DNA of 63,661 bases, filler included. It is 10 parts of 10 records of this genome, joined end to end, with 100 filler letters (N's around TTAATTAATTAA, not from the genome) between each part and the next. Parts side by side here need not be neighbours in the genome. Positions count along the whole stretch, not along the records: positions 35,112 to 40,645 come from SRR31156797_61117; 9 more parts are not named here. One strand, given 5' to 3'. The notes below the pieces were generated by a model. It ran no database searches, was not told the origin of the DNA, and saw only the letters and a program-made list of their open reading frames with translations. The position numbers were made by a program, and so were the translations under genes. The stretch's first letter is position 1. Each line of letters begins with the position of its first letter. This document shows positions 1-63,661 of this stretch, one piece after another.

Positions 1-43
1 CGCAATTATCTGAACATTAACTTATCCAGACTGGTATAAAACA

Positions 44-68
44 AAACCCCGCGGATGAGGCGGGGTTG
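44..68 (-). terminator. Intrinsic terminator downstream of engB
   Basis: AACCCCGC...GCGGGGTT hairpin followed on the minus strand by TTTTGTTTT, about 20 nt after the engB stop. Confidence 0.7.
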
Positions 69-90
69 AAAGGTAGTACAAGCTGATAAT

Positions 91-759
91 TTATTCGTTG
101 TCGGCTTGTGGTTCTGAATCATCAACAAGTTCTTGTTCGATGATCGGTTGAGCTAGCGCAGGTGCAAACCATGAATCAAGTTTGTTACGCAGAACATCAA
201 CACCAAGACCATTTTGTGAAGAGAAGCCATCGACACTGACATCACCACCAAACGATTTTGCGTCGTTACGCACTTTTAAAATTTGAGCTTTTCTTGCTCC
301 ACTTTTTAGCTTGTCCGCTTTAGTCAGTAGAACTTGAACTGGAATGCCACACTCTACCGCCCAAATAATAAGTTGCTGGTCGAGATCTTTCATTGGGTGA
401 CGAATATCCATCAATACTACCAAGCCTTTTAAGCATTGGCGTTTCTGTAAGTATTCACCCAGTGATTTTTGCCACTTTTTCTTCATTTCCAGTGGTACCT
501 GAGCAAATCCGTACCCCGGTAAGTCGACGATGTGGCAGCCTTCAGTCACCTTGAACAAGTTGATTAATTGGGTGCGTCCAGGCGTTTTACTGGTTTTGGC
601 TAAACTTTTCTGATTCGTTAATCGATTGAGAGAGCTAGATTTTCCAGCATTTGAGCGTCCTGCAAACGCAATTTCAATACCTTCGTCTTCTGGAAGGTGG
701 CGAATATCTGGCGCACTGGTAATGAAATGCGTGTTTTGATAATGAATTTTTACGCTCAC
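91..759 (-). CDS. engB: Ribosome biogenesis GTPase YihA/EngB (YsxC)
   Basis: G1 [26 protein letters not shown] and TKADK motifs; likely GTG start at 759 (MSVKIHYQ) behind GGAG. Confidence 0.95.
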
Positions 760-894
760 TGTTAACTCCATCTCGACTTTGTGTAGTCGATTGATTACTT
801 TTTTGTGAAATTGTGTAAAATAACCGTGCTCGGCATAAGGTCGCCAATTGTACCACAGTGGTACTGGAAGCTTGATTATAATAAATGGAATGTC

Positions 895-1512
895 ATGAAT
901 AAATTAGCGCTAATCTTGAGTCTTTTAGCCAGCTGCTCCGTATGGGCTCAAGGCAGCATAGAAGCTGGCAAAGCAAAATCCGAAACGTGTGTTGCCTGTC
1001 ACGGTGCTGATGGCAACAGCCAAATCACTACTTATCCTAAACTAGCAGGGCAACACGCTAAGTACATTGAGAAGCAGCTACACGATCTCAAACTTGGTGC
1101 TAGCAGTGCTGGTAAGCAAGGCCGTTACGATCCTGTAATGAGCGCAATGGCAATGCCATTGAGCGATGAAGATATTTCAGATTTGGCTGCGTACTACTCT
1201 TCTCTTCCTATTTCTGCAAACTCTACGCCAGAAGAAGTCGCAAACACAGGTAAAGTTATTTATACCGCGGGTGATGCTTCTCGTGGTTTGACAGCATGTA
1301 TTGCTTGTCATGGCCCTCGTGGTAACGGTACTGAGCTATCAGGTTTTCCAAAAATCTCAGGTCAACATGCTGATTACGTGAAAGCACAGCTGCTTAAATT
1401 CCGCGATGATGGCCGCAATAACGACATGAATGAGATGATGCGTGATGTAGCGAAAAAGTTAACAGACGCGGATATCGAAACGCTATCAAAATACGTTGGT
1501 GGTTTGCACTAA
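895..1512 (+). CDS. Diheme cytochrome c4 (periplasmic)
   Basis: Signal peptide from the ATG at 895; two CxxCH motifs (CVACH, CIACH); divergent from engB as is usual in gammaproteobacteria. Confidence 0.92.
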
Positions 1513-1549
1513 GCACTAACGATATACCATAAGCTCGAGCAAAGTAGTG

Positions 1550-1582
1550 AAATAACCCTGATGAAATCCATCGGGGTTATTT
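1550..1582 (+). terminator. Intrinsic terminator after cytochrome c4
   Basis: AAATAACCCTGATG / CATCGGGGTTATTT inverted repeat followed by a T-rich tail. Confidence 0.75.
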
Positions 1583-1761
1583 CGTTTTAGGAAGCGGAAA
1601 TTTGGGTTACTCATATGAGAGTGTCAGTTTTTGCTTGGCTGTTTGTAAGACATTTGCCATTGTTGTTTCGAGCATTGCATTTGGTCTAGGTGTAATTTAT
1701 TGATATTTAATCGTTAAATTTTCACTTCGATAATTAGAGTAAAAAATTAGATCTTGATCCA

Positions 1762-1789
1762 TTGTTTCAGCTTGGTATCAGCGTAAAGT
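1762..1789 (+). promoter_or_regulatory. Candidate sigma70 promoter of the Csr sRNA
   Basis: TTGTTT-N16-TAAAGT just upstream of the GGA-rich region; a TGTAAG half-site resembling the UvrY/VarA/GacA box lies at 1644-1649. Confidence 0.4.
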
Positions 1790-1795
1790 TTCTGG

Positions 1796-2141
1796 GTCGG
1801 CAAGAAGCTGGCAGAGGAATTCAGACCAAGCAGGTCTCCAAGGAGCAGGTACGGATAGCTTGCACTTCGGCAAAGGATTTACGGTAAGAGGGATACTTAT
1901 CGGGATAGGGATGGTCGCTTAGTCTAATGGTTAGACGCAGTAAAGGATCGAGCATACGGACAGCTTTGCTACAGGAAGTAACAACGGAAGGCCAAAATTC
2001 ATCAGGACGATGACAAAACACACTTTTGGCAGGGAAAGCGCTAAAAACAAACGGAATATTGGTGTACCTCATCGGTACGACCCCATTTTTGTCACATAAG
2101 TGACCACTTAGAAAGCGATAGGTTTACCTATCGCTTTTTTT
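1796..2141 (+). ncRNA. CsrB/CsrC-family CsrA-sequestering small RNA
   Basis: About 14 GGA motifs (AGGA/CGGA/GGGA) in about 260 nt, many in short hairpin loops; ends in a strong terminator; lies between yihA and yihI like enterobacterial csrC. Confidence 0.85.
2112..2141 (+). terminator. Intrinsic terminator of the Csr sRNA
   Basis: AAAGCGATAGG-TTTA-CCTATCGCTTT followed by a T run. Confidence 0.9.
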
Positions 2142-2229
2142 CCTTTCGAATCATAAAAACCAAGCGATGTTTTTTGATCGACATTGGCTGCTATTTTTGT
2201 CAGTTATTATTTAAAAAAACGCTCGGCTA

Positions 2230-2258
2230 TTGATCGTAAGTTGAGAGAGTTCTACATT
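2230..2258 (+). promoter_or_regulatory. Candidate sigma70 promoter of the Omp85-like gene
   Basis: TTGATC-N17-TACATT. Confidence 0.5.
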
Positions 2259-2442
2259 CCCCTCGTCGAAAAAATTTCAGGTCGGTATGGTTATTCCGGC
2301 CCTCATCATCGATGAGATTTAGTCACTTCTCGTGAACCCGCGGCATTACTAAGTGTGGTGATGCAGTGACGGTTTATCTTCAGTTTCTGTTCATCACTTT
2401 TACAAAATTCTTTGTCGATATAGAAATAGAGTAAATTGTTTG

Positions 2443-3606
2443 ATGAAAAATCTCGTTCTAGCTACTAGCTGTTTGATGACAGCAGCTGGTCCCGCTATGG
2501 CTGACACCACGGCACAACCCCAAAACGAAACAATGGCTACCAGCAACCATGCTGAAGTTACCGTCGATCGTAGTGACAAGTTTCAACCGATTATTTTACC
2601 TTTTTACGACCCGTCGATTAAAGCAGGGATTACGGCTATTCCACTGTTCGCTTTTTATCCGGATGACAACGACCTTGTTTCTGACGCTTCCACTATTGCG
2701 GTGCCACTTATCTATACAACCAACGGAAGTTATGTTGCTAAAGTTGCTGGCGACATCATTTTAAATGAAGACAACTTCCGCCTCTCATTTGAAACGGGCT
2801 TTACTAGTACCAACTTGACCTTTAATGGTACTGATGGAAACAAAGAGCAGATTGATTTTGATGCTGACCTGATGTTTAAAGTGGCTGACGATATGTTTGT
2901 TGGAATCGGCGGGGTTTACAAAACATCGCGCTACACAGCGGATCAAAGCTCAGAACAGGGTAATCTGGAGGGGATGGGTTTTAGCACGGATTATCAAAGT
3001 GATACCGGCTACCGTTTGTCATTCCAATGGGATACCAGAGAACAATTTTACTACCCTCATTCTGGCTTCGTATGGGAATTTAATTTTGAAGACCACGCTG
3101 AGTGGTTAGGTAATGATGGCGATAATACGTATCAAGCTTTGTTCAGCGATTACCGACATTTCTTTAGTATTAATAACGACTCAAATAACATCATTGCAAC
3201 CAAGCTCGTTGGTCGATACTTAATGGATGCAGAAAATGCGCCTTCTTCGGCCTATACAACTTACGGTCGACAGGGCAAAGAAGTACAGCGTGGGTATGCG
3301 CAAGGTGACTATATCGCCTCAAACATGGTCAACTTAGAAGTAGAGTATCGTCATCAGTTTAGCGACGCTAACAACGAGTTCATTAACAAGTCGGCAGTGG
3401 TGTTGATTGGTGGTGCGGGTAAGAGCTTTGGCCAACAATTGGATGGGAGCAGACAAGAGTTTAGTAATAGCGATTGGCTAGGCGTGGTGGGTGTAGGTTA
3501 CCGATATACTGTTCTACCTTATGAGCGCTTAAACATTAAAGTCGACGTCACTTATAACAGTGATGGTGAAACCATTGCTTATTTTGGTTTTGGTGAAAGC
3601 ATTTAA
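2443..3606 (+). CDS. BamA/TamA (Omp85)-family outer-membrane beta-barrel without POTRA domains
   Basis: Signal peptide; WDTRE..YP..G, VQRGY and VGVGYRY motifs; terminal strand YFGFGESI. Confidence 0.7.
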   Translation: MKNLVLATSCLMTAAGPAMADTTAQPQNETMATSNHAEVTVDRSDKFQPIILPFYDPSIKAGITAIPLFAFYPDDNDLVSDASTIAVPLIYTTNGSYVAKVAGDIILNEDNFRLSFETGFTSTNLTFNGTDGNKEQIDFDADLMFKVADDMFVGIGGVYKTSRYTADQSSEQGNLEGMGFSTDYQSDTGYRLSFQWDTREQFYYPHSGFVWEFNFEDHAEWLGNDGDNTYQALFSDYRHFFSINNDSNNIIATKLVGRYLMDAENAPSSAYTTYGRQGKEVQRGYAQGDYIASNMVNLEVEYRHQFSDANNEFINKSAVVLIGGAGKSFGQQLDGSRQEFSNSDWLGVVGVGYRYTVLPYERLNIKVDVTYNSDGETIAYFGFGESI

Positions 3607-3618
3607 CTTCTCCATCTG

Positions 3619-3647
3619 AATAAGAGGCACTTTTCGTGTCTCTTATT
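3619..3647 (+). terminator. Hairpin/terminator after the Omp85-like gene
   Basis: AATAAGAGGCAC / GTGTCTCTTATT inverted repeat. Confidence 0.6.
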
Positions 3648-3777
3648 GTGGTTACCGCATCAGCAACTTTCCTGATTAATGATTTTTTAACTAAATTGTT
3701 GAAAAAATGCTCATCGACTCTCCACTCTAACGTCACTTTCTGGTATGTTTCGCATCCCCCTGTTGGAGGATGCCACA

Positions 3778-4416
3778 ATGCACAAATGTCCTTTATGTCA
3801 CTGTGACCACACTGCCGCTTATTTTGAAGATAAACATCGAGAATATCTTCAATGTGATGTTTGCCAGTTAGTCTTTGTGAATCCGCAGCACCGATTAAGT
3901 GCTGAACGTGAAAAAGCATTCTATGATTTACACGAAAATAATCCGAGCGATGCTGGCTACAGACGCTTTTTATCTCGTGTATGTGATCCTATGCTTGAAA
4001 GGCTGGCTCCCCAATCTCAAGGGTTAGATTTTGGCTGTGGACCAGGGCCAACGTTGTCATTGATGCTAGAAGAAGCCGGTCACCAAGTGGCGTTGTACGA
4101 TATCTTCTTCCATCCTGAACAACAGGCACTACAAACACAGTACGATTTTATGACTGCGACAGAAGTGATTGAGCATCTACACGATCCTCATCAAGTGTGG
4201 CAGCAATGGTTAAATTTGGTTAAACCCGGAGGCTGGATTGGTCTTATGACCAAGATGGTAAAAGGCGTAGAAGCTTTTGCCAGTTGGCATTATAAGAATG
4301 ACCTAACGCATGTGGTCTTTTTTAGTCGTGACACTTTCCAGTTTTTGGCGGAGCGCGATAAGCTCGAACTTGAATTTATAGGCAACGATGTAATTTTGCT
4401 GAGGAAACCCCAGTAA
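3778..4416 (+). CDS. Class I SAM-dependent methyltransferase with N-terminal Zn ribbon
   Basis: CPLC..CDVC; LDFGCGPGP; TEVIEH; ATG at 3778 after GGAGG. Confidence 0.85.
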   Translation: MHKCPLCHCDHTAAYFEDKHREYLQCDVCQLVFVNPQHRLSAEREKAFYDLHENNPSDAGYRRFLSRVCDPMLERLAPQSQGLDFGCGPGPTLSLMLEEAGHQVALYDIFFHPEQQALQTQYDFMTATEVIEHLHDPHQVWQQWLNLVKPGGWIGLMTKMVKGVEAFASWHYKNDLTHVVFFSRDTFQFLAERDKLELEFIGNDVILLRKPQ

Positions 4417-4973
4417 TGTCTAGACAGAAAAAAACAAAAACCGGTATTAACGGTGATTTGATATTCGCTCGTAAACACAATCGTAAAAATGACGATATGG
4501 AAGGGCGTGAGCGTAAGAAACTTAAAAAGCGTAAAGGTTTAAAAACGGGTAACCGTCACTCTGAAGGTGAAGAGAAGTCGGGATACACAGCGAAGCAAGC
4601 GCGTGACCCGCGTTTAGGCAGCAAGAAAAAGATTCCACTTATCGTGGAAGCACAGAAGAAACCGACAAAACAAGAGCGCCGTATCTCTGCTGAGAAAGAG
4701 CTGGAGATGTTGGAAAATGATGCTCAGCTAAATGTATTGCTTGATCGTATTGATAACGGCGAGAACTTAGGTGCTGGTCTGCAGAAATATGTCGATGAGA
4801 GACTGGATCGCATTGAAATCTTGATGAAGCAGCTCGGTTTGTATGAAGAAGAACCGGAAGAGCTGGAAGAAGAGCAGGAACCGCAGCCTCAAGCGAAAAA
4901 ACGTCAACCTAAAACCGATGACGATTTGCTGGCTGAATTCGCAAACTTAGACATGAATGACTATAAAGGGTAA
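4416..4973 (+). CDS. yihI: Der GTPase-activating protein YihI
   Basis: Basic N-terminus, DPRLGSKKKIPL, ELEMLEND.QLN.LLDR; yihA-csr-yihI synteny. Confidence 0.92.
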   Translation: MSRQKKTKTGINGDLIFARKHNRKNDDMEGRERKKLKKRKGLKTGNRHSEGEEKSGYTAKQARDPRLGSKKKIPLIVEAQKKPTKQERRISAEKELEMLENDAQLNVLLDRIDNGENLGAGLQKYVDERLDRIEILMKQLGLYEEEPEELEEEQEPQPQAKKRQPKTDDDLLAEFANLDMNDYKG

Positions 4974-4982
4974 GGACTTATT

Positions 4983-5471
4983 ATGAACGTAACTCTATTG
5001 GTCATCGTTGGAGCTGCGATCATTGTAGGTTTAGCTGCCTATGCTGGCTATTTGCTGCTGCAATTGAAGAAACAGACCCAGTTACAGCAGCAACATCAGG
5101 CTTTAGCGATAGAAAAACGCAACGCGAATATTTACGAAAGTGTTGATGTTCTCTGTCTTGCGGGTATTCAAGGTCAATGTGATTTGTCAGAAATCAGTAT
5201 TCGTGTGTATTGCATCATGGATTATGTGCAGGGCGATGAGCGGGTAGATTTTGATACAGAGTATCCAGCGATATCTGAGCTTTATCATATAGTGAAAGAT
5301 ATGCCGAGAGGTGAAGCGCGTCAGGATATGGATAAGCAACAGAGAATGAAGCACAACTTGGCTCGCCAAAAGGCAGAAAGCAGGCTCAATGACGCTATCA
5401 TTGAAGAGCTTCAAGCATTGAAGTCCCGTGTTCAGCCAATGAATAATCAAATTACCATTCAAATGGTGTGA
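4983..5471 (+). CDS. DUF2489-family membrane-anchored protein
   Basis: N-terminal TM helix with YAGYLL and a QCDLSE..IR motif; normally follows yihI in Vibrionaceae. Confidence 0.75.
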   Translation: MNVTLLVIVGAAIIVGLAAYAGYLLLQLKKQTQLQQQHQALAIEKRNANIYESVDVLCLAGIQGQCDLSEISIRVYCIMDYVQGDERVDFDTEYPAISELYHIVKDMPRGEARQDMDKQQRMKHNLARQKAESRLNDAIIEELQALKSRVQPMNNQITIQMV

Positions 5472-5475
5472 TAAT

Positions 5476-5503
5476 TATACCTAAGTAACCTCAAGATGCT
5501 GGT
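5476..5503 (+). repeat. Start of an ERIC/IRU-like intergenic repeat, cut by the contig end
   Basis: TATACCTAAGTAACCTCAAGATGC resembles the ERIC-type terminal sequence in Vibrionaceae; the contig breaks inside it. Confidence 0.55.
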
Positions 5504-5603
5504 NNNNNNNNNNNNNNNNNNNNNNNNNNNNNNNNNNNNNNNNNNNNTTAATTAATTAANNNNNNNNNNNNNNNNNNNNNNNNNNNNNNNNNNNNNNNNN
5601 NNN
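5504..5603. other. Artificial contig spacer
   Basis: N44-TTAATTAATTAA-N44 (stop codons in six frames); base composition changes across it. Confidence 0.99.
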
Positions 5604-5633
5604 GCAAATTGGCCATTTGTGGATGGGCACTAT

Positions 5634-6965
5634 CTAGCTCCAGGGGAACGGACTGTGACTGACCGGATGCAGTTCGCCCTTTCGGTAACGGGCGAAGCGA
5701 AAGGGCTCAAGCAGTGCCTGCTTTTCCCCCAAGACCTCCTTGGCCACCAGTTTCCCCACACCGATCATTTTATAGCCGTGGTTGGAATCGAGAATCAAAT
5801 AGCAGTTCTCTTTCATGGCGTCAAAAATGGGAAAACTGTCCGGGGTAAAACAGCCCAATCCGCCGGAGGGTTCGTTTTTGTACATATGGTATTTATCCTT
5901 ATACCGTTTCTGACAATGGGCCAGGGCGGACGTCCACATATGCACGAATTCAGGGGTGACCGTAAAATCCGGTGAATCGATACCGTAGGGATCCACTTTC
6001 ACGTCTCCCGTGACAATGTAGGGCGCCGCTCCGCCCTGAACCCCCCCGAAATTGAAATCGGGCTTATAGTAAATGCCCCACATCTTGTCCGTGATTAATG
6101 ATCCGTCCTCACTGGAGTAGAGGGGCGCTTCCGAATCCACATGAATCACGGGGGGCATTTCGCCTTGGTTGTTCATGGCATAGGCGGGATCCACGCCAAG
6201 GGTTCCCTCCACCAAGCACATGTAGGTCCACATCTTATTTCCGGAATGCAGCGTGCCGTCCGGTCCCATGATGTCCACTTCATCGGGAAGGCCCAGCATA
6301 TCCCACAGACCTTTGGCCCAGGGGCCGGGGCCGGCGATGACCCAGTCGCACTGGATGTCCCCTTTTGATGTTTGAACAGCGGTCACACAATCCTTATGAA
6401 TCTCAAAGCCGGTGACGGAAATCCCGGTCAATATTCGGACCCCCAGGGCTTCGGCCTTGTCCGCCAGCCGGTAGAGGGATTTCATCTGGTTGGCGTACCC
6501 GCCTTTTTTTTCATGCAGAATGGAGGTAATGCCCTTGGCCTGCCAATCGTCAAAGATGTTTTTCCGCATGTAGTTGAGGCACTCTTTTTCGCCTTCGATA
6601 AAAGCGGATTCGTAACCGATATTTTTCTGTTGTTCATAAATCTGGGTCACATCCCCATGCATGGATTCCGGAGATATCTGCATGTACCCCACCGGATGAA
6701 AACCGTAGCTTTCGGTATCTTCTTCCCATACGCGCACGCTGTGGGCCATCAGTTCCCGCATGGCCGGCTGAAAGTAGTTGTTGCGGATGATGCCGCAGGC
6801 AATACCCGACGCGCCGGCCCCGATGGCCGTTTTATCGATGACCAGGATCTCTTTTCCGGTGCCCGCCTTTTTCCGCTTCAATTCTTTTGCCAGGTGCCAG
6901 GCCGTGCTGAGCCCATGGATGCCGGCGCCGATGATAATATATTTGGAATGGGTTGGAATTGCCAT
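5634..6965 (-). CDS. FAD-dependent oxidoreductase, sarcosine oxidase beta / DAO family
   Basis: IIIGAGIHGLSTAWHLA, GASGIACGIIR and TPDSFPI motifs. Confidence 0.8.
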   Translation of the reverse strand: MAIPTHSKYIIIGAGIHGLSTAWHLAKELKRKKAGTGKEILVIDKTAIGAGASGIACGIIRNNYFQPAMRELMAHSVRVWEEDTESYGFHPVGYMQISPESMHGDVTQIYEQQKNIGYESAFIEGEKECLNYMRKNIFDDWQAKGITSILHEKKGGYANQMKSLYRLADKAEALGVRILTGISVTGFEIHKDCVTAVQTSKGDIQCDWVIAGPGPWAKGLWDMLGLPDEVDIMGPDGTLHSGNKMWTYMCLVEGTLGVDPAYAMNNQGEMPPVIHVDSEAPLYSSEDGSLITDKMWGIYYKPDFNFGGVQGGAAPYIVTGDVKVDPYGIDSPDFTVTPEFVHMWTSALAHCQKRYKDKYHMYKNEPSGGLGCFTPDSFPIFDAMKENCYLILDSNHGYKMIGVGKLVAKEVLGEKQALLEPFRFARYRKGELHPVSHSPFPWS

Positions 6966-7036
6966 TTTTCGTTACTCCCTAAAAAAATATGCCCGAAACC
7001 CCAAAAAGGGGTCCGGGCCGGTTATATTAAAATTTT

Positions 7037-8659
7037 TTAAGCGGCTTTTGCCTTTTTTGTCTCCTCATTTTCACCGGACAGGTCGTGTTTCAGGTCTCCG
7101 TCGACGGTCCCCTTCACGTGTTCCCGCTCTTCGGCGAAATCAAAGCCGGTCCAGATGCCGATGGACCCCAGGATGGAATCCTGCGGGTGAAATTCCCGGA
7201 AAATCTTGAAATAGTAGGCCGCTTCCTTGCTGTTGATGACCGCATCGGGGTTTTCAGCCTTGATCCGGGCGTATTCATCGTCGGTTAAGGCTTTTTCCGA
7301 CATCTCTTCTCCGATGCTTTCACAGCCGGCCCCTTGGGTATACTGCACCTTGTAGCGCCACAGAATTTCATCGGGCAGATAGTGGGTGTTTTCAAAGGCC
7401 TTTCGAAGGATCCACTTCTCGATCTTGGCGCCGTTGTGCTCGCGGATCTTCAATTCCGGCGGGATTTTCATGGAAAGATCCACCATGTGGACATCAAAGA
7501 AGGGGACCCGCAGTTCCAGGCTGAAAAGCATGCCCATGCGGTCGGCCCTTTGCAGATTGATGTTGTGAACGTTTCCGATGCAGCGACGCGCTTCCAGATT
7601 CAGTTTATCAAAGGGGAAATGCTTCATATAGTGATAGCCCGTAAACAGCTCGTCGGCGCCCTCGCCGGTGAGCACCACGGTGACATATTCGGCCGCCAGC
7701 TTGCAGGTGAAGTAGCAGGGCACGGCGCAGCGGACCAGGGACGGATCATAGGTCTCCAGTTTTTGGATCACCGTGGGCAGGGCTTCGTGGTATTCCGCTT
7801 CCGTGAAGATCAGTTCGTGATGGTTGCATCCGATATGCTCGGCCGCGATGCGGGAAGCCTTCACATCGTCGCTTAAATCCCCGTTTTCATCCCGCATGCC
7901 CACCACGAAGGTATGGAGGTTGGGAATCTCGTCGGCGGCGATGGCCGCCACCAGGCTGCTGTCGAGACCGCCGCTGCAAAAGGAGCCCACCGGAATCTCG
8001 GGGTCCGCCAGCAGACGGTCTTTCACCGCCTTTATGAATGTGCTTTGAATTATCTCACAGGTTTCATCCACGTCCGTGAGGATGTGCTCCTGAATTTCCG
8101 GAATGGTGTAAAACTGGACGAACCCTTCTCCGGGCGTATAGTAGTGACCGGCCGGGAATTCATGGACTTCGTCAACACCCGCCAGGGTCATGGCCCCCAG
8201 TTCAGAGGTAAAATAGAGATTTCCATTATGATACCCGTAATAGAGGGGCTTGATGCCGATGGGATCCCGCGCCATCATGAAGTTATCCCCTTCGAAAATG
8301 GCAAAGGCGAACATCCCTTCGAGCTGTTTGACGCAGTCGGGGCCGTGCTTTTTGTACAGGTGAAGGATCACCTCCGTATCCGACTGGGTGATGAACCTGA
8401 AGGCGCCGTTTAAACGCTTTTTTAACGACCGGAAATTATAGATTTCCCCGTTGCATACAATGCCGCGGTTCCCATTGTCCGCCAGAATGGGCTGGTGGCC
8501 GTGGGCCACATCCACAATGGACAACCTTGTGTGCCCCACCACGCCGTTTTGATGTTCGTGAATTCCCCGGTCATTGGGACCCCGATGGGGCAGCGCATCC
8601 AACATTCTGTTGATGGTTTTCGTGTCCTTGATTCCAAAACATCCGGCAATGCCGCACAT
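7037..8659 (-). CDS. Asparagine synthetase B-like Ntn glutamine amidotransferase
   Basis: MCGIAG (catalytic Cys2), HRGP, NGEIYN, SGGLDSS, GEGADELF and ELRVPF motifs. Confidence 0.85.
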   Translation of the reverse strand: MCGIAGCFGIKDTKTINRMLDALPHRGPNDRGIHEHQNGVVGHTRLSIVDVAHGHQPILADNGNRGIVCNGEIYNFRSLKKRLNGAFRFITQSDTEVILHLYKKHGPDCVKQLEGMFAFAIFEGDNFMMARDPIGIKPLYYGYHNGNLYFTSELGAMTLAGVDEVHEFPAGHYYTPGEGFVQFYTIPEIQEHILTDVDETCEIIQSTFIKAVKDRLLADPEIPVGSFCSGGLDSSLVAAIAADEIPNLHTFVVGMRDENGDLSDDVKASRIAAEHIGCNHHELIFTEAEYHEALPTVIQKLETYDPSLVRCAVPCYFTCKLAAEYVTVVLTGEGADELFTGYHYMKHFPFDKLNLEARRCIGNVHNINLQRADRMGMLFSLELRVPFFDVHMVDLSMKIPPELKIREHNGAKIEKWILRKAFENTHYLPDEILWRYKVQYTQGAGCESIGEEMSEKALTDDEYARIKAENPDAVINSKEAAYYFKIFREFHPQDSILGSIGIWTGFDFAEEREHVKGTVDGDLKHDLSGENEETKKAKAA

Positions 8660-8729
8660 AATAAAAAACTCCTTTCGTGATGAAAGTTAATTGTTTGGGA
8701 CTTTTTTTCCTAAATTTAATCCATTTTGT

Positions 8730-9944
8730 TTAATGTTTAAAAATTTTACCCAGATTCGCCGTGGTCAAGCTGTCCTCCATATACATGCCCAGGCCCGTTT
8801 GACGCAGGGATTCCATGCCCCGTTCGTCGTAGACCACGTTTTCCACCTCCGGTGCCTCTTCAGGGGTAACGGTTTCGGCGATTTCGATGCATTTTTCAAG
8901 TTTTTCAAATGAAAAATCGATCAGGTAGCGCAGGAAGGCGAAGGGGTGACGAATCATGTGAAAGCCGTATTTCATGCACAGGGCCTGTCCCATTCTGGCG
9001 TCTTCATAGGCTCGATCGGTGAGGTGTTCCTCATGGGTGGTGCCGGCACTCTGAAAAGCGGGAAGATCCAGCATCAAATTGAGGTGGGTCATGAGCAGGT
9101 TCAGATAATTGTGGCTGACCAGACCGTAGTTGGGGTTGTATTCGATGCTGGGGTCGGCGATGGTGGGGTAGCCCGCATGAACACAGGTGACCCCCGGGTT
9201 CAACAGCTGGGCCGCGCAGATGCCGAATAAAACTTCCGCATGGGTCATGGAAAGAACGCCGTTATAGCAGTAAGGGGCGCTGATGCCGGCCATGGGCATG
9301 GCGGAGATAAAGGTGGGGAGTCCGGCCTTCACCACCTTTACAAAATGGTCGGAGAAATTTTCGTTCACTTCCAGGGGCGGCCGGGTGAGGCAGAAAACGA
9401 TCATGATGTTTTTTCGCTGCCCGTAGATTTTGAGGGCCTGATCCAATGCCTTGTCGGAGGTTACGGCGAAGTAGAGGGGCTTTGAACAGTTTTCCGCCAT
9501 AATTGTCATCTGTTCCACTTCATCTTTCAGTTTGATGCCGCGGCCCATGCCGCCCACGGGACCGTTTCTTTCGGCAATCCGGGCAATGCGCGCGGCATGC
9601 TCGGCGGTGGGAAAAACGCCGCCCTCTCCTTTTTGGTCGTCGTAAACATAAGGGGCCGTTCCCCCGATGAAAAAGCTTTTGAGGGGAACAAAAAAGTCAT
9701 TCACCCCCGGGGTGGTTTGAAGACATTTTTCCACCAGGTCGCGCATTAGATAAATTCGATCTTCATAGACGGCGGCCAACCCTTCCGCTTCAAGCTTCTT
9801 AAAGACCTGCTGCATGTCCGGCTGTTTGCATCCCACGCCCAGGTTTTCCAGAATCCACAAAGCGTCTTGATGGGATTGCAGCAACATTTCCACTGCTGAA
9901 TCACCTAAAAGTGATTTTGATTTTTCGACTTGCGCGGTATTCAA
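8730..9944 (-). CDS. Trimethylamine methyltransferase (MttB) superfamily protein, non-pyrrolysine
   Basis: LWILENLGVG, MPMAGISAP and GVLSMTHAEVLFGICAAQLLNPG segments; no in-frame TAG; TTG start behind AAGGAGA. Confidence 0.75.
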   Translation of the reverse strand: MNTAQVEKSKSLLGDSAVEMLLQSHQDALWILENLGVGCKQPDMQQVFKKLEAEGLAAVYEDRIYLMRDLVEKCLQTTPGVNDFFVPLKSFFIGGTAPYVYDDQKGEGGVFPTAEHAARIARIAERNGPVGGMGRGIKLKDEVEQMTIMAENCSKPLYFAVTSDKALDQALKIYGQRKNIMIVFCLTRPPLEVNENFSDHFVKVVKAGLPTFISAMPMAGISAPYCYNGVLSMTHAEVLFGICAAQLLNPGVTCVHAGYPTIADPSIEYNPNYGLVSHNYLNLLMTHLNLMLDLPAFQSAGTTHEEHLTDRAYEDARMGQALCMKYGFHMIRHPFAFLRYLIDFSFEKLEKCIEIAETVTPEEAPEVENVVYDERGMESLRQTGLGMYMEDSLTTANLGKIFKH

Positions 9945-10232
9945 AATTTTCTCCTTACCTCATAAATAATTATGCCCCGACTTCAAGCAGGGGCAATACA
10001 TCAACTCGCTCAATGGTTTAAAGAAATTCGAAATTGCTTCCAATTCAACATTATGCGATCTATAATTATGTTTTTTATAACAATATCATAACAAGTTGTT
10101 TGAACTGAAATAATATAACGTGGAAAACACTTTGTCAAGGGGAACCGCAAAATGCTTAAAACTATTTAAATCATAATATATTTTCTAAAAGGAAGATAAG
10201 GCGCCGGATAAAGGTTTGAATGCGTTGAGCGG

Positions 10233-10724
10233 TCAGGTCACTTTCAGATCCTGTACGTCCAGCATATCGGTGAGCCGTTTAAGGGTCAATGCGATCTCGT
10301 CTATTTCCTCCGGGGAAAGGTTGTTGAGGCCGTCAATGATTTTTTGTTGTATGGGAGGCGGTGCATTTTCCGCCAGGACTTTGCCGGCCTGCGTCAACTC
10401 CACGGTCACCACCCGGCGGTCCGGCGATATTCTCAATCGTTTCACAAGGTCTTTGTTTTCCAGCCGATCGATAATCCCGGTAACGGTACTGGAACTGACC
10501 ATCACGTGTTTGGAAATCTGTGAGGGAGAAAGGGGGCCGTTTTCATGAAGGGCGATGAGGCAGTTGATCTGGGCGGAACTGACATTGAAAATTTTGTTCA
10601 ATTCCTTTGTGTAATGCTCACCCGCCTGCATCAGGCGACGAATGGCGTAAACGATCTCCTTGGTCCGTATGGCATGATAATCTTCAGATGCTTCGACAAG
10701 CGTTACTTCATTGACTTTGGGCAT
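10233..10724 (-). CDS. MarR-family transcriptional regulator (EctR/CosR-like)
   Basis: VSSSTVTGIIDRLENKDLVKR...DRRVVTVELTQAG; likely start MPKVNE at 10724. Confidence 0.88.
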   Translation of the reverse strand: MPKVNEVTLVEASEDYHAIRTKEIVYAIRRLMQAGEHYTKELNKIFNVSSAQINCLIALHENGPLSPSQISKHVMVSSSTVTGIIDRLENKDLVKRLRISPDRRVVTVELTQAGKVLAENAPPPIQQKIIDGLNNLSPEEIDEIALTLKRLTDMLDVQDLKVT

Positions 10725-10823
10725 AATCAGTTCCTCAAATACACGATACTCTCCGCCACATCTACCATAAAGCCTGAATTTCGAGCAACAAAATAATAGG
10801 CTCCTGTTTTGAAGAGAGGCAAC

Positions 10824-11582
10824 ATGATACAATTCAAAAAAGTTTGCAAGTCCTTCGATGAAGGCCGATCCTTTGCCGTAAATGACCTTTCCTTAGAGGT
10901 AAACACGGGCGAGACCCTGGTCCTCTTAGGCTCATCGGGCAGCGGCAAAACCACCACCCTGAAAATGATCAACCGGCTCATTGAACCGAGCGGGGGGAGA
11001 ATCGAAGTGGGCGGTGAGGATGTCATGAAACAGGACCCGGTGAAACTGCGACGAAAAATCGGCTATGTTTTTCAAGGGATCGGCCTTTTCCCGCACATGA
11101 CCGTTGGAGAGAATGTGGGGTTGGTTCCCCGGCTTTCAGGTGAATTCATCCATGAAAGAGAAGCAAACACTCAAAAGCTTTTGGAACTGGTGGGTCTCCC
11201 CGCAGAAACCTTTGCCCATCGGTTTCCCGACGAACTTTCCGGCGGTCAGCAACAGCGGGTGGGTGTGGCCCGTGCACTGGCTGACAATCCGGAATATCTT
11301 CTCATGGACGAGCCGTTCGGTGCCCTGGATGCGCTGAATCGCGAACTGCTGCAACAGGAATTGCTGAGTCTGAAGAGGAAGCTGAAAAAGACCGTTGTTT
11401 TTGTCACCCATGATATTTTTGAGGCGTTTTTGCTGGGCGATCGCATTGCGATTTTGCATCAGGGGAAGCTTGAACAGATTGGACCGAAAAGGGAAATCCT
11501 ATCCGCTCCGGCCACCCCCTTTGTAAAGAGTCTTATTTCCAAACCTGCCAGGCAATTGGCCGATTTTCAGGGAATGGTCTGA
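10824..11582 (+). CDS. Osmoprotectant (glycine betaine/choline-type) ABC transporter ATP-binding protein
   Basis: GSSGSGKTT, MINRLIEP, LSGGQQQRVGVARALA and MDEPFGALD motifs. Confidence 0.9.
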   Translation: MIQFKKVCKSFDEGRSFAVNDLSLEVNTGETLVLLGSSGSGKTTTLKMINRLIEPSGGRIEVGGEDVMKQDPVKLRRKIGYVFQGIGLFPHMTVGENVGLVPRLSGEFIHEREANTQKLLELVGLPAETFAHRFPDELSGGQQQRVGVARALADNPEYLLMDEPFGALDALNRELLQQELLSLKRKLKKTVVFVTHDIFEAFLLGDRIAILHQGKLEQIGPKREILSAPATPFVKSLISKPARQLADFQGMV

Positions 11583-13171
11583 TGCCTGCTGAACCCTTAG
11601 GAACTTTTATTTTAGAGCGCTTGCCCGAGCTCTGGCTTCGAACGGGCGAGCATCTCATGCTGACAGGCGTTTCCTCCATGGCGGCTGTGCTGATCGGAAT
11701 ACCCGTCGGCATCCTTTTGTTTCGGAGACCATGGCTACGTAAAGTTGCCATGGGGGCTATCAGCATTGTTCAGACCATTCCGAGTCTGGCCATGCTGGCC
11801 TTCCTGCTGGCGCTCCTTCATCGGATCGGTGCATTGCCGGCAATCATCGCCCTGACCCTCTATGCGCTGCTTCCCATTGTCCGCAATACCATTACGGGGC
11901 TGGAAGGGGTATCACCTCAAATAATGGAGGCCGCCAAGGGTATGGGGATGACGAAAGGACAGCGACTGCGTATGGTCCGAATGCCCTTAGCCGCCCCGGT
12001 CATCGTTGCGGGGATCCGAACCGCCGCGGTGCTGGGGGTGGGTATTGCCACCCTTTCCGCTTTTATCGGCGCCGGCGGGCTAGGGCAGTTCATCAACCGC
12101 GGTCTTGCCCTTTCCAACACAAGGCTCATCCTCCTGGGAGCTGTTCCTGCCGCTCTTTTGGCGCTTCTCATAGATTTTACCATCGGCGCATTTGAGTGGG
12201 GCCTCGCACCGGAAAGAAGACGCGCCAAGAGGGGATCGTTTGGAGGTATGTTGAGGTTTGCAACACGGGTAATGCCGGTTCTGTTGATTTTGGCCGGTAT
12301 AGGGGTCTATGTCAGCGGTGCTGTTTTGGGAAATCGCGAAAGCCTATCGGACGACCATGGAGATACTGTGGTTGTGGGAGCAAAGAATTTCACGGAACAA
12401 TTGATCTTGGGCGAGTTGATGGCCCAGGTGATAGAGAAACGGACACCCCTAAAGGTTGAGCGCCGTTTCAATCTTGGCGGTACCATGATCTGCCATGCCG
12501 CACTCCTAAACGGCGAAATTGATCTTTACGCCGAGTATACGGGTACGGGATTGACCGCGATTCTCAAGGCGCCGGTGATCTCTGACCCGGAGACGGCCTT
12601 GCAGCACGTACGAAAAGAATATGACGAACGTTTCGGTATTAAATGGCTAACGCCTTTCGGATTCAACAATACCTATGCCGTAACGGTGCGCAAAGACCAG
12701 GCCCGGAAGCATGGGTGGCATAAAATTTCGGATCTGAAACAAGAACAAAATGAACTTCGTGCGGGTTTCACCGCCGAATTTTCCGAAAGGGCGGACGGTT
12801 ATCCGGGATTGAGCAACGCCTACGGTCTTCGGTTCATGGAAGTTAAGGATTTGGAACCGTCCATGATGTACAAGGCCGTGGCCAACAAAGAGGTGGATGT
12901 GATTTGCGCCTTTGCCACGGACGGTCGTATTGAAGCCTATCAATTGAAGCCGCTTCAGGATGACCGAGATTTTTTTCCCCCTTACCATGCGGCACCCATT
13001 ATCAGGGAAAAGTGTCTCGAAAAAAGTGTAGCACTTGAAAAAGCCCTTCTATCCCTGGGCGGCCTTATTGATGATGACGCAATGCAGCGTCTGAATTTTC
13101 AGGTCGACGGTGAGGGATTGAGTCCGGCGAAGGCTGCAAATTCTTTTCTCAGAATGAAAGGGCTCATTTAG
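11582..13171 (+). CDS. Osmoprotectant ABC transporter permease fused to substrate-binding domain
   Basis: QTIPSLA and EAAKGMGM permease motifs, then KNFTEQ, YAEYTGT, FGFNNTY and FFPPY binding-protein motifs. Confidence 0.9.
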   Translation: MPAEPLGTFILERLPELWLRTGEHLMLTGVSSMAAVLIGIPVGILLFRRPWLRKVAMGAISIVQTIPSLAMLAFLLALLHRIGALPAIIALTLYALLPIVRNTITGLEGVSPQIMEAAKGMGMTKGQRLRMVRMPLAAPVIVAGIRTAAVLGVGIATLSAFIGAGGLGQFINRGLALSNTRLILLGAVPAALLALLIDFTIGAFEWGLAPERRRAKRGSFGGMLRFATRVMPVLLILAGIGVYVSGAVLGNRESLSDDHGDTVVVGAKNFTEQLILGELMAQVIEKRTPLKVERRFNLGGTMICHAALLNGEIDLYAEYTGTGLTAILKAPVISDPETALQHVRKEYDERFGIKWLTPFGFNNTYAVTVRKDQARKHGWHKISDLKQEQNELRAGFTAEFSERADGYPGLSNAYGLRFMEVKDLEPSMMYKAVANKEVDVICAFATDGRIEAYQLKPLQDDRDFFPPYHAAPIIREKCLEKSVALEKALLSLGGLIDDDAMQRLNFQVDGEGLSPAKAANSFLRMKGLI

Positions 13172-13304
13172 TGCCGAATTTCCCATAAACCTGTAAAAAA
13201 AAGGAAGTCAAAGTTTTACTTCTGCCACCAGCGCTTTTGTTGCCGCTCCATTGGTCGTTAACACGTTTTATCCACCTTTAATTCTTCAAGGAGGAGGATT
13301 GACA

Positions 13305-14096
13305 ATGACTGCAAAATTTAAAATTGAATTTCCAAAAATCAGCGCACATGATTACAACCAGGACGAAGAATACTTTTTCTTAGTGGAACCGGATAAGCTG
13401 AAAGACAATAACAAACGGAAGGTTCTTTTCCATGAATATGCAAAAATATATAACATAGCTGGATTATATGAGCAATTGTTCTATGAACGCTTGAAATGCA
13501 GTTCTCCAAAAAGGGTATTGGAGGCACTGCGTTATTCCATCTCTCAGGTCCGAGAAAATTTTACGGAACTCCGTGTCCTTGATTTAGGCGCCGGTAATGG
13601 AATGATGGGTGAGCAAGTGAGAAAGTACGGGGTGGCACGGCTTGTGGGCGCGGATATTATCCCTGAAGCGCAAAAAGCCAATGAGCGTGACAGACCTACG
13701 GTATATGATGCCTACTATGTGGCGGATTTCTGCGATTTGACCTCACACCAAAAGAAGGATTTAGAAGAATGGTCATTTAATTGTTTGACGACTGTCGCGG
13801 CCCTTGGATTCGGGGATATTCCGGCGAAAGCATTTACAGAGGCATTCAACATCCTCCAAAGCGAGGGTTGGATTGCTTTCAACATTAAAGAAACATTTCT
13901 CGACAAGAGCGATTTAACCGGATTCTCTGTTGCCATCAGAGAACTGATTTTTTCAGAATATCTGGATGTCTATTACCTGGAACGATACCAGCACAGGCTT
14001 TCAATGGAAGGCAAACCTTTGTACTACTTTGCAATAGCCGGAAGAAAGAATTCTGATATTCCGAAAGATTTTTTAGAATCAATCGCAATAAGATAA
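13305..14096 (+). CDS. Class I SAM-dependent methyltransferase
   Basis: VLDLGAGNG motif; ATG at 13305 after GGAGGA. Confidence 0.75.
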   Translation: MTAKFKIEFPKISAHDYNQDEEYFFLVEPDKLKDNNKRKVLFHEYAKIYNIAGLYEQLFYERLKCSSPKRVLEALRYSISQVRENFTELRVLDLGAGNGMMGEQVRKYGVARLVGADIIPEAQKANERDRPTVYDAYYVADFCDLTSHQKKDLEEWSFNCLTTVAALGFGDIPAKAFTEAFNILQSEGWIAFNIKETFLDKSDLTGFSVAIRELIFSEYLDVYYLERYQHRLSMEGKPLYYFAIAGRKNSDIPKDFLESIAIR

Positions 14097-14177
14097 AGAA
14101 TTGGATTGCTCTGCGAAGCAATTAGCCCCCCCTGTGTCAGGATAGTTGGCACCTCCATTTCACAGCAGAGGAGTCGT

Positions 14178-14205
14178 ACCCGGGTCCCCCCAGGGGGACC
14201 CGGGT
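14178..14205. repeat. Perfect 13-bp inverted repeat
   Basis: ACCCGGGTCCCCC-CA-GGGGGACCCGGGT followed by TTT. Confidence 0.7.
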
Positions 14206-14256
14206 TTTGAGATACGCCTTTGCTTTTCACAAGGATGAAATAGCCCTCATCCTTCC

Positions 14257-14356
14257 NNNNNNNNNNNNNNNNNNNNNNNNNNNNNNNNNNNNNNNNNNNN
14301 TTAATTAATTAANNNNNNNNNNNNNNNNNNNNNNNNNNNNNNNNNNNNNNNNNNNN
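14257..14356. other. Artificial contig spacer
   Basis: N44-TTAATTAATTAA-N44. Confidence 0.99.
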
Positions 14357-14449
14357 CAGAACAGCGTCTACTCCGGGCAATTCCAATTACCGCGGGGATG
14401 CGCCGTGCGGGTAAAAGCCATCGCTCTCGGAGTCACGGCGCATGACCGG

Positions 14450-16279
14450 TCATTCTCGCGGCCCCGGGACCTCTCCGGACTGCTCCACGGGAAGGGTGAC
14501 TGAAAAGACGGCGCCCTTTCCCGGAGTGCTTTCAAACTCCAGGCTTCCATTCAACTCATCAATGATCTTCTTGGATATGGCCAGACCGAGCCCGGTGTTG
14601 CTTTTCGTTATTTTGGTACTGAAGAAGGGTGTCATAATCTTGTCTTTCACGGCGTCATCTATCCCGTATCCGTTATCCGCGACCAGAATACGAACGCGAT
14701 TCCCGTTCGCAACCAGACGGGTAGTCACCTCGATCGTCCCCTGGGGCAGGACCGCGTCAATGCTGTTGATAATGATGTTCAGAAAGACCTGTTTCAACCT
14801 ATTGGCATCACCGCAGATCTTGACTTCGCTCTTGTCAAAGCGGGATGCGAAATCAATTCTCTTCTCAATCAGTTTATGATGAATCAGGTCCAGTACGTCT
14901 GTGAGCAGATTATGCAGATCAAACACATCGAGGGGGGGCTGGGTTCTGGAAAAGGAAAGGAGATTGGAAACGATGCCGCCGATTCGATCCAGTTCCTTTC
15001 CCATCTTCCGCATCTTTTCCCTTATTCCCGCATCCCTGTCCGTCGACTTCAATTCAATTAATTTGAGATTGTTCTTCACGATGAACAGGGGGTTGTTAAT
15101 CTCATGGGCCACGCCGACCGCCAGTTCGGCGAGGGAGGCATACTTTTCCGTCTCGACCATATAATCGTCCAATCCGCTTTTAAAGGAGTCATCTCTGAAC
15201 AGGATGACCTTGGCGTCGTTCAATCCGGGAAAATAGGATCGCGGAACGAGCGTGACGGAAATGATTCTGCCGTCTGTCAGGGTAATCTCGTTGAATTCGC
15301 TTTCCTGGAATTCTCCGGAGAAGACTCCGGAAGAATCGAAGATCTCAGGGAAAATCGTTTCCTGCAGCCTTTTCCCCAGCCATCCGGAGGAGATCTCAGG
15401 AAACATGGATTTGAGGGACGGATTGAAGTAAAAGATGCGATTTTCCTCTTCTAGGATCAGCATACCTTCTGTCAATCGATCCGTAGTGGATTCCAGGACA
15501 TCCCGCAGAAAACTGATCTTTCGGAGATCATCCCGGTTCTCCTGTTCCACCGAATAGGAGTAGGAGAGCTCGAAGAGCTTATATTTATCAAGTTTACTCG
15601 TCTTCTCCGTCCCGATGCGGATGCCGTTCTTCAGGATAGTGACATGATCCGAAACCTTCAGGATCTCATCAAGATCATGGGAGATGTAGATGAATGAGAC
15701 CCCCTGCTTCTTCAGCGTACTCATAGTGTTGTATACAATTTTCATCTCTCCGGGCGTCAGCTTCTGGGCGATCTCGTCCAGAATGATGATCTTGCTGTCA
15801 GTTATTATGGTCCGTGCGAATTCGACCATATACTGCTGGGCGACGGACAAACGGTAGAGGGGCGTCTCCAGATCGATGGAGTATTCCATACTGTCAAAAA
15901 GCTCGCGCGCCCGGGATTGCATCTCCGAATGCTTCAGCTTCCCCCACCAGTTTTTTATGGGCTTTCCAGAGTAAAGGTACTCCACCGCATTGTAATCGGG
16001 GATGATATTGTTATTCTGATAAACGATAGCGACCTTTTCGTCCATCGCGATCTGGGGCGTCATATAGGAATAGGAGCTATGCCCTATCCTGATAATCCCC
16101 GAATGAGGTCTCAACGCTCCGGCAATAATATTGACCAGAGATGATTTCCCGGCCCGGTGCTCGCCGATCAGGCCGTGAACCTCCCCCTCGAAGAGAGTGA
16201 AATCGACGCCGCGAAGCGCGGCTCTGTGTGCATAGTTATGAAAAATCTTTTCCAGGGAAAGGACGGTCTTATCATTCAT
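14450..16279 (-). CDS. Cytoplasmic sensor histidine kinase with N-terminal sugar-ABC ATPase (NBD) domain and PAS-like domain
   Basis: NBD motifs GEHRAGKSS, IVYQ, LSVAQQ, ILDE and YISHD; kinase motifs AHEINNPL, NIIINSIDA, DNGYGI, PFFSTK and GLGLAI; no TM helix. Confidence 0.88.
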   Translation of the reverse strand: MNDKTVLSLEKIFHNYAHRAALRGVDFTLFEGEVHGLIGEHRAGKSSLVNIIAGALRPHSGIIRIGHSSYSYMTPQIAMDEKVAIVYQNNNIIPDYNAVEYLYSGKPIKNWWGKLKHSEMQSRARELFDSMEYSIDLETPLYRLSVAQQYMVEFARTIITDSKIIILDEIAQKLTPGEMKIVYNTMSTLKKQGVSFIYISHDLDEILKVSDHVTILKNGIRIGTEKTSKLDKYKLFELSYSYSVEQENRDDLRKISFLRDVLESTTDRLTEGMLILEEENRIFYFNPSLKSMFPEISSGWLGKRLQETIFPEIFDSSGVFSGEFQESEFNEITLTDGRIISVTLVPRSYFPGLNDAKVILFRDDSFKSGLDDYMVETEKYASLAELAVGVAHEINNPLFIVKNNLKLIELKSTDRDAGIREKMRKMGKELDRIGGIVSNLLSFSRTQPPLDVFDLHNLLTDVLDLIHHKLIEKRIDFASRFDKSEVKICGDANRLKQVFLNIIINSIDAVLPQGTIEVTTRLVANGNRVRILVADNGYGIDDAVKDKIMTPFFSTKITKSNTGLGLAISKKIIDELNGSLEFESTPGKGAVFSVTLPVEQSGEVPGPRE

Positions 16280-17586
16280 AGAAGATCGTACTTCTTCATA
16301 CGGTTATACAGGGTCTTGCGATCGACCCCCAGGATTTCAGCGGCCCTGGACTTGACTCCGCCGCTCCTCTCCAGGGCGTCGAGTATAGACTTCTTAGCCG
16401 CGTCCCCGGTCAGATCCTCATAGAGGGAAGAGGATGAGATGTTCCCTATCTTGATGTTTCGGTACTGCTCTGGAATATAGCGGTCGCCGACGATCTCGCC
16501 GTCGGCAAAGATGATCAGGCGCTGGACGAAATTCTTCAGTTCCCTGATATTTCCGGGCCAGCTGTGTTTATAGATAAGGTTCCAGACCTCGTCGTTAAAA
16601 TCCCTGACCTGCTTCCCGTACTGACGGTTGAAGGTCCTGATAAAATAGCGGGTCAGGATAGCCAGATCTTCCACCCTCTTCCGGAGAGGGGGCAGATTGA
16701 GGGTAACGACGGAAAGCCTGTAGTAGAGATCTTCCCGGAATCCTCCCCGGGCGATCTCCTCCTGAAAGTTCTTATTCGTCGCTGCGATGATCCGGCAATC
16801 CGCCTTCAGAACGTCGGAGCCTCCCACGCGGCTGTACTTCCCGTCCTGAAGGATCCGGAGCATCTTGGCCTGGGTTTCCATGGACATATCCCCGATCTCA
16901 TCCAGAAAGATGCTGCCCCGGCCCGCCTGTTCGAACAGACCGATCTTCCGCTTGTCCGCTCCCGTGAAGGCGCCCTTTTCATGACCGAAGATCTCGCTCT
17001 CCAGCAGGGTCTGCATGATGGCCGCGCAGTTGACCTTGACGAAAGGCTCCTCTGAACGGTTGCTGTATTGATGGATGGTATTGGCGATCAGCTCCTTGCC
17101 GGTTCCGCTCTCCCCCGTGACCAGGACGGTCGCGTCCGTCCGGGCGGCCTCTCTCGCCATATTCAGGATCTGCAGCATCCTGGCGTCCTGGGTAACGATC
17201 TCCTCCTGTGCTACTGATGATCGCTCCTCCGGTTCCAGGCCCCGGATCTCCTCCAGAAGGGTATCCATATCCACCGGTTTGGTATAGAGATTCAGAGCGC
17301 CCAGCTTCATAACTCTGACCGTATCCTGAATGGAGGCGTAACCGCTGATCACGATAATGGGGATATCGAGGTCAGAACTTTTCATGCCGTCCAGGATCTC
17401 GATCCCGCCGGTTCCCGGCATTTTCAGATCCAGAAGGATAACGTCGGGTCGGTTTTTCCGTATCTTTTCAAGAAACCCGTCGGGCCTGCTGATCGTCCGG
17501 CAGTTGTACCCGTAATACTCAAAGAACTCTTTCAGGGAGAGACAGATTTCCTCTTCATCATCGATGATTAATAGATTGAGAGACAT
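16276..17586 (-). CDS. Sigma54-dependent response regulator (NtrC/AtoC family)
   Basis: REC domain (ILLDLKMP), GESGTGKE, GAFTGA, WPGNIRELKN and Fis-type HTH; ATGA overlap with the kinase. Confidence 0.95.
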   Translation of the reverse strand: MSLNLLIIDDEEEICLSLKEFFEYYGYNCRTISRPDGFLEKIRKNRPDVILLDLKMPGTGGIEILDGMKSSDLDIPIIVISGYASIQDTVRVMKLGALNLYTKPVDMDTLLEEIRGLEPEERSSVAQEEIVTQDARMLQILNMAREAARTDATVLVTGESGTGKELIANTIHQYSNRSEEPFVKVNCAAIMQTLLESEIFGHEKGAFTGADKRKIGLFEQAGRGSIFLDEIGDMSMETQAKMLRILQDGKYSRVGGSDVLKADCRIIAATNKNFQEEIARGGFREDLYYRLSVVTLNLPPLRKRVEDLAILTRYFIRTFNRQYGKQVRDFNDEVWNLIYKHSWPGNIRELKNFVQRLIIFADGEIVGDRYIPEQYRNIKIGNISSSSLYEDLTGDAAKKSILDALERSGGVKSRAAEILGVDRKTLYNRMKKYDLL

Positions 17587-17592
17587 ACACTC

Positions 17593-17621
17593 AGTATGGG
17601 GATTGGTCTTAAATCCGTCAA
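17593..17621 (-). promoter_or_regulatory. Sigma70 promoter abutting the response regulator start (probable leaderless mRNA)
   Basis: TTGACG-N17-CATACT-N6-ATG on the minus strand; no Shine-Dalgarno. Confidence 0.6.
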
Positions 17622-17642
17622 TCTAAATCAATTTAGGGAGAG

Positions 17643-17708
17643 TGGGGAAATAATTCCCCAATTTCGGGGAAGCCTGGGGAATGGGGAAGCTGAGATCCAC
17701 ACTCCCCA
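17643..17708. promoter_or_regulatory. Candidate upstream activator sequence for the sigma54 activator
   Basis: Perfect inverted repeat TGGGGAA-ATAA-TTCCCCA plus three more GGGGAA half-sites, about 85-150 bp upstream of the -24/-12 site. Confidence 0.55.
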
Positions 17709-17790
17709 TGCTCAGCATTCTCCGGAGAAATAAGCCCTATCTCTCAACGGTGTAACAAAATAAATTGTTTTTGTTGTTTTTTATCCTTTT

Positions 17791-17806
17791 TGGTATTCTT
17801 TTTGCA
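17791..17806 (+). promoter_or_regulatory. Sigma54 (-24/-12) promoter of the sugar ABC operon
   Basis: TGGTATTCTTTTTGCA gives GG-N10-GC, 38 nt before the permease ATG. Confidence 0.8.
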
Positions 17807-17843
17807 TTATGAGGGTTGTAATTCATAAAAAGGAGAATGTTCT

Positions 17844-18854
17844 ATGGTAGCGGAGAATTCCGGTTCTGTTGGAAGCGCACATCAAAACTCTCTGGCGAAA
17901 CGTATAAGGAGCCTGGCGAGGGCAGGCGAGTTCGGTGTCTTCCTCGTCCTTTTGGGGATGTGCGTTATAATGAGCTTTGCCAGCCCCTATTTTCTGAAAA
18001 CTGTCAATATCTTTAACATTCTGAGGAACATGTCCACCATCGGAATCATGGCCATCGGGATGACTATGATTATCGTGACGGGGGGGATAGACCTTTCCGT
18101 AGGTTCCCAGATGGCCCTTGCGGGTATGGTCATGGCCCGTATGCTGATGCTCGGCCTGCCGACCCTCCCGGCTCTGCTCATCGGCTTCGCCACAGGCCTT
18201 CTGACCGGCTTTTTCAACGGCTATATTATTTCCCGTCTCAAGGTCATTCCTTTTATCGTAACCCTGGGAATGCTGAGCATTGCCAGAGGATTGACCGTTT
18301 TCTTCGCTACTGGCACGAAGGGTGTCGGGGTTGCTTCCAACATCACAGTACGCGATCCCTTTGTAAACTTTGTTGGCGGCGGCTACCTGGGCCCCATACC
18401 CATTCCCGTTATCATCATGTTCATTTTGGTGTTTGTCTTCTCATACTTCCTGAAGAACACCGTGCTGGGCCGTCAGATCTACGCCATCGGAAGCAACGAG
18501 GAAGCCGCCAGATTGACCGGCGTAAACGTGGACAGGGTCAAGGTTATTACCTACACCTTCATGGGATTCCTCAGCGCTCTATCCGGTATTATCTCCGCCG
18601 GCCTCCTGTCTACCGCAGCCACCAATATCGGCACGGGTACGGAACTGGACGTCGTCGCCGGTGTCGTTATCGGGGGAGCCAGTCTGACCGGAGGTCGGGG
18701 AAGCATCGCCGGTTCCATCATCGGTGCCGCCATCATGGCCGTTCTGAGGAACGCCTTCGTCCTGCTGAAGATGCCAGGCTATATGCAGACCATATCCATT
18801 GGAGTGGTCATCATCCTTGCCGTTACCATGGATACGGTACGGCAAAAAAAGTAA
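17844..18854 (+). CDS. Ribose/xylose/galactoside-type ABC transporter permease (RbsC-like)
   Basis: GGIDLSVGS, IPFIVTLG, AIGSNEEAARLTGVN and ELDVVAGVVIGGASL motifs. Confidence 0.92.
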   Translation: MVAENSGSVGSAHQNSLAKRIRSLARAGEFGVFLVLLGMCVIMSFASPYFLKTVNIFNILRNMSTIGIMAIGMTMIIVTGGIDLSVGSQMALAGMVMARMLMLGLPTLPALLIGFATGLLTGFFNGYIISRLKVIPFIVTLGMLSIARGLTVFFATGTKGVGVASNITVRDPFVNFVGGGYLGPIPIPVIIMFILVFVFSYFLKNTVLGRQIYAIGSNEEAARLTGVNVDRVKVITYTFMGFLSALSGIISAGLLSTAATNIGTGTELDVVAGVVIGGASLTGGRGSIAGSIIGAAIMAVLRNAFVLLKMPGYMQTISIGVVIILAVTMDTVRQKK

Positions 18855-18925
18855 TCGAGGTGGATAACACCCTCTGAAAGAGTGAATCACGGGGATATTA
18901 ATCCCCGAAAAATGAAGGAGATATA

Positions 18926-19978
18926 ATGATGAAAAGAATGTTAGTCGCCGCAATGCTGCTGGTTAGCACCGCCGCTCTGGTCTTTGCCAACGGCCAGGGA
19001 GACAAGCCCGTAAGAGACCTTCCTCCCGGCCCCGAATACGCTTCAGCCGCCCAGCCCTCGGATTCCGGAAAGGTAATGCCGATCAGAAAGTCTGACGAAG
19101 AGATCAGGATCGCCGTACTGGGTCTGGAAAACAACCCCTTCTGGATCCCCGTGAGAGAGGGCGCCGTAGCTGCAGGCAATGAATTGGCGGAGTACAACGG
19201 CAAGGTAGACTGGATCGTTCCCGTGGGGGACGCCCACACCGCCGACGTATTCGGTTCCGCCATCGATGCGGCTATCGCACAGGAGTACGACGCCATCGCC
19301 ACCATCGCCGGTGACAGCGGAATCATACCCTACATCGAAAGAGCCGTGGCCGCCGGTATCCCCGTAGCGACCTTCAACGTAGAGACCGACGAACCCAGCC
19401 CCAGGCTCTTCTTCGTAGGCGCGGACCTGTACAGACAGGGAAAGGCAGCCGGTTCCGCCGTTGCCGAACACTACAAAGCTCAGGGCATCGACAATCCAAG
19501 GATCGCCGTTCTCACAGGTTTTTTCTCTGTTGAGGGACACGAGCTGAGAAGAAAGGGCTTCGAAGAGCAGCTGATGGAAGAGATGCCCGACGCCGTTATC
19601 GTAGGCCGCGTGGAAACCCTGGACAAGGATGACACCGGATATCAGCTCTCTTCAGACTTCATCGTAGCCAATCCCGACCTGAATGGATTCTACTCCGCAG
19701 CCGGCGGCTCAGTAGGCTGCGCCAAGGCCGTAAAGGATAACGGACTGGCCGGTAAGGTAGATGTTTTCTGCTACGACTTCATGGACCAGATCATGGAAGC
19801 CATCAAGGACGGTGTTATCGTAGGCACAATCGGACAGCAGCCCTTCGCCCAGGGACATGACCCCGCCATCAGACTGTTCAACTATCTCGTGGCCGGAGAA
19901 ATCCCCGAAGCGGGACGCATGCTGACCAAGTCCGATTTCGTAACCAGAAAGAACATGAGCCAGTTCGGAGACTGGTAG
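18926..19978 (+). CDS. Sugar ABC transporter substrate-binding protein (RbsB-like)
   Basis: Spirochaete-type VFANGQ signal; NPFW, AGIPVATFN and TIGQQPFAQG motifs. Confidence 0.88.
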   Translation: MMKRMLVAAMLLVSTAALVFANGQGDKPVRDLPPGPEYASAAQPSDSGKVMPIRKSDEEIRIAVLGLENNPFWIPVREGAVAAGNELAEYNGKVDWIVPVGDAHTADVFGSAIDAAIAQEYDAIATIAGDSGIIPYIERAVAAGIPVATFNVETDEPSPRLFFVGADLYRQGKAAGSAVAEHYKAQGIDNPRIAVLTGFFSVEGHELRRKGFEEQLMEEMPDAVIVGRVETLDKDDTGYQLSSDFIVANPDLNGFYSAAGGSVGCAKAVKDNGLAGKVDVFCYDFMDQIMEAIKDGVIVGTIGQQPFAQGHDPAIRLFNYLVAGEIPEAGRMLTKSDFVTRKNMSQFGDW

Positions 19979-19988
19979 GAACAATCTC

Positions 19989-20012
19989 CTCCCCCGCCTG
20001 TCGGCGGGGGAG
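19989..20012 (+). terminator. Intra-operon GC hairpin after the binding-protein gene (mRNA stabiliser or attenuator)
   Basis: CTCCCCCGCC-TGTC-GGCGGGGGAG. Confidence 0.55.
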
Positions 20013-20040
20013 AAAATAAGAAATATCAAGCGAGCAAAGT

Positions 20041-21546
20041 ATGAATGCAGGCAATGAAACTGTTTTAGTCGACTGCAAGGGAATATCAAAACACTTCGGC
20101 GGTCTTATCGCTTTGGACGGCGTTCAGCTGAATATCCGCAGGGGAGAGGTTCATGCTCTTGTCGGAGAAAACGGAGCCGGAAAATCCACCCTTATCAAGA
20201 TACTGGGCGGAATTTATATAAGAGACGAGGGCGCCATCCGTTTTCAGGACCGGGAAGTCGTTTATGACAATCCCGTGGATGCCATCCGGGACGGCATCGC
20301 CATCATCCACCAGGAGCTGTCCGTCCTCTCCCATATGAACGTCATCGAAAATGTTTTTATGGGTCGGATGATCACAAAAAGCGGCATCCTTCAGTGGAGA
20401 GAGATGGAAGAGCTGACCCGCAAGGTCATCGCCATGGTCGGCCTGGACGTGGACCCCTATTGCGAACTGAGCCGATTGAGCATCTCTCAGAGGCAGATGA
20501 TCGAGATCGCCAGGGCCCTGTCTATTGATTCGAAACTGATCATTATGGACGAACCCAATTCCTCGCTCAGCGATCACGAGACGGAAAAGCTATTCGCCGT
20601 AATCCGGGATCTCGTGAAAAAGGGCATCTCCATTCTCTATGTATCCCATAAGATGGAGGAGGTCCTGGAAATCTCCGACCGGATCACGGTCTTCAAAGAC
20701 GGACAATACTCGGGGACCCGAAATACGCAAGAGGTCTCTGTTGAAGATATCATTCAGATGATGGTAGGCCGGGAACTGGACCGGCACTATGAAGAGGGAT
20801 CGGCCACCGACGAGGTGGTACTGGAAGTCAAAGACCTGACGGGCATAGGCTTTCAAAACGTCTCATTCCAGCTCCATAGGGGAGAGGTTCTGGGATTCTC
20901 CGGACTGGTGGGAGCCGGACGGAGCGAGATCTGCCGGGCCATCTTCGGCGCAGAGCCCTTTACAGGCGGTTCCATGACCCTTAAGGGCAAAGACTGCGCG
21001 TTCAAACATCCGGGAGAAGCCGTCCGCGCCGGAATGGCCATGGTTCCCGAAGACAGAAAGAATCTATCCCTCTTTTTAGATCAGCCGATCCGTTTCAATA
21101 TGAATATGGCCAATTACCCCTTTATGACGAAGCGGGGGCTCATCGATTTCAACCGGGCCGAGGGAGAAGTGGATAACTATGTGAACAAGCTCTCCATCAA
21201 ACTGCACAAGAAGGGTGATCCCGTTAAGAGCCTCAGCGGCGGAAACCAGCAGAAGACGGTTCTCTCCCGCTGGCTGTCCACTAAACCGGATGTTCTGATC
21301 CTGGACGAACCCACCCACGGAGTGGATATCGGAGCCAAGGCGGAGATCTACAAACTGATCCGCGACCTGGCAGCCGATGGCATAAGCATCATCCTGATCT
21401 CTTCTGAGCTGCCCGAGATCATCGCCATGAGCGACAGAGTCGCCGTTATGCACGAGGGAACGATGACCGGGATCCTCGGCCGGGACAAGGTGAACGAGGA
21501 AACCATCATGAGTTACGCCACAGGAATTATGGGAGAAGCCGTATGA
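20041..21546 (+). CDS. Sugar ABC transporter ATP-binding protein with two NBDs (RbsA/MglA-like)
   Basis: GENGAGKST; GLVGAGRSE; LSGGNQQK; LDEPTHGVDIGAK. Confidence 0.93.
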   Translation: MNAGNETVLVDCKGISKHFGGLIALDGVQLNIRRGEVHALVGENGAGKSTLIKILGGIYIRDEGAIRFQDREVVYDNPVDAIRDGIAIIHQELSVLSHMNVIENVFMGRMITKSGILQWREMEELTRKVIAMVGLDVDPYCELSRLSISQRQMIEIARALSIDSKLIIMDEPNSSLSDHETEKLFAVIRDLVKKGISILYVSHKMEEVLEISDRITVFKDGQYSGTRNTQEVSVEDIIQMMVGRELDRHYEEGSATDEVVLEVKDLTGIGFQNVSFQLHRGEVLGFSGLVGAGRSEICRAIFGAEPFTGGSMTLKGKDCAFKHPGEAVRAGMAMVPEDRKNLSLFLDQPIRFNMNMANYPFMTKRGLIDFNRAEGEVDNYVNKLSIKLHKKGDPVKSLSGGNQQKTVLSRWLSTKPDVLILDEPTHGVDIGAKAEIYKLIRDLAADGISIILISSELPEIIAMSDRVAVMHEGTMTGILGRDKVNEETIMSYATGIMGEAV

Positions 21547-22601
21547 CAGGGAAAGAAAAGTTGAAAAGAGCATTGAATCATCAGTCGGGACCCGTTCCCG
21601 TGGACTTCGGCTCCAGCGCCGTCACAGGGCTGCATGTCAGCCTGATCCCCCCCCTGAGAAAGCATTACGGACTTGAAAAGGCTCCCGTCAAAGTCGTTGA
21701 GCCTTACGGAATGCTGGGAGAGGTGGACGATGACCTGAAAGAGGCCATGGGCGTGGATACGGACGGCCTCCTTACGAGAGGAACCATGTTCGGCTTCCCC
21801 CTGGAAAACTGGAAGGAGTGGAAAGCCCCCTGGGGACAGGAGGTTCTGGTTCCCGGAGACTTTAACATTACCGCTGAAGGAAAGGACCTCTATATATACC
21901 CCCTGGGCGATACGGACGTCCCCCCTGCCGGCCATATGCCGGACGGAGGATTCTTTTTCGACTCAACCGTCAGGGATTACGGATTCGATGAGGACAATAT
22001 AAAGATCGAAGACAATCTGGAGGAGTTCGGCCTTCTCTCCGACGAAGATCTGTCCTATTACAAAAAGAATAAAAAATGGGTTGATGCCAGTGAAAGGGGC
22101 GTCATGGGGATCATAGGCGGATGCGGGCTGGGGGATATCGCCCTGGTACCCGGCCCCATGATGAAGCATCCCAAGGGTATCCGCGACGTTACCGAATGGT
22201 ATATGTCCACAGCCCTTCGTCAGGATCTGCTCCATGAGATCTTCGACAGACAGACGGACATCGCCCTGGAGAACCTGAAAACCGTGTACTCCCTGCTCGG
22301 CAATTCCATTGAGGTCGCCTATCTATGCGGCACCGACTTCGGCACCCAGGACTCCACCTTCTGCTCCGAGGACACCTTCGACCGGCTCTACAAACCCTAT
22401 TACAGGAAGATGACAGACTGGATCCACGAGAACACCGGGTGGAAGACCTTCAAGCACTGCTGCGGCGCTGTGGAGAACTTCATGGGTCACTTCATCGATG
22501 CCGGATTCGATATAATCAATCCCGTTCAGACATCCGCCGCGGGAATGGACGCCAAGGTCCTCAAGGAGAGATACGGAAAGGATCTGGTCTTCTGGGGCGG
22601 C
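21543..22601 (+). CDS. Uroporphyrinogen decarboxylase / MtaA-CmuA methyltransferase family protein (3' truncated)
   Basis: RALNHQ..PVPVDFGS, GTDFGTQ, FKHCCG, GFDIINPVQ and LVFWGG motifs; runs into the spacer. Confidence 0.8.
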
Positions 22602-22701
22602 NNNNNNNNNNNNNNNNNNNNNNNNNNNNNNNNNNNNNNNNNNNNTTAATTAATTAANNNNNNNNNNNNNNNNNNNNNNNNNNNNNNNNNNNNNNNNNNN
22701 N
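22602..22701. other. Artificial contig spacer
   Basis: N44-TTAATTAATTAA-N44. Confidence 0.99.
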
Positions 22702-24059
22702 TTCTTACCCTTGACGGCTTCCTTCTCGGCCGAGCGGCGTTTCCGAAACGCCTTCGCCCAGCCCTTCACCTGACGCTGATCGGCCCGGGTAACGGCGAGC
22801 GCATCTCCGGCGACATCCTTGGTGATGACGCTGCCGGCGCCGACGGTGGCACCGTCGCCGATCTTGACCGGCGCCACCAGTGCCGTGTTCGATCCGATGA
22901 ATGCGCCGGCGCCGATATCCGTATGATCCTTGAAATAGCCGTCGTAATTGCAGGTGATGGTGCCGGCCCCGATGTTGGCGGCGGCACCGATGCGGGCATC
23001 GCCGATATAGGTCAAATGATTGACCTTGGCGCCGACCTCGACCTTGGCATTCTTGATCTCGACGAAATTGCCGATTCGGGCGGTTTCGGCGACATCGGCA
23101 CCGGGGCGCAGGCGGGCGAACGGGCCGATACGGGCGCCGCGTCCGATTTGCGCACCCTCGATATGGGAAAAAGCGTGGATCTCGGTGCCGTCGCCGACGC
23201 TGACTCCAGGACCGAAAACGACGTTCGGTGCGACGGTCACATCGCGCCCCAATCGCGTATCCCAGGAGAAAAAGACGCTCGCAGGATCGATCAGGGTGGC
23301 CCCGCCGGCCATGGCCCGGGCCCGAAGCTCGGTCTGAAAGATTGCCTCGGCCAAAGCCAGATCGGCCCGCGTATTGATGCCAATCAATTCCTCGACAGGG
23401 GCTTCGACATAGGCGCAGGCGAAACCGTCGGCACGCGCCAAGCCAATCAGATCGGTCAGATAATATTCGCCCTTGGCGTTGTCGTTTCCGATGCGATCCA
23501 GCCAGCCGAACAGGTTCGCGCCGTCAATCGCCATAACGCCGGAATTGCAGAGTTCGATTTGCTTTTGTTCAGGCGTTGCTTCCTTGGCCTCGACGATGGC
23601 GTCCAGCGAGCCGTCGGCAGCCGTGACCAGCCGGCCGTAATCGCTCGGGTCGGGAGGCCGGAATCCCAGGATCACAGCGGCCGGTGCGGGCTTGGCGCTT
23701 CGCGCCGCCAACATCGCTTCGAATGTCCCGGTCGAAACCAGCGGCGTATCGCCGTAGACGATCAGGACATCACCGTCGAAGCCATCCAACTGGTGCCGGG
23801 CGGCAAGCACGGCGTGGGCGGTGCCCAGGCGCGGCTCCTGAATAACGCAAGTATGCGGGGCGACGGCGTCGGAAACAGCTTCCATTCCGTTGCCGAGGAC
23901 AATGACGATTTTATCCGGATCGAATCGGCCAAGGGTTTCCATCAAATGGTCGATCATCGACCGCCCGGCGATGCCGTGCAGGACCTTGGGCTTTTCGGAT
24001 TCCATGCGGGTGCCCAAACCCGCGGCGAGGACGATGGCGGCAGTTTTTTTCTTGGTCAT
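22702..24059 (-). CDS. glmU: Bifunctional UDP-GlcNAc pyrophosphorylase / glucosamine-1-P acetyltransferase (extreme 3' end cut)
   Basis: LAAGLGTRM..KPKVLH, EYYLTD, hexapeptide repeats and GAGTITCNYDG. Confidence 0.96.
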
Positions 24060-24159
24060 CACGCGACGGTTGTTTAATAACCGGGTTGCCGGTGGGAAAA
24101 TCCGACATTGCCACAAGGCTCGAATCCCGCCAAGTCACAAGTTGTTTCGGAATTTTGCA

Positions 24160-24855
24160 ATGAGCGAATCCATAGAACGCACCGTCAAGGCAGTAGCCTT
24201 CGATCTAGACGGCACCCTGATCGACAGCGCGCCGGACCTTCAGGCGGCTATAAACCGTGTATTGACCTGGGCTGGGCGCGAGACGCTGGATGTCGAGGCG
24301 GTCAAAGGCATGGTCGGCGACGGCGTCCATAAACTGGTCGAACGCGCCCTCGAAGCCACCGGGGGCATCCCTGATGCCGATTCGGTCGAGACCTTCGCCA
24401 ATCTGGTCGGCCGGTTTCTTGACGAATACCAGGGACATGATGTCGATCTGACCCGCGCCTATGCCGGCGTTCACGCCACCCTGGAGCGGCTCAAGGCCGA
24501 CGGATATCGCCTCGCCGTTTGCACCAACAAGCCGCAGGCCGCCACCATCAGTATCCTGGATGCCCTCGATCTGGCCGGTTTCTTCGACGCGGTTCTCGGC
24601 GGCGACGTGATCGAAGGCGTACGCAAGCCGGATCCGAAACATCTTTTGGCGACCCTGGCGGCGCTCGATGTAACGCCGGCTGAAGCCATCATGGTCGGCG
24701 ATCATTTGAACGACTTGGCCTGTGCCCGTGGTGCCGGCGCCCCAGCCATTCTGTGTTCCTATGGCTATTCCCGGGTGCCCGTCAGCGAACTCGGCGCCGA
24801 TGCCGTTATCGACCGGTTCGAAGACTTGCCGGCCCTTATCACCGGCCTTTCTTGA
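24160..24855 (+). CDS. gph: Phosphoglycolate phosphatase (HAD family)
   Basis: FDLDGTLIDSAPDL, CTNKP, KPDP and MVGD motifs; divergent from glmU as in alphaproteobacteria. Confidence 0.85.
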   Translation: MSESIERTVKAVAFDLDGTLIDSAPDLQAAINRVLTWAGRETLDVEAVKGMVGDGVHKLVERALEATGGIPDADSVETFANLVGRFLDEYQGHDVDLTRAYAGVHATLERLKADGYRLAVCTNKPQAATISILDALDLAGFFDAVLGGDVIEGVRKPDPKHLLATLAALDVTPAEAIMVGDHLNDLACARGAGAPAILCSYGYSRVPVSELGADAVIDRFEDLPALITGLS

Positions 24856-24881
24856 CATCGGCCCATGGCGGGCCTTATATG
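24852..24881 (+). promoter_or_regulatory. Sigma70 promoter of tRNA-Val
   Basis: TTGACA overlapping the gph stop, an AT-rich -10 (TTATATG) and a GC-rich discriminator. Confidence 0.55.
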
Positions 24882-24898
24882 GCCCCGCCTTGTCTCAA

Positions 24899-24973
24899 GG
24901 GCGCGTAGCTCAGCGGGAGAGCGCTCGCCTCACACGCGAGAAGTCGCTGGTTCAATCCCAGCCGCGCCCACCA
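24899..24973 (+). tRNA. tRNA-Val (anticodon CAC)
   Basis: Acceptor stem GGGCGCG/CGCGCCC, anticodon arm CTCGC-CTCACAC-GCGAG, T-loop GGTTCAATCC and encoded CCA. Confidence 0.96.
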
Positions 24974-25170
24974 TTTCCTCCCTGTCCATTCGCCCATGGC
25001 CCCGGCCTGTTTGTCCCGGCCGGCGAGGCCGATTGCCCGTGCCCCTTGCCCAAGAATCAATCGGCCACTGGATTTATCGGCGATACTGAGGGTACGATGG
25101 CCTTCGAGAAGAGCAAAAGCGGGATGACGGCCATTGCCGCCATCGCCCAAGAATAATTGGAGACGGTCCT

Positions 25171-25554
25171 ATGGATGACAATCCGGTCGATCCCAAGGCA
25201 ACCATCCTAGTTGTCGAGGACGATGACGGGGTGCGTGAATCCACAATCTGGGTTTTGCGCTCGTTGGGATATGCGACGCGGGAAGCCGCCGACGGGCCGT
25301 CGGCGCTCGATCTTCTGGACAACGACGAAGGGATCGATCTTCTGTTCAGCGATATTGTCATGCCCAAAGGCATGTCCGGCATCGATCTCGCCAAGGAAGC
25401 CATTCGCAAAACAAGCGGCCTCAAGGTCCTGCTGACGACGGGATATGCCGAATCGGACGTCGGCCAGCTTTCCGACAGTGGCCTCAAGCTGCTGCCGAAA
25501 CCCTATAGAAACGAGGACCTGGCAAAATCCATCGACGATTTGCTCGGCGCCTAA
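25171..25554 (+). CDS. Single-domain response regulator (REC)
   Basis: ILVVEDD, LLFSDIVMP, TTGY and LPKPY motifs. Confidence 0.88.
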   Translation: MDDNPVDPKATILVVEDDDGVRESTIWVLRSLGYATREAADGPSALDLLDNDEGIDLLFSDIVMPKGMSGIDLAKEAIRKTSGLKVLLTTGYAESDVGQLSDSGLKLLPKPYRNEDLAKSIDDLLGA

Positions 25555-25570
25555 GTCGCATCGGTTGCCG

Positions 25571-26236
25571 ATGATCGACATTTCCGTTTCCGAAGACTTC
25601 AGAAATGCCGGGGTCCGGGTCGCGCTTGGGTGTATCCAGTGCAAAGTGAAGGTCGAAAAAAGAAACGGCGGTCTTGGCATCGCGTTGGATAAGGCGGAAG
25701 CCGACCGGATGCAGACGCTGGACGGCGGTCCCATTTCCGAAATCCCACAAATTGCAGCGGCGCGGCGTGCCTATCGTGCCTTCGGCAAGGATCCGGCACG
25801 ATACCGCGTTTCCTCGGAAGCCCTGATGCGTCGCCTCGTCAAGGGTCAGGGCATCTATCGTATCAACAGCGTTGTCGACACCAACAATCTGATCTCGCTT
25901 CGCTCCGGTCATTCGGTCGGAGCGTTTACGGCCGAAAACCTGAACCCGCCCATCATCTTTCGGAAGGCGGGGCGGTCCGAGACCTATACGGCGATCGGGC
26001 GCGGTCCCATCAACCTGGAAAATCTGCCCGTTCTCGCCGATGCGCTGGGACCTTTCGGCAGCCCGACGAGCGACAGCGAACGCAGCATGATAACGCTGGA
26101 TACCGAAACCTTGCTGTTGACGATTATCGCCTTCGGCGGTGACGACAAACTGGCCGACCTGGTCGAATGGGCGGTGGAAAAACTGACCGAATACTGCGGC
26201 GCCGGCGCCATCGAAACACGCCTGATCGAATCCTGA
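25571..26236 (+). CDS. Stand-alone B3/B4-domain protein (PheT editing-domain homologue)
   Basis: GKDPARYRVSSEALMRR, INSVVDTNNLISL and GPFGSPTSDSERS motifs. Confidence 0.82.
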   Translation: MIDISVSEDFRNAGVRVALGCIQCKVKVEKRNGGLGIALDKAEADRMQTLDGGPISEIPQIAAARRAYRAFGKDPARYRVSSEALMRRLVKGQGIYRINSVVDTNNLISLRSGHSVGAFTAENLNPPIIFRKAGRSETYTAIGRGPINLENLPVLADALGPFGSPTSDSERSMITLDTETLLLTIIAFGGDDKLADLVEWAVEKLTEYCGAGAIETRLIES

Positions 26237-26358
26237 TCGGCGCCGCCGGCAAAACGCCTTAACAACAGGTCCGGCAGACCCGCAGCCTCGGCCGCTGCTC
26301 CAAGCTATTCCGAAAACCAGAAAACCGAGAAGGCCCCCAACGCCTGCCTGTTTAGTTA

Positions 26359-26432
26359 TGTTATAATATTGCTTTTTCCTGCCTTCAGGAATAAGATGCT
26401 GGATAACGAAACGCGGTTTTACGATACGAAAC
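26359..26432 (+). promoter_or_regulatory. Extended -10 promoter and candidate IclR-type operator of the TRAP operon
   Basis: TGTTATAAT at 26359-26367; GAAACGCGGTTTTACGATACGAAAC at 26408-26432. Confidence 0.4.
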
Positions 26433-26495
26433 AAAAAGCATCCCGGGCCCGTGAACCGCGCATGGCGGCCCCTGGAACACACGGAGGAGAAATCC

Positions 26496-27503
26496 ATGAA
26501 ACGATTTTTGTTGGGCGGTCTGTTTTCAGCCGCTTGCGCTGTCTTCGCCATGGCTGCGGGAGCGCCCGCAGCACAAGCGGCCGACAGCTACGTCTTTAAA
26601 TTCGCGCACTCCCAGCCGCTGACCAGCGTCCGCCATAAGTCCATGGAGATGTTCAAAGACGAGGTCGAGAAGGCCTCACAGGGGAAAATCAAGGTCGAGC
26701 TTTTCGGGGGCGGCGTTCTCGGCAGCGAGGCCGAGGTCATGGACATGGTCAAGGTGGGCAACCTACAAGGCACCCGTGGCGGCCAATTCGCCAAGGCCAA
26801 CCAGAAATTCCTGATCTATACCCTGCCCTTCCTGTTCGAGGACACGGATGCAGTGCTCGCCGCCATGCGCGGACCGGCCGGGCAGCAGATCGCCGCCGCA
26901 GCCAAGGAAAACGGCTTCTACATTCCGGCAACCGGTGTCGCCGGCGGTTTCCGCCAGTTCACCAATAACAAGCGGCCGATCGAAACCCTTGAAGATATCA
27001 AGGGCCTGAAAATCCGCACGCCACCCATCGATACCATCGTTCAGACCATCAAGGCGCTCGACGCCAGCCCTCAGTCGGTTCCCTACAAGGAAACCTACAT
27101 GGCGCTGAAAACCGGTGTTGTCGACGGCCAGGAAAATCCGCCTTCCAACATCACCGAGATGAAGTTCTACGAGGTTCAGAATTACATGAGCCTGGTGAAC
27201 TATCAGATCCATCCGGATCCGTTCTTCGTCAACCTCGCCTGGTACGAGGGCCTGCCGAACGACCTGAAAGCGGCATTCGACGCATCGGCCCGCAAGGCGA
27301 TGGAATGGAGCGACACCAATTGGCTGGCTTCGGAAGCAAACTATCTGGCGACACTTAAGGGCAAGGTTAAAATCAACGCCATCAGCGCCGACAACCGGGC
27401 CAAGTTCATCGAAAAGGTCAAGCCGGTTTGGACCCACTACGTCAAGGAGGGGTACTTCACGGCCGATGAGATCGACACGGTTCTCGCGGCAATAAAGAAG
27501 TAA
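26496..27503 (+). CDS. dctP: TRAP transporter substrate-binding protein
   Basis: Signal peptide; DIKGLKIRT and ALKTGVVDGQENP motifs; GGAG RBS. Confidence 0.92.
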   Translation: MKRFLLGGLFSAACAVFAMAAGAPAAQAADSYVFKFAHSQPLTSVRHKSMEMFKDEVEKASQGKIKVELFGGGVLGSEAEVMDMVKVGNLQGTRGGQFAKANQKFLIYTLPFLFEDTDAVLAAMRGPAGQQIAAAAKENGFYIPATGVAGGFRQFTNNKRPIETLEDIKGLKIRTPPIDTIVQTIKALDASPQSVPYKETYMALKTGVVDGQENPPSNITEMKFYEVQNYMSLVNYQIHPDPFFVNLAWYEGLPNDLKAAFDASARKAMEWSDTNWLASEANYLATLKGKVKINAISADNRAKFIEKVKPVWTHYVKEGYFTADEIDTVLAAIKK

Positions 27504-27608
27504 GGACGCAGAAGGTCCCCGGACGGTCGGCCCATGGCCGGCCAAAAGGAAACTGCCCGGGACGGCATTCGCCCCGGGCAGTCCTTTCATCTCGAGGAAT
27601 ACGAAATA

Positions 27609-28127
27609 ATGACGGCAAGCCCTCAGCCGATGGACAGATTGGATCGATTCGAGCGGATCCTGACCCGCGTCCTCGAAAGTACGGTCACGGCCTGTTTTTT
27701 CGTGCTGGCCGTTCTGGTCGTGCTGCTTGTCGTTCTACGTTATGTCTTCAACACCACCATCATCGGCGGCAACGAAATCACCGGATATCTGTTCATCTAC
27801 ACCACGGCATTGGGTGCCGCCGTCTCGGTCGGCAGCAACCAGCACATCCGCATCGGTTTTTTCGTCGACATTCTGCCCCCGACCATGGGGAAACTTTTCG
27901 ACACCGTCGCCGTGGTTCTCGTCATGGCTTTGCACTGCGGAATTCTGTGGCTCAGCAGCGAGTGGATATCCTCGGTCGGCGGGTTCGATTTCCCGGTCAT
28001 CAATATTCCGCAAGGTGTGGTCCAGGTGGCAATTCCGATCGGCTGCGTCTTCGTGATTTTTTACTGCCTTGTCCGGCTGGCCAGGATGGCCCGGTCATCG
28101 TCGACAGCAAATAGGACGCCGCGATGA
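27609..28127 (+). CDS. dctQ: TRAP transporter small permease
   Basis: Four TM helices; VVLRYVFN and HIRIGFF motifs. Confidence 0.88.
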   Translation: MTASPQPMDRLDRFERILTRVLESTVTACFFVLAVLVVLLVVLRYVFNTTIIGGNEITGYLFIYTTALGAAVSVGSNQHIRIGFFVDILPPTMGKLFDTVAVVLVMALHCGILWLSSEWISSVGGFDFPVINIPQGVVQVAIPIGCVFVIFYCLVRLARMARSSSTANRTPR

Positions 28128-29401
28128 CCCTGCTGCTGGCAAGCCTAATCGTCAGCCTGTTCATCGGCATGCCCATAGCCTATGCGCTGGGTATTTCCGG
28201 CGGGCTGTATTTCCTGTTTTACCATCCCGAACTGATTTCGATTTTGCCGCAGCGGGTCTACGCCGGCATGGATTCTTATCTGATGATCGCGCTGCCGCTT
28301 TTCGTCCTCATGGGGCTTCTCATGAACCAGGGCGGCCTGACGGCGCGGCTGATCGATTTCTGCATGATTTTTGTCGGCCGGCTGCGTGGCGGCCTGGGTT
28401 TGGTCAACGTTCTGGCCAGCATGGTGTTCGGTGGCATCTCGGGATCGTCCGTGTCGGACACCGCATCGGTCGGCGCCGTGTTGATTCCGGAAATGGAACG
28501 CAAGGGCTATACCCGGCAATTCGCCGCCGGCATTACGGTGGCGTCATCGACCATGGGCATGATCATTCCGCCCAGCATTCCGATGGTCATCTACGCCTTC
28601 GTCGCCGAGGAATCCGTCGGCAAGCTGTTTCTTGGCGGCCTGATTCCCGGCGTCATGATCGGTGTGCTGATGATGGGCATCACCCTGGCCATCTCGGCTT
28701 GGCGCGGCTATCCGGTGGAAGAAGTTCCGCTGACGGCGCGCGAAATCGGTCGGCGGACCGGACAGGGAATTCCGGCGCTTCTGATGCCGGTATTTGTCGT
28801 CGGCGCCGTCGTTATCGGCATCGCTACGGCCACCGAATCGGCCGGAATCGGTGCCGCCTACGCCCTTCTGATCGGCATTTTCTGGTATGGCGCACTGAAA
28901 CTCCGCATGCTGCCGGGGCTGTTCCGGGAAGCCATCCTGACCAGCGCCAACGTGATGATCATCGTCGCTTTCTCGACCATCTACATCTGGATTCTGGCGC
29001 TCGAACACGTCCCGGAAACGGTGGCGGCGTTAATCGCCGGCCTCGACCTTCCGCCGGTTGCCATCCTGCTCATCGTCGATGTCATTATCCTGGTCATCGG
29101 CACCTTTATCGACGTCAGCCCGGCGATCCTGCTGCTGACCCCGGTGTTTCTACCGGCACTGGCTGCTCTTGGCGTTTCCGCCATCCATTTCGGCGCGATT
29201 CTGATTACCGGCCTGGCAGTCGGCCTGGTGACGCCGCCGGTCGGCATGTGCCTGAACGTCTGTTCGGCGATCTCGCATCTGGAAATCGGCACCATCTTCC
29301 GGGCCGCATTGCCGTTCCTGCTTGCCAATCTACTGACCCTGCTGGTAGTGACGCTGGTGCCCGAACTGAGCACCTGGCTGCCCGCCCTATTGATGGACTA
29401 G
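28124..29401 (+). CDS. dctM: TRAP transporter large permease
   Basis: ALPLFVLMG, FGGISGSSVSD, IIPPSIPMVIY and TPPVG motifs. Confidence 0.93.
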   Translation: MTLLLASLIVSLFIGMPIAYALGISGGLYFLFYHPELISILPQRVYAGMDSYLMIALPLFVLMGLLMNQGGLTARLIDFCMIFVGRLRGGLGLVNVLASMVFGGISGSSVSDTASVGAVLIPEMERKGYTRQFAAGITVASSTMGMIIPPSIPMVIYAFVAEESVGKLFLGGLIPGVMIGVLMMGITLAISAWRGYPVEEVPLTAREIGRRTGQGIPALLMPVFVVGAVVIGIATATESAGIGAAYALLIGIFWYGALKLRMLPGLFREAILTSANVMIIVAFSTIYIWILALEHVPETVAALIAGLDLPPVAILLIVDVIILVIGTFIDVSPAILLLTPVFLPALAALGVSAIHFGAILITGLAVGLVTPPVGMCLNVCSAISHLEIGTIFRAALPFLLANLLTLLVVTLVPELSTWLPALLMD

Positions 29402-29405
29402 ACCG

Positions 29406-29645
29406 ATGACTAAAGGAACAGACGCCCGCAACCAAACGGCAAGACCGAAACCGGTCCAATCGGTCGAAAGAGCCTTCGACATCCTTGAGATTCTTTCTCA
29501 CGAGAACCGCGGGCTGCCCCTAACCGAAGTCAGCCGCCGCCTCAACCTGCACAAAAGCACCGTCTACCGGCTGTTGGCCACCCTCGAACATCGGGGCTAT
29601 GTGGAAAGGGCGGCGGAAACGAGAAGCTACAAGCTGGGTCTCGAG
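29406..29645 (+). CDS. IclR-family transcriptional regulator (N-terminal HTH, truncated)
   Basis: VQSVERAFDILE...LHKSTVYRLLATLE..GYV. Confidence 0.88.
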
Positions 29646-29745
29646 NNNNNNNNNNNNNNNNNNNNNNNNNNNNNNNNNNNNNNNNNNNNTTAATTAATTA
29701 ANNNNNNNNNNNNNNNNNNNNNNNNNNNNNNNNNNNNNNNNNNNN
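29646..29745. other. Artificial contig spacer
   Basis: N44-TTAATTAATTAA-N44. Confidence 0.99.
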
Positions 29746-30182
29746 ACAAATTCACGTTAATCCGCGATGAGCCAACCATTCATGGTATTTTCAAACTTAG
29801 GCTGGTGGAAGCCAAAAACGGCATCCGGGGACAACCCTTTGAACTCACATGCCTTTCCCCCTTTTTGAACATGGCGGGACATGATTTCCAGAAAATCCCA
29901 AAGCACTTTACTTATCTTTCCGGGTATTTTCAAGGCGATTCTATTCATTACTGAAAAATGTTTTCTGCCGACGGTTTCCACCCTCTCCTTAGGCGGCAGC
30001 CGGGGCTAATTTCCCTGCTTCAAGTCCTATATTTCCACTGATGCTCAGAGGCTTTCATTAAGAAGGCGAGACCACACATGTTGTGGCCCTTTTTTCTTGA
30101 CCGACAATCCGGTTTTTTCTATCGTCGGCATTTAATAATGCAAAATCTTATCATCTCACCTCGCCTGAGAAAAAGGGAGGCG

Positions 30183-31532
30183 TTGCACCCCTTGACAAAA
30201 ACATGTCTTGTTCCGCCGGGGGAATTCAGGATAGCAAAGGGGAATTCGTCCGTGCTGAAAACCCATTTGGGTTCGTGCGTGGGCGTCTCGCTGTTTGACC
30301 GACACGCACAAACCGGCGGCCTGATTCATATCATTCTGCCACAAGGGAGAAAAGAGAGGGAAACCCTTTTCCCCGCCAAGTACGCGACAACCGGCATACC
30401 TTTCCTCCTTTCTGAAATGATAAAACATGGCGCCTCAAAAGAACGCATGGTGGCTGAAATTGCCGGCGGCGCCCTCATGCTGCCAAATCAAAGGCTGAGC
30501 GTGGATTTGAACATAGGGAGAAGAAATACTGAGAAAGCTGAGGAAATATTGGCGCGGGAAGGGATACGCGTTTTGAGGAAGGCCGTCGGAGGGTACCGGG
30601 GAAGGGCCTTCAGCCTCAACCCGGCCAGCGGCAAAACAGATGTCAGATATGCGGGGGAGAACACATCCGGCGATGTTCCGCCCGCAAAACCCAAAAAAAT
30701 GGCGCTGGATGAATTTAAAAAAAGAATCGAATATTTAAAACCGGTTCCCGAAAAGGCCCGGAGGGTCATTTCTTCCATCGAATTTTCTTCCCGGCACAAC
30801 CCTTCGGACCTGGAAAGATACACCTTGAGAGATCAGGCGATTTGTGCAAACGTGCTGAGAATGTGCAACGCCGGGCGTTTCGGCTTCAGGGGGAGAGTAA
30901 CGGGCATATCCCATGCAGCTTCCCTCTTGGGGATTGATGTTCTGAAAGAGATTGTCCTTACCGCGTCCAGATACAGACTTTATGAAAAAACGCCCGACTG
31001 TTATTCCACGGAAGAGGGTGATTTTACGAATCATTCCATCTGTTGCGGGATGACGGCCGAGCTCATCGCCCGTGAAAAGGGACTCGGGGATCCCACCCTA
31101 TTCTTCACCGCAGGGCTCCTTCACGACATGGGGAAGTCCATCCTGGACCAGTATTCATTTTCAAACTTCAATCTCATCATGGACAGGGTCATCAATGAAG
31201 GCAAAACGTTTGTTGAAGCCGAAAATGAAATATACGGCTTCAATCACACGCAGATCGGTGGGATTGCAGCCATGGAATGGGGCTTGCCCCAAGTCCTTGT
31301 GGAAGCGATCTCATTCCACCACGAACCCCAAAAGGCGTTGGACCACTCTGAAATTGTTTCAACGGTCCATATTGCCGATATTGTCTGCTCCATGTTCGGC
31401 GTGGGCGCCGGCCTGTCCGTTCCGGTAGTGCCCCCGCGCCAAATAGCCCTGTCAATCCTTGATTTTAAGCCGGAGGACGTTGAAACAATCATCGATCAGT
31501 TGCCTGACATTATAAGAGAGGTATGTGATTGA
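30183..31532 (+). CDS. CheD (chemoreceptor glutamine deamidase)-HDOD domain fusion
   Basis: CheD motifs LGSCVGV, GGLIHIILP, IAGGA and NIGRRN; HDOD motifs D.AICANVLRMCN, FTAGLLHDMGK, HTQIG and FHHEP; probable TTG start after GGGAGG. Confidence 0.85.
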   Translation: MHPLTKTCLVPPGEFRIAKGNSSVLKTHLGSCVGVSLFDRHAQTGGLIHIILPQGRKERETLFPAKYATTGIPFLLSEMIKHGASKERMVAEIAGGALMLPNQRLSVDLNIGRRNTEKAEEILAREGIRVLRKAVGGYRGRAFSLNPASGKTDVRYAGENTSGDVPPAKPKKMALDEFKKRIEYLKPVPEKARRVISSIEFSSRHNPSDLERYTLRDQAICANVLRMCNAGRFGFRGRVTGISHAASLLGIDVLKEIVLTASRYRLYEKTPDCYSTEEGDFTNHSICCGMTAELIAREKGLGDPTLFFTAGLLHDMGKSILDQYSFSNFNLIMDRVINEGKTFVEAENEIYGFNHTQIGGIAAMEWGLPQVLVEAISFHHEPQKALDHSEIVSTVHIADIVCSMFGVGAGLSVPVVPPRQIALSILDFKPEDVETIIDQLPDIIREVCD

Positions 31533-32378
31533 ATGAAAAACCAGGAGAATGAGTTCAGGTTGATCCTGTCAAGACTGTGCAAAATGTCCGGATTCGACTT
31601 TTCTCAATACAGGGAGGGGACCATCAGGCGGCGATTGGCAAGGAGAATGACGATCACCGGCGCGGTTGATTACCGCGACTATCTGGAGATCCTTGAAAAA
31701 AAGCCTCAAGAATATGGTCATTTGCTGAAATGCCTCACCATAAAGCTGAGCCGCTTCTTTAGAAACCGTTACGTATTTGAAAAACTCCAAGATGACCTAT
31801 TCCCCGATTTGTTAAGGCGCAAAGCGGAGAAAAGAGCAAATGCCCTCAGAATATGGTGCGCGGGGTGCGCTTTCGGAGAAGAGGTCTATTCCGTGGCCAT
31901 AAGCCTTACGGAATATCTGAAGCAAACCGGAGAAAAAATGGGCGATTATGATATTACCATATTCGGCACGGACATCGCTGAAGAGACCCTGGAAAAAGCA
32001 AGGCTTGGCGTTTACGCCGGAGAAGCTCTAAAAGAAGCAAGCCGGGAAATACTGGATAAGTATTTTTGTGTGAAAAATAATCGCTACCAGATAATCGGTT
32101 CCATTAAGTCCCTGGTGAGTTTTACCATCCATGACCTTACGTCAAGGAAATGCATAAGCCCTCCCGCCGGCGTTGTCGCCAACTACGATCTTATCTTATG
32201 CCGCAATACCCTCATATATTTCTCCGCGCCGCTCCAGGAAAGAGTTTTCTCCAACCTTTTCAGGTCCTTGAACCGGGGAGGTTACCTGATCCTGGGAAAA
32301 TCGGAATCCATTCCCAAACACCTGGAAGATCTTTTTGTTCTGGAAAACCGAAAGGAGAGGATATACCAGAGACGATAG
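31533..32378 (+). CDS. cheR: Protein-glutamate O-methyltransferase CheR
   Basis: GFDFSQYR, SRFFRN, RIWCAGCAFGEEVYS and DLILCRNTLIYF motifs. Confidence 0.92.
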   Translation: MKNQENEFRLILSRLCKMSGFDFSQYREGTIRRRLARRMTITGAVDYRDYLEILEKKPQEYGHLLKCLTIKLSRFFRNRYVFEKLQDDLFPDLLRRKAEKRANALRIWCAGCAFGEEVYSVAISLTEYLKQTGEKMGDYDITIFGTDIAEETLEKARLGVYAGEALKEASREILDKYFCVKNNRYQIIGSIKSLVSFTIHDLTSRKCISPPAGVVANYDLILCRNTLIYFSAPLQERVFSNLFRSLNRGGYLILGKSESIPKHLEDLFVLENRKERIYQRR

Positions 32379-32461
32379 ACGCCTCCATTTTTCCGTAAAG
32401 AATCCCGCATTCTCAATCCCGTTGACCCATCAAAAAAACTTCATTAGGTCAGAAAGAACTT

Positions 32462-32497
32462 GACAAAAAGACCGAAAACGTCAAAAACGTCAAAAAC
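32462..32497 (+). repeat. Tandem ~9-bp direct repeats upstream of the HTH-REC gene
   Basis: GACAAAAA / GACCGAAAAC / GTCAAAAAC / GTCAAAAAC. Confidence 0.6.
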
Positions 32498-32554
32498 TTT
32501 ACATTGAATAGATTGCGCCGTTAATCCATAGACGTTTTTAATTAAAGAAAGGAC

Positions 32555-33124
32555 ATGATGGTCTTTATCACCACATCCCAGGCGAGCAGACGGTGCGGGG
32601 TCGCCCGCACCACTCTCATAAAATGGATAGACCAAAGACTGTTGAAGGCATTTGTTACTCCGGGCGGCCACCGCAAAATAGCGGAAGAAGACTTACTCGA
32701 ATTTATGAAAAGGCAGGGGATGGAGCAAAGCCAAAAAAAAGGGCGAAAAAAACGTATCTTGGTGGTGGATGACAATCCCGATGATATCAGACTTTTGGAA
32801 GCGGCCTTCCTGGCAGGGGCCGGCGAATATGAGGTTCATTCGGCCGACAGCGGTTTTCAGGCAATATACAAGATAGGCCTTCTCAAACCCGGCACGGTTA
32901 TTCTCGACCTGGTCATGCCGGACATGGATGGGTTCGAGGTATGTAAACAAATCAAGAACGATCCGGACATGCAAAATATAAAGATAATTGCGGTAACGGC
33001 CTATTCCGACAAAACAAAAGAGGACAAGGCTTACCGGTGCGGGGCGGATGCCTTTTTTCGGAAACCCGTTGACTTAAAAGAGTTGGTGGAGAAGCTGCTG
33101 GAGTTGAGTCGAAGGCTGGAATAG
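32555..33124 (+). CDS. Response regulator with N-terminal excisionase/MerR-like (HTH_17) DNA-binding domain
   Basis: TTSQASRRCGVARTTLIKWID...TPGGHRKI, followed by a REC domain (ILDLVMPDMDG, RKP). Confidence 0.88.
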   Translation: MMVFITTSQASRRCGVARTTLIKWIDQRLLKAFVTPGGHRKIAEEDLLEFMKRQGMEQSQKKGRKKRILVVDDNPDDIRLLEAAFLAGAGEYEVHSADSGFQAIYKIGLLKPGTVILDLVMPDMDGFEVCKQIKNDPDMQNIKIIAVTAYSDKTKEDKAYRCGADAFFRKPVDLKELVEKLLELSRRLE

Positions 33125-33203
33125 CGGCATGGTCGAGCATTCAGCCATATGGAGATTGAATCCGTACGAAGGGGGAGACGTTCAGGTGACACCGGGAAAC
33201 AAA

Positions 33204-35011
33204 ATGAAATTCAGGACAAAGTTAACCTTTCTTTTTCTCATCATAGGGCTGCTTCCCGTAGCGGTCTTGGGCTACCTCAATTATCATGATGCCTGTAAAA
33301 TCCTGGAAAAACAGACCCATAATCAACTGATCTCGCTCAGGGAAAACCGAAAGATCCAAGTCCAGGATTTTTTTCGCTCCCTCAGATTGGATGCGGAAGT
33401 CCTGAGCGACCACCGCCTGTTAAAAGATATGCTGGCAGACTATGCCGGGGCCTATGAAAAGGGCGGCTTTGAAGGAGAAACATTCAAGGCCGTGGATGCG
33501 AGGCGCCACGAGAGATATGCGGCGCTTTGCGAAAGGTATGGCTATGAGGACATGCTTCTTGTCAACAACGGGGGTAAAATCCTCGTAACGGCAAAAAAAG
33601 GCCGGGATTGCAACGCAGACCTGAAAAAAGGCGTTTATTCCAACACCAACCTGGCCGAATGTTTTAAACGCGCCAAAGCAGGCATTGTCATGGTCGATTT
33701 CGACAAATACCCGTCTGACGAAAGACCCGCCGCCTTCATCGGCGCACCCATGATCAGCCGCAAGGAAAGGCCGGGCTTCAATAATGGGGAGATGATGGGG
33801 GCGCTGATCATCCGTATCCCCGTAGATCAGATCAATGCCGTTACGAACAGAACCGAAGGCCTGGGCGAAACCGGCGAGGTGTATCTGTTGGGTCGGGAAC
33901 TGCTCATGAGATCGGATTCGAGGTCTTTGAAAGAAAGTTCCATCCTCAAGAAAGCGGCGAAAGTTCAAGAGGTACTGGAAGGAAAACCGGGCTACCGAAA
34001 AAAAGCGATCGATTACAGGGGGCATCCGGTTTCCCTCGCCTATGCCCCGGCCGGGATAGAGGACTTGGGCTGGTTTATCGTGGCCCAAAAGGATTTTCAC
34101 GAAACCGAGAACCCGCTGCATGGTCTGAGAAGACAGAGCTTCTTGATCGGACTCTTGGTGGCCATGGGGGTGGTGGTTGCAGACGTCCTGTTCGTGGCCG
34201 GCATCACCAGACCGCTGAGAAGGATGAGGAAAGCAACCCATAACATGGCATCCGGCGATTTTGATATTCGCCTTCCGGTTGAAACCAGGGGTGAAATCGG
34301 ATTGTTGTCCGAATCCATCAACCGGATGGCAAGCAGTTTGAAAAAATCGGGCCAGGAGGTCGAGGCCTACAGCCGGTCCCTGGAAGAAAAGGTGAGGCAC
34401 AGAACAGAGGAACTGAATAGGAAGAATCAGGCGCTCGAAAAGAGAAATCATGTGGAAAAGGCCCATAATGAAATCGTCACGGCGCTTAATGCCGACATCG
34501 AAATGGAGCCGCTTATGGGGAACATCATCGGGAATATGGTCAGGCATACCGATTCCCAGCTGGGCGTATTCTATCTTTATGAAGACGAAGCAAGAAATCT
34601 CCGCCCCGTATCGTCTTTTGCCGTAGACAAGGGGGTCCTGGGCGACGGCTTCAAACTCGGGCACGGCGTTCCCGGCCAGGCGGCCTCGGAAAAAAAGCTG
34701 ATTCTGGTTACGGATGTGCCGGAGAGTTATTTCCGGATCTCATCAGGCGCCATGGAGGGGATGCCCAAAAGTGTCATCTGTATGCCGATCCTATTTAAGG
34801 GTCGGCTCATGGGCGTGGTGGAATTGGCCGGTCTCCACGGTTATGACGACTGGACCATTGAGTTCTTGAGTGCGGTCGCCCATCAACTGGGGATCGGCGT
34901 CAATAACGCGCTCACCTATATGCGCTTAGAGGAAATGGCCGGCAAACTGAAAGAAAAAAATGAATTCCTGGCAGCCCAGAACGAGGAGTTGCAGGCGCAG
35001 GGCGAGGAGTT
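33204..35011 (+). CDS. Membrane sensor TM-Cache-TM-HAMP-GAF-coiled coil (3' truncated; probably a kinase)
   Basis: Two TM helices; GLGETGEVYL Cache segment; HAMP (GEIGLLSESINRM); GAF (LGHGVPGQAA); ends in NEELQAQGEE. Confidence 0.8.
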
Positions 35012-35111
35012 NNNNNNNNNNNNNNNNNNNNNNNNNNNNNNNNNNNNNNNNNNNNTTAATTAATTAANNNNNNNNNNNNNNNNNNNNNNNNNNNNNNNNN
35101 NNNNNNNNNNN
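35012..35111. other. Artificial contig spacer
   Basis: N44-TTAATTAATTAA-N44. Confidence 0.99.
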
Positions 35112-35131
35112 GCTCTGCCGCCTTTTAAATT

Positions 35132-35665
35132 ATGACGCGCACACGTTATAGAATATATGAGAATGAAACTCCATACTTCCTCACCGGGACAACAGTTGCC
35201 TGGCTGCCGGTATTTGCCTATCCTCAATTTGCGAACATCATTTTTGATTCCTGACGCTTTCTCCAAGAGCAAAGAGGGGTTCATATCTATGGATATATCG
35301 TCATGGAAAACCATATCCATTGGATTGCATCCGGAAAAGATTTAAAAGAGCAAATAGGAAGGTTTAAGTCATTCACTGCCAGGCAGATAATAGCCGGCCT
35401 TAAAAAAGAAGGCTTTGTAACTATTATAAAGGAACTGCATTATTTCAAACTTCCGCATAAAGGCGAACAGGAACTACAGTTATGGCAGGAGGGAAATCAT
35501 CCTCAGGAAATCCTGAATGAAGGCATGATGAGACAGAAACTGGAATACATCCATCAAAATCCGGTCCGGCGAGGCTATGTGGATAAACCGGAGGATTGGA
35601 GATATTCCAGCGCAAGGAATTATGCAAATGGAGTCGGTTTAATCAATATTGCAGCCCAATGGTAG
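35132..35665 (+). pseudogene. REP-associated tyrosine transposase (RAYT / TnpA-REP) with an in-frame stop
   Basis: MTRTRYRI..PYFLT..WLPVF is in frame with the track ORF at 35303 (HUH motif MENHIH, YIHQNPVRRG, WRYSSA); TGA at 35252-35254 (codon 41). Confidence 0.82.
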
Positions 35666-35669
35666 CTAA

Positions 35670-35722
35670 TCGAGGCAGAGCCTCGAAGACATGGCGTTCC
35701 CAGGCAGGAGCCTGGGAACGAG
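35670..35722. repeat. REP element next to the RAYT
   Basis: Double hairpin CGAGGC-AGA-GCCTCG and CGTTCCCAGGC-AGGA-GCCTGGGAACG. Confidence 0.8.
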
Positions 35723-35777
35723 GATTCAACGAGAGTTGAATGATCAGGGCAAATGCTCAAGGCGCATAAATAGATAC

Positions 35778-35814
35778 ACTCTCGTTCCCGTGCTCTGAGG
35801 CTGGGAACGAGAGT
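35778..35814. repeat. Second REP / collapsed REP pair
   Basis: ACTCTCGTTCCC...GGGAACGAGAGT 12-bp inverted repeat sharing the CTGGGAACGAG end with the first REP. Confidence 0.7.
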
Positions 35815-35946
35815 TCAATCCCATTTCAACAAATTTTTCCTTTTTAATCTATTCTTAATTTATTGATCAATTTCAAACGTTTAACTTAATCGGTCATCTT
35901 TTTCTACAAATCCTCGCAAACCTGCCGCAAAGTCTTCATGGTCATG

Positions 35947-35975
35947 TTGTTGGAAATTCCCCTTTGGCTTATACT
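35947..35975 (+). promoter_or_regulatory. Candidate sigma70 promoter of the HMA-glgA operon
   Basis: TTGTTG-N17-TATACT. Confidence 0.45.
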
Positions 35976-36049
35976 ATTTTAAAAATACAGTCCGTCCCCT
36001 GCACTTTTTGGGGCAAGGCCTGTGTGGGAAGCAAAGCGGGTATAATAAA

Positions 36050-36328
36050 ATGAAGGAACTGCTTTTCCGGGTAAACGGCATGGAGCTGCACGGCGGCATG
36101 ACCTGACTCGGTTGACCCCTGGGCATCAGGAAGGCCCTGGTCAGGGCCGAAGGAATTAAATAGGTTGAATACGATCAGGATACAGGCGTTTTCCGAGCCT
36201 GCTTTGAACGGGATAAGTTAAGCCACGAAGATATCGCGGGTATAGTGCGAGCACATGGGATACGCCTTCATCGCCCTTACGACCCGGTTATTTTAAAGAT
36301 CAACTCTACCAAGGATGTGAAAAAGTGA
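36050..36328 (+). CDS. Heavy-metal-associated (HMA/CopZ/MerP-like) protein, candidate selenoprotein with UxxU and an internal TAG; not in the ORF track
   Basis: Manual translation MKELLFRVNGMELHGGMT*LG*PLGIRKALVRAEGIK*VEYDQDTGVFRACFERDKLSHEDIAGIVRAHG...; TGA at 36104 and 36113 sit at both Cys positions of GMTCxxC; TAG at 36161; final TGA overlaps the glgA GTG. Confidence 0.72.
36133..36148 (+). promoter_or_regulatory. Candidate bacterial SECIS element
   Basis: GGCCCT-GGTC-AGGGCC hairpin whose GG-starting apical loop is 32 and 23 nt after the two UGA codons. Confidence 0.65.
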
Positions 36329-37785
36329 ATTCCGATTCTCTATCTGTATTGGTTGTGGCGCCTGAAGTCGCCCCCCTGGCCCAGACGGGCGGCCTGGGAG
36401 AAGTAGCCGGCAGCCTCCCTTTAGCGCTCAAGGCTCTTGGATGCGATGTGGCCGTTTGCATGCCCGCTTACCGTTGCGTTCTGGAAAGGCTTAACGGTTA
36501 TGACGTCCTGGTCGAGGACCTGCCGGTTAGACTAGGTCCTACACATTTGTCGGCTGAAGTATTGATCAGCGAGTTGGCCCCTGGAATTCCCTTATATCTT
36601 ATCAGGCGCGACGAGTTTTACGACCGCAGCGAGTTGTACAATGGTCACCAGGGAGAATATTTTGACAACCCGGAAAGGTATATATTTTTCTCAAGAAGCA
36701 TCCCGCCTCTTTGCCCGAGCGTAGGTTTTACGCCTGACATTATTTTGGGAAACGACTGGCAGGCAGGCCTGGTCATGGCCTTGCTGGACCTGGGGGCTTT
36801 ACCGAAATCAGCCGGGATTCAGGCTGTTCACAACCAGGGCTATTTAGGCTTGGTCCCTCCCGAACGGACGGTGAATATAGGATTGCCCGACCGGTATTAC
36901 GGTATGGACGGCCTGGAGTATTACGGCCAAATGAGTCTGCTCAAAGCCGGCATTGTATACGCTTCCGCGGTAACCACGGTCAGCCCGACCTATGCCCGCG
37001 AAGTTCAAACCCCGGAAGGCGGACACGGCCTGGATGGAGTTATGCGCGCCATCAGCCATAGACTTTACGGCATCCTTAACGGCGTGAACTACGAGGTCTG
37101 GAATCCGGAGACCGACGAGAACATAAGGGCCAATTATTCAGCAAGCGACCTGTCCGGCAAGTCTCTGTGCAAAACCGGATTGCTGGATGAGTTCGGTTTG
37201 CCGTCCTCGGACGACAGGCCTTTACTGGGAATGGTCAGCCGTTTGACTGCTCAAAAGGGGGTCAACATACTTGCCGAATCGTTGGAAGAAATTTTCGCAA
37301 TGAATGCGGATGTCGTTATATTGGGCTCCGGCGACATGCATCATGAAAATCTGATAACAGGGCTTCAATCAAGGTTTCCTGAACAACTGGGTTTGAAGCT
37401 TGGTTACGATGCGCCATTGGCCCACAAAATAATAAGCGGCTGTGACATACTTTTAATGCCTTCCATGTATGAACCTTGCGGCCTGGCCCAGATGTACGGA
37501 CTCAAATACGGGACAACGCCCCTGGTCCGCTCCACCGGAGGACTGAACGACACGGTATCGGACGGTGGAAACGAACCTGAAAACGGAACAGGGTTCAAAT
37601 TCAACGCCTTCCAGTCGCGCGCCCTGGTGCGCGCCGTCAAAAGAGCGGTGGAAGCGTTTCACAACAAGGACAATTGGCAGGCCATGATGATCAGGGGAAT
37701 GGAACAGGACTTTTCCTGGGACCGTTCGGCCCGGGAGTATATTTCCGTTTTTGAAAAAGCTCTTGAAACCAGGAGAAACAGGTAA
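36325..37785 (+). CDS. glgA: Glycogen synthase
   Basis: EVAPLAQTGGLGEV, NDWQ, GILNGV and MPSMYEPCGLAQMY motifs. Confidence 0.92.
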   Translation: MNSDSLSVLVVAPEVAPLAQTGGLGEVAGSLPLALKALGCDVAVCMPAYRCVLERLNGYDVLVEDLPVRLGPTHLSAEVLISELAPGIPLYLIRRDEFYDRSELYNGHQGEYFDNPERYIFFSRSIPPLCPSVGFTPDIILGNDWQAGLVMALLDLGALPKSAGIQAVHNQGYLGLVPPERTVNIGLPDRYYGMDGLEYYGQMSLLKAGIVYASAVTTVSPTYAREVQTPEGGHGLDGVMRAISHRLYGILNGVNYEVWNPETDENIRANYSASDLSGKSLCKTGLLDEFGLPSSDDRPLLGMVSRLTAQKGVNILAESLEEIFAMNADVVILGSGDMHHENLITGLQSRFPEQLGLKLGYDAPLAHKIISGCDILLMPSMYEPCGLAQMYGLKYGTTPLVRSTGGLNDTVSDGGNEPENGTGFKFNAFQSRALVRAVKRAVEAFHNKDNWQAMMIRGMEQDFSWDRSAREYISVFEKALETRRNR

Positions 37786-37787
37786 AA

Positions 37788-40235
37788 ATGGCGGACAAAT
37801 ATTTATGCATCCACGGCCACTTTTATCAGCCCCCCAGGGAAAATCCCTGGCTGGGGATAATAGAGGACCAACCGTCGGCCCGTCCTTTTCATGACTGGAA
37901 CGAACGCATTACCAGGGAGTGCTACGCTCCCAACCTTCGCGCCAGGTTGCTGGACGAAGGCCGAATCGCCCGTCTGGTCAATAATTATCAATATATGAGC
38001 TTCAATTTCGGCCCGACCCTTCTCGCCTGGATGGCCGAAGCCAACCCCGGTGTATACAAGGACATACTGGCCGCGGACCATATAGGAGCGCAGAGAAACA
38101 ATGGACACGGCGCCGCCCTGGCCCAGGTTTACAACCATATCATTATGCCGCTGGCCAATGAAAGGGACGCCCTGATCCAGATCCGGTGGGGACTAAGGGA
38201 TTTTCAAAGCCGATTTGGAAGAAAAGCCGAAGGAATGTGGCTTTCGGAAACGGCCGCCAATACCGAAACCCTGAAACTCCTGGCCATGGAAGGATTGAAA
38301 TTCACCATACTGGCGCCTGACCAGGCCTGGAAAATAAGGCCCATGAATAATGACCCGGAATCCGGCGTTCCGTCTTCCGAGAATGACTGGGAGGATGTCA
38401 GCGGAGGCCGGGTGGATCCCAGACGCCCATACCGGGTGTTTTTAAATGAGACTAAAGATTTATATATTGATGTGTTTTTCTATGACGGACCGACTTCCAG
38501 GGCCATTGCCTATGAAAAACTATTGGCTTCGGGCTCCGGGTTTCTATCTCGCATTCAACAGGCTTTCGGAAGCGAAACGCAATGGCCGCGACTGGTCAAC
38601 CTGGCCACGGACGGGGAGTCTTACGGGCATCACTTTCAGTTCGGCGACATGGCCCTGGCCTGGGTTTTTGACCAGTTGGAAAAGGACCAATCGATCAAGG
38701 TCGTCAATTACGGATATTACCTGGAAATGTTCCCCCCGACACATGAAGCCCTTATCGTGGAGAACAGCTCGTGGAGCTGCGCCCACGGCGTGGAAAGGTG
38801 GCGTTCCAACTGCGGCTGCCATACAGGGGGAGAGGAAGGATGGAGCCAGCAGTGGCGGGTGCATTTAAGGGAAGGGCTTGACTGGCTCAGGGACCGGTTG
38901 ATTCAAATTTTCGAGGAAAAGGGCGGGGAATTGTTCCGGGATCCATGGCAGGCCAGGGATGATTTCATATCGGTGTTGCTCGATCCTTCCCATGAAGCCC
39001 GGGAAGCATTTTTGATCAAACACGCAGCCGTAAAACTGGATGAAAAGAAAAAGACCCAAGCTTTGAGCCTGATGGAATCCCAGTTGATGTCCTTATACAT
39101 GTTCACCAGTTGCGGCTGGTTTTTTGACGACATTGCCGGCCTGGAGCCTGTCCAGAACATGCGGTACGCGGCCAGGGCCATATATCTGGTAAAGGATTGG
39201 ATAAAAGGCCTGGAAGAGGGGCTTTTATCTCATTTGGCGCAGGCGCAAGTTAATTCAGATGAGTTCACAGACGGCGCGGATGTGTACAAAAGAAAAGCTC
39301 TTTCCGCCCAAATCGGCCCTTCCCGTATTGTAGCCCATTATGCTTTTCGAACCCTGGTTGAAGATGCGGCTGAAGAAAAGTGTTTCCAGGCCAAATCGGT
39401 CCGCCCATTAAAACACCGGCGATTCAGTGAATCGGGACTGACGGCTTTTTTCGGCGAAGCGGAAATTATGGATGACAGAACCGGTAAAAAGTACATTCGA
39501 AGCTTCATGTCCCTGCAATATGGCGGCGCCGGGCTGGCCTGCCTGGTTTCAGCCGGCGCCGGCCTTGATATTGACGCCATGTCGGTAGATATAAAACCGG
39601 CCCTGGAAGAGGCGTCATCGGTTCGAATAATTGAAGCCTGCGGCAGGCATCTGCCAAATGCACAGAATTTCAGTTTGGACGATCTCATACCCGACAGTCG
39701 AAACAGCTTGGTCCGTAAACTGGCCAAAGGATTTTTTAACGGTTTACGGGAATGGGTCATGGATAATTATTCGGCTCATCGGGAGGTTTTGTCCCTGTAC
39801 CGGGAATCCGGAGAACCGGCGCCGTACATAGAAAATTTCCTTTTTCGAACATTGATAAGCGACCGGCTAACCCGCCTTGTGAGTGAAGAAAGCGGCCCGG
39901 TTGACTTGGAAGCCTTGAGCGCTTTGGGCAGACAAGCCCGTGACTGGGGGGTCAGCCCGGATGAACCTTTTCTGACCAGGATGGTTTCAACGTTTTTAAG
40001 AACCCGCTTTGAGCGGCTTAACAGAAATACGGGCAGGGTTGAAATAGATGAGCTTGTCGGCCTTCTTCGCCTGATAAAAAAATATTCAATAAGCCAGAAC
40101 ATGTGGGAAAGTCAGAATCTCTTTTACGACCTTTATTCCAATCCCCGGTTCAGGGAGGAATTATCCGCGGAGCTTAAAGCCGGTTACGCCCTGCTCGGCC
40201 GCGAGTTGGGATTTACTTACTTTGACAAGCCCTGA
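37788..40235 (+). CDS. Glycoside hydrolase family 57 protein with DUF3536
   Basis: IHGHFYQPPRENPW, GMWLSE, ATDGESYGHH, SWSCAHGVERW and MFTSCGWFFD motifs. Confidence 0.88.
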   Translation: MADKYLCIHGHFYQPPRENPWLGIIEDQPSARPFHDWNERITRECYAPNLRARLLDEGRIARLVNNYQYMSFNFGPTLLAWMAEANPGVYKDILAADHIGAQRNNGHGAALAQVYNHIIMPLANERDALIQIRWGLRDFQSRFGRKAEGMWLSETAANTETLKLLAMEGLKFTILAPDQAWKIRPMNNDPESGVPSSENDWEDVSGGRVDPRRPYRVFLNETKDLYIDVFFYDGPTSRAIAYEKLLASGSGFLSRIQQAFGSETQWPRLVNLATDGESYGHHFQFGDMALAWVFDQLEKDQSIKVVNYGYYLEMFPPTHEALIVENSSWSCAHGVERWRSNCGCHTGGEEGWSQQWRVHLREGLDWLRDRLIQIFEEKGGELFRDPWQARDDFISVLLDPSHEAREAFLIKHAAVKLDEKKKTQALSLMESQLMSLYMFTSCGWFFDDIAGLEPVQNMRYAARAIYLVKDWIKGLEEGLLSHLAQAQVNSDEFTDGADVYKRKALSAQIGPSRIVAHYAFRTLVEDAAEEKCFQAKSVRPLKHRRFSESGLTAFFGEAEIMDDRTGKKYIRSFMSLQYGGAGLACLVSAGAGLDIDAMSVDIKPALEEASSVRIIEACGRHLPNAQNFSLDDLIPDSRNSLVRKLAKGFFNGLREWVMDNYSAHREVLSLYRESGEPAPYIENFLFRTLISDRLTRLVSEESGPVDLEALSALGRQARDWGVSPDEPFLTRMVSTFLRTRFERLNRNTGRVEIDELVGLLRLIKKYSISQNMWESQNLFYDLYSNPRFREELSAELKAGYALLGRELGFTYFDKP

Positions 40236-40310
40236 AAACAAGACACACACAAATCTCACCATTAAACCGAACGTCTCCGATTATCCAGGAGCGGCGGACG
40301 GGAGATAAAA

Positions 40311-40645
40311 ATGATTAATCTGGTAATGGCGCTTCATTGCCACCAGCCAATCGGAAATTTTGACAAGGTTTTTGAACAGGCCCACGAAGAATGCTACCGG
40401 CCGGTGTTGGATCTTCTGGACAGGCATCCGGGCATCAAGGCCGGGATGCACTTTTCCGGCTGTCTGCTTGAGTGGTTGGAGGAAAACAAATCCGGGACAA
40501 TCGACATGCTGGCGGCCATGGTCGACCGCGGCCAGTTGGAAATGCTTTCCGGAGGCTTCTATGAGCCGCTTCTGGCAACCATCCCGGAAGACGACGCCCG
40601 AGGTCAGGTCGAAATGTTGAACGAATATATAGAACGCCGCATGGG
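40311..40645 (+). CDS. GH57 alpha-amylase / 4-alpha-glucanotransferase (3' truncated)
   Basis: ALHCHQPIGNF, HFSGCLLEWL and GGFYEPLL motifs. Confidence 0.82.
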
Positions 40646-40745
40646 NNNNNNNNNNNNNNNNNNNNNNNNNNNNNNNNNNNNNNNNNNNNTTAATTAATTA
40701 ANNNNNNNNNNNNNNNNNNNNNNNNNNNNNNNNNNNNNNNNNNNN
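40646..40745. other. Artificial contig spacer
   Basis: N44-TTAATTAATTAA-N44. Confidence 0.99.
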
Positions 40746-40834
40746 AAAGAAATCCTGGATTGCTGACAGATTTTATGGATGAAGAGTACGATAAATCCTG
40801 TATAGCCGGATGAGATTCATAATGAAGGCAGGAC

Positions 40835-41488
40835 TCAGGTGCCGAAACCTGAGGCTTTTTCTGCGTCGGCTTTGAGTTCCATCAAATACTTCTCCAGCCT
40901 GGCCTTCACGTTATCAAACTCCTTTATCGGGATCTGCGGAACCGCCCGCCGAACAAAGACAACCTCCTCCCCCCGGCAGTGAGCCACCCAGCGATTAAAC
41001 CCCTTTTCACACTCCATTCCGAAATCGACCCCGGGAACCAGAAACCGGAACACCGTCTCGGTATACAGGCCCCCGCTGCGCCCACCGGCAAGCAGGAGAT
41101 TGTAGGCATAGTCACTTATTGAAAAATGACCTTCCTCCCGATCCTTAGTAATCCCGCAGTATATCATTCCCGATTTACAACCCTTCCGGGTAAAATAACT
41201 CTCTTCGTTTCCGATCTTATAGAGCTCTCTCAACTCCTGAATTCGTGCGTCGACGGCCTCTGCGGTACCAATCGTCTCCAGGACTTCCCTGTTCAGCGGT
41301 TCCTGACATTCAAGGTTCTCCACAAACTTCATCCCCCGCTCTTCCCCATAAACCCGGAAGGCCTTCTGCCGGTTCCCGGCCTGCCTGAGAGCGAACCAAC
41401 CCACAAGAACAAGGAGAACCGCGGCCACGGAAAAGGCTGTGACTTTGTTTGAGATGATCAGGTTAATGATATTCCGGATGAGTTCCAT
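40835..41488 (-). CDS. Hypothetical protein with N-terminal membrane anchor
   Basis: 217-aa ORF with one hydrophobic helix and a GAGGGG RBS. Confidence 0.6.
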   Translation of the reverse strand: MELIRNIINLIISNKVTAFSVAAVLLVLVGWFALRQAGNRQKAFRVYGEERGMKFVENLECQEPLNREVLETIGTAEAVDARIQELRELYKIGNEESYFTRKGCKSGMIYCGITKDREEGHFSISDYAYNLLLAGGRSGGLYTETVFRFLVPGVDFGMECEKGFNRWVAHCRGEEVVFVRRAVPQIPIKEFDNVKARLEKYLMELKADAEKASGFGT

Positions 41489-41544
41489 GTGAGTTTACCC
41501 CTCTTTTTTATAGTCCTTCTGAAATCCCGCTTAGGAAAAATGCT

Positions 41545-41572
41545 TTGCTTTTAGAGACGCGCTTATTATAAT
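41545..41572 (+). promoter_or_regulatory. Sigma70 promoter abutting a start codon (probable leaderless mRNA)
   Basis: TTGCTT-N16-TATAAT-N6-ATG(41579); no Shine-Dalgarno. Confidence 0.6.
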
Positions 41573-41578
41573 GCGCAT

Positions 41579-42091
41579 ATGGAAATAAAGCACTATCCTG
41601 ATATCACATCAGCCGTTGAACTGGCCCGGCAAACCTTCCTGCGGGAAGATAATTTCTATGGATGTGCGGAAACAACCTACTTCACCCTCAAACACATTTT
41701 CAAATTGAAAGCGCCAGAGGAAACTGCGGCCGCCATGGTCCTGAATGGCGGGATCGCCTACTCCGGGTCGACCTGCGGAGCCCTGACGGGCGCGGCAATG
41801 GCCCTGGGGGAGCTGGCGGAGAAACGTATAGGCGATCATCGCAAGGCCAAACGGACGGCTCGCAAGCTGGAGATGGAACTCATGAAGGACTTCAGGAAAC
41901 GGTTCGGCAGTGAGAACTGTCTGGATTTAATCGAGCTGGATATCTCCCGGCAGGACGATCACGACCGCTTTATTGAAAGCGGAATATGGCGAACCCGCTG
42001 CATGGAACAAATCGAATATACGGTGAAATCCCTTTTTCCTCTAGGGGATCCTGAGCACTGGAAAAAAGAAACCGAAAGGGTAAACAAATGA
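41579..42091 (+). CDS. C-GCAxxG-C-C family putative redox-active protein
   Basis: GCAE, STCGALTG, SENCLDL and RTRC motifs. Confidence 0.85.
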   Translation: MEIKHYPDITSAVELARQTFLREDNFYGCAETTYFTLKHIFKLKAPEETAAAMVLNGGIAYSGSTCGALTGAAMALGELAEKRIGDHRKAKRTARKLEMELMKDFRKRFGSENCLDLIELDISRQDDHDRFIESGIWRTRCMEQIEYTVKSLFPLGDPEHWKKETERVNK

Positions 42092-45000
42092 AAAAGACTT
42101 TTCTCCTCGGAGCGTTGGCACTCCTGTTCCTGACCAGCTGTCCACCGCCGGATGACTCGATTCCCGTGGAAGGGATTTCAATAACACCGGAAACACTCAC
42201 CCTCCGAATATCGGAAACAGGACAACTGACAGCCGAAATCCAGCCCGCCGAAGCAGGCAACACCGATTACGGCTGGCGGTCTGAAAACGAGTCAGTGGCG
42301 AAGGTGGACGCATCCGGGCTTGTAACCGCCGTGGCCGAGGGGTCGGCAAAGATCACAGCCGTCACCGCCGGGGAATCGTTTACCGCGGCCTGCACGGTCA
42401 CCGTGGAACCCGCTGCGGAGAACGATGACAGTGATGATGACAGCGGAGACGTCGGCGGCAACGGAGAAACGGAGCCGGAAACTATAGCTGTAACTGGCGT
42501 GAGTTTGAATGCAACTTATCAATCAATGGAGGAAGGTGAAACTTTCCAGCTCCTTGCCACAATTGCTCCGGAAAACGCTTCCAATAAAACGGTAGTATGG
42601 AGCTCTGCCGAACCGGAGGCGGTATCCGTGGACCAGGAAGGTCTGGTCACCGCCCTGCAGCCCCGAAGAACCATAGACATCACCGTAAAAACCGAGGACG
42701 GGGAAAAAACGGCCACCTGTTCAATATCCACCAATCCTTCGTCAACGGTTATCCCGGCGGAAAGCCTGACTCTCAACTATGAGACTCTGAGCCTGGAGGT
42801 GGAAGAGACGGCTCAACTGAACACAACGGTCCTGCCGGAGAACACCACCGACACATCCGTCTCCTGGCTCTCTTTAAGTACCGATATTGTGTCAGTGGAT
42901 GAAAACGGCCTTATAACCGGCGTCTCCGCAGGCGCTGCAACGATTTACGCGTTTTCAGCCACGACCGGAGTGGAGGCTCACTGTCTGGTGACCGTTCAGC
43001 AGACAGGGACCTCGGAGACAGGAATATCCATCCAGGCCGAAGCCGCTGTTGTGGATGGAGAAAACCTCACCATCCCTGTTTTTATAGACGGTGTACAGGC
43101 CTCCTATCTGCTTTACAACGCAGCAACAGACGATAACACTATAGCCGGCTGCTCCGTCAGCTATTCCGGATTAAGCATCTTTGCCAACAGCCCCGGAGAA
43201 ACAGAGATAACCGTTACAACTACTGACGGAGCAGATTCCGCCGTCTGCCGGGTCACAGTACTGCCGCAGCCGGTCACCGGTATCAGCCTGGATCAAACGG
43301 AGACTTCAGTTCTTATGGGGGAGCTGTTTCAGCTTTCCGCGGCAATTGAACCGGTTAACGCCACCAACGGGGCCTACTCCTGGTCCTCCTCTAATCCGGA
43401 AGTTGCCTCGGTGAACGGCGGCTGGGTCAACCCAAGAAACGAAGGCTCCGCAATCATCACGGCAACATCCGAGGAGGGAGAGTTCTCAGCTTCCTGCATT
43501 GTCACGGTATCAAGCATCCCTGCCACGGGGATACTACTCTCTTCCGAAAGTCTCACCTTCTTCCACGGTGAAACCATTCCCATTGGTGTCACCTTTTTAC
43601 CGACCAACGCCTCCAACGACATTCCGGTCTGCACCTCGGATAATGAAGACTCCGTTGGAGTATCCGTCGATTACCAGGGAAGATTATCCATCTTCGGCCG
43701 CCTGCCGGGCAGCGGGACAGTTACGGTAACAAACGCTAAAAATGAAGTGTCCGCTGTCTGCGAGGTCACGGTTGAACCGGTGGAGGTAACGGGAATAGAA
43801 TTGGGCGTTAGTGTTCTGGAACTACAGAAAGGCTCAAGCAGTACCATATCTGTCACGATTCTACCCTCCAACGCCTCCGATCAGACATTGGAGTGGGAAT
43901 CTTCCGATGAATATGTCGTCTGGCCGAACAACGGACGCCCCTGGGCCTACCACGGAGGCACAGCGGTTGTCACCGCCCGTTCCGTCTCCAACCCGGAAGT
44001 GGCAGCCTCCTGTACCGTGACCGTCCTCGCACCGGTCACAGGGGTTTCGGCGGACGGACTTCTGAGCCTGCCCCTGGGAAGTACAGGACAACCGACGGTT
44101 TCTGTTTCACCGGCCGACGCCTCGGATAAATCGGTCACCTATTCCATAGCCGATCCGGATATTGCAACAGTCACCATTGACGGAACTGTAACGGCATTGA
44201 GTGAGGGAAAAACCGATCTGACAATCACCACGGCGGACGGCGGGCTTGAAGCCGTCTGCACCGTGGAGGCGGGAACGCCGGATATCCTGCCGGTGAACTC
44301 CTGGGCAGAGAGTCAGTCGGGCGGCAGCTCCTTCGGCGTCCCCGGCGATCTGATCGACATCTCCACAGTTTTTTACAACGGAGGAAGCTGCCGGGCAGAT
44401 GGAACAGAGATCGGCCTGGCCTACTACATCTCTGAAGATTCAGAGGTCACCACCGCCGACACCCTTCTTCTGGAGAGTTCAGTAGATATCGCCATTCCGA
44501 CGGCGGAAACCCAGACGGTAATCCGAACGATTACGGTCCCGGCACTGGATTTCGGGGTCTACCACATCGGCTGCATTGTCGATACAGAAAACGAGTTGCC
44601 GGAGAAAGACGAAATAAACAACACGACGGACTCAAGCGCCACGGCCCTCTTCACCCTGGTGGAGGACGAGGCGCCAGCCTCCTCCGGAGCCTTCAAGATC
44701 GTCAACTCCTGGGGAACAGGCGGCTGGGAGCATACTGCCGACGGCCACTACTGGGTGGATTACGAATCGGCCAAATCTCTGGAATTGGAACTCTACTACT
44801 ACCATGTCAATTTCGACGAGGTCTATGAGCCGAGTCTTTTGGCGGTTTACCAGGTCTCCCACCCCGAGCGCGGGGAGTGCCGGATATCCTTCGGCCTGGG
44901 GGATCCTGCCGATCCTTTTATTGAAAAACATTTCCAGGATATAACCTTCTCCGCCGGAGAGGTAACGGCCAACCCCTTCCCGAACAACAAAATCGCCCTG

Positions 45001-46185
45001 GACATTACCGAGTTCGCCGCCTTTATCAACGACTATGACCTTTTTATGCGGGTTAACAACCTGGACGGCGAAGGGGGTGAGGTCCTCTCCTGTTCCGTTG
45101 AATTCTACTCCGACTTTGATACCGCACCCTTCCGGACCCTGAGTGTTTCCGGCGGCACCTTCCCGGCCCAGACCGAAACCCTCTTTACAATTGAAACCGC
45201 CGGCAGCCTGACCGCAGGCGAAGAAGAATCCCTGGAGCGTTCGGTTCGCGCCGCCTACACAGCCCTTACCCTGACCGAAGAGTCCCCCGATCCGGCGGAG
45301 CTTGCGGTGGATAAGGCGGCCTTCGGTGTTTATGAAGAGGGGAAAAACTACAACGCCATCGTCAACGGCCGGGGAACGGGTCTGGTGCCGCCGACCGAAG
45401 AGGAGTGGGCCTCGATGGTAAAACTCCGGACTTCCTCCTCAAGTCTGATGCGGGGCCTTATCCCCAATTCTGTGGACAATTCAAACTCCATATACTTTCC
45501 CCCGATTGGTGACCAGGGACAGGAAGGCTCCTGCGCCGCCTGGTCTGTCGGCTACTACATCCAGACCTACAACGAGGCCCGCAGAAGGGGCTGGGATTTA
45601 AGTGCTGTGAACTGGATCTCCAACTATCCGGACTCCGGAGAACCTGACGGGGAGATGGATAAAATTATTAGCCCCGAGTTCCTCTATCATCTGCTCAACA
45701 GAGGCTGGGACAACGGCATCTCTACCGTCGGTGCCGTGAACTTTGCCACCCGGATCGGCGGAGCCACTTGGAATAATGCCCCATACGAAGCCCCCGCTTC
45801 CAACAGCTCCGGCATCAGTAACGAAGTTACCTCCTGGCCTTCGGAAACCGCCTTCCGAAACGCCGGCCGCTACCGGGGGAGCGAGGCGATGAACGCGGGA
45901 ACCTTCAACTACCAGTCTGCGGGCTACTTTCAGCTGAAAACAGATGAGGATATCAAACTTTTGAAAACTCTTCTGGCGGCGGGCTACTGCGTCACGACTT
46001 CCGTCAGGGCCCAGACGGTAGTCGATCCGGATAATCCCGATTCCTGGTCCGGGATGTATAACGAGATGAACGGTTTTGACACCCTTCGCCTCTATGATCG
46101 CGGCCCGGTCAATGAAGACCACGCCAACACCATCGTCGGGTTCAAGGAGGGAGCGGCCTGGGATTTTGAAAACCCGGAGAATTAG
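42088..46185 (+). CDS. Surface lipoprotein with Ig-like (Big_2) repeats, a CARDB-like domain and a circularly permuted papain-family (C1A) cysteine peptidase
   Basis: Lipobox LTSC; repeated V.GISL...P.NA...W.SS...VA.VD..G.VTA units; FKIVNSWG (N873), GDQGQEGSCAAW (C1149) and DHANTIVGF (H1345). Confidence 0.8.
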   Translation: MKKTFLLGALALLFLTSCPPPDDSIPVEGISITPETLTLRISETGQLTAEIQPAEAGNTDYGWRSENESVAKVDASGLVTAVAEGSAKITAVTAGESFTAACTVTVEPAAENDDSDDDSGDVGGNGETEPETIAVTGVSLNATYQSMEEGETFQLLATIAPENASNKTVVWSSAEPEAVSVDQEGLVTALQPRRTIDITVKTEDGEKTATCSISTNPSSTVIPAESLTLNYETLSLEVEETAQLNTTVLPENTTDTSVSWLSLSTDIVSVDENGLITGVSAGAATIYAFSATTGVEAHCLVTVQQTGTSETGISIQAEAAVVDGENLTIPVFIDGVQASYLLYNAATDDNTIAGCSVSYSGLSIFANSPGETEITVTTTDGADSAVCRVTVLPQPVTGISLDQTETSVLMGELFQLSAAIEPVNATNGAYSWSSSNPEVASVNGGWVNPRNEGSAIITATSEEGEFSASCIVTVSSIPATGILLSSESLTFFHGETIPIGVTFLPTNASNDIPVCTSDNEDSVGVSVDYQGRLSIFGRLPGSGTVTVTNAKNEVSAVCEVTVEPVEVTGIELGVSVLELQKGSSSTISVTILPSNASDQTLEWESSDEYVVWPNNGRPWAYHGGTAVVTARSVSNPEVAASCTVTVLAPVTGVSADGLLSLPLGSTGQPTVSVSPADASDKSVTYSIADPDIATVTIDGTVTALSEGKTDLTITTADGGLEAVCTVEAGTPDILPVNSWAESQSGGSSFGVPGDLIDISTVFYNGGSCRADGTEIGLAYYISEDSEVTTADTLLLESSVDIAIPTAETQTVIRTITVPALDFGVYHIGCIVDTENELPEKDEINNTTDSSATALFTLVEDEAPASSGAFKIVNSWGTGGWEHTADGHYWVDYESAKSLELELYYYHVNFDEVYEPSLLAVYQVSHPERGECRISFGLGDPADPFIEKHFQDITFSAGEVTANPFPNNKIALDITEFAAFINDYDLFMRVNNLDGEGGEVLSCSVEFYSDFDTAPFRTLSVSGGTFPAQTETLFTIETAGSLTAGEEESLERSVRAAYTALTLTEESPDPAELAVDKAAFGVYEEGKNYNAIVNGRGTGLVPPTEEEWASMVKLRTSSSSLMRGLIPNSVDNSNSIYFPPIGDQGQEGSCAAWSVGYYIQTYNEARRRGWDLSAVNWISNYPDSGEPDGEMDKIISPEFLYHLLNRGWDNGISTVGAVNFATRIGGATWNNAPYEAPASNSSGISNEVTSWPSETAFRNAGRYRGSEAMNAGTFNYQSAGYFQLKTDEDIKLLKTLLAAGYCVTTSVRAQTVVDPDNPDSWSGMYNEMNGFDTLRLYDRGPVNEDHANTIVGFKEGAAWDFENPEN

Positions 46186-46210
46186 CCTCCCCGGCCGGGG
46201 TTTATTTTGC

Positions 46211-46310
46211 NNNNNNNNNNNNNNNNNNNNNNNNNNNNNNNNNNNNNNNNNNNNTTAATTAATTAANNNNNNNNNNNNNNNNNNNNNNNNNNNNNNNNNN
46301 NNNNNNNNNN
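46211..46310. other. Artificial contig spacer
   Basis: N44-TTAATTAATTAA-N44. Confidence 0.99.
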
Positions 46311-46493
46311 CCGATCATTTATTTTTGCCATAAGGAGTTTTCATTCTTCCGGATCTGTTTTATGATGCGTGTTCAAATTTGATAAGAAATGGCCGTGTAA
46401 CCCAAAGAAACTTGATTTATGGAAAACAGGCCCTATAATAAGAGGAACCCCGGCGGAAAGGGGGAACTCGGAATCTCCGGAGAAGAATTGTAT

Positions 46494-47771
46494 ATGACTA
46501 AATGTTTGAGTCTCATCCTGGGCGGCGGCAAGGGGACGCGACTGTACCCTCTTACCAAGGAAAGGGCCAAGCCCGCCGTACCCTTCGGAGGAAAATACCG
46601 TCTGGTGGACATCCCCATCTCCAACTGCATCAACTCGGGGATCCGCAATATATTCGTACTGACCCAGTTCAACACGGCCTCCCTCCACTTCCATATCAGC
46701 AGCACCTACCGCTTCGATGTGTTTACCGGAGGATTTATCGAAGTTCTGGCGGCGGAGCAGACCTTTACCAACAGTGACTGGTACATGGGAACCGCAGACG
46801 CGGTGCGCAAGAACGTTTTCCATCTGCGGAACCAGGAAGCCACGCATTATATGATCCTCTCGGGGGACCAGCTCTACAGGATGGACCTTAAGGACTTCTT
46901 CAGCAGGCATCTGGAGAGCGGAGCCGACGTCACCATCGCCGCGACCCCGGTCATCCGCAAGGACGCGGATCAGCTGGGCATCCTCCATATGGACAGGAAG
47001 GGCGATATCGACAGCTTCCTGGAGAAACCGGGACCCCAAAAGAATATCGATGATCATAAGATCCCCGACGGCATCAAGAAAAAAGAAGGGATAGCCCCCC
47101 AGAGGGACTATCTGGCCTCCATGGGCATCTACATCTTCAACGCCGACGCCCTTCACAGGGGACTGGATAACGACTTCACCGATTTCGGCAAGGAAGTCAT
47201 CCCCATGATGATCAGAGACTTCAATGTGAGGGCCCATGTTTACAAGGGCTACTGGGAGGACATCGGAACCATCAAAAACTTCTTCGATGCCAACCTGAAC
47301 CTGGCCACTCCCCGCCCCTTCTTCAACCTCTACGATATGGATTATCCCATCTACACCCATAGACGGGACCTGCCCCCTTCCAGAATCAACTCCTGTCACT
47401 TCCACAGGGCTCTGGCCACCGAGGGCTCCATCATCAACGGCGAGTCGGTGGTGGACTCCCTTGTGGGCGCGAGGACCTTTATCCACAAAGGGGCCACCCT
47501 GGACCATGTCTACGCCATGGGAGCCGATGTCTATGAGACCGTAAGAGACAAGGAGATCAACGCCGCCATGGGCCGTCCCAATCTGGGAGTCGGTCCGGGA
47601 ACGCAGATCAGGCGCTGTATCATCGACAAGGGCGTGCGCATAGGACAGGACTGCCGCATCGGTATGGATGACAAGCCTCTGGCCGACTACGATGGTGAGA
47701 ACTACTTCGTAAGAGACGGGATCATCATCATACCGAAGAAGGCTATCATTCCCGACGGCACGGTCATCTGA
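46494..47771 (+). CDS. glgC: Glucose-1-phosphate adenylyltransferase
   Basis: ILGGGKGTRLYPLT..RAKPAVPFGGKYRL, LSGDQLYRMD, FLEKP and YWEDIGT motifs; likely ATG at 46494. Confidence 0.95.
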   Translation: MTKCLSLILGGGKGTRLYPLTKERAKPAVPFGGKYRLVDIPISNCINSGIRNIFVLTQFNTASLHFHISSTYRFDVFTGGFIEVLAAEQTFTNSDWYMGTADAVRKNVFHLRNQEATHYMILSGDQLYRMDLKDFFSRHLESGADVTIAATPVIRKDADQLGILHMDRKGDIDSFLEKPGPQKNIDDHKIPDGIKKKEGIAPQRDYLASMGIYIFNADALHRGLDNDFTDFGKEVIPMMIRDFNVRAHVYKGYWEDIGTIKNFFDANLNLATPRPFFNLYDMDYPIYTHRRDLPPSRINSCHFHRALATEGSIINGESVVDSLVGARTFIHKGATLDHVYAMGADVYETVRDKEINAAMGRPNLGVGPGTQIRRCIIDKGVRIGQDCRIGMDDKPLADYDGENYFVRDGIIIIPKKAIIPDGTVI

Positions 47772-48190
47772 TGAACCATCCCTACCAGTCTCGGAAACAG
47801 GTCTCCGGCAAGCTCGCCAACTACACCATACCCTGGTCTCCCTATATCGAGATGGACCGCTATCTTCTCCACGGCGTCATCCCCTCGGAGGGGGGCATCT
47901 TCCAGGTCTATGTCAACCGCAAGGGCCAGCTCCATCTGCTGCAGACAGAGCTGAGCTGGTACGGGGGGCTCAGAAACCGTCTGCGGGAGCTGATAGATCC
48001 CCTGTATATGGGCCATGTGGAGAATCGTGAGCTCATCCAGAACAGCCAGTGCTTCGCCCGCTACTGCCTCTTCCTCTCCCTGCCGGATATGAACGACGTG
48101 ATGCACTTCCTCTGCGGAACAGAGGCTTCGGGCCGGTACGAAGACGTTTTCGTGAATGAGAAGGACTCTTATCAGGTGAGAAAGGCCTGA
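47771..48190 (+). CDS. Hypothetical protein coupled to glgC
   Basis: TGATG stop/start overlap with glgC; coding-like composition. Confidence 0.65.
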   Translation: MNHPYQSRKQVSGKLANYTIPWSPYIEMDRYLLHGVIPSEGGIFQVYVNRKGQLHLLQTELSWYGGLRNRLRELIDPLYMGHVENRELIQNSQCFARYCLFLSLPDMNDVMHFLCGTEASGRYEDVFVNEKDSYQVRKA

Positions 48191-48285
48191 GGCTCGGCGC
48201 TTTTCTTCAAACCGCAGCCCCAGCTTATCTGCCGAGGGCCTTCGGTCGATGAGGCCCGGGCTCTATGTTTCAGGAAAAAATCTCT

Positions 48286-48678
48286 TTAAAGATCAATTTC
48301 CTCAAAGTAGGACGACAGGACGATCCGGTCCGATTCGGCCAGATCGAGGCGGTTGATTTCCTCGGGCAGGAACCAGCCCCACTCGGTATGCTCGTGGAGG
48401 GCCGCCGGATCTCCTGAGAAACAGACCTCGTACATCTCCAGCAGGAAGGCCTTGCTGTTGTGGGTGAAGTTTCCCGTGGCCAGAAGGGAACCGGTTTCCA
48501 CCCTCAGCTCCAGCTCCTCGTCCCACTCCCTGACCATGGCCTCCTGAGGGCTTTCGCCCTCCTCCAGCTTTCCTCCGGGGAGCTCCCATTTGAGCCCCAG
48601 ATCCCCGCCGGGTTTGCGTTTGGCCAGGAAGCACTTCCCCTCTCTCAGAGCGAGACCGGCTATGGATCGATACGCCAT
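48286..48678 (-). CDS. MutT-like NUDIX hydrolase
   Basis: Nudix box WELPGGKLEEGESPQEAMVREWDEEL. Confidence 0.9.
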   Translation of the reverse strand: MAYRSIAGLALREGKCFLAKRKPGGDLGLKWELPGGKLEEGESPQEAMVREWDEELELRVETGSLLATGNFTHNSKAFLLEMYEVCFSGDPAALHEHTEWGWFLPEEINRLDLAESDRIVLSSYFEEIDL

Positions 48679-49085
48679 CAGATTATCAGCGCCGTGGGTA
48701 CGAGGAAGTGAAGGATCCCTATGACGAAGGCTATGAAGCCGACGATATGGCCCCTGTCCTCCATCAGATCCACATAGCTTTTCATCCAGCTTCTGTTCTC
48801 CTCCAGGCTTTCATAGAAGAAGCTCAGGATAAAGTAGCTGCCCAGGAAGAACCCGCTGATCGCGGGCAGAAGATCACCGATGATCAGCACGTCATCGGCT
48901 GAAACTTTGAGAAGTGTGAACAGGGCGGACAGAAGGGTAACGACGCCCAGGGAGATCTTGAAACGATTGCTGTTCAACACATCGACGCAACCCGGAAAAG
49001 ACTCGAATTTCTCCTCCAGAAAATGAGAACTCAGTATAAATCCGGCCAACAGATGCGTTGATACAACTAAAAAGTAAATCTGCAT
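48678..49085 (-). CDS. Hypothetical four-TM membrane protein
   Basis: Four hydrophobic helices; IIGDLLPA motif; AAGGAG RBS. Confidence 0.7.
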   Translation of the reverse strand: MQIYFLVVSTHLLAGFILSSHFLEEKFESFPGCVDVLNSNRFKISLGVVTLLSALFTLLKVSADDVLIIGDLLPAISGFFLGSYFILSFFYESLEENRSWMKSYVDLMEDRGHIVGFIAFVIGILHFLVPTALII

Positions 49086-49171
49086 AGATACTCACTCCTT
49101 TCATGAATAGCCGTTCTATCCCAAATGATAATTAGACGAACGGGCACTCGTCAACTTATTTCGGCCCGAAT

Positions 49172-49699
49172 TCACTCGGCCGCGGAGGAAACGGCGTTAA
49201 GCCGGAGCCTCTCCTCTTCATTTTCCAGAATAACCTCGACCTCAAGCCTCTCCCTGTGTCCCTTCAGGCTGTAACGGAGGGTTCTCTCCTCCCCCCCCCT
49301 GGGGGTCAGATCGGCAAAGGATTCGGCGGTCTGCCCGTTGACCTTCACGGTGATGTCCACGGGCTCGTTTCCTTCGGCGCCGGCAGAGCTCTTCATGCTC
49401 ACGGAGACCAGCACGTCGTCCTCCGACCGCCTGAGCTCCAGGCGGCAGCGGGTGTCCCCCAGATCGCCGGAGCGGTTCATCTCCACGATAAAGGGGTAGA
49501 TAATGCCCCCGATGATACAGAGCAGCAGGATATCCAGGAGAAGGATGCGCAGAGACTTCTTCCGGCTCCACTCCCTGCCCCGCCTGCCGGCGGCCAGGCG
49601 ATTCATCTCCTCCCGCTCGGCACGGGAATACTCGGCCTTCAGGGCATCCGGATCATAGATCTCGGGTCCCTGGTTTATCCCGGGGACCTTACGGGGCAT
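49172..49699 (-). CDS. Hypothetical single-pass membrane protein
   Basis: YSRAERE, then a TM helix (ILLLDILLLCIIGGIIYPF) and a soluble domain; overlaps the upstream stop. Confidence 0.65.
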   Translation of the reverse strand: MPRKVPGINQGPEIYDPDALKAEYSRAEREEMNRLAAGRRGREWSRKKSLRILLLDILLLCIIGGIIYPFIVEMNRSGDLGDTRCRLELRRSEDDVLVSVSMKSSAGAEGNEPVDITVKVNGQTAESFADLTPRGGEERTLRYSLKGHRERLEVEVILENEEERLRLNAVSSAAE

Positions 49700-50852
49700 A
49701 GCGGCTTACGATCTTGTCCGTCCGCCACCAGGAGATCCTGGCGCCCTTGTCCTCATAGAAGACCCCCGCCAGCAGCCCCTCTCCGGAGAGGAAGAAGCGC
49801 CGGAACAGTATGCCCTCGTCCTGTATGTACATGATGCGGTTGGTCTTCACCGCGCCGTCGGCGCCGATGATGCTCAGATAGTAGCGGCCGCTGAAGTCGG
49901 AACCCAGAAAGAGGTGCAGCTCCGAGTCGGTGGCCCCCAGATACTCATATACCCCGTCCAGGGACTGGCCGTTCAGTTCGACCTCAAGGGGGGGGATCTC
50001 GAAGAAGGAGCTGTACCGCTCCTCCTCCAGATCAAGGGTATAGAGACGGCTCACAGACCTCAGATTGGGCGAGTCGTTAATCGGGAAATAGTCCATCTTG
50101 ATATAGAGCTTGTGCTGGTTCCGATCGGGCTTGATGCTCTCGGGAACGCCCGGGCTCCAGCCCTCTCCGTCCATGGGGGGAAGATTGTCGCTGTCCAGGA
50201 TGATCCTGTAGAGAAGGTTCCCCTCTTTCGAGAACCAGTAGACCATGTAGTTGATCCCCTGCTTGGTGATCACGACGATCTCGCCCTTCGAGCTGATCTC
50301 CAGATCCTGAATATAGGCGAAGGGGGTTCCCTGAACGCCCTCGCGGCCGATGGAATCCTTGAACTCTCCGTCGTGGTCGAACCTCAGGATGATGCGGTTG
50401 TGGAGAACCTTATTTTCCACCTCGCTCTGCTTGTCGTCCACTCGGTCGGCCACCAGCAGGTAGTCCTCGCTGACGGCCAGGTGCTCGATCCCCCGGAAGT
50501 TCCATTTCCTGATGATGACAGGGTTCTCGCTCTCATCGGACTGGTACTGGGCGGGCTCGGGGTTGATGGTCGGGTTGTAGTAGAATCCCAGCAGGTCCCC
50601 GTAGGAGTTCATCTCCATAATCTTTCCGGCGTTGCTGCTGGAAAGGAAGACGCGCCCCTCCCGGATAAACAGATCGCTGGAGCCGGGAAGCTGGGAATCG
50701 GGTTTGATAAAATAGTTGAGCTCGTCCGCCATATAGCCCATGGGAAGAATGAACAGATCTTCTTTTTCCAGGACTTTGTTTTCGGATCGGCAGGAAAACA
50801 GGCTGAGAGCTATGAGCAAAAACAGACAGGATTTAACAACATCACGCTTCAA
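49689..50852 (-). CDS. Spirochaete lipoprotein, probable beta-propeller (LIC_12708-like)
   Basis: Lipobox LFSC; KIMEMNSYGDLL, IGREGV.GTPF.YI and ISWWRTD motifs; TTG start after AAGGAGG. Confidence 0.7.
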   Translation of the reverse strand: MKRDVVKSCLFLLIALSLFSCRSENKVLEKEDLFILPMGYMADELNYFIKPDSQLPGSSDLFIREGRVFLSSSNAGKIMEMNSYGDLLGFYYNPTINPEPAQYQSDESENPVIIRKWNFRGIEHLAVSEDYLLVADRVDDKQSEVENKVLHNRIILRFDHDGEFKDSIGREGVQGTPFAYIQDLEISSKGEIVVITKQGINYMVYWFSKEGNLLYRIILDSDNLPPMDGEGWSPGVPESIKPDRNQHKLYIKMDYFPINDSPNLRSVSRLYTLDLEEERYSSFFEIPPLEVELNGQSLDGVYEYLGATDSELHLFLGSDFSGRYYLSIIGADGAVKTNRIMYIQDEGILFRRFFLSGEGLLAGVFYEDKGARISWWRTDKIVSRYAP

Positions 50853-50877
50853 AAAGCGGCCTCCTTATCTCCGGCTC

Positions 50878-50938
50878 ATCCTACGACGGACACTTTATAA
50901 TGTCAATTCTTGACGACTGACTCCAAAACCCGTACATT
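50878..50938. promoter_or_regulatory. Back-to-back divergent sigma70 promoters
   Basis: Minus strand TTGACA-N17-TAGGAT (50906 to 50878); plus strand TTGACG-N17-TACATT (50910-50938), 7 nt before the secA ATG. Confidence 0.65.
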
Positions 50939-50945
50939 TGTGTCT

Positions 50946-51397
50946 ATGGCGAATAAGATACTATCCCTCATCCTGGGTTCCAAACAGGATAAAGACCTGA
51001 AGCTGCTGCTTCCCACACTTCATAAAATCAACGAAAAAGAACAATGGGCGATCGCTCTTCCCGAGGAGGCCTTCAAGGCCAAGACCCTCGAATTCAAGGA
51101 TCGCTTGAAACAGGGCGAGTCCCTGGACGATATCCTTCCCGAGGCCTTTGCGATTGCACGCGAAGCGGCGCGCAGAACCCTCGGCGAACGCCCCTACGAC
51201 GTTCAGCTGTTGGGCGGCATAGTCCTCCACCAGGGCAAGATCATGGAGATGAAGACGGGTGAGGGCAAGACCCTCAGTTCCGTTGCGGCGGCCTACCTGA
51301 ACGCCCTGGCGGGAAAGGGCGTCCATATCGTCACGGTCAACGACTACCTGGCCGGGCGCGACGCCGCCTGGATGAAACCGGTCTACGACTACCTGGG
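50946..51397 (+). CDS. secA: Preprotein translocase ATPase SecA (N-terminal part)
   Basis: [28 protein letters not shown] and [10 protein letters not shown] motifs. Confidence 0.95.
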
Positions 51398-51497
51398 NNN
51401 NNNNNNNNNNNNNNNNNNNNNNNNNNNNNNNNNNNNNNNNNTTAATTAATTAANNNNNNNNNNNNNNNNNNNNNNNNNNNNNNNNNNNNNNNNNNNN
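51398..51497. other. Artificial contig spacer
   Basis: N44-TTAATTAATTAA-N44. Confidence 0.99.
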
Positions 51498-51499
51498 CC

Positions 51500-52933
51500 T
51501 GGGCTTCGGATCGCGCCCATTTCGTCCAGACCCTGACCGGAACCGCCAATGGCTACGCCTATCGGCTGGAAGAAGATCTGATCGTCAAGAACGATCGGAT
51601 CATCATGAAGTACGTACTCGAGAATACCGGGACGCGGGAGTTCACGACGGAGCAATACCTGCACAATTTCCTGGCTTTTGAGGGTAGGCCGGTCGGCCCG
51701 GACTATCGGGTTCATTTCCCCTATGCCTTCACGGCCTCTCCCGAGGTTCCGCTGTGGGCGCCGCCGACGAGTCGCCTGCGGATGATGGCGGGCAACCCCG
51801 ACGTCGTGCGCTTCGGCAATATCGTCGCCTATCTGGCCACCATCAGCAGCGTGCCCAAGATCTGGATCTACAAACCGGATGACTATGCCGGGCGCGATCT
51901 GTTCGCCGTCGAGCAGACCGGTACGAGCCAGCGCCTGATGGTCGACACCTCCGCGCCGACGCCGTACGTGGGCATCTGGACGACGGACTACCAGGTCTCG
52001 CCCGAGCAGTTCGTTTTGCTCACCCTGGCCCCGGGCGAAGCGACCACGTTCACTCGCACCTATGTAGTCAGCGTCGGTGGAGCGTTGACGGTCGATGCCA
52101 CGGGCGACGGGCTCGTCAATGCGACCGATATGTCGAGCTTATCATTGGCATGGCTCAGTACGCCGGGCGCCGTCAATTGGAAACCGGCCTGTGACGTCGC
52201 AAGACCGATGGATGACCGGATTGACCTGGCTGATTTAGCGGCCCTGGCCGGCCAGTGGCGGCGCGAGGTGGGGAATCCCGTCCCGGTGGCCCACTGGGCG
52301 ATGGATGAGGCCGCCGGGCTCGTGGCCGCCGACGAGTTCGGGCGGGCACCCGGCACGCTACACGGGTACGTCGATGACGGCTCTCACTGGGTCGTGGGCA
52401 AGGTGGGCGGGGGGCTGCTGCTGAATGGGAGTGGTGACGGAGTGGATATCGCGGGTGTCCCGGCGCTCGGTGGCGAAACGTGGACGGTAACGGCGTGGGT
52501 CAAGACCAGCGAGCGGTCGGCCGCACCGATGACGATTTGTGCTTGGGAAGTGCCGGAATCGGGACCGGCTTTCGAACTCGGTCTGGACTCAGCTGGACGG
52601 CTGCAAGTGACGTGCGGCACCGGTTCGGCGGTGGCGCAAGAACTGGTCGGTGACACCCGATGGCATCATGTTGCCGCCGTGTTGGACCCGATGGAGTCTG
52701 ACAAGCCGCGCATCAGTGACGTGCGGCTGTACGTCGATGGTCAGAGGCAGAATCTCTATGAGTTGACCGAGGGTGACATTGCCATTGGGGGCAGAGTGGG
52801 ACTGAGAATGGGAGGTTCGTTCGATTCTGAGACGCCCAGCGCGTTCACCGGCGTTCTTGACGAGATATGCCTGTTTGACATGGCGCCGGCCGCCGAGGAC
52901 ATCATGCGGATGTACGCGGAAAGCAAGATCTGA
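51500..52933 (+). CDS. Multidomain secreted-type protein (5' truncated): mutarotase-like domain, dockerin-like EF repeat and LamG jellyroll
   Basis: Frame open from the contig start; DATGDGLVNATD..L...WL; HWAMDE, TVTAWVK, WHHVAAV, LYVDG and F.G.LDEI motifs. Confidence 0.7.
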   Translation, partial: WASDRAHFVQTLTGTANGYAYRLEEDLIVKNDRIIMKYVLENTGTREFTTEQYLHNFLAFEGRPVGPDYRVHFPYAFTASPEVPLWAPPTSRLRMMAGNPDVVRFGNIVAYLATISSVPKIWIYKPDDYAGRDLFAVEQTGTSQRLMVDTSAPTPYVGIWTTDYQVSPEQFVLLTLAPGEATTFTRTYVVSVGGALTVDATGDGLVNATDMSSLSLAWLSTPGAVNWKPACDVARPMDDRIDLADLAALAGQWRREVGNPVPVAHWAMDEAAGLVAADEFGRAPGTLHGYVDDGSHWVVGKVGGGLLLNGSGDGVDIAGVPALGGETWTVTAWVKTSERSAAPMTICAWEVPESGPAFELGLDSAGRLQVTCGTGSAVAQELVGDTRWHHVAAVLDPMESDKPRISDVRLYVDGQRQNLYELTEGDIAIGGRVGLRMGGSFDSETPSAFTGVLDEICLFDMAPAAEDIMRMYAESKI

Positions 52934-53038
52934 CGAGGCGAATTCGGCCTTGCTTTTCGCCTGGGACATAGGCACAATTGTGACAACAGGAGGGGGCCTG
53001 GGCTCACGGAGTAGGTTATGTGCGAGAAAGGGGTCGCG

Positions 53039-53824
53039 ATGCGAAGGGGACGTGGATTCACGCTGATTGAACTACTGGTGGTTATCGCCATCTTGGCGCT
53101 GCTGTTCGGCATTCTGCTGCCGGCCCTGAATGTCGCTCGCGAGCAGGGGCGCCGGGCCGTCTGTTCCCAGAACGAGAAGAACATGGGGCTGGGATTGTTT
53201 CTGTATGCCAACGAGAACGACGGCAAGTTCCCTCTGAACGAGGTTGACCGCTGGTTGTTTGACGTGTCGTACTGGACGACAGACATCATCCTGAAGACCG
53301 GGGCGTTCGATCGTGATATTTTCTACTGCCCATCCTGGAGCCAGCGCAACGACATCATTTTTTGGCGTTACGGTGAGAATCTGCCCGCCGGCACCAGCGA
53401 AGGCTATACGAAGCCCGAGCCCCAGGACGAGCCGACGCGCAAGAATTACCATCGTATCATGGGCTACTATTGGCTCCTCGACTATGTCGGCGGCAGAGGC
53501 GAACCGCCCTTCCGTGTGGAGGGAGGCCAGGAGAAGGAATGGGTCAAGTCGGCGATTGATACGGAGAGGGCTCCCGCACTGGTCGAACTGATCACCGACT
53601 GTACGGCCAGCAACGGTCCCGACCGCTACGAAGCGGATTTCACGGGTGCTACCGGTGGCTGCTGGACACGCTGGCAGATCACCGACCGGAGCAACCACGT
53701 CAAGGGCACACGCGCGACGGGCACCAATGTTCTCTTTGTTGACGGGCATGTCCAGTGGCGCTCCTTTGACAAAATGGAGATCCGCTGGCCCCCGGCGCGG
53801 GGCAATCCGTGTATGTGGTGGTAG
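53039..53824 (+). CDS. Prepilin-type N-terminal methylation protein (DUF1559 / H-X9-DG type)
   Basis: [28 protein letters not shown]...C..N; FYCPS; NH...NVLFVDGHV. Confidence 0.88.
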
Positions 53825-53885
53825 AGCCGACAGACTGAGACGGCGGCAAAGCGACTCCTCTCCGGCCGTTGCATACTTGAAAGAA

Positions 53886-53925
53886 CAATCGCCCATCCCT
53901 TTGCAGTGAAAGGGATGGGCGATTG
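53886..53925. terminator. Long hairpin between convergent genes
   Basis: 17-bp perfect inverted repeat CAATCGCCCATCCCTTT / AAAGGGATGGGCGATTG. Confidence 0.7.
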
Positions 53926-53977
53926 CTTGTCTCGTGTTCCAGCGATCGCACCGGAACGCCATCTGCCTGCGCCGCCG

Positions 53978-54517
53978 CTAAGCCCCACCTTCGCGCGCGA
54001 CAAAGCCCTGGGTCTGCAGACCGGTCGATGACGGCGTGCCGGCGATCTGTGCCAGGTAGACCTGGCCGAGTTGCTCGATGTGGCCGGCAACACTGTCGAA
54101 GTAGTTGTAGTGGCTTTGCTCTTCCTCGATGACGGCTTCGAACAACTTCATGCTGACGCTATCGCCGTTCTCGCGGCAAACCAGCAGAAACTGGTTGTAG
54201 GCGGTGATGGCGCCGTCCTCTTCTTCGGCGTCGAAGGGAAAGACGGCTTCGACCTTCTGGCCCTTCTTGACCGGCCCGGACGGATCGGTGGTGGGCTCGC
54301 CGCCCAGTTCCTTGATCCGTTCGGCGAACATCTCGGCATGCCGCATCTCGTCGACCGCGATGAGCTTGACCTTGGCGGCCATGTCACCGTAATCCATATC
54401 ATCCAGATTGTAATGCTGGTTCATGTATTGGCCGATCGCCTGCAACTCCATGGCCCGCGCCTTGTTGAGAACGTCGATCACCTTCTTCTTCCGCTGCTGT
54501 GTGGCCTTCTTCGCCAT
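53978..54517 (-). CDS. bfr: Bacterioferritin (Desulfovibrio-type)
   Basis: LNKARAMEL.AI.QYMNQHY, DEMRHAE.FAERI and EEEQSH ferroxidase motifs. Confidence 0.9.
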   Translation of the reverse strand: MAKKATQQRKKKVIDVLNKARAMELQAIGQYMNQHYNLDDMDYGDMAAKVKLIAVDEMRHAEMFAERIKELGGEPTTDPSGPVKKGQKVEAVFPFDAEEEDGAITAYNQFLLVCRENGDSVSMKLFEAVIEEEQSHYNYFDSVAGHIEQLGQVYLAQIAGTPSSTGLQTQGFVAREGGA

Positions 54518-54671
54518 GACACATCTCCTTAGTTTCTCAAACGCCCCGTGTGGGCTTATTCATATGGTTCGGCATCGGGATTCGACTCTCCGGTCGCGCA
54601 GCTCGTTCGTTTCGCGACTCTGTATTTATAAACGCTGCGTGTTGCGAGTGAAAGTCTGGGACGGCCTCATT

Positions 54672-56072
54672 TCACGCTTCCGCGTAAAATTTCTCTTTGT
54701 GCCGTTGGGCCATTTGCTGGAGCTTTTCGGCGATGTCCGGGTATTTCTCTAGGACATTCGTTGTCTCAAGCGGATCATTCGCCATGTCGAACAGGGACAG
54801 CTCGATTTGCTCCTGACGGTACTTGCCCGCGGCGCCATCGTTGGCGGCTTTGACCAGCGTACGGTACCGGTGGGGCAGGTGCAGTTTCCAGCGTCCGTCG
54901 CCGCTGATGATGCCCTCGAACGTCCCGCCGGTGGAGAAGGGATAGTACGCGCTGGGGTTGCGGGCACCGGGCTTGCCGACGATCAGGTCCCAGACGTTTT
55001 TTCCATCGACCGGATTGCCCGGCATCGGCGCCCCGGTCAGGTGGGCCACCGTCGGCAGGATATCAAGCGAGCAGAACGTCTTGCTGGAATAGGTCCCGGC
55101 GACGATCTTGCCCGGATACTTCATGATGCAGGCGCTGCGGGTGCCGCCGTCGAAGCTGGTTCCCTTGGCCTCGCGGAAGGGCGTCCGCCCGGCGTGGTTG
55201 CCGTAGGAAACCCAGGGGCCGTTATCTGAGGTGAACAGCACCAGGGTATGATCTTCGACGCCGTTGGCTTTGAGGGCCTTGGTAATCTCGCCCACAGACC
55301 AGTCGATCTCCGCCATGACGTCGCCGTAGAGACCGGCGCCGGATTTGCCTTTGAATTTCTCGCTGCAGAACAGCGGCACGTGCGGCATCGAGTGAGGGAC
55401 ATAAAGGAAGAACGGTCCGTCCTTGTGACGGCCGATGAAATCGACGGCGTGCTCGGTATACCACGTCGTGAGCATGGGCTGGTGTTCCTTGGTGACCCGT
55501 TCGATGGTGACCTTGCCGTTGTCCCAGAACTGTAGCGGGTGTTGGCCCCAGTAATCCGGATTCTCCGGATGGAACTCCCACATGTCGTTGGAGTACATCA
55601 GGCCGCACGATTCATCGAATCCGCGGGCCGGCGGACGCGTGTCGGGCTGGTCGCCCAGGTGCCACTTGCCGAAGACTGCGGTGGCATATCCGCGCTGCTT
55701 GAGCACGCCGCCCATCGTCGCAAACTTCGGGTCGAGTCCGCGGGCCTGGGGCGGGTGGGCCCCGAAGACCTTCGTCCGGCCCGGATAGCAGCCGGTCATC
55801 AGGGCCGACCGGGAAGCCGAGCAGACGGCCTGAGGGACATAGAAATTATTGAAGCAGCAGCCCTGTTTCGCCAACTGCGCGACGTTGGGCGTCTCGTAAT
55901 CGGGAGAGGCGAAGGGATGGAAATCCGCCCAACCGGAGTCGTCCAGGAAGATGATGACGACATTGGGGGGCTTTGTGCTCGATTGTCCCTGGACGCGGTG
56001 CGGCAGTCCCAGAGCAGCCAGAGAAAGGGCGGTGGCTTTGAGAAACTCTCGGCGGGTGTGCGCGATCTTCAT
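54672..56072 (-). CDS. Sulfatase (arylsulfatase A family, Tat-exported)
   Basis: TRREFLK Tat motif; PNVVIIFLDD, CSASRSALMTG, GKWHLG and FTSDNG motifs. Confidence 0.92.
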   Translation of the reverse strand: MKIAHTRREFLKATALSLAALGLPHRVQGQSSTKPPNVVIIFLDDSGWADFHPFASPDYETPNVAQLAKQGCCFNNFYVPQAVCSASRSALMTGCYPGRTKVFGAHPPQARGLDPKFATMGGVLKQRGYATAVFGKWHLGDQPDTRPPARGFDESCGLMYSNDMWEFHPENPDYWGQHPLQFWDNGKVTIERVTKEHQPMLTTWYTEHAVDFIGRHKDGPFFLYVPHSMPHVPLFCSEKFKGKSGAGLYGDVMAEIDWSVGEITKALKANGVEDHTLVLFTSDNGPWVSYGNHAGRTPFREAKGTSFDGGTRSACIMKYPGKIVAGTYSSKTFCSLDILPTVAHLTGAPMPGNPVDGKNVWDLIVGKPGARNPSAYYPFSTGGTFEGIISGDGRWKLHLPHRYRTLVKAANDGAAGKYRQEQIELSLFDMANDPLETTNVLEKYPDIAEKLQQMAQRHKEKFYAEA

Positions 56073-56294
56073 AGAACCAATCTCCTCTCAATCGTTGCCC
56101 TCGAGTTCCAGTATGGCGTGGGCGTATCAGGTCCACGGCCATGTCGAGTTGATTATGACCGCAAGGGGAGATCGACTCAAGAAGATATGTGAATTTCGCA
56201 GAGCCGTTGCCGCTCTGCGAGAGGCCTCCAGATGAAGTGGCTCCGGCGCACGAGGTCGCCGGAGCCACAATGACGTGTTCTCATGAGATGGATG

Positions 56295-57205
56295 CTATTC
56301 GGTGGTGGGGGCCGGGCGCCCGAATCCGATGTCGTCGATGAAGATCAAGCCATCGCCACCGGCGCTCGCATTGTCACGATCGCCGACGCCGATATACATT
56401 GTCTCGACACTGCCCAGGTTGACACCGCCGAATTCGGCCAGCGGAATCAGCCACTCCTGCCAGGCGGAGAGGCCCACGACCGCCGGGTTCGGGTGCATTA
56501 CCACGGCGGTGTTGCCGCTCGTGTCCGCAATCGCCACATAGAGAGGCTCAACCGAATTGCCCGTCACTGGTTGGGCCACGCCAATCTCGGCGTCCTCCCA
56601 GTTGCCGCTGACCCCACCGCTGCTGGTGACGTCCGCAAAGGCGGCGCCGGTGGCCGTAGTCGCGTTGTGACTGGTTACGGCCAGGCCGATGTAAACGTTG
56701 GCTGCCATGTCGATCGTCTGCGGGTTCCAGGCGATCGCCGTCCAGGTGGTGCCGTCGGCCGAGTAGTAGCCATTGAACGCGTTGCCCGTCCGTTCGATCT
56801 TGATCCAGACCGGTTCACGCAGGGCGATCTGCTCTTCCGTGGCCACATCGGTATCGCTGACGGCCGCGACCCTGTCCTCCAGGCGGGCCTGGTAGCGCAC
56901 GCCATTGTCGCCCGTCAGGTACACGGCGGCAAAGGCTGCTGCGGGATCGAGGCTCGCGCGGATCATCACGCCGGCCTTGGCCCAGACATCGGTGTCGGCC
57001 AGGCTGTCGACGCGGGCGACGATGGCGCCGTCGCCGTTGAGGTTCATATGAACGAAGCGGAACTCATCGGCCGTGTCCCAGATGTCGGTGCCGATGCCGT
57101 TCATGAGGACGGTGCCGTCAGCCGTCTCTTCGAAGCCGGGCGTCTGGCCGGCCACGAACAGCCGCAGCGTGTCGGCACCGTTAGCGGTCCAATCGGCAGA
57201 TCCCA
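56295..57205 (-). CDS. Secreted beta-sandwich / carbohydrate-binding multidomain protein (5' truncated)
   Basis: DIWDTADEFRF, WAKAGVMIR, WIKIERTGN, YIGLAVTSHN and IFIDDI motifs; frame open to the contig edge. Confidence 0.7.
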
Positions 57206-57305
57206 NNNNNNNNNNNNNNNNNNNNNNNNNNNNNNNNNNNNNNNNNNNNTTAATTAATTAANNNNNNNNNNNNNNNNNNNNNNNNNNNNNNNNNNNNNNN
57301 NNNNN
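57206..57305. other. Artificial contig spacer
   Basis: N44-TTAATTAATTAA-N44. Confidence 0.99.
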
Positions 57306-57306
57306 A

Positions 57307-57711
57307 GGTAGTGCTCAAATTAAATCCATGAAAAAGGTAGCAGGAACATTGAAAATTGACCTTGCCCAATATCGTGAGCTGGAAGCTTTTTCTAAATTTG
57401 GATCTGATCTAGATGCAGCTACAAAGGCGGTGCTCGACAAAGGTAAAAGAAATGTTGAATTGCTTAAACAGCCACAATATAATGCATACCGTGTTGAGCA
57501 ACAAGTTGCACTTGTGTTTGTGGGAACCAATGCATTGATTAATAAAGTACCTGTTGAAAAAGTTAAACCTTTTGCAGCTGATTACCTTAATTTGATGGAG
57601 ACGCAATATAAAAGTACGCTTGATGTATTGCGCGAAGGTAATTTGACCGATGAGGCAAAAGAGACAATGACAAAAGTTGCTAAAGAGGTTGCTGATAAAT
57701 ATGTAGAATAG
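57307..57711 (+). CDS. atpA: F0F1 ATP synthase alpha subunit (C-terminal part)
   Basis: GSAQIKSMKKVAGTLKIDLAQYRELEAFSKFGSDLD. Confidence 0.95.
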   Translation, partial: GSAQIKSMKKVAGTLKIDLAQYRELEAFSKFGSDLDAATKAVLDKGKRNVELLKQPQYNAYRVEQQVALVFVGTNALINKVPVEKVKPFAADYLNLMETQYKSTLDVLREGNLTDEAKETMTKVAKEVADKYVE

Positions 57712-57747
57712 TTCGTTATTCAATGAAATTAAATTAAAGCTGATTGT

Positions 57748-58626
57748 ATGGCTAATTTGAAGGAAATACGTACACGAATTGCTTCTGTAAAGAATACCAG
57801 ACAGGTTACATCTGCTATGAAAATGGTTTCTGCTGCTAAATTACGTAAAGCACAGGATGCCATTATGAAGATAAGACCATATACGGATCAATTGCATAAA
57901 GTAGCAGGAGAAATTTCTTCTGCTGCCGGAGATGATATTTCCAGTGCACTTACTGAAGAGCGTGATGTAAATAAACTTCTTGTTGTAATATTCGCTTCAA
58001 ATAAGGGATTATGTGGCGCTTTTAATTATCAAATTGCAAAGGCTGCTATCTCATATTTAAAAGAGCAGCATGGTAATTTGTTGCAAGCAGGCAGAGTACA
58101 ATTTCTTACTATTGGAAAGAAAGGCAATGAAATTATTCGCAGAGAAGGTTATAATATTTGGCAGAATAAAGACGAATTGCTTGATGAACCTACTTTTGCA
58201 GAATCTGCTGCACTTTCTCATGATATAATGCAACGTTTTATTGATCAGGAATTTGATAAAGTAGTTGTATTCTATAATGCATTTAAAAACGCAGGTGTAC
58301 AATACGCAACCAAAGAAGATTTCTTGCCTGTAAAAATTGAAGAAGACTCAGAGCAAAAAACAGATCCTAATTATATAATGGAACCAAGTGCAGGTGAAAT
58401 AATAACAGATTTGATGCCTCGTATTTTACAAATTTCATTTCATAGCGCTATGCTTGATTCATTAGCTTCAGAACATGGAGCCAGAATGACAGCAATGCAC
58501 AAGGCTACTGATAATGCATCAGACTTAATTGAAGAACTTACACTTAACTACAATAAAGCACGTCAGGCTGCTATTACAAATGAAATATCAGAGATTGTAA
58601 GTGGTGCTAATGCGCTTGGAAAATAA
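57748..58626 (+). CDS. atpG: F0F1 ATP synthase gamma subunit
   Basis: MANLKEIRTRI, KGLCGAFN, SEHGARMTAM and ARQAAITNEISEIV motifs. Confidence 0.97.
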   Translation: MANLKEIRTRIASVKNTRQVTSAMKMVSAAKLRKAQDAIMKIRPYTDQLHKVAGEISSAAGDDISSALTEERDVNKLLVVIFASNKGLCGAFNYQIAKAAISYLKEQHGNLLQAGRVQFLTIGKKGNEIIRREGYNIWQNKDELLDEPTFAESAALSHDIMQRFIDQEFDKVVVFYNAFKNAGVQYATKEDFLPVKIEEDSEQKTDPNYIMEPSAGEIITDLMPRILQISFHSAMLDSLASEHGARMTAMHKATDNASDLIEELTLNYNKARQAAITNEISEIVSGANALGK

Positions 58627-58644
58627 TTTAGAAAAAAATTGTTT

Positions 58645-58676
58645 AACGGCATGCTTTAATAGGGATGCCGTTTTTT
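58645..58676 (+). terminator. Intrinsic terminator after atpG
   Basis: AACGGCAT...ATGCCGTT followed by a T run. Confidence 0.75.
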
Positions 58677-58696
58677 GTTTATGTCTGTTTTAAGTG

Positions 58697-58704
58697 TATT
58701 TTTG
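58697..58704 (+). promoter_or_regulatory. Bacteroidota-type -7 promoter element (TAnnTTTG)
   Basis: TATTTTTG with an upstream TTTG, shortly before the MMPL ATG. Confidence 0.5.
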
Positions 58705-58721
58705 CCAAAAATATTAAGTAA

Positions 58722-61127
58722 ATGTGGGTTAGTGTAGCTAGAATTATTCTAAGAAATCGAATTGCGCTTTTGATTATTATTGCTCTTATTACAGGCTTTT
58801 TAGCCTGGAAAGGAAAAGATGCAAAAATGTCTTATGAATATGCTCAAATGCTACCTGATAGCGATACAACTAACCTTGAGTATGAGTATTTTAAAGAAAT
58901 TTTCGGAGAGGGGGCAAATGTTTTCGTTATTGGATTAAAAGACTCAAGCTTTTATCAACTTCAAAAATTCAATGATTGGCAGCGATTGAGTAATACTATT
59001 GAAAATACCTATGGTATTGATGAAGTACTCTCAGTTGGTAAGGCTGTTAATATAAAGGCAAATCATAGCAGCCGGGAATTTATTACACGAAAAGTCTTTC
59101 CGGATACCGTTAATTCCCAATATGAATTAGATAGCCTGGCAGAGGTCCTTCATAATCTGCCATTTTATAAAAATTTGCTTTATACAGATTCTTCAAACAC
59201 ATACTTACTTGCTATTTCTCTTGATAAAGAAGTTTTAAATACTAAAGAAAGACTTGATGTTGTTGATTCTATACATCATTTAGCAAATCAATTTGCTGAA
59301 AAATATGAGGTCAGTCTTGAATATTCAGGCTTGCCTTATGTTCGGACAGAGGTCAGTAAAAAGATTAAGGCTGAATTAGCCATGTTTATGGTGCTCGCAT
59401 TTATTGTAACGGCCATTATTCTGTATCTGTTTTTCCGGTCATTAAAAGTTGTTTTCTTTTCATTACTCGTTGTTGCAATTGGTGCTGTTTGGTCATTTGG
59501 GCTTCTTAAGCTATTTGGTTTTGAGATAACCATTCTCACTGGAATGATTCCTCCTTTGCTGATTGTAATTGGGGTTCCAAATAGTATTTTCTTACTTAAT
59601 AAATATCATGCCGAGTATAAAAAGCATGGTAACAAAATTAAAGCACTTCAGCGAGTTATTCATAAGGTAGGAAATGCCATATTTTTGACAAATCTTACTA
59701 CAGCATCTGGTTTTGCTACTTTTATTCTTACCTCAAGTGAAATACTTGTAGAGTTTGGTATTTTGGCATCAATAAATATAATTGGGGTATTCTTGTTGGC
59801 AATTACCATGATTCCGATCATTTTTAGTTTCTTGCCACCTCCACGCCGCAAACATATTAAGCATTTGGATAACAAACTTGTAAATAAGTTTATCAATGCC
59901 CTGGTAAATATTACAGTAAATCACCGTCCTAAGGTTTACTATACTGCTGCAGTTGTTTTGGTTGTTATTGGGGTGGGTATCACGCAGATGCATACAACTG
60001 GATACATGATTGATGATATTCCGCATGATGACCCATTATATCGAGATTTAGAGTTTTTTCAGGATGAGATGGGAGGTGTTATTCCGTTTGAGATAATGAT
60101 TGATACCAGAGAGAAAAACGGAGTTTTTGATTTGGAAACCTTGCGTAGAATTGATACACTTCAAACTCGACTTGACAGTTATCATGAATTTAGTAAATCA
60201 ATGTCTATTGCTGATGCAGCAAAGTTTTTAAGACAAGCATACAGAGGTGGAAGTGAAAAAAGATATAAACTTCCAGTGGAAAGAGAACGGGTTAGAATTG
60301 CCCGATATATTGATGATGCCGAACAAAGCGATAGCTTAATAAATACTTTCGTTGACACTGCACATCAAATTACCCGGATAAGTATGAATGTGAAAGACAT
60401 TGGAACTAAAGGTATGGAGAAGCTTAAAGCTGATGTTAGAAAGGAAGTTGATAGTATTTTTTCTCCTGATCAATATGATGTAATTATTACCGGATCAAGC
60501 ATAATTTATTCCAAGGGAACAAGATATTTAATACGTAATTTATTTGTATCGCTGGCTATAGCAGTTGTTTTAATTGCCATTTTTATGTCATTTATGTTTT
60601 ATAGCTGGCGAATGGTAGTTATATCATTAATTCCCAACTTCATACCTTTGCTGCTTACTGCGGCAATTATGGGGTATTTTGGTATTCCAATAAAAGTAAG
60701 CACAATATTAATATTTAGTATTGCTTTTGGTATTTCAGTGGATGACACAATTCACTTTTTAGCCAAATATCGACAGGAATTAAGCATCAATGATTGGAAT
60801 ATTTCAAAATCTGTTACTGCAGCAATTAAAGAAACTGGTGTGAGTATGATGTACACCAGTATAGTTTTATTCTTTGGATTTTCTATATTCTCAGTTTCTG
60901 AGTTTGGCGGAACACAAGCATTAGGGATACTTGTTTCACTTACTTTATTGTTTGCTATGTTTTCCAACTTAATAATTCTTCCAACCCTATTAATGACGCT
61001 CGAAAAAATGATTACTACACGTGCATTCAGGGAGCCATTTATACATTATTATGAAGAAGATGAAGAAATAGAACTTGAAGACTTAAAAATTGAAAGTCGT
61101 CAAATAACTGAAAATCCCGTCAAATAA
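58722..61127 (+). CDS. MMPL/RND-family transporter
   Basis: Two repeats of periplasmic domain plus TM bundle; GISVDDTIHFL motif. Confidence 0.88.
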   Translation: MWVSVARIILRNRIALLIIIALITGFLAWKGKDAKMSYEYAQMLPDSDTTNLEYEYFKEIFGEGANVFVIGLKDSSFYQLQKFNDWQRLSNTIENTYGIDEVLSVGKAVNIKANHSSREFITRKVFPDTVNSQYELDSLAEVLHNLPFYKNLLYTDSSNTYLLAISLDKEVLNTKERLDVVDSIHHLANQFAEKYEVSLEYSGLPYVRTEVSKKIKAELAMFMVLAFIVTAIILYLFFRSLKVVFFSLLVVAIGAVWSFGLLKLFGFEITILTGMIPPLLIVIGVPNSIFLLNKYHAEYKKHGNKIKALQRVIHKVGNAIFLTNLTTASGFATFILTSSEILVEFGILASINIIGVFLLAITMIPIIFSFLPPPRRKHIKHLDNKLVNKFINALVNITVNHRPKVYYTAAVVLVVIGVGITQMHTTGYMIDDIPHDDPLYRDLEFFQDEMGGVIPFEIMIDTREKNGVFDLETLRRIDTLQTRLDSYHEFSKSMSIADAAKFLRQAYRGGSEKRYKLPVERERVRIARYIDDAEQSDSLINTFVDTAHQITRISMNVKDIGTKGMEKLKADVRKEVDSIFSPDQYDVIITGSSIIYSKGTRYLIRNLFVSLAIAVVLIAIFMSFMFYSWRMVVISLIPNFIPLLLTAAIMGYFGIPIKVSTILIFSIAFGISVDDTIHFLAKYRQELSINDWNISKSVTAAIKETGVSMMYTSIVLFFGFSIFSVSEFGGTQALGILVSLTLLFAMFSNLIILPTLLMTLEKMITTRAFREPFIHYYEEDEEIELEDLKIESRQITENPVK

Positions 61128-61234
61128 CTGTTGCTTTTCATTTGGGAATTATTTACTTTCGGTATATTAATCGATATTGTTAAAATAGTCTAAGATATTA
61201 TTCAACTAGAATATTGTTGTGAAAAAAATTGTCT

Positions 61235-62179
61235 ATGAATAAAATACTAATTACAGGGGGAGCTGGATTTGTTGGAAGTGCATTGGCTGAAAAGCTGATT
61301 GCAGATGAAGATAACTTTGTGGTTATTGTTGACGATCTTTCAACTGGAGATACAGGAAAATTACCAAGTCCGGTCAGAAAAAACTGGAAGTTTATCAAAT
61401 GTGATGTGAATGAATATCGAGATATATCTGAGATAATGCTTGGGTTTAAATTCGATTATGTATTTCACTATGCTGCTGTTGTAGGTGTGCAACGTACTCA
61501 GGCTTTTCCTGTTAAAGTGCTCAAAGATATTGATGGAATTAAGAACATTCTGGATTTATCAAAAAATACAGGTGTTAAACGAGTTTTCTTTTCATCATCA
61601 TCGGAAATTTATGGAGAACCGGTTGAAATTCCTCAAAATGTATACACCACTCCGCTAAATTCCAGATTACCATATGCTATTGTAAAAAATGTCGGAGAAG
61701 CATTTTGTAGAAGTTATTGCAAAGAGTATGGTTTGAATTATACAATTTTTCGTTTTTTCAACACTTATGGCCCAAAGCAATCCATTGATTTTGTGATTAG
61801 TAAGTTTTTAATTAGTGCTTTTAAAAATGAAGATATTACAATTTATGGTGATGGTAATCAAACAAGAACTTTTTGCTATGTAGATGATAATGTAGATACC
61901 ACTTTAAAAGCGTTTTACGAAGATAAGGTTGTGAATGATGTAATAAATATTGGTGGTAGCCGTGAAATTACAATTAATGAATTAGCTGAAACTATAATTG
62001 AACTTACGGGAAGTGATTCTAAAATTAAGTATTTGCCCCCTTTGAAAGAAGGAGATATGAAACGCAGAAGACCAGATAATACTGAAATGATAGCTATTCT
62101 TGACAGACAACTAATTCCTTTAAGAGAAGGACTTCAAAAAATATTGAATTTAGGTTTATACGAAAGCAAATTAAAATGA
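61235..62179 (+). CDS. NAD-dependent epimerase/dehydratase (nucleotide-sugar modifying SDR)
   Basis: ILITGGAGFVGS, SSSEIYG, YAIVK (YxxxK) and RFFNTYGP motifs. Confidence 0.9.
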   Translation: MNKILITGGAGFVGSALAEKLIADEDNFVVIVDDLSTGDTGKLPSPVRKNWKFIKCDVNEYRDISEIMLGFKFDYVFHYAAVVGVQRTQAFPVKVLKDIDGIKNILDLSKNTGVKRVFFSSSSEIYGEPVEIPQNVYTTPLNSRLPYAIVKNVGEAFCRSYCKEYGLNYTIFRFFNTYGPKQSIDFVISKFLISAFKNEDITIYGDGNQTRTFCYVDDNVDTTLKAFYEDKVVNDVINIGGSREITINELAETIIELTGSDSKIKYLPPLKEGDMKRRRPDNTEMIAILDRQLIPLREGLQKILNLGLYESKLK

Positions 62180-63153
62180 TACATAGTTTTGAAGAGCTGC
62201 AAACTCTTTTTAACAAAGAGTTGAGTGCCTACAGTCCTGCTGTGGAACCTAATAATCTGCAAGATCCTGTGACCTATACGTTAGGTATGGGTGGTAAAAG
62301 ACTAAGACCTGTTCTTTTGCTGATGGCAGCCGAAGCATTTGGTGGGAAAGCAGATCATGCCATGCCGGCAGCACTAGCCATTGAAATTTTCCATAATTCA
62401 ACTTTAATTCATGATGACATTATGGATGGGGCAGAGGTGAGAAGAAACCAGCCTGTAGTACACAAAGAATGGGATGTAAATACGGCTATTCTAAGCGGTG
62501 ATTTAATGATTATTAAGGCTTTTGAAGAATTATCTAAAACAGAAGCAGATAAGCTTAAGGATGTATTAAAGGTGTACAATAAAATTTCTGCTCAGGTATG
62601 CGAAGGCCAGCAGTATGATTTAAATTTTGAAACAGATGATCAGGTTACCATTCCGGATTATATGAAAATGATACGGTTAAAAACATCTGTTTTATTGGCA
62701 GGAGCATTACAAATTGGAGCTATAATTGGAGGAGCCTCAGCAGAAAATGCAAAAAATATGTATTGCTTTGGAGAAAACTTAGGGCTTGCTTTTCAGCTAC
62801 AGGACGATCTTTTAGACGCTTTTGGAAATTTAAAATCTTTTGGAAAAAAGATTGGAGGCGATATAGTTGCCAACAAAAAGACATTTTTACTGTTAAAAGC
62901 ATTGGAGATTGCTCAAGGGGCATATCGTGATGAGCTCAGTTCATTGATCAATAAAAAAGATTTAGATGAAGAGGAGAAGATTAATGGAGTTCTAAATATT
63001 TTTAACCAATTGAATATAAAAACAATAACCGAAGATTTTATGCTTCAGCATTTCAACAAAGCTTTTGATTACCTCGGTAAAATTGATATTCCCGAAGACC
63101 ATAAAAAATCTTTACAAGAAATCGCTGAAAAATTAATCGGTCGGAAAAGTTAG
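62176..63153 (+). CDS. Polyprenyl (geranylgeranyl/farnesyl) diphosphate synthase
   Basis: GGKRLRP, HDDIMD, EGQQYD and FQLQDDLLD motifs. Confidence 0.92.
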   Translation: MIHSFEELQTLFNKELSAYSPAVEPNNLQDPVTYTLGMGGKRLRPVLLLMAAEAFGGKADHAMPAALAIEIFHNSTLIHDDIMDGAEVRRNQPVVHKEWDVNTAILSGDLMIIKAFEELSKTEADKLKDVLKVYNKISAQVCEGQQYDLNFETDDQVTIPDYMKMIRLKTSVLLAGALQIGAIIGGASAENAKNMYCFGENLGLAFQLQDDLLDAFGNLKSFGKKIGGDIVANKKTFLLLKALEIAQGAYRDELSSLINKKDLDEEEKINGVLNIFNQLNIKTITEDFMLQHFNKAFDYLGKIDIPEDHKKSLQEIAEKLIGRKS

Positions 63154-63210
63154 TCTGATAATTAATTTTTATCTTTAAATACTCTTTATAAAACCGAAAA
63201 AAATTTATCC

Positions 63211-63661
63211 ATGGCTCAAAATATCGGTAAAATATCGCAAATAATCGGACCCGTTATCGACGTGGTTTTCGATCAGGAAGATTCAAAACTGCCTGAAATT
63301 TACGAATCATTAGAAATTGCCAGAGAAGGTGAAAACAATTTGGTATTAGAAGTACAGCAACATATCGGAGAAAATACTGTTAGAACCGTTGCAATGGACT
63401 CAACAGATGGTCTTCAAAGAGGCTTAGAGGTTGTTGCTACAGGTAGTCCGATTTTGATGCCGATAGGTGACGCTGTAAAAGGTCGTCTATTTAACGTTAC
63501 CGGCGATGCCATTGATGGTATTAAATCCGTTGACAAAACCAATGGTTATCCGATACACAAAAAAGCTCCGGAATTAAAAAACCTCTCCACAGAATCAGAA
63601 ATTCTTTTTACAGGAATTAAAGTAATTGATTTGATTGAGCCTTATGCAAAAGGAGGTAAAA
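63211..63661 (+). CDS. atpD: F0F1 ATP synthase beta subunit (N-terminal part, runs off the window; not in the ORF track)
   Basis: Manual translation [20 protein letters not shown]...[26 protein letters not shown]...[17 protein letters not shown]. Confidence 0.95.

Follow-up and report, generated by a model that had tools for sequence, protein, structure and literature searches.

The window, meaning the whole 63,661-nt stretch of DNA that was analysed, consists of short contigs chained by N spacers, and the genes described here sit on their own contig at about 14357-22601. A two-component system read from the minus strand adjoins, and diverges from, a sugar ABC importer operon of the CUT2 class (TC 3.A.1.2). 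The features are as follows.

14450..16279, minus strand: fused sensor kinase of 609 amino acids, with an ABC nucleotide-binding domain (NBD), PAS, HisKA (DHp), and HATPase_c (CA) (ORF, Pfam, NCBIfam, AF2 model)
15560..16279, minus strand: the NBD, residues 1-240, of CUT2 NBD1 type (Pfam, NCBIfam, BLASTP, family alignment)
15188..15529, minus strand: PAS-like domain, residues 251-364 (AtoS alignment, NCBIfam)
14453..15187, minus strand: kinase core, DHp with phospho-acceptor H392 and CA with N, G1, and G2 boxes (Pfam)
16276..17586, minus strand: NtrC-type response regulator with REC, sigma54 AAA+ with GAFTGA, and Fis-type HTH (ORF, Pfam, NCBIfam)
17638..17712, no strand assigned: clustered repeats of GGGGAA/TTCCCC, direct as well as inverted and with TGGGGAA-N4-TTCCCCA among them, 80-150 nt upstream of the -24/-12 element
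17791..17806, plus strand: sigma54-type -24/-12-like element, TGGTAT-N5-TTGCA, 38 nt upstream of the permease ATG
17844..18854, plus strand: CUT2 permease (BPD_transp_2, RbsC-like; ORF, Pfam, NCBIfam)
18926..19978, plus strand: periplasmic sugar-binding protein (Peripla_BP_4) with signal peptide (ORF, Pfam, NCBIfam)
20041..21546, plus strand: the transporter's own ATPase, 501 amino acids, with two fused NBDs (GENGAGKST and GLVGAGRSE; ORF, Pfam, NCBIfam, BLASTP)
21543..22601, plus strand: URO-D-like gene overlapping the ATPase stop and cut by the contig end (weak Pfam match, E 0.0028)

The kinase gene is a single open frame in which a CUT2 NBD1-type ABC domain is followed by PAS, HisKA, and HATPase_c. 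ABC_tran was located by Pfam at residues 22-170 (76.8 bits against a cut-off of 25), HisKA at 385-447 (32.2 against 26.9), and HATPase_c at 490-599 (87.9 against 26.4), and the phospho-acceptor histidine together with the N, G1, and G2 boxes of HATPase_c places the protein among HisKA-class histidine kinases. Residues H392, N501, N505, D535, G537, G539, G563, and G565 of this core are invariant across the aligned family. Residues 269-602 align to AtoS (NCBIfam NF008468) with 193 bits, the equivalog cut-off being 646, and on these scores the protein is classed as AtoS-like in its core and not as an AtoS orthologue. The PAS region, which matches PAS_4, PAS_9, or PAS_10 in the relatives, varies most within the family, with a mean pairwise identity of 0.32. 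The AF2 model of the kinase has a mean pLDDT of 80.2, with values of 83-96 over most of the NBD. No hydrophobic segment was found in the kinase by a 19-residue Kyte-Doolittle scan (highest mean 1.35, no window at 1.6), while 59 windows of the permease reached 1.6 in the same scan, and the kinase is accordingly predicted to be soluble, without a membrane segment. An earlier note on this DNA had described a kinase of 609 residues lacking a transmembrane segment, in which an RbsA-type first NBD leads into PAS-like, HisKA, and HATPase domains in one uninterrupted frame, and both descriptions agree with the hydropathy scan, the open reading frame, and the Pfam and NCBIfam assignments.

Residues 1-250 align to the first half of the CUT2 ATPases YtfR, AraG, AlsA, and RbsA in NCBIfam (E 1e-41 to 2e-48), and a BLASTP comparison with NBD1 of the neighbouring ATPase gave 31% identity over 237 residues (E 1e-38), an alignment in which every pair of corresponding motifs quoted in the earlier note can be read. 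RbsA, AraG, AlsA, YtfR, XylG, and MglA resemble the kinase NBD in the A-loop, Walker A Lys/Ser, Q-loop, Walker B, catalytic Glu, and H-loop. They differ from it in that they contain two fused NBDs within about 500 amino acids, whereas the kinase has one, with the kinase module in the place of NBD2. They also carry GENGAGKS and a D-loop DEPT where the kinase has GEHRAGKS and DE[LIV]SNKLTP, the latter being the D-loop form of the whole kinase family; GENGAGKS was counted in 106 of 127 transporter NBD1s. With its single NBD and a best CUT2 match (YtfR) of 165 bits against a cut-off of 850, the kinase falls outside the CUT2 importer ATPases and, judged by its domain content, is not a transporter ATPase.

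The NBD has the Walker A pattern GxxxxGK[ST], the Q-loop Gln, the Walker B Asp with the catalytic Glu, and the H-loop His expected of an ABC domain. Its Walker A, GEHRAGKS (residues 39-46, nt 16142-16165), has Arg in place of the ABC-typical Gly at the fourth position and recurs in 119 of the 120 listed homologues, while Y16 (A-loop), K45, S46, Q88, D168, E169 (the catalytic Glu), and H201 are invariant in all 59 aligned sequences. The domain looks nucleotide-competent, since GEHRAGKS retains Lys and Ser and is fixed, and the A-loop Tyr, Q-loop, Walker B, catalytic Glu, and H-loop do not vary. The earlier note had read the change in the P-loop as pointing away from a motor role, a view that was not borne out: the motif is altered but not degenerate, with Lys and Ser kept and the change fixed throughout the family. 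A canonical LSGGQ signature is absent, the sequence being LSVAQQ here and L-[TS]-x-[AG]-Q-Q across the family; the genuine NBD1 next door is likewise degenerate (LSISQR), and by this comparison a weak signature is the ordinary state of NBD1 in CUT2 importers.

Among 51 positions conserved to at least 80% in 126 transporter NBD1s, the kinase clade keeps 32, has changed but fixed 8, and has relaxed 11. Mean pairwise identity across the family is 0.57 for the NBD, 0.62 for the DHp, and 0.51 for the CA domain. These figures bear on the idea that the NBD is a fossil with a structural role, such as solubility or dimer scaffolding, in what would simply be a cytoplasmic PAS kinase. The degenerate signature motif would suit such a domain, but the catalytic and nucleotide-binding residues are invariant despite about 40% overall identity, the NBD is conserved more than the kinase's own CA domain, and the P-loop (HR) and D-loop (SNKLTP) are fixed in clade-specific forms, which argues for selection for a changed function and not for decay; the idea is thus considered very improbable. 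Conservation within the NBD is lowest (0.45) in the helical subdomain, which should hold the contact region for the permease coupling helix, and this variability fits co-evolution with different permeases and relaxed constraint equally well. The segment following the Q-loop, (A/V)xENIFxG, which presumably faces the membrane domain, is kept in the kinase NBDs as in real NBD1s.

In a FastTree phylogeny, the kinase NBDs formed one clade (26 of 26 rows) with a support of 99, a FastTree value and not a bootstrap, and this clade grouped with NBD1 and apart from NBD2, with NBD1 of the neighbouring ATPase falling outside it. The kinase NBDs thus have, on this tree, a single old origin adjoining the transporter NBD1s. 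A recent duplication of the neighbouring ATPase was rejected, as its 31% identity is matched by the 26-33% to unrelated CUT2 ATPases and its position in the tree is different. None of the 150 best NBD matches joined the same NBD clade to another output; the proteins of odd length among them were either truncated kinase fragments or ordinary two-NBD ATPases to which a permease, a binding protein, or IclR_C is joined.

The reality of the fusion was checked for spanning sequence and for full-length homologues, and both were found. A 3,543-nt contig of another study (run X2) covers 14450-17936 with 20 substitutions and zero gaps, and a contig of a third study crosses the NBD-PAS junction (15481-15938). 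All of the 120 listed homologues (594-640 amino acids) combine PF00005, HisKA, and HATPase_c, and every named one among them is a Spirochaete. Misassembly was rejected on the strength of the spanning contig from a separate study and of the full-length homologues of the same architecture. A family-alignment search of metagenome contigs, one of whose two patterns is a generic kinase motif, kept 80 loci, three of which (L013, L014, and L015) hold full-length members. Genome contigs searched with a single protein and over-specific peptide patterns yielded 12 loci and no family member, viral contigs yielded 13 loci of which none carried the NBD, and none of the 2,072 matching records of a plasmid collection searched in protein mode covered the query to 80% or more. 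RNA run X5 contains three short fragments of the genes for kinase and regulator; DNA carry-over is possible there, so they were not counted as expression. Runs X6-X8, whose word shares are small, were left out of the evidence. Database names for family members are confined to 'ATP-binding protein', 'ABC domain-containing protein', or 'AtoS', generic labels by which the nature of the family is hidden in current databases.

The response regulator gene lies directly upstream of the kinase gene, and direct reading of the sequence confirmed the ATGA by which its stop overlaps the kinase start, as the earlier note had claimed. REC, the sigma54-interaction AAA+ domain with GAFTGA at residue 205, and HTH_8 identify the product as an NtrC-type regulator. 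The earlier note had further held that these two genes diverge from permease, binding-protein, and ATPase genes carrying a -24/-12 promoter, and a -24/-12-like site does stand in the intervening spacer, with the correct GG-N10-GC spacing and two mismatches. With up to two mismatches allowed, the window contains 21 matches where 27 would be expected, a frequency that is nothing unusual, so the weight rests on its position, for which the chance of one match on the right strand of the 257-nt spacer is about 0.04 by our own arithmetic, and on a like site upstream of the permease gene in L013 (cGGCAT-N5-TTGCT). The GGGGAA/TTCCCC cluster is a candidate set of activator-binding sites. Taken as a whole, the arrangement suggests that the kinase and regulator very probably control the adjoining importer operon.

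Linkage in relatives was followed in the window and in the three metagenomic members. The regulator stands directly upstream of the kinase at all four loci, and both loci whose flank reaches the neighbouring gene (the window and L013) show a divergently oriented CUT2 permease gene preceded by a -24/-12 site. L014 breaks off on its upstream side and carries an Opp/Dpp-type ABC operon on its downstream side, and the 586 nt of upstream flank in L015 contain no permease. In addition, the homologues B6241_14620 (kinase) and B6241_14600 (ATPase) share one 9,001-nt contig. Exact coincidences of longest-contig size between kinase and permease homologues numbered 7 against 0.63 expected (P about 5e-6), and those between kinase and ATPase homologues 3 against about 0.7 expected. 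The permease and ATPase homologues of highest similarity, at 86% and 78% identity and on a 90,984-nt contig, have no size-matching kinase homologue among the 120 listed, and this contig is a possible counter-example to the linkage. The linkage to ABC permeases on which the proposal of the earlier note depended therefore holds in so far as the importer adjoins the kinase wherever this can be read, although the readable loci are few.

The main reading, to which a probability of roughly 0.5 is assigned, is that the two-component system takes its input via the captured NBD1-type domain and controls the adjoining CUT2 importer from the putative sigma54 promoter. Since the NBD stands in the sensor's place and the importer and its regulator adjoin, the kinase probably reads the transporter itself. 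The kinase dimer would present two NBDs, which would sit on the coupling helices of the permease dimer in place of the motor ATPase. Docking of a sugar-loaded binding protein on the permease would then make the ATP-bound NBDs close, and the closure would be relayed by a conserved helix (residues 232-244) and then by the PAS domain, reaching the DHp helices, where autophosphorylation would be switched; the phosphorylated NtrC-type regulator would activate the operon of permease, binding protein, and ATPase. Closing of the NBDs upon a loaded binding protein is the ordinary behaviour of an importer. A more tentative element of the scheme is that the kinase replaces the motor on a sub-population of permease dimers only, forming a dedicated signalling complex of binding protein, permease, and kinase in which NBD closing is read as kinase activity; in such a complex the ATP sites would become slow and switch-like through the fixed Arg of the P-loop and the degeneracy of the signature.

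Docking of the NBD on the permease coupling helix had been proposed in the earlier note, and a complex prediction for NBD residues 1-250 with the permease returned a median score of 0.55, reported as 'weak support' without contacts and in a band where, by the tool's own account, errors outnumber correct calls unless the pairing was already likely, against 0.00 for the best of three controls. Partner pLDDT stood at 80 or higher, and 92% or more of the contacts were shared between runs. In the tool's calibration, 58 of 80 solved complexes attained its mark, as did 2 of 110 mismatched pairs, with scores of 0.60 or lower given by only 7 of the 80 solved complexes and by both passing mismatches. 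The score is unlikely to be the recall of a like complex, because no solved homologue of the permease was found by profile search; any NBD1-like domain may nevertheless dock by general likeness. Docking with the signal running from transporter to kinase is, on this modelling, held at slightly less than even odds. As the transporter has a complete two-NBD ATPase, it lacks no subunit that the kinase could supply, and any docking by the kinase would be in competition with that ATPase.

The same observation gives room to a reversal of the signal, whereby the kinase on the permease throttles transport post-translationally in competition with the motor ATPase, while transcription is set via a PAS signal. 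A full transporter ATPase makes any second NBD-bearing protein a competitor, and for KdpD-KdpFABC an extract of PMC11018627 reports a kinase that controls its pump both at the level of transcription and after translation. The proposal demands the same unproven docking as the main reading and a second unproven sensor in addition, and is regarded as improbable.

Isolated ABC NBDs clamp together around ATP, and histidine kinases are dimers. The NBD may hence be an ATP-dependent dimerisation switch or energy sensor that makes no contact with a transporter, the NBD pair clamping ATP so that the kinase tracks ATP/ADP, and sugar, if sensed at all, being read by the cytoplasmic PAS domain after basal import. 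Every ATP-contact residue is invariant, the kinase dimer keeps two NBDs always close, the PAS domain as the variable and possibly ligand-specific part could be the real ligand sensor, the importer already owns a motor, and the verdict of the docking prediction was 'weak support', all of which this explanation accommodates. The signature that each ATP sandwich needs is, however, degenerate and variable (L-[TS]-x-[AG]-Q-Q), the (A/V)xENIFxG segment is kept as in real NBD1s, the source of the NBD is NBD1 of the very importer class next door, and an energy sensor gives no reason for linkage to one transporter class. The explanation is therefore deemed rather unlikely, and input from the importer through the captured NBD is preferred.

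Several known systems invite comparison with the preferred reading. In BceAB-BceS of Firmicutes, according to extracts of two reports (PMC6978683; 10.1101/2020.02.28.969956), sensing is done by the transporter, whose activity is read by a kinase that in turn induces the transporter genes. This logic is shared with the proposal made here, but BceS is a separate membrane protein on an exporter-type permease, whereas the present kinase is soluble, the importer depends on a binding protein, and the NBD is covalently captured. With a kinase lacking a hydrophobic segment and a permease of the BPD_transp_2 family, the system may work like a Bce flux-sensing module without being a member of that group, in which an intramembrane-sensing kinase of two transmembrane helices is paired with a BceB-type permease whose extracellular loop is large. 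In the maltose system of E. coli (MalK-MalT), the NBD subunit of an importer likewise carries regulatory information to the transcription machinery; MalK, however, is a working motor whose C-terminal extra domain acts on a separate STAND activator, while here an extra NBD copy is placed on a histidine kinase and the motor is separate. For CbrA/CrbS, extracts of PMC7096432 and PMC5715377 describe an SLC5 solute-symporter domain that serves as the input of the sensor kinase to which it is covalently joined. These proteins fuse a membrane transport domain via STAC, and Pfam detected neither an SLC5 symporter nor a STAC domain in the present kinase, which is thereby set apart from them; only the cytoplasmic ABC ATPase domain is fused here, so the membrane part must come from a separate protein.

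There is a likeness in gene arrangement with XylFII-LytS, tabulated in an extract of PMC8050422 as controlling xylFGH, and with a further locus, L070, in both of which a two-component system stands beside a sugar ABC operon, as here. L070 encodes a homologous sigma54 regulator (38% identity) and an operon of the same gene content as the window, namely binding protein, ATPase, permease, and a clear URO-D gene at the end. Its kinase, by contrast, is a HAMP-containing protein of 713 amino acids whose gene lies beside an extra binding-protein-like gene. Kinases of this type are anchored in the membrane and contact, on its outer side, a binding protein dedicated to them, whereas the present kinase has the NBD in that position and no membrane segment; by this comparison the NBD stands where a sugar sensor outside the cytoplasm would otherwise be.

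That cells sense through transporters is established, although to our knowledge always via separate proteins whose contacts are hard to define. If the reading is true, the natural covalent fusion of an importer NBD to a kinase names the interface outright, as the NBD groove facing the coupling helix, and offers a simple system for studying how NBD closure becomes a signal. Spirochaetes depend heavily on sugar ABC importers, and the reading would explain how importers are induced without a membrane sensor in many of them. Modular biosensors might also be designed that borrow the specificity of binding-protein-dependent importers. No paper on an NBD-kinase fusion was found in literature searches, and a mode of sensing with an NBD in the sensor's place appears unstudied. 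Lastly, Atlas leads, all under 0.9, suggest ABC-domain fusions with other kinase types in Actinomycetota and Chloroflexota, and should these exist, the same solution would have been reached several times.

The fused kinase lies on its own contig (approximately 14357-22601), in a window built as a chain of short contigs with N spacers. Six genes were found there, located as open reading frames and, for the three transporter components, also by Pfam and NCBIfam; they are listed with the control elements between them and the corresponding element of L013, a metagenome-contig locus with a full-length kinase relative:

14450-16279, minus strand: fused kinase, 609 aa
16276-17586, minus strand: regulator, 436 aa
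17638-17712: dense GGGGAA/TTCCCC half-sites, one pair forming the perfect palindrome TGGGGAA-N4-TTCCCCA; 80-150 nt before the -24/-12 element
17791-17806: -24/-12-like element TGGTAT-N5-TTGCA, upstream of the permease gene
17844-18854, plus strand: permease, BPD_transp_2
18926-19978, plus strand: binding protein, Peripla_BP_4
20041-21546, plus strand: ATPase, 501 aa, two NBDs
21543-22601, plus strand: URO-D-like gene (uroporphyrinogen decarboxylase / methyltransferase fold), truncated; last in the operon, overlapping the sugar ATPase stop
L013: -24/-12-like element cGGCAT-N5-TTGCT, upstream of the L013 permease gene

N runs occur over 5504-57305 of the window, with paired 44-N spacers between nine or ten short contigs, and G+C is about 0.45-0.57 on the contig of the finding against about 0.62 after 22702, the site of a GlmU-like gene. 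Because the segments joined by spacers differ in G+C, genes across spacers should not be read as neighbours.

The kinase was resolved by Pfam and NCBIfam into ABC_tran (residues 22-170), an AtoS-like PAS region, HisKA (385-447), and HATPase_c (490-599), and a scan of the protein for hydrophobic segments found none. Residues 1-250 align with YtfR, AraG, AlsA, and RbsA, all from CUT2 sugar importers, over the first of their NBDs; the identity to NBD1 of the neighbouring ATPase is 31% (E 1e-38), and that alignment contains all the motif pairs quoted in the earlier note. The regulator, whose stop overlaps the kinase start as ATGA, comprises REC, sigma54 AAA+, and HTH_8 domains (Pfam, NCBIfam) with GAFTGA at residue 205, which bears out the architecture first noticed. 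A 3,543-nt contig from run X2, of a different study, covers 14450-17936 with 20 substitutions and zero gaps, a stretch that holds the entire kinase and regulator together with the promoter region, and a contig from a third study (15481-15938) crosses the NBD-PAS junction; together with 120 full-length homologues built alike, these spanning contigs exclude an assembly artefact as the source of the fusion.

Of 7,999 candidates scored in the homologue search, 1,169 reached E 1e-10 or better. All of the best 120 (594-640 aa, 37-100% identity) combine PF00005, HisKA, and HATPase_c, and the organism names among them are all Spirochaete, being Spirochaetaceae, Spirochaetales, Spirochaetia, or Treponemataceae. 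In the protein Atlas, a Spirochaetota cluster of 62 members has the same architecture (score 0.98); the Atlas leads to other ABC-domain kinase fusions score below 0.9.

Across a family alignment of 59 sequences (the window kinase and 58 of the 120 listed homologues), Walker A reads G-E-H-R-A-G-K-S without exception, the exact octapeptide recurring in 119 of the 120, whereas GENGAGKS is found in 106 of 127 transporter NBD1s. An arginine as the fourth residue of Walker A is also known from type I thymidylate kinases and does not preclude the binding of nucleotide. Tyr16 (A-loop), Q88, D168, E169, and H201 are invariant in the aligned kinase NBDs. The family signature is degenerate (L-[TS]-x-[AG]-Q-Q), which is the usual state of NBD1 in the CUT2 importer class; the neighbouring ATPase has LSISQR in NBD1 and the canonical LSGGNQQ in NBD2. 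Transporter NBD1s (126 sequences) have 51 positions with conservation of 80% or more; of these the kinase clade keeps 32, swaps 8 for another fixed residue (fixed replacements include N41H, G42R, and T171S), and relaxes 11. Mean pairwise identity is 0.57 for the NBD, 0.62 for DHp, 0.51 for CA, and 0.32 for PAS, the most variable domain; inside the NBD it is lowest in the helical subdomain (0.45).

An exhaustive search with residues 1-249 returned, among its best 150 matches, 15 with a single NBD stretch (36-73% identity; twelve of 588-612 aa and three truncated proteins) and 135 multi-NBD ATPases at 26-33% identity. In a FastTree phylogeny of 63 rows (SH-like supports only), all 26 kinase NBDs form one clade (support 99) that groups with NBD1, apart from NBD2 (support 100), with the neighbouring ATPase NBD1 placed elsewhere; at support 29, the tree does not separate a position as sister to the NBD1s from one nested among them. 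The kinase NBD thus looks like a working domain of old, single origin, and that it should be a mere fossil is very improbable. In P0369 (686 aa), one of the best matches, an IclR_C regulator domain is attached to a CUT2 ATPase with two NBDs, a further case of a sugar-importer motor joined covalently to a transcription-factor module.

The kinase is directly preceded by the sigma54 regulator in all four loci available (the window, L013, and two further metagenome-contig loci, L014 and L015). The flank beyond the regulator reaches the next gene in the window and L013, and in both a divergent CUT2 permease gene lies behind a -24/-12-like element. The GGGGAA/TTCCCC half-sites are probably activator sites, lying in the expected position; L013 has different repeats at a like position, TGTGTGCTG twice. 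The L014 contig ends within the regulator, and a convergent Opp/Dpp-type peptide ABC operon lies downstream of the kinase (L014 2701-8137, minus strand: SBP_bac_5, two BPD_transp_1 permeases, and a fused double ATPase with oligo_HPY), followed by a molybdopterin oxidoreductase and an MttB-family methyltransferase. No permease match was found in the 586 nt upstream in L015; this flank (L015 1-586) resembles part of a transposase by eye, and L013 has a DDE transposase gene (4558-5709, minus strand) downstream of the kinase. Some copies of the regulator-kinase module adjoin mobile elements.

By their protein-table names, a kinase homologue (B6241_14620) and an ATPase homologue (B6241_14600) share one 9,001-nt contig; the tags, assuming that they step by five, fit an uninterrupted row of five genes like that of the window. 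Linkage was also gauged indirectly from exact coincidences of longest-contig sizes between the 120 kinase homologues and the 120 best permease or ATPase homologues, counts that set a minimum and do not amount to a census: seven for the permease, where near-misses predict 0.63 (Poisson P ~5e-6), and three for the ATPase against about 0.7 expected. For the closest transporter relatives (90,984-nt contig), no kinase on an equal-sized contig was found among the 120 listed homologues.

The comparator locus L070 pairs a homologous sigma54 regulator (38% identity) with an operon of binding protein, ATPase, permease, and URO-D, the last a clear family member (E 8.8e-62; L070 12424-13500). Its 713-aa kinase (HAMP, PAS, HisKA, HATPase_c) is encoded after an extra Peripla_BP_4 gene. 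In this known layout the membrane kinase has a dedicated binding protein as its extracellular partner; an example is XylFII-LytS, which controls xylFGH (PMC8050422). In the window's family the NBD occupies the place of that extracytoplasmic sensor, which suggests that external sugar remains the signal, now perceived by way of the transporter.

In ordinary importers, binding protein that carries its ligand favours the closed state of the ATP-bound NBD dimer (PMC6906923). In the mechanism we infer, the kinase dimer would offer two NBD1-like domains to occupy both coupling helices of the permease dimer, NBD closure would be passed on to the DHp helices, and the phosphorylated regulator would turn the operon on. 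A helix at the NBD C-terminus (232-244), conserved in the kinase family only, leads into PAS and DHp. Complex prediction (50 permease sequences against 58 for NBD residues 1-250) scored 0.54, 0.55, and 0.59 in three runs, against 0.00 for the best of three controls; for the docking proposed in the earlier note the tool returned "weak support". In the tool's calibration, 58 of 80 solved complexes attained its mark, as did 2 of 110 mismatched pairs; among those that attained it, only seven of the solved complexes, but both mismatches, had scores of 0.60 or less. The modelled partners had a pLDDT of 80 or more and contact agreement between runs was at least 92%, no contact list being given. A profile search found no solved permease homologue and the best solved relative of the NBD is a LivG-type protein (4.8e-20), so recall of a like complex is unlikely; any NBD1-like domain might nevertheless dock by general likeness.

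Docking with transporter-to-kinase signalling is given a probability of roughly 45%. Against it, the importer already has its own full motor, sensing may in truth fall to the PAS domain, conservation within the NBD is lowest in the helical subdomain, and few neighbourhoods are readable. An ATP clamp or energy sensor working with no transporter contact, which the invariant nucleotide-site residues would also fit, is unlikely though the strongest competitor; the reverse direction, with the kinase throttling the transporter, is more doubtful still, and part of the probability falls to none of these readings.

A system of this kind would function like Bce-type flux sensing (PMC6978683) and MalK-MalT (PMC6906923), without membership of either. 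A transporter module is likewise fused to a kinase in CbrA/CrbS (PMC7096432, PMC5715377), but the part fused here is a soluble ATPase domain. The full-text literature, with most subscription journals outside its coverage, yielded no paper on an ABC-NBD kinase fusion, and "fused" and "nucleotide-binding" are both absent from a 2020 review of protein-activity sensing. The fused kinase is a real, conserved variant of transporter-coupled sensing, apparently an unstudied one, with a mechanism that is so far a proposal.

Near-identical DNA over 14450-19000 (at least 99% in most pieces) occurs in runs X2, X3, and X4 of three further studies, two of which are labelled coral metagenome; the source organism may be coral-associated. 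Two positions lack one base in single low-depth contigs of X3: 14910, within the kinase CA domain (depth 3.2 of 12), and the intergenic 17728. These may be assembly errors or strain variants.

What the first reader, a model, noticed from the sequence alone, without database searches (positions are those of the whole stretch)
36050..36328. Hidden HMA-domain gene with TGA at both metal-binding Cys positions (candidate UxxU di-selenoprotein)
Seen: the gap before glgA, empty in the ORF track, translates from ATG 36050 as MKELLFRVNGMELHGGMT-TGA-LG-TGA-PLGIRKALVRAEGIK-TAG-VEYDQDTGVFRACFERDKLSHEDIAGIVRAHGIRLHRPYDPVILKINSTKDVKK-TGA (92 codons plus stop). This follows the CopZ/MerP HMA pattern (F.V.GM, GMTCxxC, I.KAL...GI..V, FD...S.EDI...V...G). 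The TGAs at 36104 and 36113 fall exactly on the two Cys positions. A GGCCCT-GGTC-AGGGCC hairpin follows, with its loop 23 and 32 nt downstream. Established: bacterial SECIS hairpins lie just 3' of the UGA with G at the start of the apical loop, GGUC is the loop core of the E. coli fdhF SECIS, and Desulfobacterota are selenoprotein-rich. Inference: this is a metal chaperone or redox protein with two Sec residues served by one SECIS, which could bind Hg/Cu/Ag with two selenolates or form a diselenide.
Basis: partly seen in the sequence, partly recalled or inferred. Interest (0 to 1): 0.92.

Follow-up and report, generated by a model that had tools for sequence, protein, structure and literature searches.

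The report
Interrupted two-selenocysteine metal-binding gene
The small frame before glgA belongs to a real but uncatalogued family of metal-binding proteins that use selenocysteine in place of cysteine, yet this copy also has an ordinary stop codon in its middle and is probably broken.

Summary
Frame 36050-36328 (+) has TGA at 36104 and 36113, TAG at 36161, and a GGCCCU-GGUC-AGGGCC hairpin at 36133-36148.

The frame is not a chance ORF. It belongs to a family of about 85-100 aa cytoplasmic HMA-fold proteins. I assembled 22 relatives, and an HMM built from them without the window scores it at 83.2 bits. In that family the first metal-binding position is TGA in all 14 DNA-verified copies, the window included. 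The second position is Cys or TGA, and one relative is CxxC. Conservation runs past both TGAs. The hairpin meets the published bacterial SECIS constraints for both UGAs. selA and selB were present in 5 of 5 tested genomes that carry relatives.

The kind is already known. NCBIfam NF041115 (UxxU_metal_bind) is listed in selenoproteome reviews. The window's family stays below the cut-off of NF041115 and of every other curated model tried. In two loci it sits beside a MerP-like UxxU/CxxU selenoprotein (one over the NF041115 cut-off) in mer-like operons.

It lies in strand β2, none of the 22 relatives has a stop there, and TAG ends 8 of 33 long ORFs in this window. The copy is most likely freshly inactivated unless TAG is read through. 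The source genome's Sec and Pyl machinery could not be tested.

The parts
36050..36328 (+). Reading frame of 92 codons plus stop: an HMA-fold protein of an uncurated UxxC/UxxU selenoprotein family, interrupted by TAG at codon 38
   Evidence: Translation. Family HMM 83.2 bits. AF2 model pLDDT 84.2 with a β-α-β-β-α-β order. The best PDB matches by Foldseek are HMA domains, MerP and CopZ.
36104..36106 (+). First TGA (codon 19), candidate Sec, at the first metal-binding position in the loop before helix 1
   Evidence: This column is TGA in 14 of 14 DNA-verified rows, the window included. It is W (TGA read as Trp by a gene caller, inferred) in 6 database proteins and Cys in 1.
36113..36115 (+). Second TGA (codon 22), candidate Sec, at the second metal-binding position on the first turn of helix 1
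   Evidence: This column is TGA in the window, L037 and L039, W in 6 database proteins, and Cys in 12 rows.
36133..36148 (+). SECIS-like hairpin: 6-bp stem GGCCCU/AGGGCC with apical loop GGUC
   Evidence: -10.1 kcal/mol. The loop starts 32 nt after TGA1 and 23 nt after TGA2. It meets the four bSECIS constraints quoted in PMC13188914. A hairpin occupies the same codons in L037, L038 and L039, with 2 compensatory pairs.
36161..36163 (+). In-frame TAG (codon 38) inside predicted strand β2: the defect of this copy
   Evidence: None of 22 relatives has a stop in this column (K7 E5 R4 A3 Q2 S1). TAG ends 8 of 33 long ORFs in the window. Strand E36-42 in the model.
36325..37785 (+). glgA (glycogen/starch synthase). 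Its GTG start overlaps the stop of the HMA-like frame by 4 nt (GTGA).
   Evidence: Pfam Glyco_transf_5, E 1.1e-62. ORF list.

Best explanation
The frame is a copy of a small cytoplasmic HMA-fold (β-α-β-β-α-β) metal-binding protein family. In this family the first ligand of the CxxC-type site is almost always selenocysteine, and the second is Cys or Sec. Here both are UGA (UxxU).

In intact relatives, the mechanism I infer is as follows. SelB reads the UGA codon(s) as Sec with the help of a hairpin formed by the codons for the start of helix 1 (K-A-L-x-x-x). The product presents one or two selenolates at the loop/helix-1 junction. These bind a soft metal or metalloid, most likely Hg(II) in the mer-like operons and possibly As(III) elsewhere. 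The protein then acts as the cytoplasmic acceptor behind a MerT-like transporter and a periplasmic MerP-like selenoprotein.

The window's copy keeps the start, both UGAs, the hairpin, the length and the family residues. It also carries a UAG at codon 38 that no relative has, in a genome region where UAG is a normal stop. Ribosomes that pass both UGAs would therefore release a 37-residue peptide lacking β2-β4. So this copy is most likely a recently inactivated gene, standing alone before glgA and away from any metal operon.

Shown: the sequence features, family membership, the TGA/Cys alternation, the fold, the hairpin, and Sec genes in relatives' genomes. Inferred: Sec insertion, metal specificity, the relay role, and the inactivation.
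For: Family.
- phmmer against 1.84e9 representatives gave 74 hits at E<=1e-3. I inspected 12 of them, and four had the same small architecture: P0007 with CxxC, P0021 and P0025 with WxxW, and P0031 starting just after the motif.
- A profile search found 9 proteins: 6 WxxW, 1 CxxC and 2 fragments.
- DNA of a relative shows TGA at both positions (L036/L037).
- In 401 sampled genomes of the phylum of G001, 13 genomes gave 14 matches at E 8.5e-20 to 1.1e-25. All had 1 or 2 TGA inside and no other stop. Twelve were fetched: 11 are UxxC and 1 is UxxU.
- The core alignment of 23 rows has no gaps.
- The HMM built without the window scores the whole frame at 83.2 bits, the part before the TAG at 43.2 and the part after at 28.1. 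The best of 200 shuffles scored 4.5.

Fold. AF2 pLDDT is 84.2. Foldseek top hits are HMA7 3dxs (TM 0.74/0.91), MerP 1osd and CopZ.

SECIS. The loop is GGUC, the stem 6 bp, the energy -10.1 kcal/mol, and the loop lies 32 and 23 nt from the UGAs. The published constraints are a 3-9 nt loop, a 4-16 bp stem, G in the first two loop positions, 16-37 nt spacing and MFE <= -7.5 (passage of PMC13188914). A hairpin is shared with L037-L039.

Sec use. selB and selA are over the curated cut-offs in 5 of 5 tested genomes, out of the 13 that carry the family.

Context of relatives. L037 and L039 hold MerR, Thioredoxin_3, a MerT-like protein, a MerP-like selenoprotein and then the family gene. The MerP-like protein scores 108.7 bits on NF041115 in L037 and 80.8 bits in L039, against a cut-off of 95.

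Break. The TAG lies in β2. None of 22 relatives has a stop there. TAG ends 8 of 33 long ORFs. The letters are confirmed at depth about 49.
Against: Apart from the TAG, the copy shows no decay. It has no frameshift or indel, typical codon usage, an intact hairpin, and a post-TAG part that still matches the family. That fits a very recent mutation, but it fits read-through equally well.

The source genome could not be searched for selABCD, pyl genes or suppressor tRNAs. No other convincing selenoprotein gene was found in the window, and the window holds only a tRNA-Val.

A related strain in an independent run carries the locus, but its letters at the three stop codons were not shown.

The metal role rests on the gene neighbourhoods of relatives only. 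The window's own neighbours are chemotaxis/signalling and glycogen genes.

The six WxxW proteins are taken to be TGA without their DNA.
Confidence: 0.6

Rival explanations
1. The gene is intact and expressed as a full-length UxxU di-selenoprotein. The UAG at codon 38 would be decoded as pyrrolysine, by an amber suppressor tRNA, or by leaky termination. It falls at a surface-variable position where any residue is tolerated.
For: Everything except the TAG is intact: frame, length, family residues, hairpin and codon usage. The TAG column is variable in relatives, with six different residues. Pyl and Sec can coexist in this group: PylB is over its cut-off in 4 of 209 genomes of the order of G001, and one of them (G153) also has a MerP-like UxxU gene.
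Against: TAG ends 8 of 33 long ORFs here. No relative has TAG in that column (0 of 22). The prior for Pyl genes is about 2%. The MttB-family gene in the window has no in-frame TAG. No pyl gene or extra tRNA was seen in the window, though only 29 of its ORFs were scanned.
Confidence: 0.2
2. The frame now acts only as a translated leader (uORF) for glgA. Ribosomes that start at 36050 stall or stop at the UGAs or the UAG, and this sets how much glgA is made, perhaps in response to selenium supply.
For: The frame ends in a 4-nt overlap (GTGA) with the glgA start, and glgA's AGGA ribosome-binding stretch lies inside it. No terminator-like site lies between them.
Against: No relative inspected sits before glgA. 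Conservation is that of a folded protein, not of a leader peptide. Nothing links glycogen synthesis to selenium. This is pure inference.
Confidence: 0.05
3. It is an old CxxC pseudogene. All three stops would be nonsense mutations, and the TGAs would coincide with the Cys codons because TGC/TGT to TGA is a single step.
For: There are three in-frame stops in 92 codons. No Sec machinery could be shown for this genome. The Pfam HMA score is below the gathering cut-off.
Against: TGA at the first position is shared by all 13 other DNA-verified copies from different genomes, and TGA at the second by L037 and L039. A SECIS-type hairpin sits at the right distance. There are no indels or frameshifts, and codon usage is normal.
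Confidence: 0.03
4. One or both UGAs are read as cysteine rather than selenocysteine, by a SECIS-dependent tRNA of the tRNA-ReC (SelC*) type. The product would then be CxxC or mixed.
For: A 2026 paper on group 4 [NiFeSe] hydrogenases reports tRNA-ReC-like genes more often in genomes with UxxU motifs, and discusses one SECIS serving both UGAs (passages of PMC13582414).
Against: Not testable here, because no genome is held. It does not remove the TAG problem.
Confidence: 0.05
5. It is a chance open frame in the glgA upstream spacer, with no gene.
For: 47.5% of off-frame 92-codon windows have 3 or fewer stops. The 76-nt fold is not unusual, with z = -0.47.
Against: The family HMM scores 83.2 bits. 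An HMA fold is predicted with pLDDT 84. Codon usage is typical of genes.
Confidence: 0.01

Closest known systems
NCBIfam NF041115, UxxU_metal_bind, 'metal-binding (seleno)protein'. The 2022 and 2026 selenoproteome reviews list it as 'putative mercuric reductase / metal-binding protein', UxxU, 2 Sec.
   Same: HMA-type fold, with two Sec at the CxxC-type site followed by Pro. A SECIS hairpin is built from the K-A-L-x-G codons: GGCCCUGGAAGGGCU in L037:2133-2441 and L006, against GGCCCUGGUCAGGGCC here. It is found in Desulfobacterota.
   Different: The window scores 26.4 bits and its relatives 17-31 bits, against a cut-off of 95. The three NF041115-type (MerP-like) examples seen (one over the cut-off) have a signal-peptide-like N-terminus, which the window's family lacks. 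The family has extra residues between the G-M of β1 and the motif (GM-xxx-GG-F-T-U). Most members are UxxC. In L037 and L039 the two are separate, adjacent genes.
Pfam PF00403 HMA domain: MerP, CopZ/Atx1 metallochaperones and the N-terminal domains of P1B ATPases
   Same: Predicted β-α-β-β-α-β fold, with the ligand pair in the loop and on the first turn of helix 1. The best structural matches are 3dxs, 1osd, 1kqk and 6ff2.
   Different: Sec replaces Cys. The sequence is below the Pfam gathering score, 17.3 against 24.8 bits. The loop before the motif is longer, and the model's pLDDT there is only 63.
NmerA, the N-terminal HMA domain of mercuric reductase that takes Hg(II) from MerT (recalled from general knowledge of the mer system, not tested here)
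   Same: It is a cytoplasmic HMA domain placed after MerT and MerP in the pathway. In L037 and L039 the family gene follows the MerT-like and MerP-like genes.
   Different: The family gene is free-standing, and no MerA was seen in the fetched flanks. It uses Sec ligands. The window's copy has no mer neighbours.
UxxU motifs in group 4 [NiFeSe] hydrogenases (PMC13582414)
   Same: Two UGAs lie 9 nt apart, with one downstream SECIS-like hairpin proposed to serve both. They occur in Desulfobacterota among other phyla (passages).
   Different: The protein and metal site are unrelated.

Membership tests
Pfam PF00403 (HMA) | HMM score at or above the gathering cut-off (24.8 bits) | tested here: not met
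   17.3 bits, E 0.0065, residues 16-64
Pfam PF00403 (HMA) | Ferredoxin-like β-α-β-β-α-β fold | tested here: met
   AF2 on a 10-row alignment: E2-9, H21-31, E36-42, E47-52, H59-72, E78-86, pLDDT 84.2. Foldseek gave 45 PDB matches at E<=0.001, and every match listed is an HMA-type domain.
Pfam PF00403 (HMA) | Two thiol(ate)-type ligands spaced xx at the loop/helix-1 junction | tested here: met
   Codons 19 and 22 align with the CxxC of P0007 and of canonical HMA proteins. Here both are TGA.
NCBIfam NF041115 (UxxU_metal_bind) | HMM score at or above the curated cut-off (95 bits) | tested here: not met
   26.4 bits. A true member, L037:2133-2438, scores 108.7 bits in the same test.
NCBIfam NF041115 (UxxU_metal_bind) | UxxU (or CxxU) followed by Pro | tested here: met
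   T-U-L-G-U-P
Bacterial selenoprotein gene | In-frame UGA aligned with Cys in homologues | tested here: met
   P0007 has Cys at both positions, and 11 loci have Cys at the second.
Bacterial selenoprotein gene | Protein conservation continues 3' of the UGA | tested here: met
   The alignment has no gaps through the core of the domain. The part after codon 38 alone scores 28.1 bits, against at most 4.5 for shuffles.
Bacterial selenoprotein gene | [quoted passage not shown] | tested here: met
   Loop GGUC, 6 bp, 32 and 23 nt, -10.1 kcal/mol. bSECISearch itself was not available.
Bacterial selenoprotein gene | selA, selB, selC and selD in the same genome | not testable with these tools
   No genome is held for the window. 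Of the 13 genomes carrying relatives, selB and selA were over the cut-off in 5 of 5 tested.
Bacterial selenoprotein gene | Frame otherwise open | tested here: not met
   TAG at codon 38
The uncurated family itself (GG-[FM]-[TV]-U-x-G-[UC]-P small cytoplasmic HMA-like proteins) | Match to an HMM built from 22 relatives without the window | tested here: met
   83.2 bits, E 6e-28 for one sequence
Pyrrolysine-containing protein | TAG conserved at the site in homologues | tested here: not met
   0 of 22 relatives. Only TGA was counted inside the 14 genome matches.
Pyrrolysine-containing protein | pylT and pylSBCD in the genome | not testable with these tools
   No genome is held. PylB is over its cut-off in 4 of 209 genomes of the order of G001.

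The most novel reading that the evidence does not exclude
All three internal stops are decoded: UGA19 and UGA22 as selenocysteine through one shared SECIS, and UAG38 as pyrrolysine or by another programmed read-through. That would make a 92-residue metal-binding protein with three recoded stop codons, a natural protein carrying both the 21st and the 22nd amino acid. A more sober version is also new: this is an uncatalogued Sec-dependent cytoplasmic metallochaperone family that works with the MerP-like selenoprotein as a selenium-based Hg relay without MerA.
Probability: 0.05. Interest if true: 0.9.

Novelty: new variant of a known kind. Interest (0 to 1): 0.35.

Why it matters
For annotation: gene callers miss this family or mistranslate it. 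Six database entries show Trp-x-x-Trp and two start after the motif. No Pfam or NCBIfam model reaches its cut-off on any member tested, so a whole group of Sec-dependent metal-binding proteins is hidden in Desulfobacterota genomes (13 of 401 sampled).

For biology: in two loci the family sits next to a MerP-like UxxU/CxxU selenoprotein in a MerR/MerT-like operon. This suggests that some anaerobes handle mercury, or another soft metal, with selenolate ligands on both sides of the membrane. That idea can be tested with intact relatives.

For this window: the copy is a caution. A striking UxxU frame can still be a dead gene, and the TAG must be explained before any claim about a di-selenoprotein here.

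Tried and rejected
- Single-protein scans of genome contigs and metagenome contigs found no relative. The word-index protein search with the single protein found none.
- Synteny: the nearest glgA is 55% identical, in L001, a Desulfobacteraceae MAG. It has an ABC-transporter ATPase upstream, not an HMA-like gene. Searching G001 and G002 with the protein found only weak matches to ordinary HMA-like stretches, E 0.02-0.36.
- In the order of G001 (209 genomes) no family-level match appeared. The only hit with stops was a MerP-like UxxU gene in G153.
- An alignment of 10 rows was too diverse for a locus scan, so I used 5 close rows instead.
- Rfam found nothing beyond a tRNA at gathering thresholds, and only chance-level hits in 35650-36450.
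- The promoter and terminator scan of 35650-36450 found none. A lone TATAAT at 36041-36046, seen by eye, has no -35 partner.
- The 76-nt fold around the UGAs is not more stable than shuffles, z = -0.47. Only the local hairpin stands out.
- For the ten UxxC loci, RNAalifold gave only a weak consensus of 5 invariant pairs with no covariation, so I make no SECIS claim for that subgroup.
- A scan of the window for other TGA- or TAG-interrupted coding frames gave 10 candidates. All look like antisense frames of real genes, and none was followed up further.
- Sequencing runs: no RNA holder was listed. Run X3 laid nothing. Run X2 covers 35702-37200, but only its differences up to 35916 were printed, so the three stop codons in that strain remain unknown.
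- Earlier findings of this scan: nothing by place or by sequence.
- Literature: searches found no paper describing this particular family. I saw only search listings and found-passages of PMC9312934, PMC13188914, PMC1976440, PMC13582414 and bioRxiv 10.1101/2022.07.06.499078. Their supplements were not seen and might list such proteins.

Full report
**Observation**

- ATG is at 36050.
- TGA is at 36104-36106 (codon 19) and 36113-36115 (codon 22).
- TAG is at 36161-36163 (codon 38).
- The closing TGA at 36326-36328 overlaps the GTG start of glgA at 36325.
- The 16-nt hairpin GGCCCU-GGUC-AGGGCC lies at 36133-36148. Its loop begins 32 nt after the first TGA and 23 nt after the second.

An independent assembly of the probable source run reproduces 35200-37200 with no difference at depth about 49. 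The stops are therefore not an assembler artefact. That run may be the window's own source, so it adds no independent biology.

**Is it more than chance?**

- Codon usage. I scored codon usage against 33 long ORFs of the window. The frame scores 0.214 per codon. That is the 57th percentile of true in-frame 92-codon windows, and only 3.4% of off-frame windows reach it.
- Hairpin. It folds at -10.1 kcal/mol and is among the best 0.54% of 17870 24-mers. Only 35 of 1187 TGA triplets on the + strand have as good a hairpin in the same range downstream.
- Wider fold. The 76-nt stretch around the UGAs is not unusually stable, z = -0.47.

**Curated models give only weak matches**

With TGA read as Cys:
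- Pfam HMA scores 17.3 bits, E 0.0065, below the 24.8-bit gathering score.
- The best NCBIfam model is NF041115, UxxU_metal_bind, 'metal-binding (seleno)protein'. It scores 26.4 bits against a cut-off of 95.

The existence of that model shows that UxxU HMA-type selenoproteins are a known kind. Two reviews list it as a UxxU protein with two Sec, first predicted in 2007. I saw table passages of PMC9312934 and PMC13188914.

**A real family**

- phmmer against 1.84 billion representatives gave 74 hits at E<=1e-3, and I looked at 12 of them. Four had the window's size and layout:
  - P0007, with GGFT-C-VG-C-P;
  - P0021 and P0025, with Trp at both positions;
  - P0031, which starts right after the motif.
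- A profile search found 9 proteins: six W-x-x-W, one C-x-x-C and two post-motif fragments.
- Trp at both ligand positions is what a gene caller prints when it picks a TGA=Trp code on a short contig. This is my inference for those six proteins.
- DNA confirms TGA for the subgroup. The metagenome loci L036 and L037 carry a 58%-identical relative with TGA at both positions.
- A six-frame search covered 401 genomes sampled from the phylum of G001. G001 is the Desulfobacteraceae MAG with the nearest glgA, at 55% identity.
  - 13 genomes gave 14 matches, at E from 8.5e-20 to 1.1e-25.
  - Each match had one or two TGA inside and no other stop.
  - I fetched 12. Eleven read U-x-G-C-P and one reads U-x-G-U-P. 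The unfetched second copy in G238 has two TGA.
- The 209 genomes of G001's order had no family-level match.
- In the 23-row alignment the core has no gaps.
  - First ligand position: TGA in all 14 DNA-verified rows including the window, W in six rows, Cys in one.
  - Second ligand position: TGA in three rows, W in six, Cys in twelve.
- An HMM built from the 22 relatives, without the window, scores the window's read-through product at 83.2 bits. The part before the TAG scores 43.2 bits and the part after it 28.1 bits. The best of 200 shuffles of that last part scored 4.5 bits.
- No family member reaches the cut-off of any NCBIfam model. The best scores are 17-37 bits.

**Fold**

AlphaFold2 on the 10-row alignment gives a β-α-β-β-α-β domain with pLDDT 84.2 and pTM 0.71.
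- The loop just before the motif is the least confident part, with pLDDT 63 for residues 11-20.
- Foldseek's best PDB matches are HMA domains: 3dxs at TM 0.74/0.91, MerP 1osd, and CopZ-type chaperones.
- Residue 19 lies in the loop and residue 22 on the first turn of helix 1, as in canonical HMA proteins.

**SECIS**

A passage of PMC13188914 gives the bacterial SECIS model:
- an apical loop of 3-9 nt;
- an upper stem of 4-16 bp;
- G in one of the first two loop positions;
- 16-37 nt between the UGA and the loop;
- MFE <= -7.5 kcal/mol.

The window's hairpin meets all of these for both UGAs. bSECISearch itself was not available.

RNAalifold on the window plus L037, L038 and L039 finds a shared 8-bp hairpin at the same codons, with loops GGUC, GGAG, GGAA and GGAG and two pairs with compensatory changes. 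Four sequences make this only anecdotal.

The NF041115-type genes in L037 and L006 use a near-identical hairpin, GGCCCUGGAAGGGCU, at the homologous K-A-L-E-G codons.

For the ten UxxC loci I could not define a convincing common hairpin.

A 2026 paper on group 4 [NiFeSe] hydrogenases discusses one SECIS serving both UGAs of a UxxU motif. It also notes that tRNA-ReC may read such UGAs as Cys (passages of PMC13582414).

**Sec machinery**

No genome is held for the window. The window itself has only a tRNA-Val and no other convincing selenoprotein gene. This defining feature therefore stays untested for the source organism. Of the 13 genomes with relatives, I tested five, and selB and selA are above their cut-offs in all five.

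**What the family probably does**

In L037 and L039 the gene is the last of a mer-like set:
1. a MerR-family regulator;
2. a Thioredoxin_3 protein;
3. a MerT-like membrane protein, with sub-threshold MerT hits and a CC motif;
4. a MerP-like protein with a signal-peptide-like N-terminus and CxxU or UxxU, scoring 108.7 and 80.8 bits on NF041115;
5. the family gene, which has no signal peptide.

Other members lie near an ArsM-like methyltransferase and an ArsP permease (L041), or near XdhC and an LMW phosphatase/ArsC-like gene (L044).

I infer a cytoplasmic selenolate-based acceptor or buffer for soft metals and metalloids, analogous to NmerA. The comparison with NmerA is recalled from general knowledge and was not tested.

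The window's copy has no such neighbours. Upstream lie CheD-HDOD, CheR, a response regulator, a HAMP-GAF sensor, a 120-aa ORF and REP-like repeats. Downstream lie glgA and GH57 genes.

**The TAG**

- Codon 38 lies in strand β2. Stopping there leaves β1, the loop and helix 1 only.
- None of the 22 relatives has a stop in that column. They have K in 7 rows, E in 5, R in 4, A in 3, Q in 2 and S in 1.
- TAG closes 8 of the 33 long ORFs used for training, so it is a working stop here.
- Nothing else about the copy looks decayed.

I see two readings.
1. A very recent nonsense mutation. CAG, AAG or GAG to TAG is a single step.
2. Read-through, as Pyl, by a suppressor tRNA, or by leakiness.

PylB is over its cut-off in only 4 of 209 genomes of G001's order. 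The MttB-family gene in the window (8730-9944, minus strand) has no in-frame TAG.

I put the broken-copy reading at about 0.6 and read-through at about 0.2. A related strain in an independent run carries the locus, but the tool printed its differences only up to 35916, so it could not settle the matter.

**Verdict**

- It is a member of a genuine, uncurated UxxC/UxxU branch of the HMA superfamily, a new variant of a known kind.
- This particular copy is probably dead.
- Searches of the held library found no paper describing this branch. Supplements were not visible and might list it.

Interest is moderate for the family and low for the copy.

Noticed in passing
window 35303-35820: A 120-aa ORF (35303-35665) has no Pfam hit at E<=0.001. 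Its C-terminal motif reminds me of REP-associated tyrosine transposases (recalled, not tested). It is followed by palindromic REP-like repeats at 35695-35820. The element at 35669-35735 has word depth about 9992 against 49.5 for its flanks in the source run, so it is present in very many copies.
   Followed up: partly
window 8730-9944 (-) and 10809-13171 (+): An MttB-superfamily methyltransferase gene (PF06253, E 1.5e-18) without an in-frame TAG lies next to a fused permease/OpuAC glycine-betaine ABC transporter. It is probably a non-pyrrolysine, betaine-type methyltransferase locus.
   Followed up: partly
L037:1345-3406 and L039:45-1776: These are mer-like operons with two adjacent selenoprotein genes. 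One is a periplasmic MerP-like CxxU/UxxU protein (NF041115-type) and the other the cytoplasmic family gene. They also hold MerR, a MerT-like protein and Thioredoxin_3. No MerA was seen in the fetched flanks.
   Followed up: partly
window 14450-16279 (-): A 609-aa ORF combines an ABC-transporter ATPase domain with HisKA and HATPase_c histidine-kinase domains, an unusual fusion.
   Followed up: no
window 37788-40697 (+): An 815-aa GH57 + DUF3536 gene is followed by a separate 128-aa ORF that matches only positions 38-139 of the GH57 profile. The short ORF may be a fragment or a split gene.
   Followed up: no
G153 (L006 = G153:C191:8315-11094; PylB at G153:C139:6740-7765): One genome of G001's order has both a PylB gene over its cut-off and a MerP-like gene reading GMT-U-AV-U-P with a signal peptide. 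So Pyl and UxxU selenoproteins can coexist in this group.
   Followed up: no
window 5504 onward: The window contains 792 N, starting at 5504.
   Followed up: no
window 36041-36046: A perfect TATAAT lies 4 nt before the ATG at 36050, with no -35 partner found by the scan. If it is used, transcripts would start at or inside the start codon.
   Followed up: no

Follow-up and report, generated by a model that had tools for sequence, protein, structure and literature searches.

Can a papain-type peptidase be cut open between two of its catalytic residues, rejoined at its old ends and still fold as the same enzyme? The papain family is among the best-studied enzyme families, and the question is raised by a gene of 1365 codons and a stop at 42088..46185 on the + strand of the window (the whole stretch of DNA analysed, 63,661 nucleotides). 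In its product Asn873 precedes Gln1143 and Cys1149 by about 275 residues and His1345 comes last; the linear order Gln-Cys-His-Asn in one continuous domain is absent. An earlier note on this DNA had described this order, with the protein ending 20 residues past His1345, and had proposed a circular permutation cut in the His-Asn loop. On re-translation its coordinates and residues, including the single 1365-residue frame, were as stated. Is the order natural, or the result of assembly or decay? And, if it is natural, what has become of the enzyme?

Short contigs, joined by nine linkers (N...TTAATTAATTAA...N), make up the window. The contig that carries the gene, 40746..46210 (5.5 kb), runs out 25 nt past the stop codon at 46183-46185, and none of the frames checked past the stop stays open. 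A terminator-like hairpin at 46184-46202 is followed by a T-rich tail and the contig end (46184..46210). The hairpin scan returned 8 sites against 5.3 expected, and this one is weak by itself. These and all features below are on the + strand. The protein starts with a lipoprotein-type signal peptide, MKKTFLLGALALLFLTSC (42088..42141), in which LLFLTSC with the candidate lipidated Cys18 was read from the sequence as a putative lipobox; the Pfam LPAM_1 match is weak (E 0.73). Next comes a stalk of eight Big_2 (bacterial Ig-like) domains at residues ~26-729 (42163..44274), found as eight stretches by Pfam PF02368 (E 1.5e-86), its end being set at AVCTVEAG. A CARDB-like beta domain at residues 778-847 (44419..44628) is suggested by a weak match to PF07705 (E 0.1), and precomputed PF07705 matches lie immediately upstream of the permuted module in many homologues.

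The protease module itself opens with the Asn-strand segment, GAFKIVNSWG...HYWVDYE, at residues 867-904 (44686..44799). It holds Asn873 (44704..44706), Ser874 and Trp875, its counterpart is the C-terminal strands of the canonical papain fold, and two strands are modelled in it at pLDDT >90 (8-14 and 28-32, numbered from residue 860 as in all model positions below). A beta-sandwich domain follows at residues 905-1049 (44800..45234). The new joint, a flexible linker at residues 1050-1059 (45235..45264), bridges the old C-terminus, which is the sandwich, and the old N-terminus, which is the pro-like segment; pLDDT falls to 57 in block 191-200, and homology to the canonical N-terminus begins at position 199. 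The pro-like segment, GVYEEGKNYN...GRGTGLVPPTEEEW, occupies residues 1060-1123 (45265..45456). The main catalytic part, residues 1124-1354 (45457..46149), comprises the mature-like N-terminus, the oxyanion-hole Gln1143 (45514..45516), the helix of the catalytic Cys1149 (45532..45534) and the strand of the catalytic His1345 within DHANTIVGF (46120..46122). A short tail, GAAWDFENPEN and the stop (46150..46185), is the leftover first half of the cut His-Asn hairpin; relatives keep the motif KEGxxWxPxxP[DE] here. The beta-rich domain and pro-region-like segment that the earlier note had placed between Asn and Gln/Cys correspond to the sandwich at 905-1049 and the segment at 1060-1123.

Evidence that this is a rotated chain comes from relatives in canonical order, which run signal, pro-like segment, Gln/Cys helix lobe, His strand, hairpin, Asn-Ser-Trp strand, beta-sandwich and further domains. 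BLASTP against one of them, P0043, gave two matches: query 199-495 with subject 33-284 (E 2e-50) and query 8-148, which extends into the sandwich, with subject 298-432 (E 6e-32). Two such strong matches in reversed order indicate that the rotated order is not due to chance, and they locate the cut to the hairpin that joins the His and Asn strands, as the earlier note had suggested.

The four catalytic residues lie in the conserved motifs of the papain family (QGxxGSC, HA..VGY and NSWG). Membership of that family was less easily seen by profile. The two partial Peptidase_C1 hits predicted by the earlier note did not appear: Pfam PF00112 gave no match to the window protein, either whole (E<=1) or in three pieces (E<=10), and its gathering cut-off of 20.7 bits was not reached. 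Three of three permuted relatives tested did score (P0058, P0060 and P0061, at 39.1, 36.4 and 35.8 bits), each covering the profile from position 4 or 5 to 175 of 220 and stopping at the protein end. Canonical P0063, P0064 and P0066 scored 48.3, 36.2 and 55.7 bits and covered it from 2 or 15 to 204 or 205; canonical P0043 and P0046 gave no match to PF00112. Matches of the window protein to solved C1 enzymes by phmmer were weak (E 0.4-0.5). The profile of alignment A1 (45 rows, in which Gln1143, Cys1149, His1345 and Asn873 are invariant) found procathepsin K among PDB sequences at E 3.2e-7; the Cys and His stretches and the NSWG stretch aligned in reversed order, the last of them insignificant when taken alone. 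Its N-terminal part was matched by the C-terminal ends of xylellain and Lpg2622. The window protein, itself undetected by PF00112, is a member of a divergent clade of the C1 family. The earlier label 'C1A' holds as far as papain (C1) family membership; the C1A part is looser than the data allow.

A search for homologues with the same order was rewarding. The set of 201 proteins consisted of 65 search matches, the best 150 representatives, which overlap with these, and the window protein. In it 101 proteins are permuted, 96 canonical and 4 partial; no duplicated blocks were found in any of the 201, nor was a tandem-duplicate intermediate for the permutation. Among 80 loci taken from species-representative genomes, 66 also have the permuted order. 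In 59 of these 66 the open reading frame stops 300 nt or more short of the locus end, and it ends 9-34 residues past the His in the loci whose His was caught by the motif patterns. Relatives with this order come from Spirochaetota, Thermotogota, Halanaerobiales and Riflebacteria, one cultured isolate included. The closest of those retrieved, 62% identical and on a 58.5-kb contig, has the same kind of ending.

Conservation was counted over 96 permuted and 86 canonical rows, 15 of 197 rows having been dropped for short coverage. Gln, Cys and Asn are present in all rows of both sets, and His in 95 of 96 permuted rows (with one gap) and all 86 canonical rows. Of the two residues that follow Asn, Ser is retained in all 96 permuted rows and Trp in 94. 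In trees built on blocks cut out with the permuted query, the permuted proteins form one group, with 1 change and support of 100 in FastTree (182 rows) and with support of 99 in a quick IQ-TREE run on a random 60 of the 182. A single origin of the permutation, followed by its spread through anaerobic bacterial phyla, is the most likely history.

Does the rotated chain still fold as a papain? The model of residues 860-1365 proposed in the earlier note gave a papain-like two-lobe fold (AlphaFold2, pLDDT 88.4, pTM 0.91). Its best Foldseek matches were xylellain (E 3.9e-5), cathepsin C and procathepsin K. With VIA-align, xylellain gave Z 16.1 (rmsd 3.8, 213 aligned, model 226..501 against chain 26..250), procathepsin K Z 14.8, and mature cathepsins K and S Z 12.4-12.7 (rmsd ~3.0, 174-176 aligned). 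Because model 264/266..505 aligns to chain residue 1 through residue 170-179 of ~215 in the mature cathepsins, the match stops after the His strand. The beta-sandwich (domain model pLDDT 93.2) sits after the peptidase in canonical relatives, and its own structural matches are only generic: a CBM (Z 6.5, the best), PLAT (6.4-6.3) and the furin P domain (5.6).

Pairing of the two ends was addressed by predicting residues 1-195 and 196-506 of the piece as two chains, with no alignment used and with three controls. The score was 0.85 and the best control scored 0.00; among solved complexes 51 of 78 attain this mark, among mismatched pairs 2 of 108. Contact agreement between runs was at least 82% and partner pLDDT at least 82. 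In the best contacts, residues 489-493 of the His strand meet residues 9-13 of the Asn strand, and Ser15 meets 283/284 (Gln) and 293. His486 is absent from the contact list, in which residue 484 and the strand neighbours 488-497 are present. The N-terminal Asn strand is thus predicted to pair with the C-terminal His strand, and this pass may reflect likeness to, or memory of, solved papain folds, the very question asked.

We consider it highly probable that the last 500 residues are a genuine, naturally circularly permuted papain (C1) peptidase. The permuted order, the homology to canonical forms, the conservation and the fold make up the observed part of this explanation. The reversed BLASTP matches, the conserved order and catalytic residues, the structural matches and the predicted strand pairing all support the permutation put forward in the earlier note. 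That note had named misassembly or a collapsed tandem duplication as the way in which it might be wrong, and the short contig, ending 25 nt past the stop, invites the suspicion, as do the breaks of Logan contigs at 43236-43265 and 43941-43970. These breaks lie in the Ig-repeat region, upstream of the permuted module; a 22.7-kb Logan contig from a different assembler, probably from the same sample or source run and hence not independent data, covers 43941-46210 with 0 differences and extends past the end of the window contig. The same order in half of the retrieved proteins and in the 66 loci of other genomes, including Mb-scale contigs and the cultured isolate, leaves an artefact next to no probability. 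Assembly was accordingly rejected as the source of the order.

Decay might also bring such parts together: NSWG could be the tail of a lost upstream protease, and the Cys/His part a truncated enzyme working as a dyad. The 275 residues between the parts would suit this, and so would the Cys/His dyads by which some clan CA enzymes operate, as noted in a survey (PMC10318531). We think it very unlikely, since short natural members (P0018, P0041 and P0059) have nothing but the permuted module from GAFK on, preceded by a signal peptide and a linker, the N, S and W are conserved, the whole piece is modelled at high pTM and the strand pairing far exceeds its controls. A pseudoenzyme, with the fold kept as a binding module that lacks peptidase activity, is improbable to a lesser degree. 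Divergence sufficient to evade PF00112 would fit it, whereas at 30-60% identity and in several phyla Gln, Cys, His, Asn, Ser and Trp are almost completely retained, a sign that catalysis is under selection.

In the permuted form, the chain runs from the Asn-Ser-Trp strand through beta-sandwich, linker and pro-like segment to the Gln1143/Cys1149 lobe and the His1345 strand. The Asn strand would lie antiparallel to the His strand in the fold and so rebuild the Cys-His-Asn triad and the Gln oxyanion hole, from which peptide-bond cleavage by the normal thiolate-imidazolium mechanism would be expected. The module should therefore be an active cysteine peptidase. It would sit at the far end of the eight Ig-like domains and the CARDB-like domain, with the N-terminal lipid as its cell anchor, and the protein's most probable role is proteolysis at the cell surface or outside the cell. 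We infer rather than observe the catalytic activity, the placement at the surface and the pro-like segment's fate.

That fate can be read in two ways. The segment is homologous to the region just after the signal peptide of canonical relatives, and the reversed-order homology supports the earlier proposal that permutation has placed it inside the chain. The earlier note went on to suggest an inhibitory prosegment that might be excised, leaving a tethered two-chain enzyme; the basis for this is positional homology to the canonical post-signal region and a structural overlap with two propeptides, those of xylellain and procathepsin B. Alternatively, the segment may stay uncut in a single chain as a permanent structural or gating element, possibly restricting the cleft as in exopeptidase-type C1 enzymes, and we give this something short of an even chance. 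In its favour, the TG motif is conserved to a degree unusual for a propeptide (T in 89 and G in 96 of 96 permuted rows, each in 86 of 86 canonical), and the segment is modelled at pLDDT 87-95, packed against the enzyme, with predicted two-chain contacts to the N-terminal part at 216, 219, 225-226, 234-237, 246-247 and 254. Against it, the canonical segment directly after the signal peptide occupies the position of a propeptide, zymogens align from model 226 (xylellain) or 231 (procathepsin B) while mature enzymes start at 264-266, and conserved motifs occur in C1A propeptides too.

Why should a chain be rotated? All 101 permuted proteins carry the module at the C-terminus, whereas 95 of 96 canonical ones have its start no more than 130 residues from the N-terminus. 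Permuted proteins carry the enzyme behind lipoprotein signals, a lipobox-like pattern being present in 59 of 91 M-started permuted relatives versus 8 of 87 canonical relatives. Chain order and position in the protein are strictly linked, which suggests that selection lay behind the rearrangement; it would have accompanied the enzyme's move from the N-terminal to the C-terminal end of multidomain proteins. One tentative proposal, which we hold to be less likely than not, is an adaptation for display of a papain-type zymogen on an N-terminal lipid, with a single origin and gene transfer thereafter among Spirochaetota, Thermotogota, Halanaerobiales and Riflebacteria. Propeptide removal from a canonical enzyme at the end of a stalk would release the enzyme. 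Chain ends in the His-Asn hairpin would leave the Asn strand and beta-sandwich attached, and excision of the internal prosegment would yield a protease of two chains, joined non-covalently through strand complementation within the catalytic sheet. If true, it would give family C1 its first case of natural circular permutation.

A large natural lineage with a chain rotated by a cut between two catalytic residues is a new topology for the papain family. Because Pfam misses the window protein's peptidase entirely, such proteins are labelled hypothetical or just by their Ig-like domains; standard annotation overlooks about a hundred related proteins with the rotated order, about half of the relatives retrieved, which could now be annotated. 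The internal pro-like segment offers a natural test case for zymogen activation and for folding versus chain connectivity, and protein engineering has a practical interest in papain-like scaffolds that are split or permuted.

How does the module compare with known systems? The parts of the literature consulted, 2023 surveys included, contain no report of a permuted C1 peptidase; in the portion seen of one of these, the papain/cathepsin cluster retains all core elements and a permuted C1 member is not named (PMC10318531). Papain, cathepsins K, L, S and B and their zymogens share the fold (Z 12-15), the Gln/Cys/His/Asn residues and the NSWG motif with the window protein, whose pro-like segment overlaps the last part of their propeptides. 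It differs from them in its rotated order, its internal pro-like segment and its lack of a PF00112 match. No structure matched better than Xylella fastidiosa xylellain (PDB 3OIS), in an alignment that takes in part of its N-terminal pro-region; the C-terminal NSWG regions matched by the family profile are its own and that of Legionella Lpg2622 (PDB 6A0N). Both are short bacterial C1A enzymes of canonical order, with a single domain, ~16-19% identity and no beta-sandwich.

The comparison also takes in uncharacterised canonical multidomain C1-like peptidases such as P0043, P0045 and P0050, which share every block at 36-45% identity: the GVYEEGKNYN and GHGTGLxPPTEEEW pro-like motifs, the Gln/Cys motif, NHANTIVGY, GAFKVANSWG and the beta-sandwich. 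They run pro, Cys, His, Asn, sandwich from the N-terminal end on, other domains and anchors following downstream, and they fall on the opposite side of the tree split. Loci of this kind (L064-L080) are labelled as archaea and FCB-group bacteria, among them Bathyarchaeia, Thermoplasmata, Halobacteria, Bacteroidales and Ignavibacteriaceae. In the permuted NlpC/P60, LRAT and PPPDE (C97) proteins, Cys falls after His in the sequence. In the window protein, by contrast, Cys1149 stays before His1345, and the Asn strand alone is relocated by a cut between the His and Asn strands. As far as the survey describes them, those three groups and LupA moved the helix that bears the Cys, by itself or together with the first strand, and are likewise natural permutations of a papain-like core that keep the catalytic residues in three dimensions (PMC10318531).

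The open reading frame at 42088..46185 (+) encodes 1365 residues and begins with a lipoprotein-type signal (MKKTFLLGALALLFLTSC). After it Pfam places eight Big_2 domains (E 1.5e-86) and, at residues 778-847, a weak match to CARDB (E 0.1). An earlier note had read a rotated papain-type active site in its C-terminal part, and the positions it gave are all borne out by the sequence: Asn873 (44704-44706, +) in GAFKIVNSWG, Gln1143 (45514-45516, +), Cys1149 (45532-45534, +), His1345 (46120-46122, +) in DHANTIVGF, and the stop codon (46183-46185, +) 20 residues past His1345. The protein does not continue beyond this stop in any other frame. A terminator-like hairpin and T-rich tail lie 3' of the stop, a weak call from a scan with a high background (8 sites, where shuffles gave an expectation of 5.3).

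Searching with residues 860-1365 (506 residues, the piece) returned 65 proteins in a word-indexed search, and a HMMER search of the full set of 1.84 billion cluster representatives returned 2742 at E<=0.001 and 294 at E<=1e-30. The relatives are of two kinds, matching either as one stretch that covers the whole query at their own C-terminus or as two stretches near their own N-terminus. The sequences of the two-stretch relatives show the ordinary papain order: a signal peptide, a segment with GVYEEGKNYN..GHGTGLRPPTEEEW, IGNQGxEGSC, NHANTIVGYDDNFGPY..., GAFKVANSWG and a beta domain. In BLASTP against one of these canonical proteins, P0043, query residues 199-495 match subject residues 33-284 (E 2e-50, 37% identity) and query residues 8-148 match subject residues 298-432 (E 6e-32, 45% identity). 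The same two blocks in reversed order constitute a circular permutation by definition, and the permutation is therefore confirmed. Canonical proteins have a loop of approximately 15 residues between the His strand (NHANTIVGY) and the Asn strand (GAFKVANSWG). The chain of the window protein ends within this His-Asn loop (…VGFKEGAAWDFENPEN) and its module begins at GAFK, which places the cut in the His-Asn hairpin. Both the natural permutation and the site of the cut had been proposed in the earlier note; each is supported, the first by the reversed blocks against P0043 and by the recurrence of the order in many relatives. The evidence supports a circularly permuted papain-family lineage, cut between the catalytic His and Asn.

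Is this order a trait of the family, or a product of assembly? The contig that carries the gene (40746 to 46210) is short and ends 25 nt past the stop, so misassembly needed serious consideration. In the Logan assembly, which is an independent assembly, a single 22.7-kb contig covers 43941-46210 with 0 differences and extends past the end of the window contig; the Logan contigs come from the one public run that contains this DNA, probably the source sample, and hence are not independent data. No RNA run containing it was listed. Logan contig breaks do occur at 43236-43265 and 43941-43970, in the Big_2 repeat region upstream of the module, and are bridged by a 735-bp contig. The stalk repeats are probably the cause of the short contigs. 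The order also recurs in other genomes. When 201 proteins were classified by phmmer with the two blocks as queries, 101 were permuted, 96 canonical and 4 partial, with no duplicated block in any of them. Scanning one genome per prokaryote species gave 279 stretches encoding relatives, and the best 80 of these comprise 66 permuted, 13 canonical and 1 partial. The closest relative among the best 80 of 279 (L001, 62% identity, on a 58.5-kb contig) has the same architecture in 1336 residues and ends ...NHANTIVGYKEGASWDSANPEN, followed by other genes. The permuted loci include a cultured Pleomorphochaeta isolate (L075) and Mb-scale contigs, and the reading frame of 59 of the 66 stops 300 nt or more from the edge of the locus. 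Where motif patterns located the His, the stop follows 9-34 residues past it. The order in other genomes and the intact Logan contig over the module rule out misassembly as its source: the permuted order is a family trait and not an artefact.

By record title, the permuted loci among the best 80 of 279 belong to Spirochaetota (33), Thermotogota (15), Bacillota of the Halanaerobiales (5), and Riflebacteria, Cloacimonadota, Pseudomonadota and Bathyarchaeota (1 each), with 9 assigned by the script only to 'Bacteria' or left unclassified, several of them Riflebacteria by title. The permuted form labelled Candidatus Bathyarchaeota (L038) is on a 1576-bp contig, and another (L027) is labelled proteobacterium; for these very short MAG contigs, outside the groups in which the permuted form mainly occurs (Spirochaetota, Thermotogota, Halanaerobiales and Riflebacteria), mis-binning is as likely an explanation as transfer. 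Two tail lengths from the His to the chain end were observed among relatives P0058-P0061 and P0115 and loci L040-L062: 19-23 residues, with a KEGxxWxPxxPD tail, in the permuted proteins of Spirochaetota and Riflebacteria, and 9-12 residues (…VGFYN / VGYEE) in those of Thermotogota and Halanaerobiales. The stalk domains upstream vary widely and include CARDB, Big_2, FN3, chitobiase C-terminal, Flg_new and CBM25; natural homologues that lack a stalk also occur, among them lipoproteins of 517 and 543 aa.

The two partial Peptidase_C1 matches anticipated by the earlier note did not appear: no peptidase family was returned by Pfam for the whole window protein (E<=1) or for three pieces of its C-terminal 506 residues (E<=10), and NCBIfam, for protein and pieces, returned no peptidase family and added nothing relevant. 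Against solved C1 enzymes the window protein matches weakly around the Cys motif (procathepsin K, E 0.4; ficin, E 0.5). The profile built from A1, an alignment of 45 permuted sequences, detects procathepsin K (E 3.2e-7) through separate Cys, His and NSWG stretches in reversed profile order, the NSWG stretch being individually insignificant, and the N-terminal part of the profile matches the C-terminal ends of xylellain and Lpg2622. All three permuted relatives tested pass the PF00112 cut-off (35.8-39.1 bits), matching only from profile position 4 or 5 to 175 of 220 and up to the last residues of the protein. Three of the five canonical relatives tested pass, from position 2 or 15 to 204 or 205, and two have no match. 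In the ESM Atlas the piece adjoins clusters that carry the automatic name C1 family peptidase (score 0.93).

AlphaFold2 with A1 modelled residues 860-1365 at pLDDT 88.4 and pTM 0.91, with block means of 93 for the N-terminal strands (piece 8-14, 28-32) and 87-95 for the pro-like segment (residues 1060-1123). A low-confidence block (57) at piece 191-200 is the exact joint of the old C-terminus and the old N-terminus. The best Foldseek matches of the model are xylellain (E 3.9e-5), cathepsin C and procathepsin K. VIA aligned xylellain (Z 16.1, rmsd 3.8, 213 aligned, model 226..501 on chain 26..250), procathepsin K (Z 14.8, rmsd 3.5, 211 aligned, model 19..505 on chain 61P..177) and mature cathepsins K and S (Z 12.4-12.7, rmsd approximately 3.0, 174-176 aligned, model 264/266..505 on chain 1 to 170-179 of approximately 215). 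From these ranges, the C-terminal part of the model follows a cathepsin no further than shortly beyond the His strand, and the final approximately 40 cathepsin residues, where the Asn-Ser-Trp strand lies, find no partner there.

The piece was also split into two chains, 1-195 and 196-506, and their complex predicted with the alignment unused. The score was 0.85, against 0.00 for the best of three controls. Of 78 solved complexes 51 attain that mark, as do 2 of 108 mismatched pairs. Contact agreement between runs was at least 82% and partner pLDDT at least 82. The most confident contacts join His-strand residues 489-493 to Asn-strand residues 9-13 in antiparallel register, and Ser15, from the NSWG motif, touches the oxyanion Gln (residues 283/284) and residue 293. 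The predicted pairing of the Asn and His strands is the papain arrangement. This result may stem from papain folds that the predictor has already learnt, and likeness to such folds is just what is being asked here. His486 of the piece is absent from the residues listed as touching the other chain, and we infer the predicted Asn-His contact from the strand register.

Conservation of the catalytic residues was read from aligned blocks of 96 permuted proteins and 86 canonical ones. Gln, Cys and Asn are invariant in both (96/96 and 86/86), as is His in the canonical proteins (86/86; 95/96 in the permuted, with one gap). The Ser after Asn is present in 96/96 permuted and 82/86 canonical proteins and the Trp in 94/96 and 85/86. 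That these residues are kept across phyla, in sequences only 30-60% identical, speaks for an active enzyme and against a relic.

Canonical relatives, too, have the domain that lies between the Asn strand and the pro-like segment; in them it follows the NSWG strand. An alignment of this domain that mixed canonical and permuted rows (A2) misaligned, with canonical rows at 0-20% identity, and was replaced by another (A3). Modelled alone, the domain was predicted as a beta-sandwich (pLDDT 93.2), with no Foldseek match at E<=0.001. Its VIA matches, to a carbohydrate-binding module (Z 6.5), PLAT domains (6.4-6.3) and the furin P domain (5.6), are only generic, all Z being under the level the tool calls meaningful, and give the sandwich no specific assignment. 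The pro-like segment corresponds to the region after the signal peptide in canonical relatives and carries a TG motif nearly invariant in the block alignment. The alignments of two zymogen structures reach into it, that of xylellain from model residue 226 and that of procathepsin B from 231; those of mature enzymes begin at 264-266.

In a FastTree of the two blocks (182 of 197 rows, 15 dropped for short blocks) the label 'permuted' requires 1 change, and support for the branch that divides the two orders is 100; a quick IQ-TREE run (LG+G4) of a random 60 of the 182 rows gave 99. The permuted papain-family lineage is apparently of single origin. Since the canonical order is that of every other C1 enzyme, the permuted order is derived, and the presence of the lineage in several phyla implies that the gene was transferred. 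No tandem-duplicate or split intermediate (Cys-His-Asn-Cys-His, or two genes) occurs in the 201 proteins or the best 80 of 279 loci; the sole motif-based candidate, the relative P0115, owed its selection to a spurious pattern hit in a domain further upstream.

Chain order correlates fully with where the module sits in the protein. The permuted module is at the extreme C-terminus in 101/101 proteins, with a median of 331 residues upstream; the canonical module starts no more than 130 residues from the N-terminus in 95/96, with at least 100 residues downstream in 94/96. Among M-started proteins, 59/91 permuted and 8/87 canonical have a lipobox-like start, and a hydrophobic C-terminal stretch is found in 0 permuted and 14 canonical proteins. 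Were a canonical enzyme placed behind an N-terminal anchor and stalk, removal of the propeptide would release it; permutation would leave the Asn strand and the sandwich attached to the stalk. The correlation fits the tethering idea of the earlier note. A two-chain outcome overall we regard as possible and somewhat doubtful. The permuted peptidase sits at the tip of lipoprotein-type stalks and is predicted to be catalytically active and located at the surface.

Upstream of the protease gene, 41579..42091 (+) encodes a 170-aa C_GCAxxG_C_C protein, putatively redox-active (Pfam, E 5.7e-17), whose stop overlaps the protease start codon by 4 nt, which may place both genes on one transcript. The upstream arrangement differs in the locus of the closest relative. 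A 217-aa frame at 40835..41488 (-) has no Pfam family at E<=0.001. The window consists of ten short contigs with 9 joints of N...TTAATTAATTAA...N, in which TTAATTAATTAA is a six-frame stop linker (5548, 14301, 22646, 29690, 35056, 40690, 46255, 51442 and 57250), and gene neighbourhood across the joints is therefore meaningless. The neighbouring contigs carry ordinary glycogen-metabolism genes: a GH57/DUF3536 glycoside hydrolase at 37788..40235 (+) and a GlgC-type glucose-1-phosphate adenylyltransferase at 46419..47771 (+).

The literature searched, mostly outside subscription journals, contained no report of a circularly permuted C1/papain-family peptidase. A well-conserved permuted papain lineage appears to be new; an earlier mention may exist. 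Passages of a 2023 phylogenomic study of the papain family (PMC10380794) nowhere contain 'permut' and state that detailed analysis of multidomain prokaryotic C1A proteins was left out. In the passages available from a 2023 survey of papain-like peptidases (PMC10318531), all core elements are kept in the papain/cathepsin cluster and no permuted C1 member is named; circular permutations are described there in NlpC/P60, LRAT, PPPDE and LupA, and irregular strand permutations in OTU enzymes.
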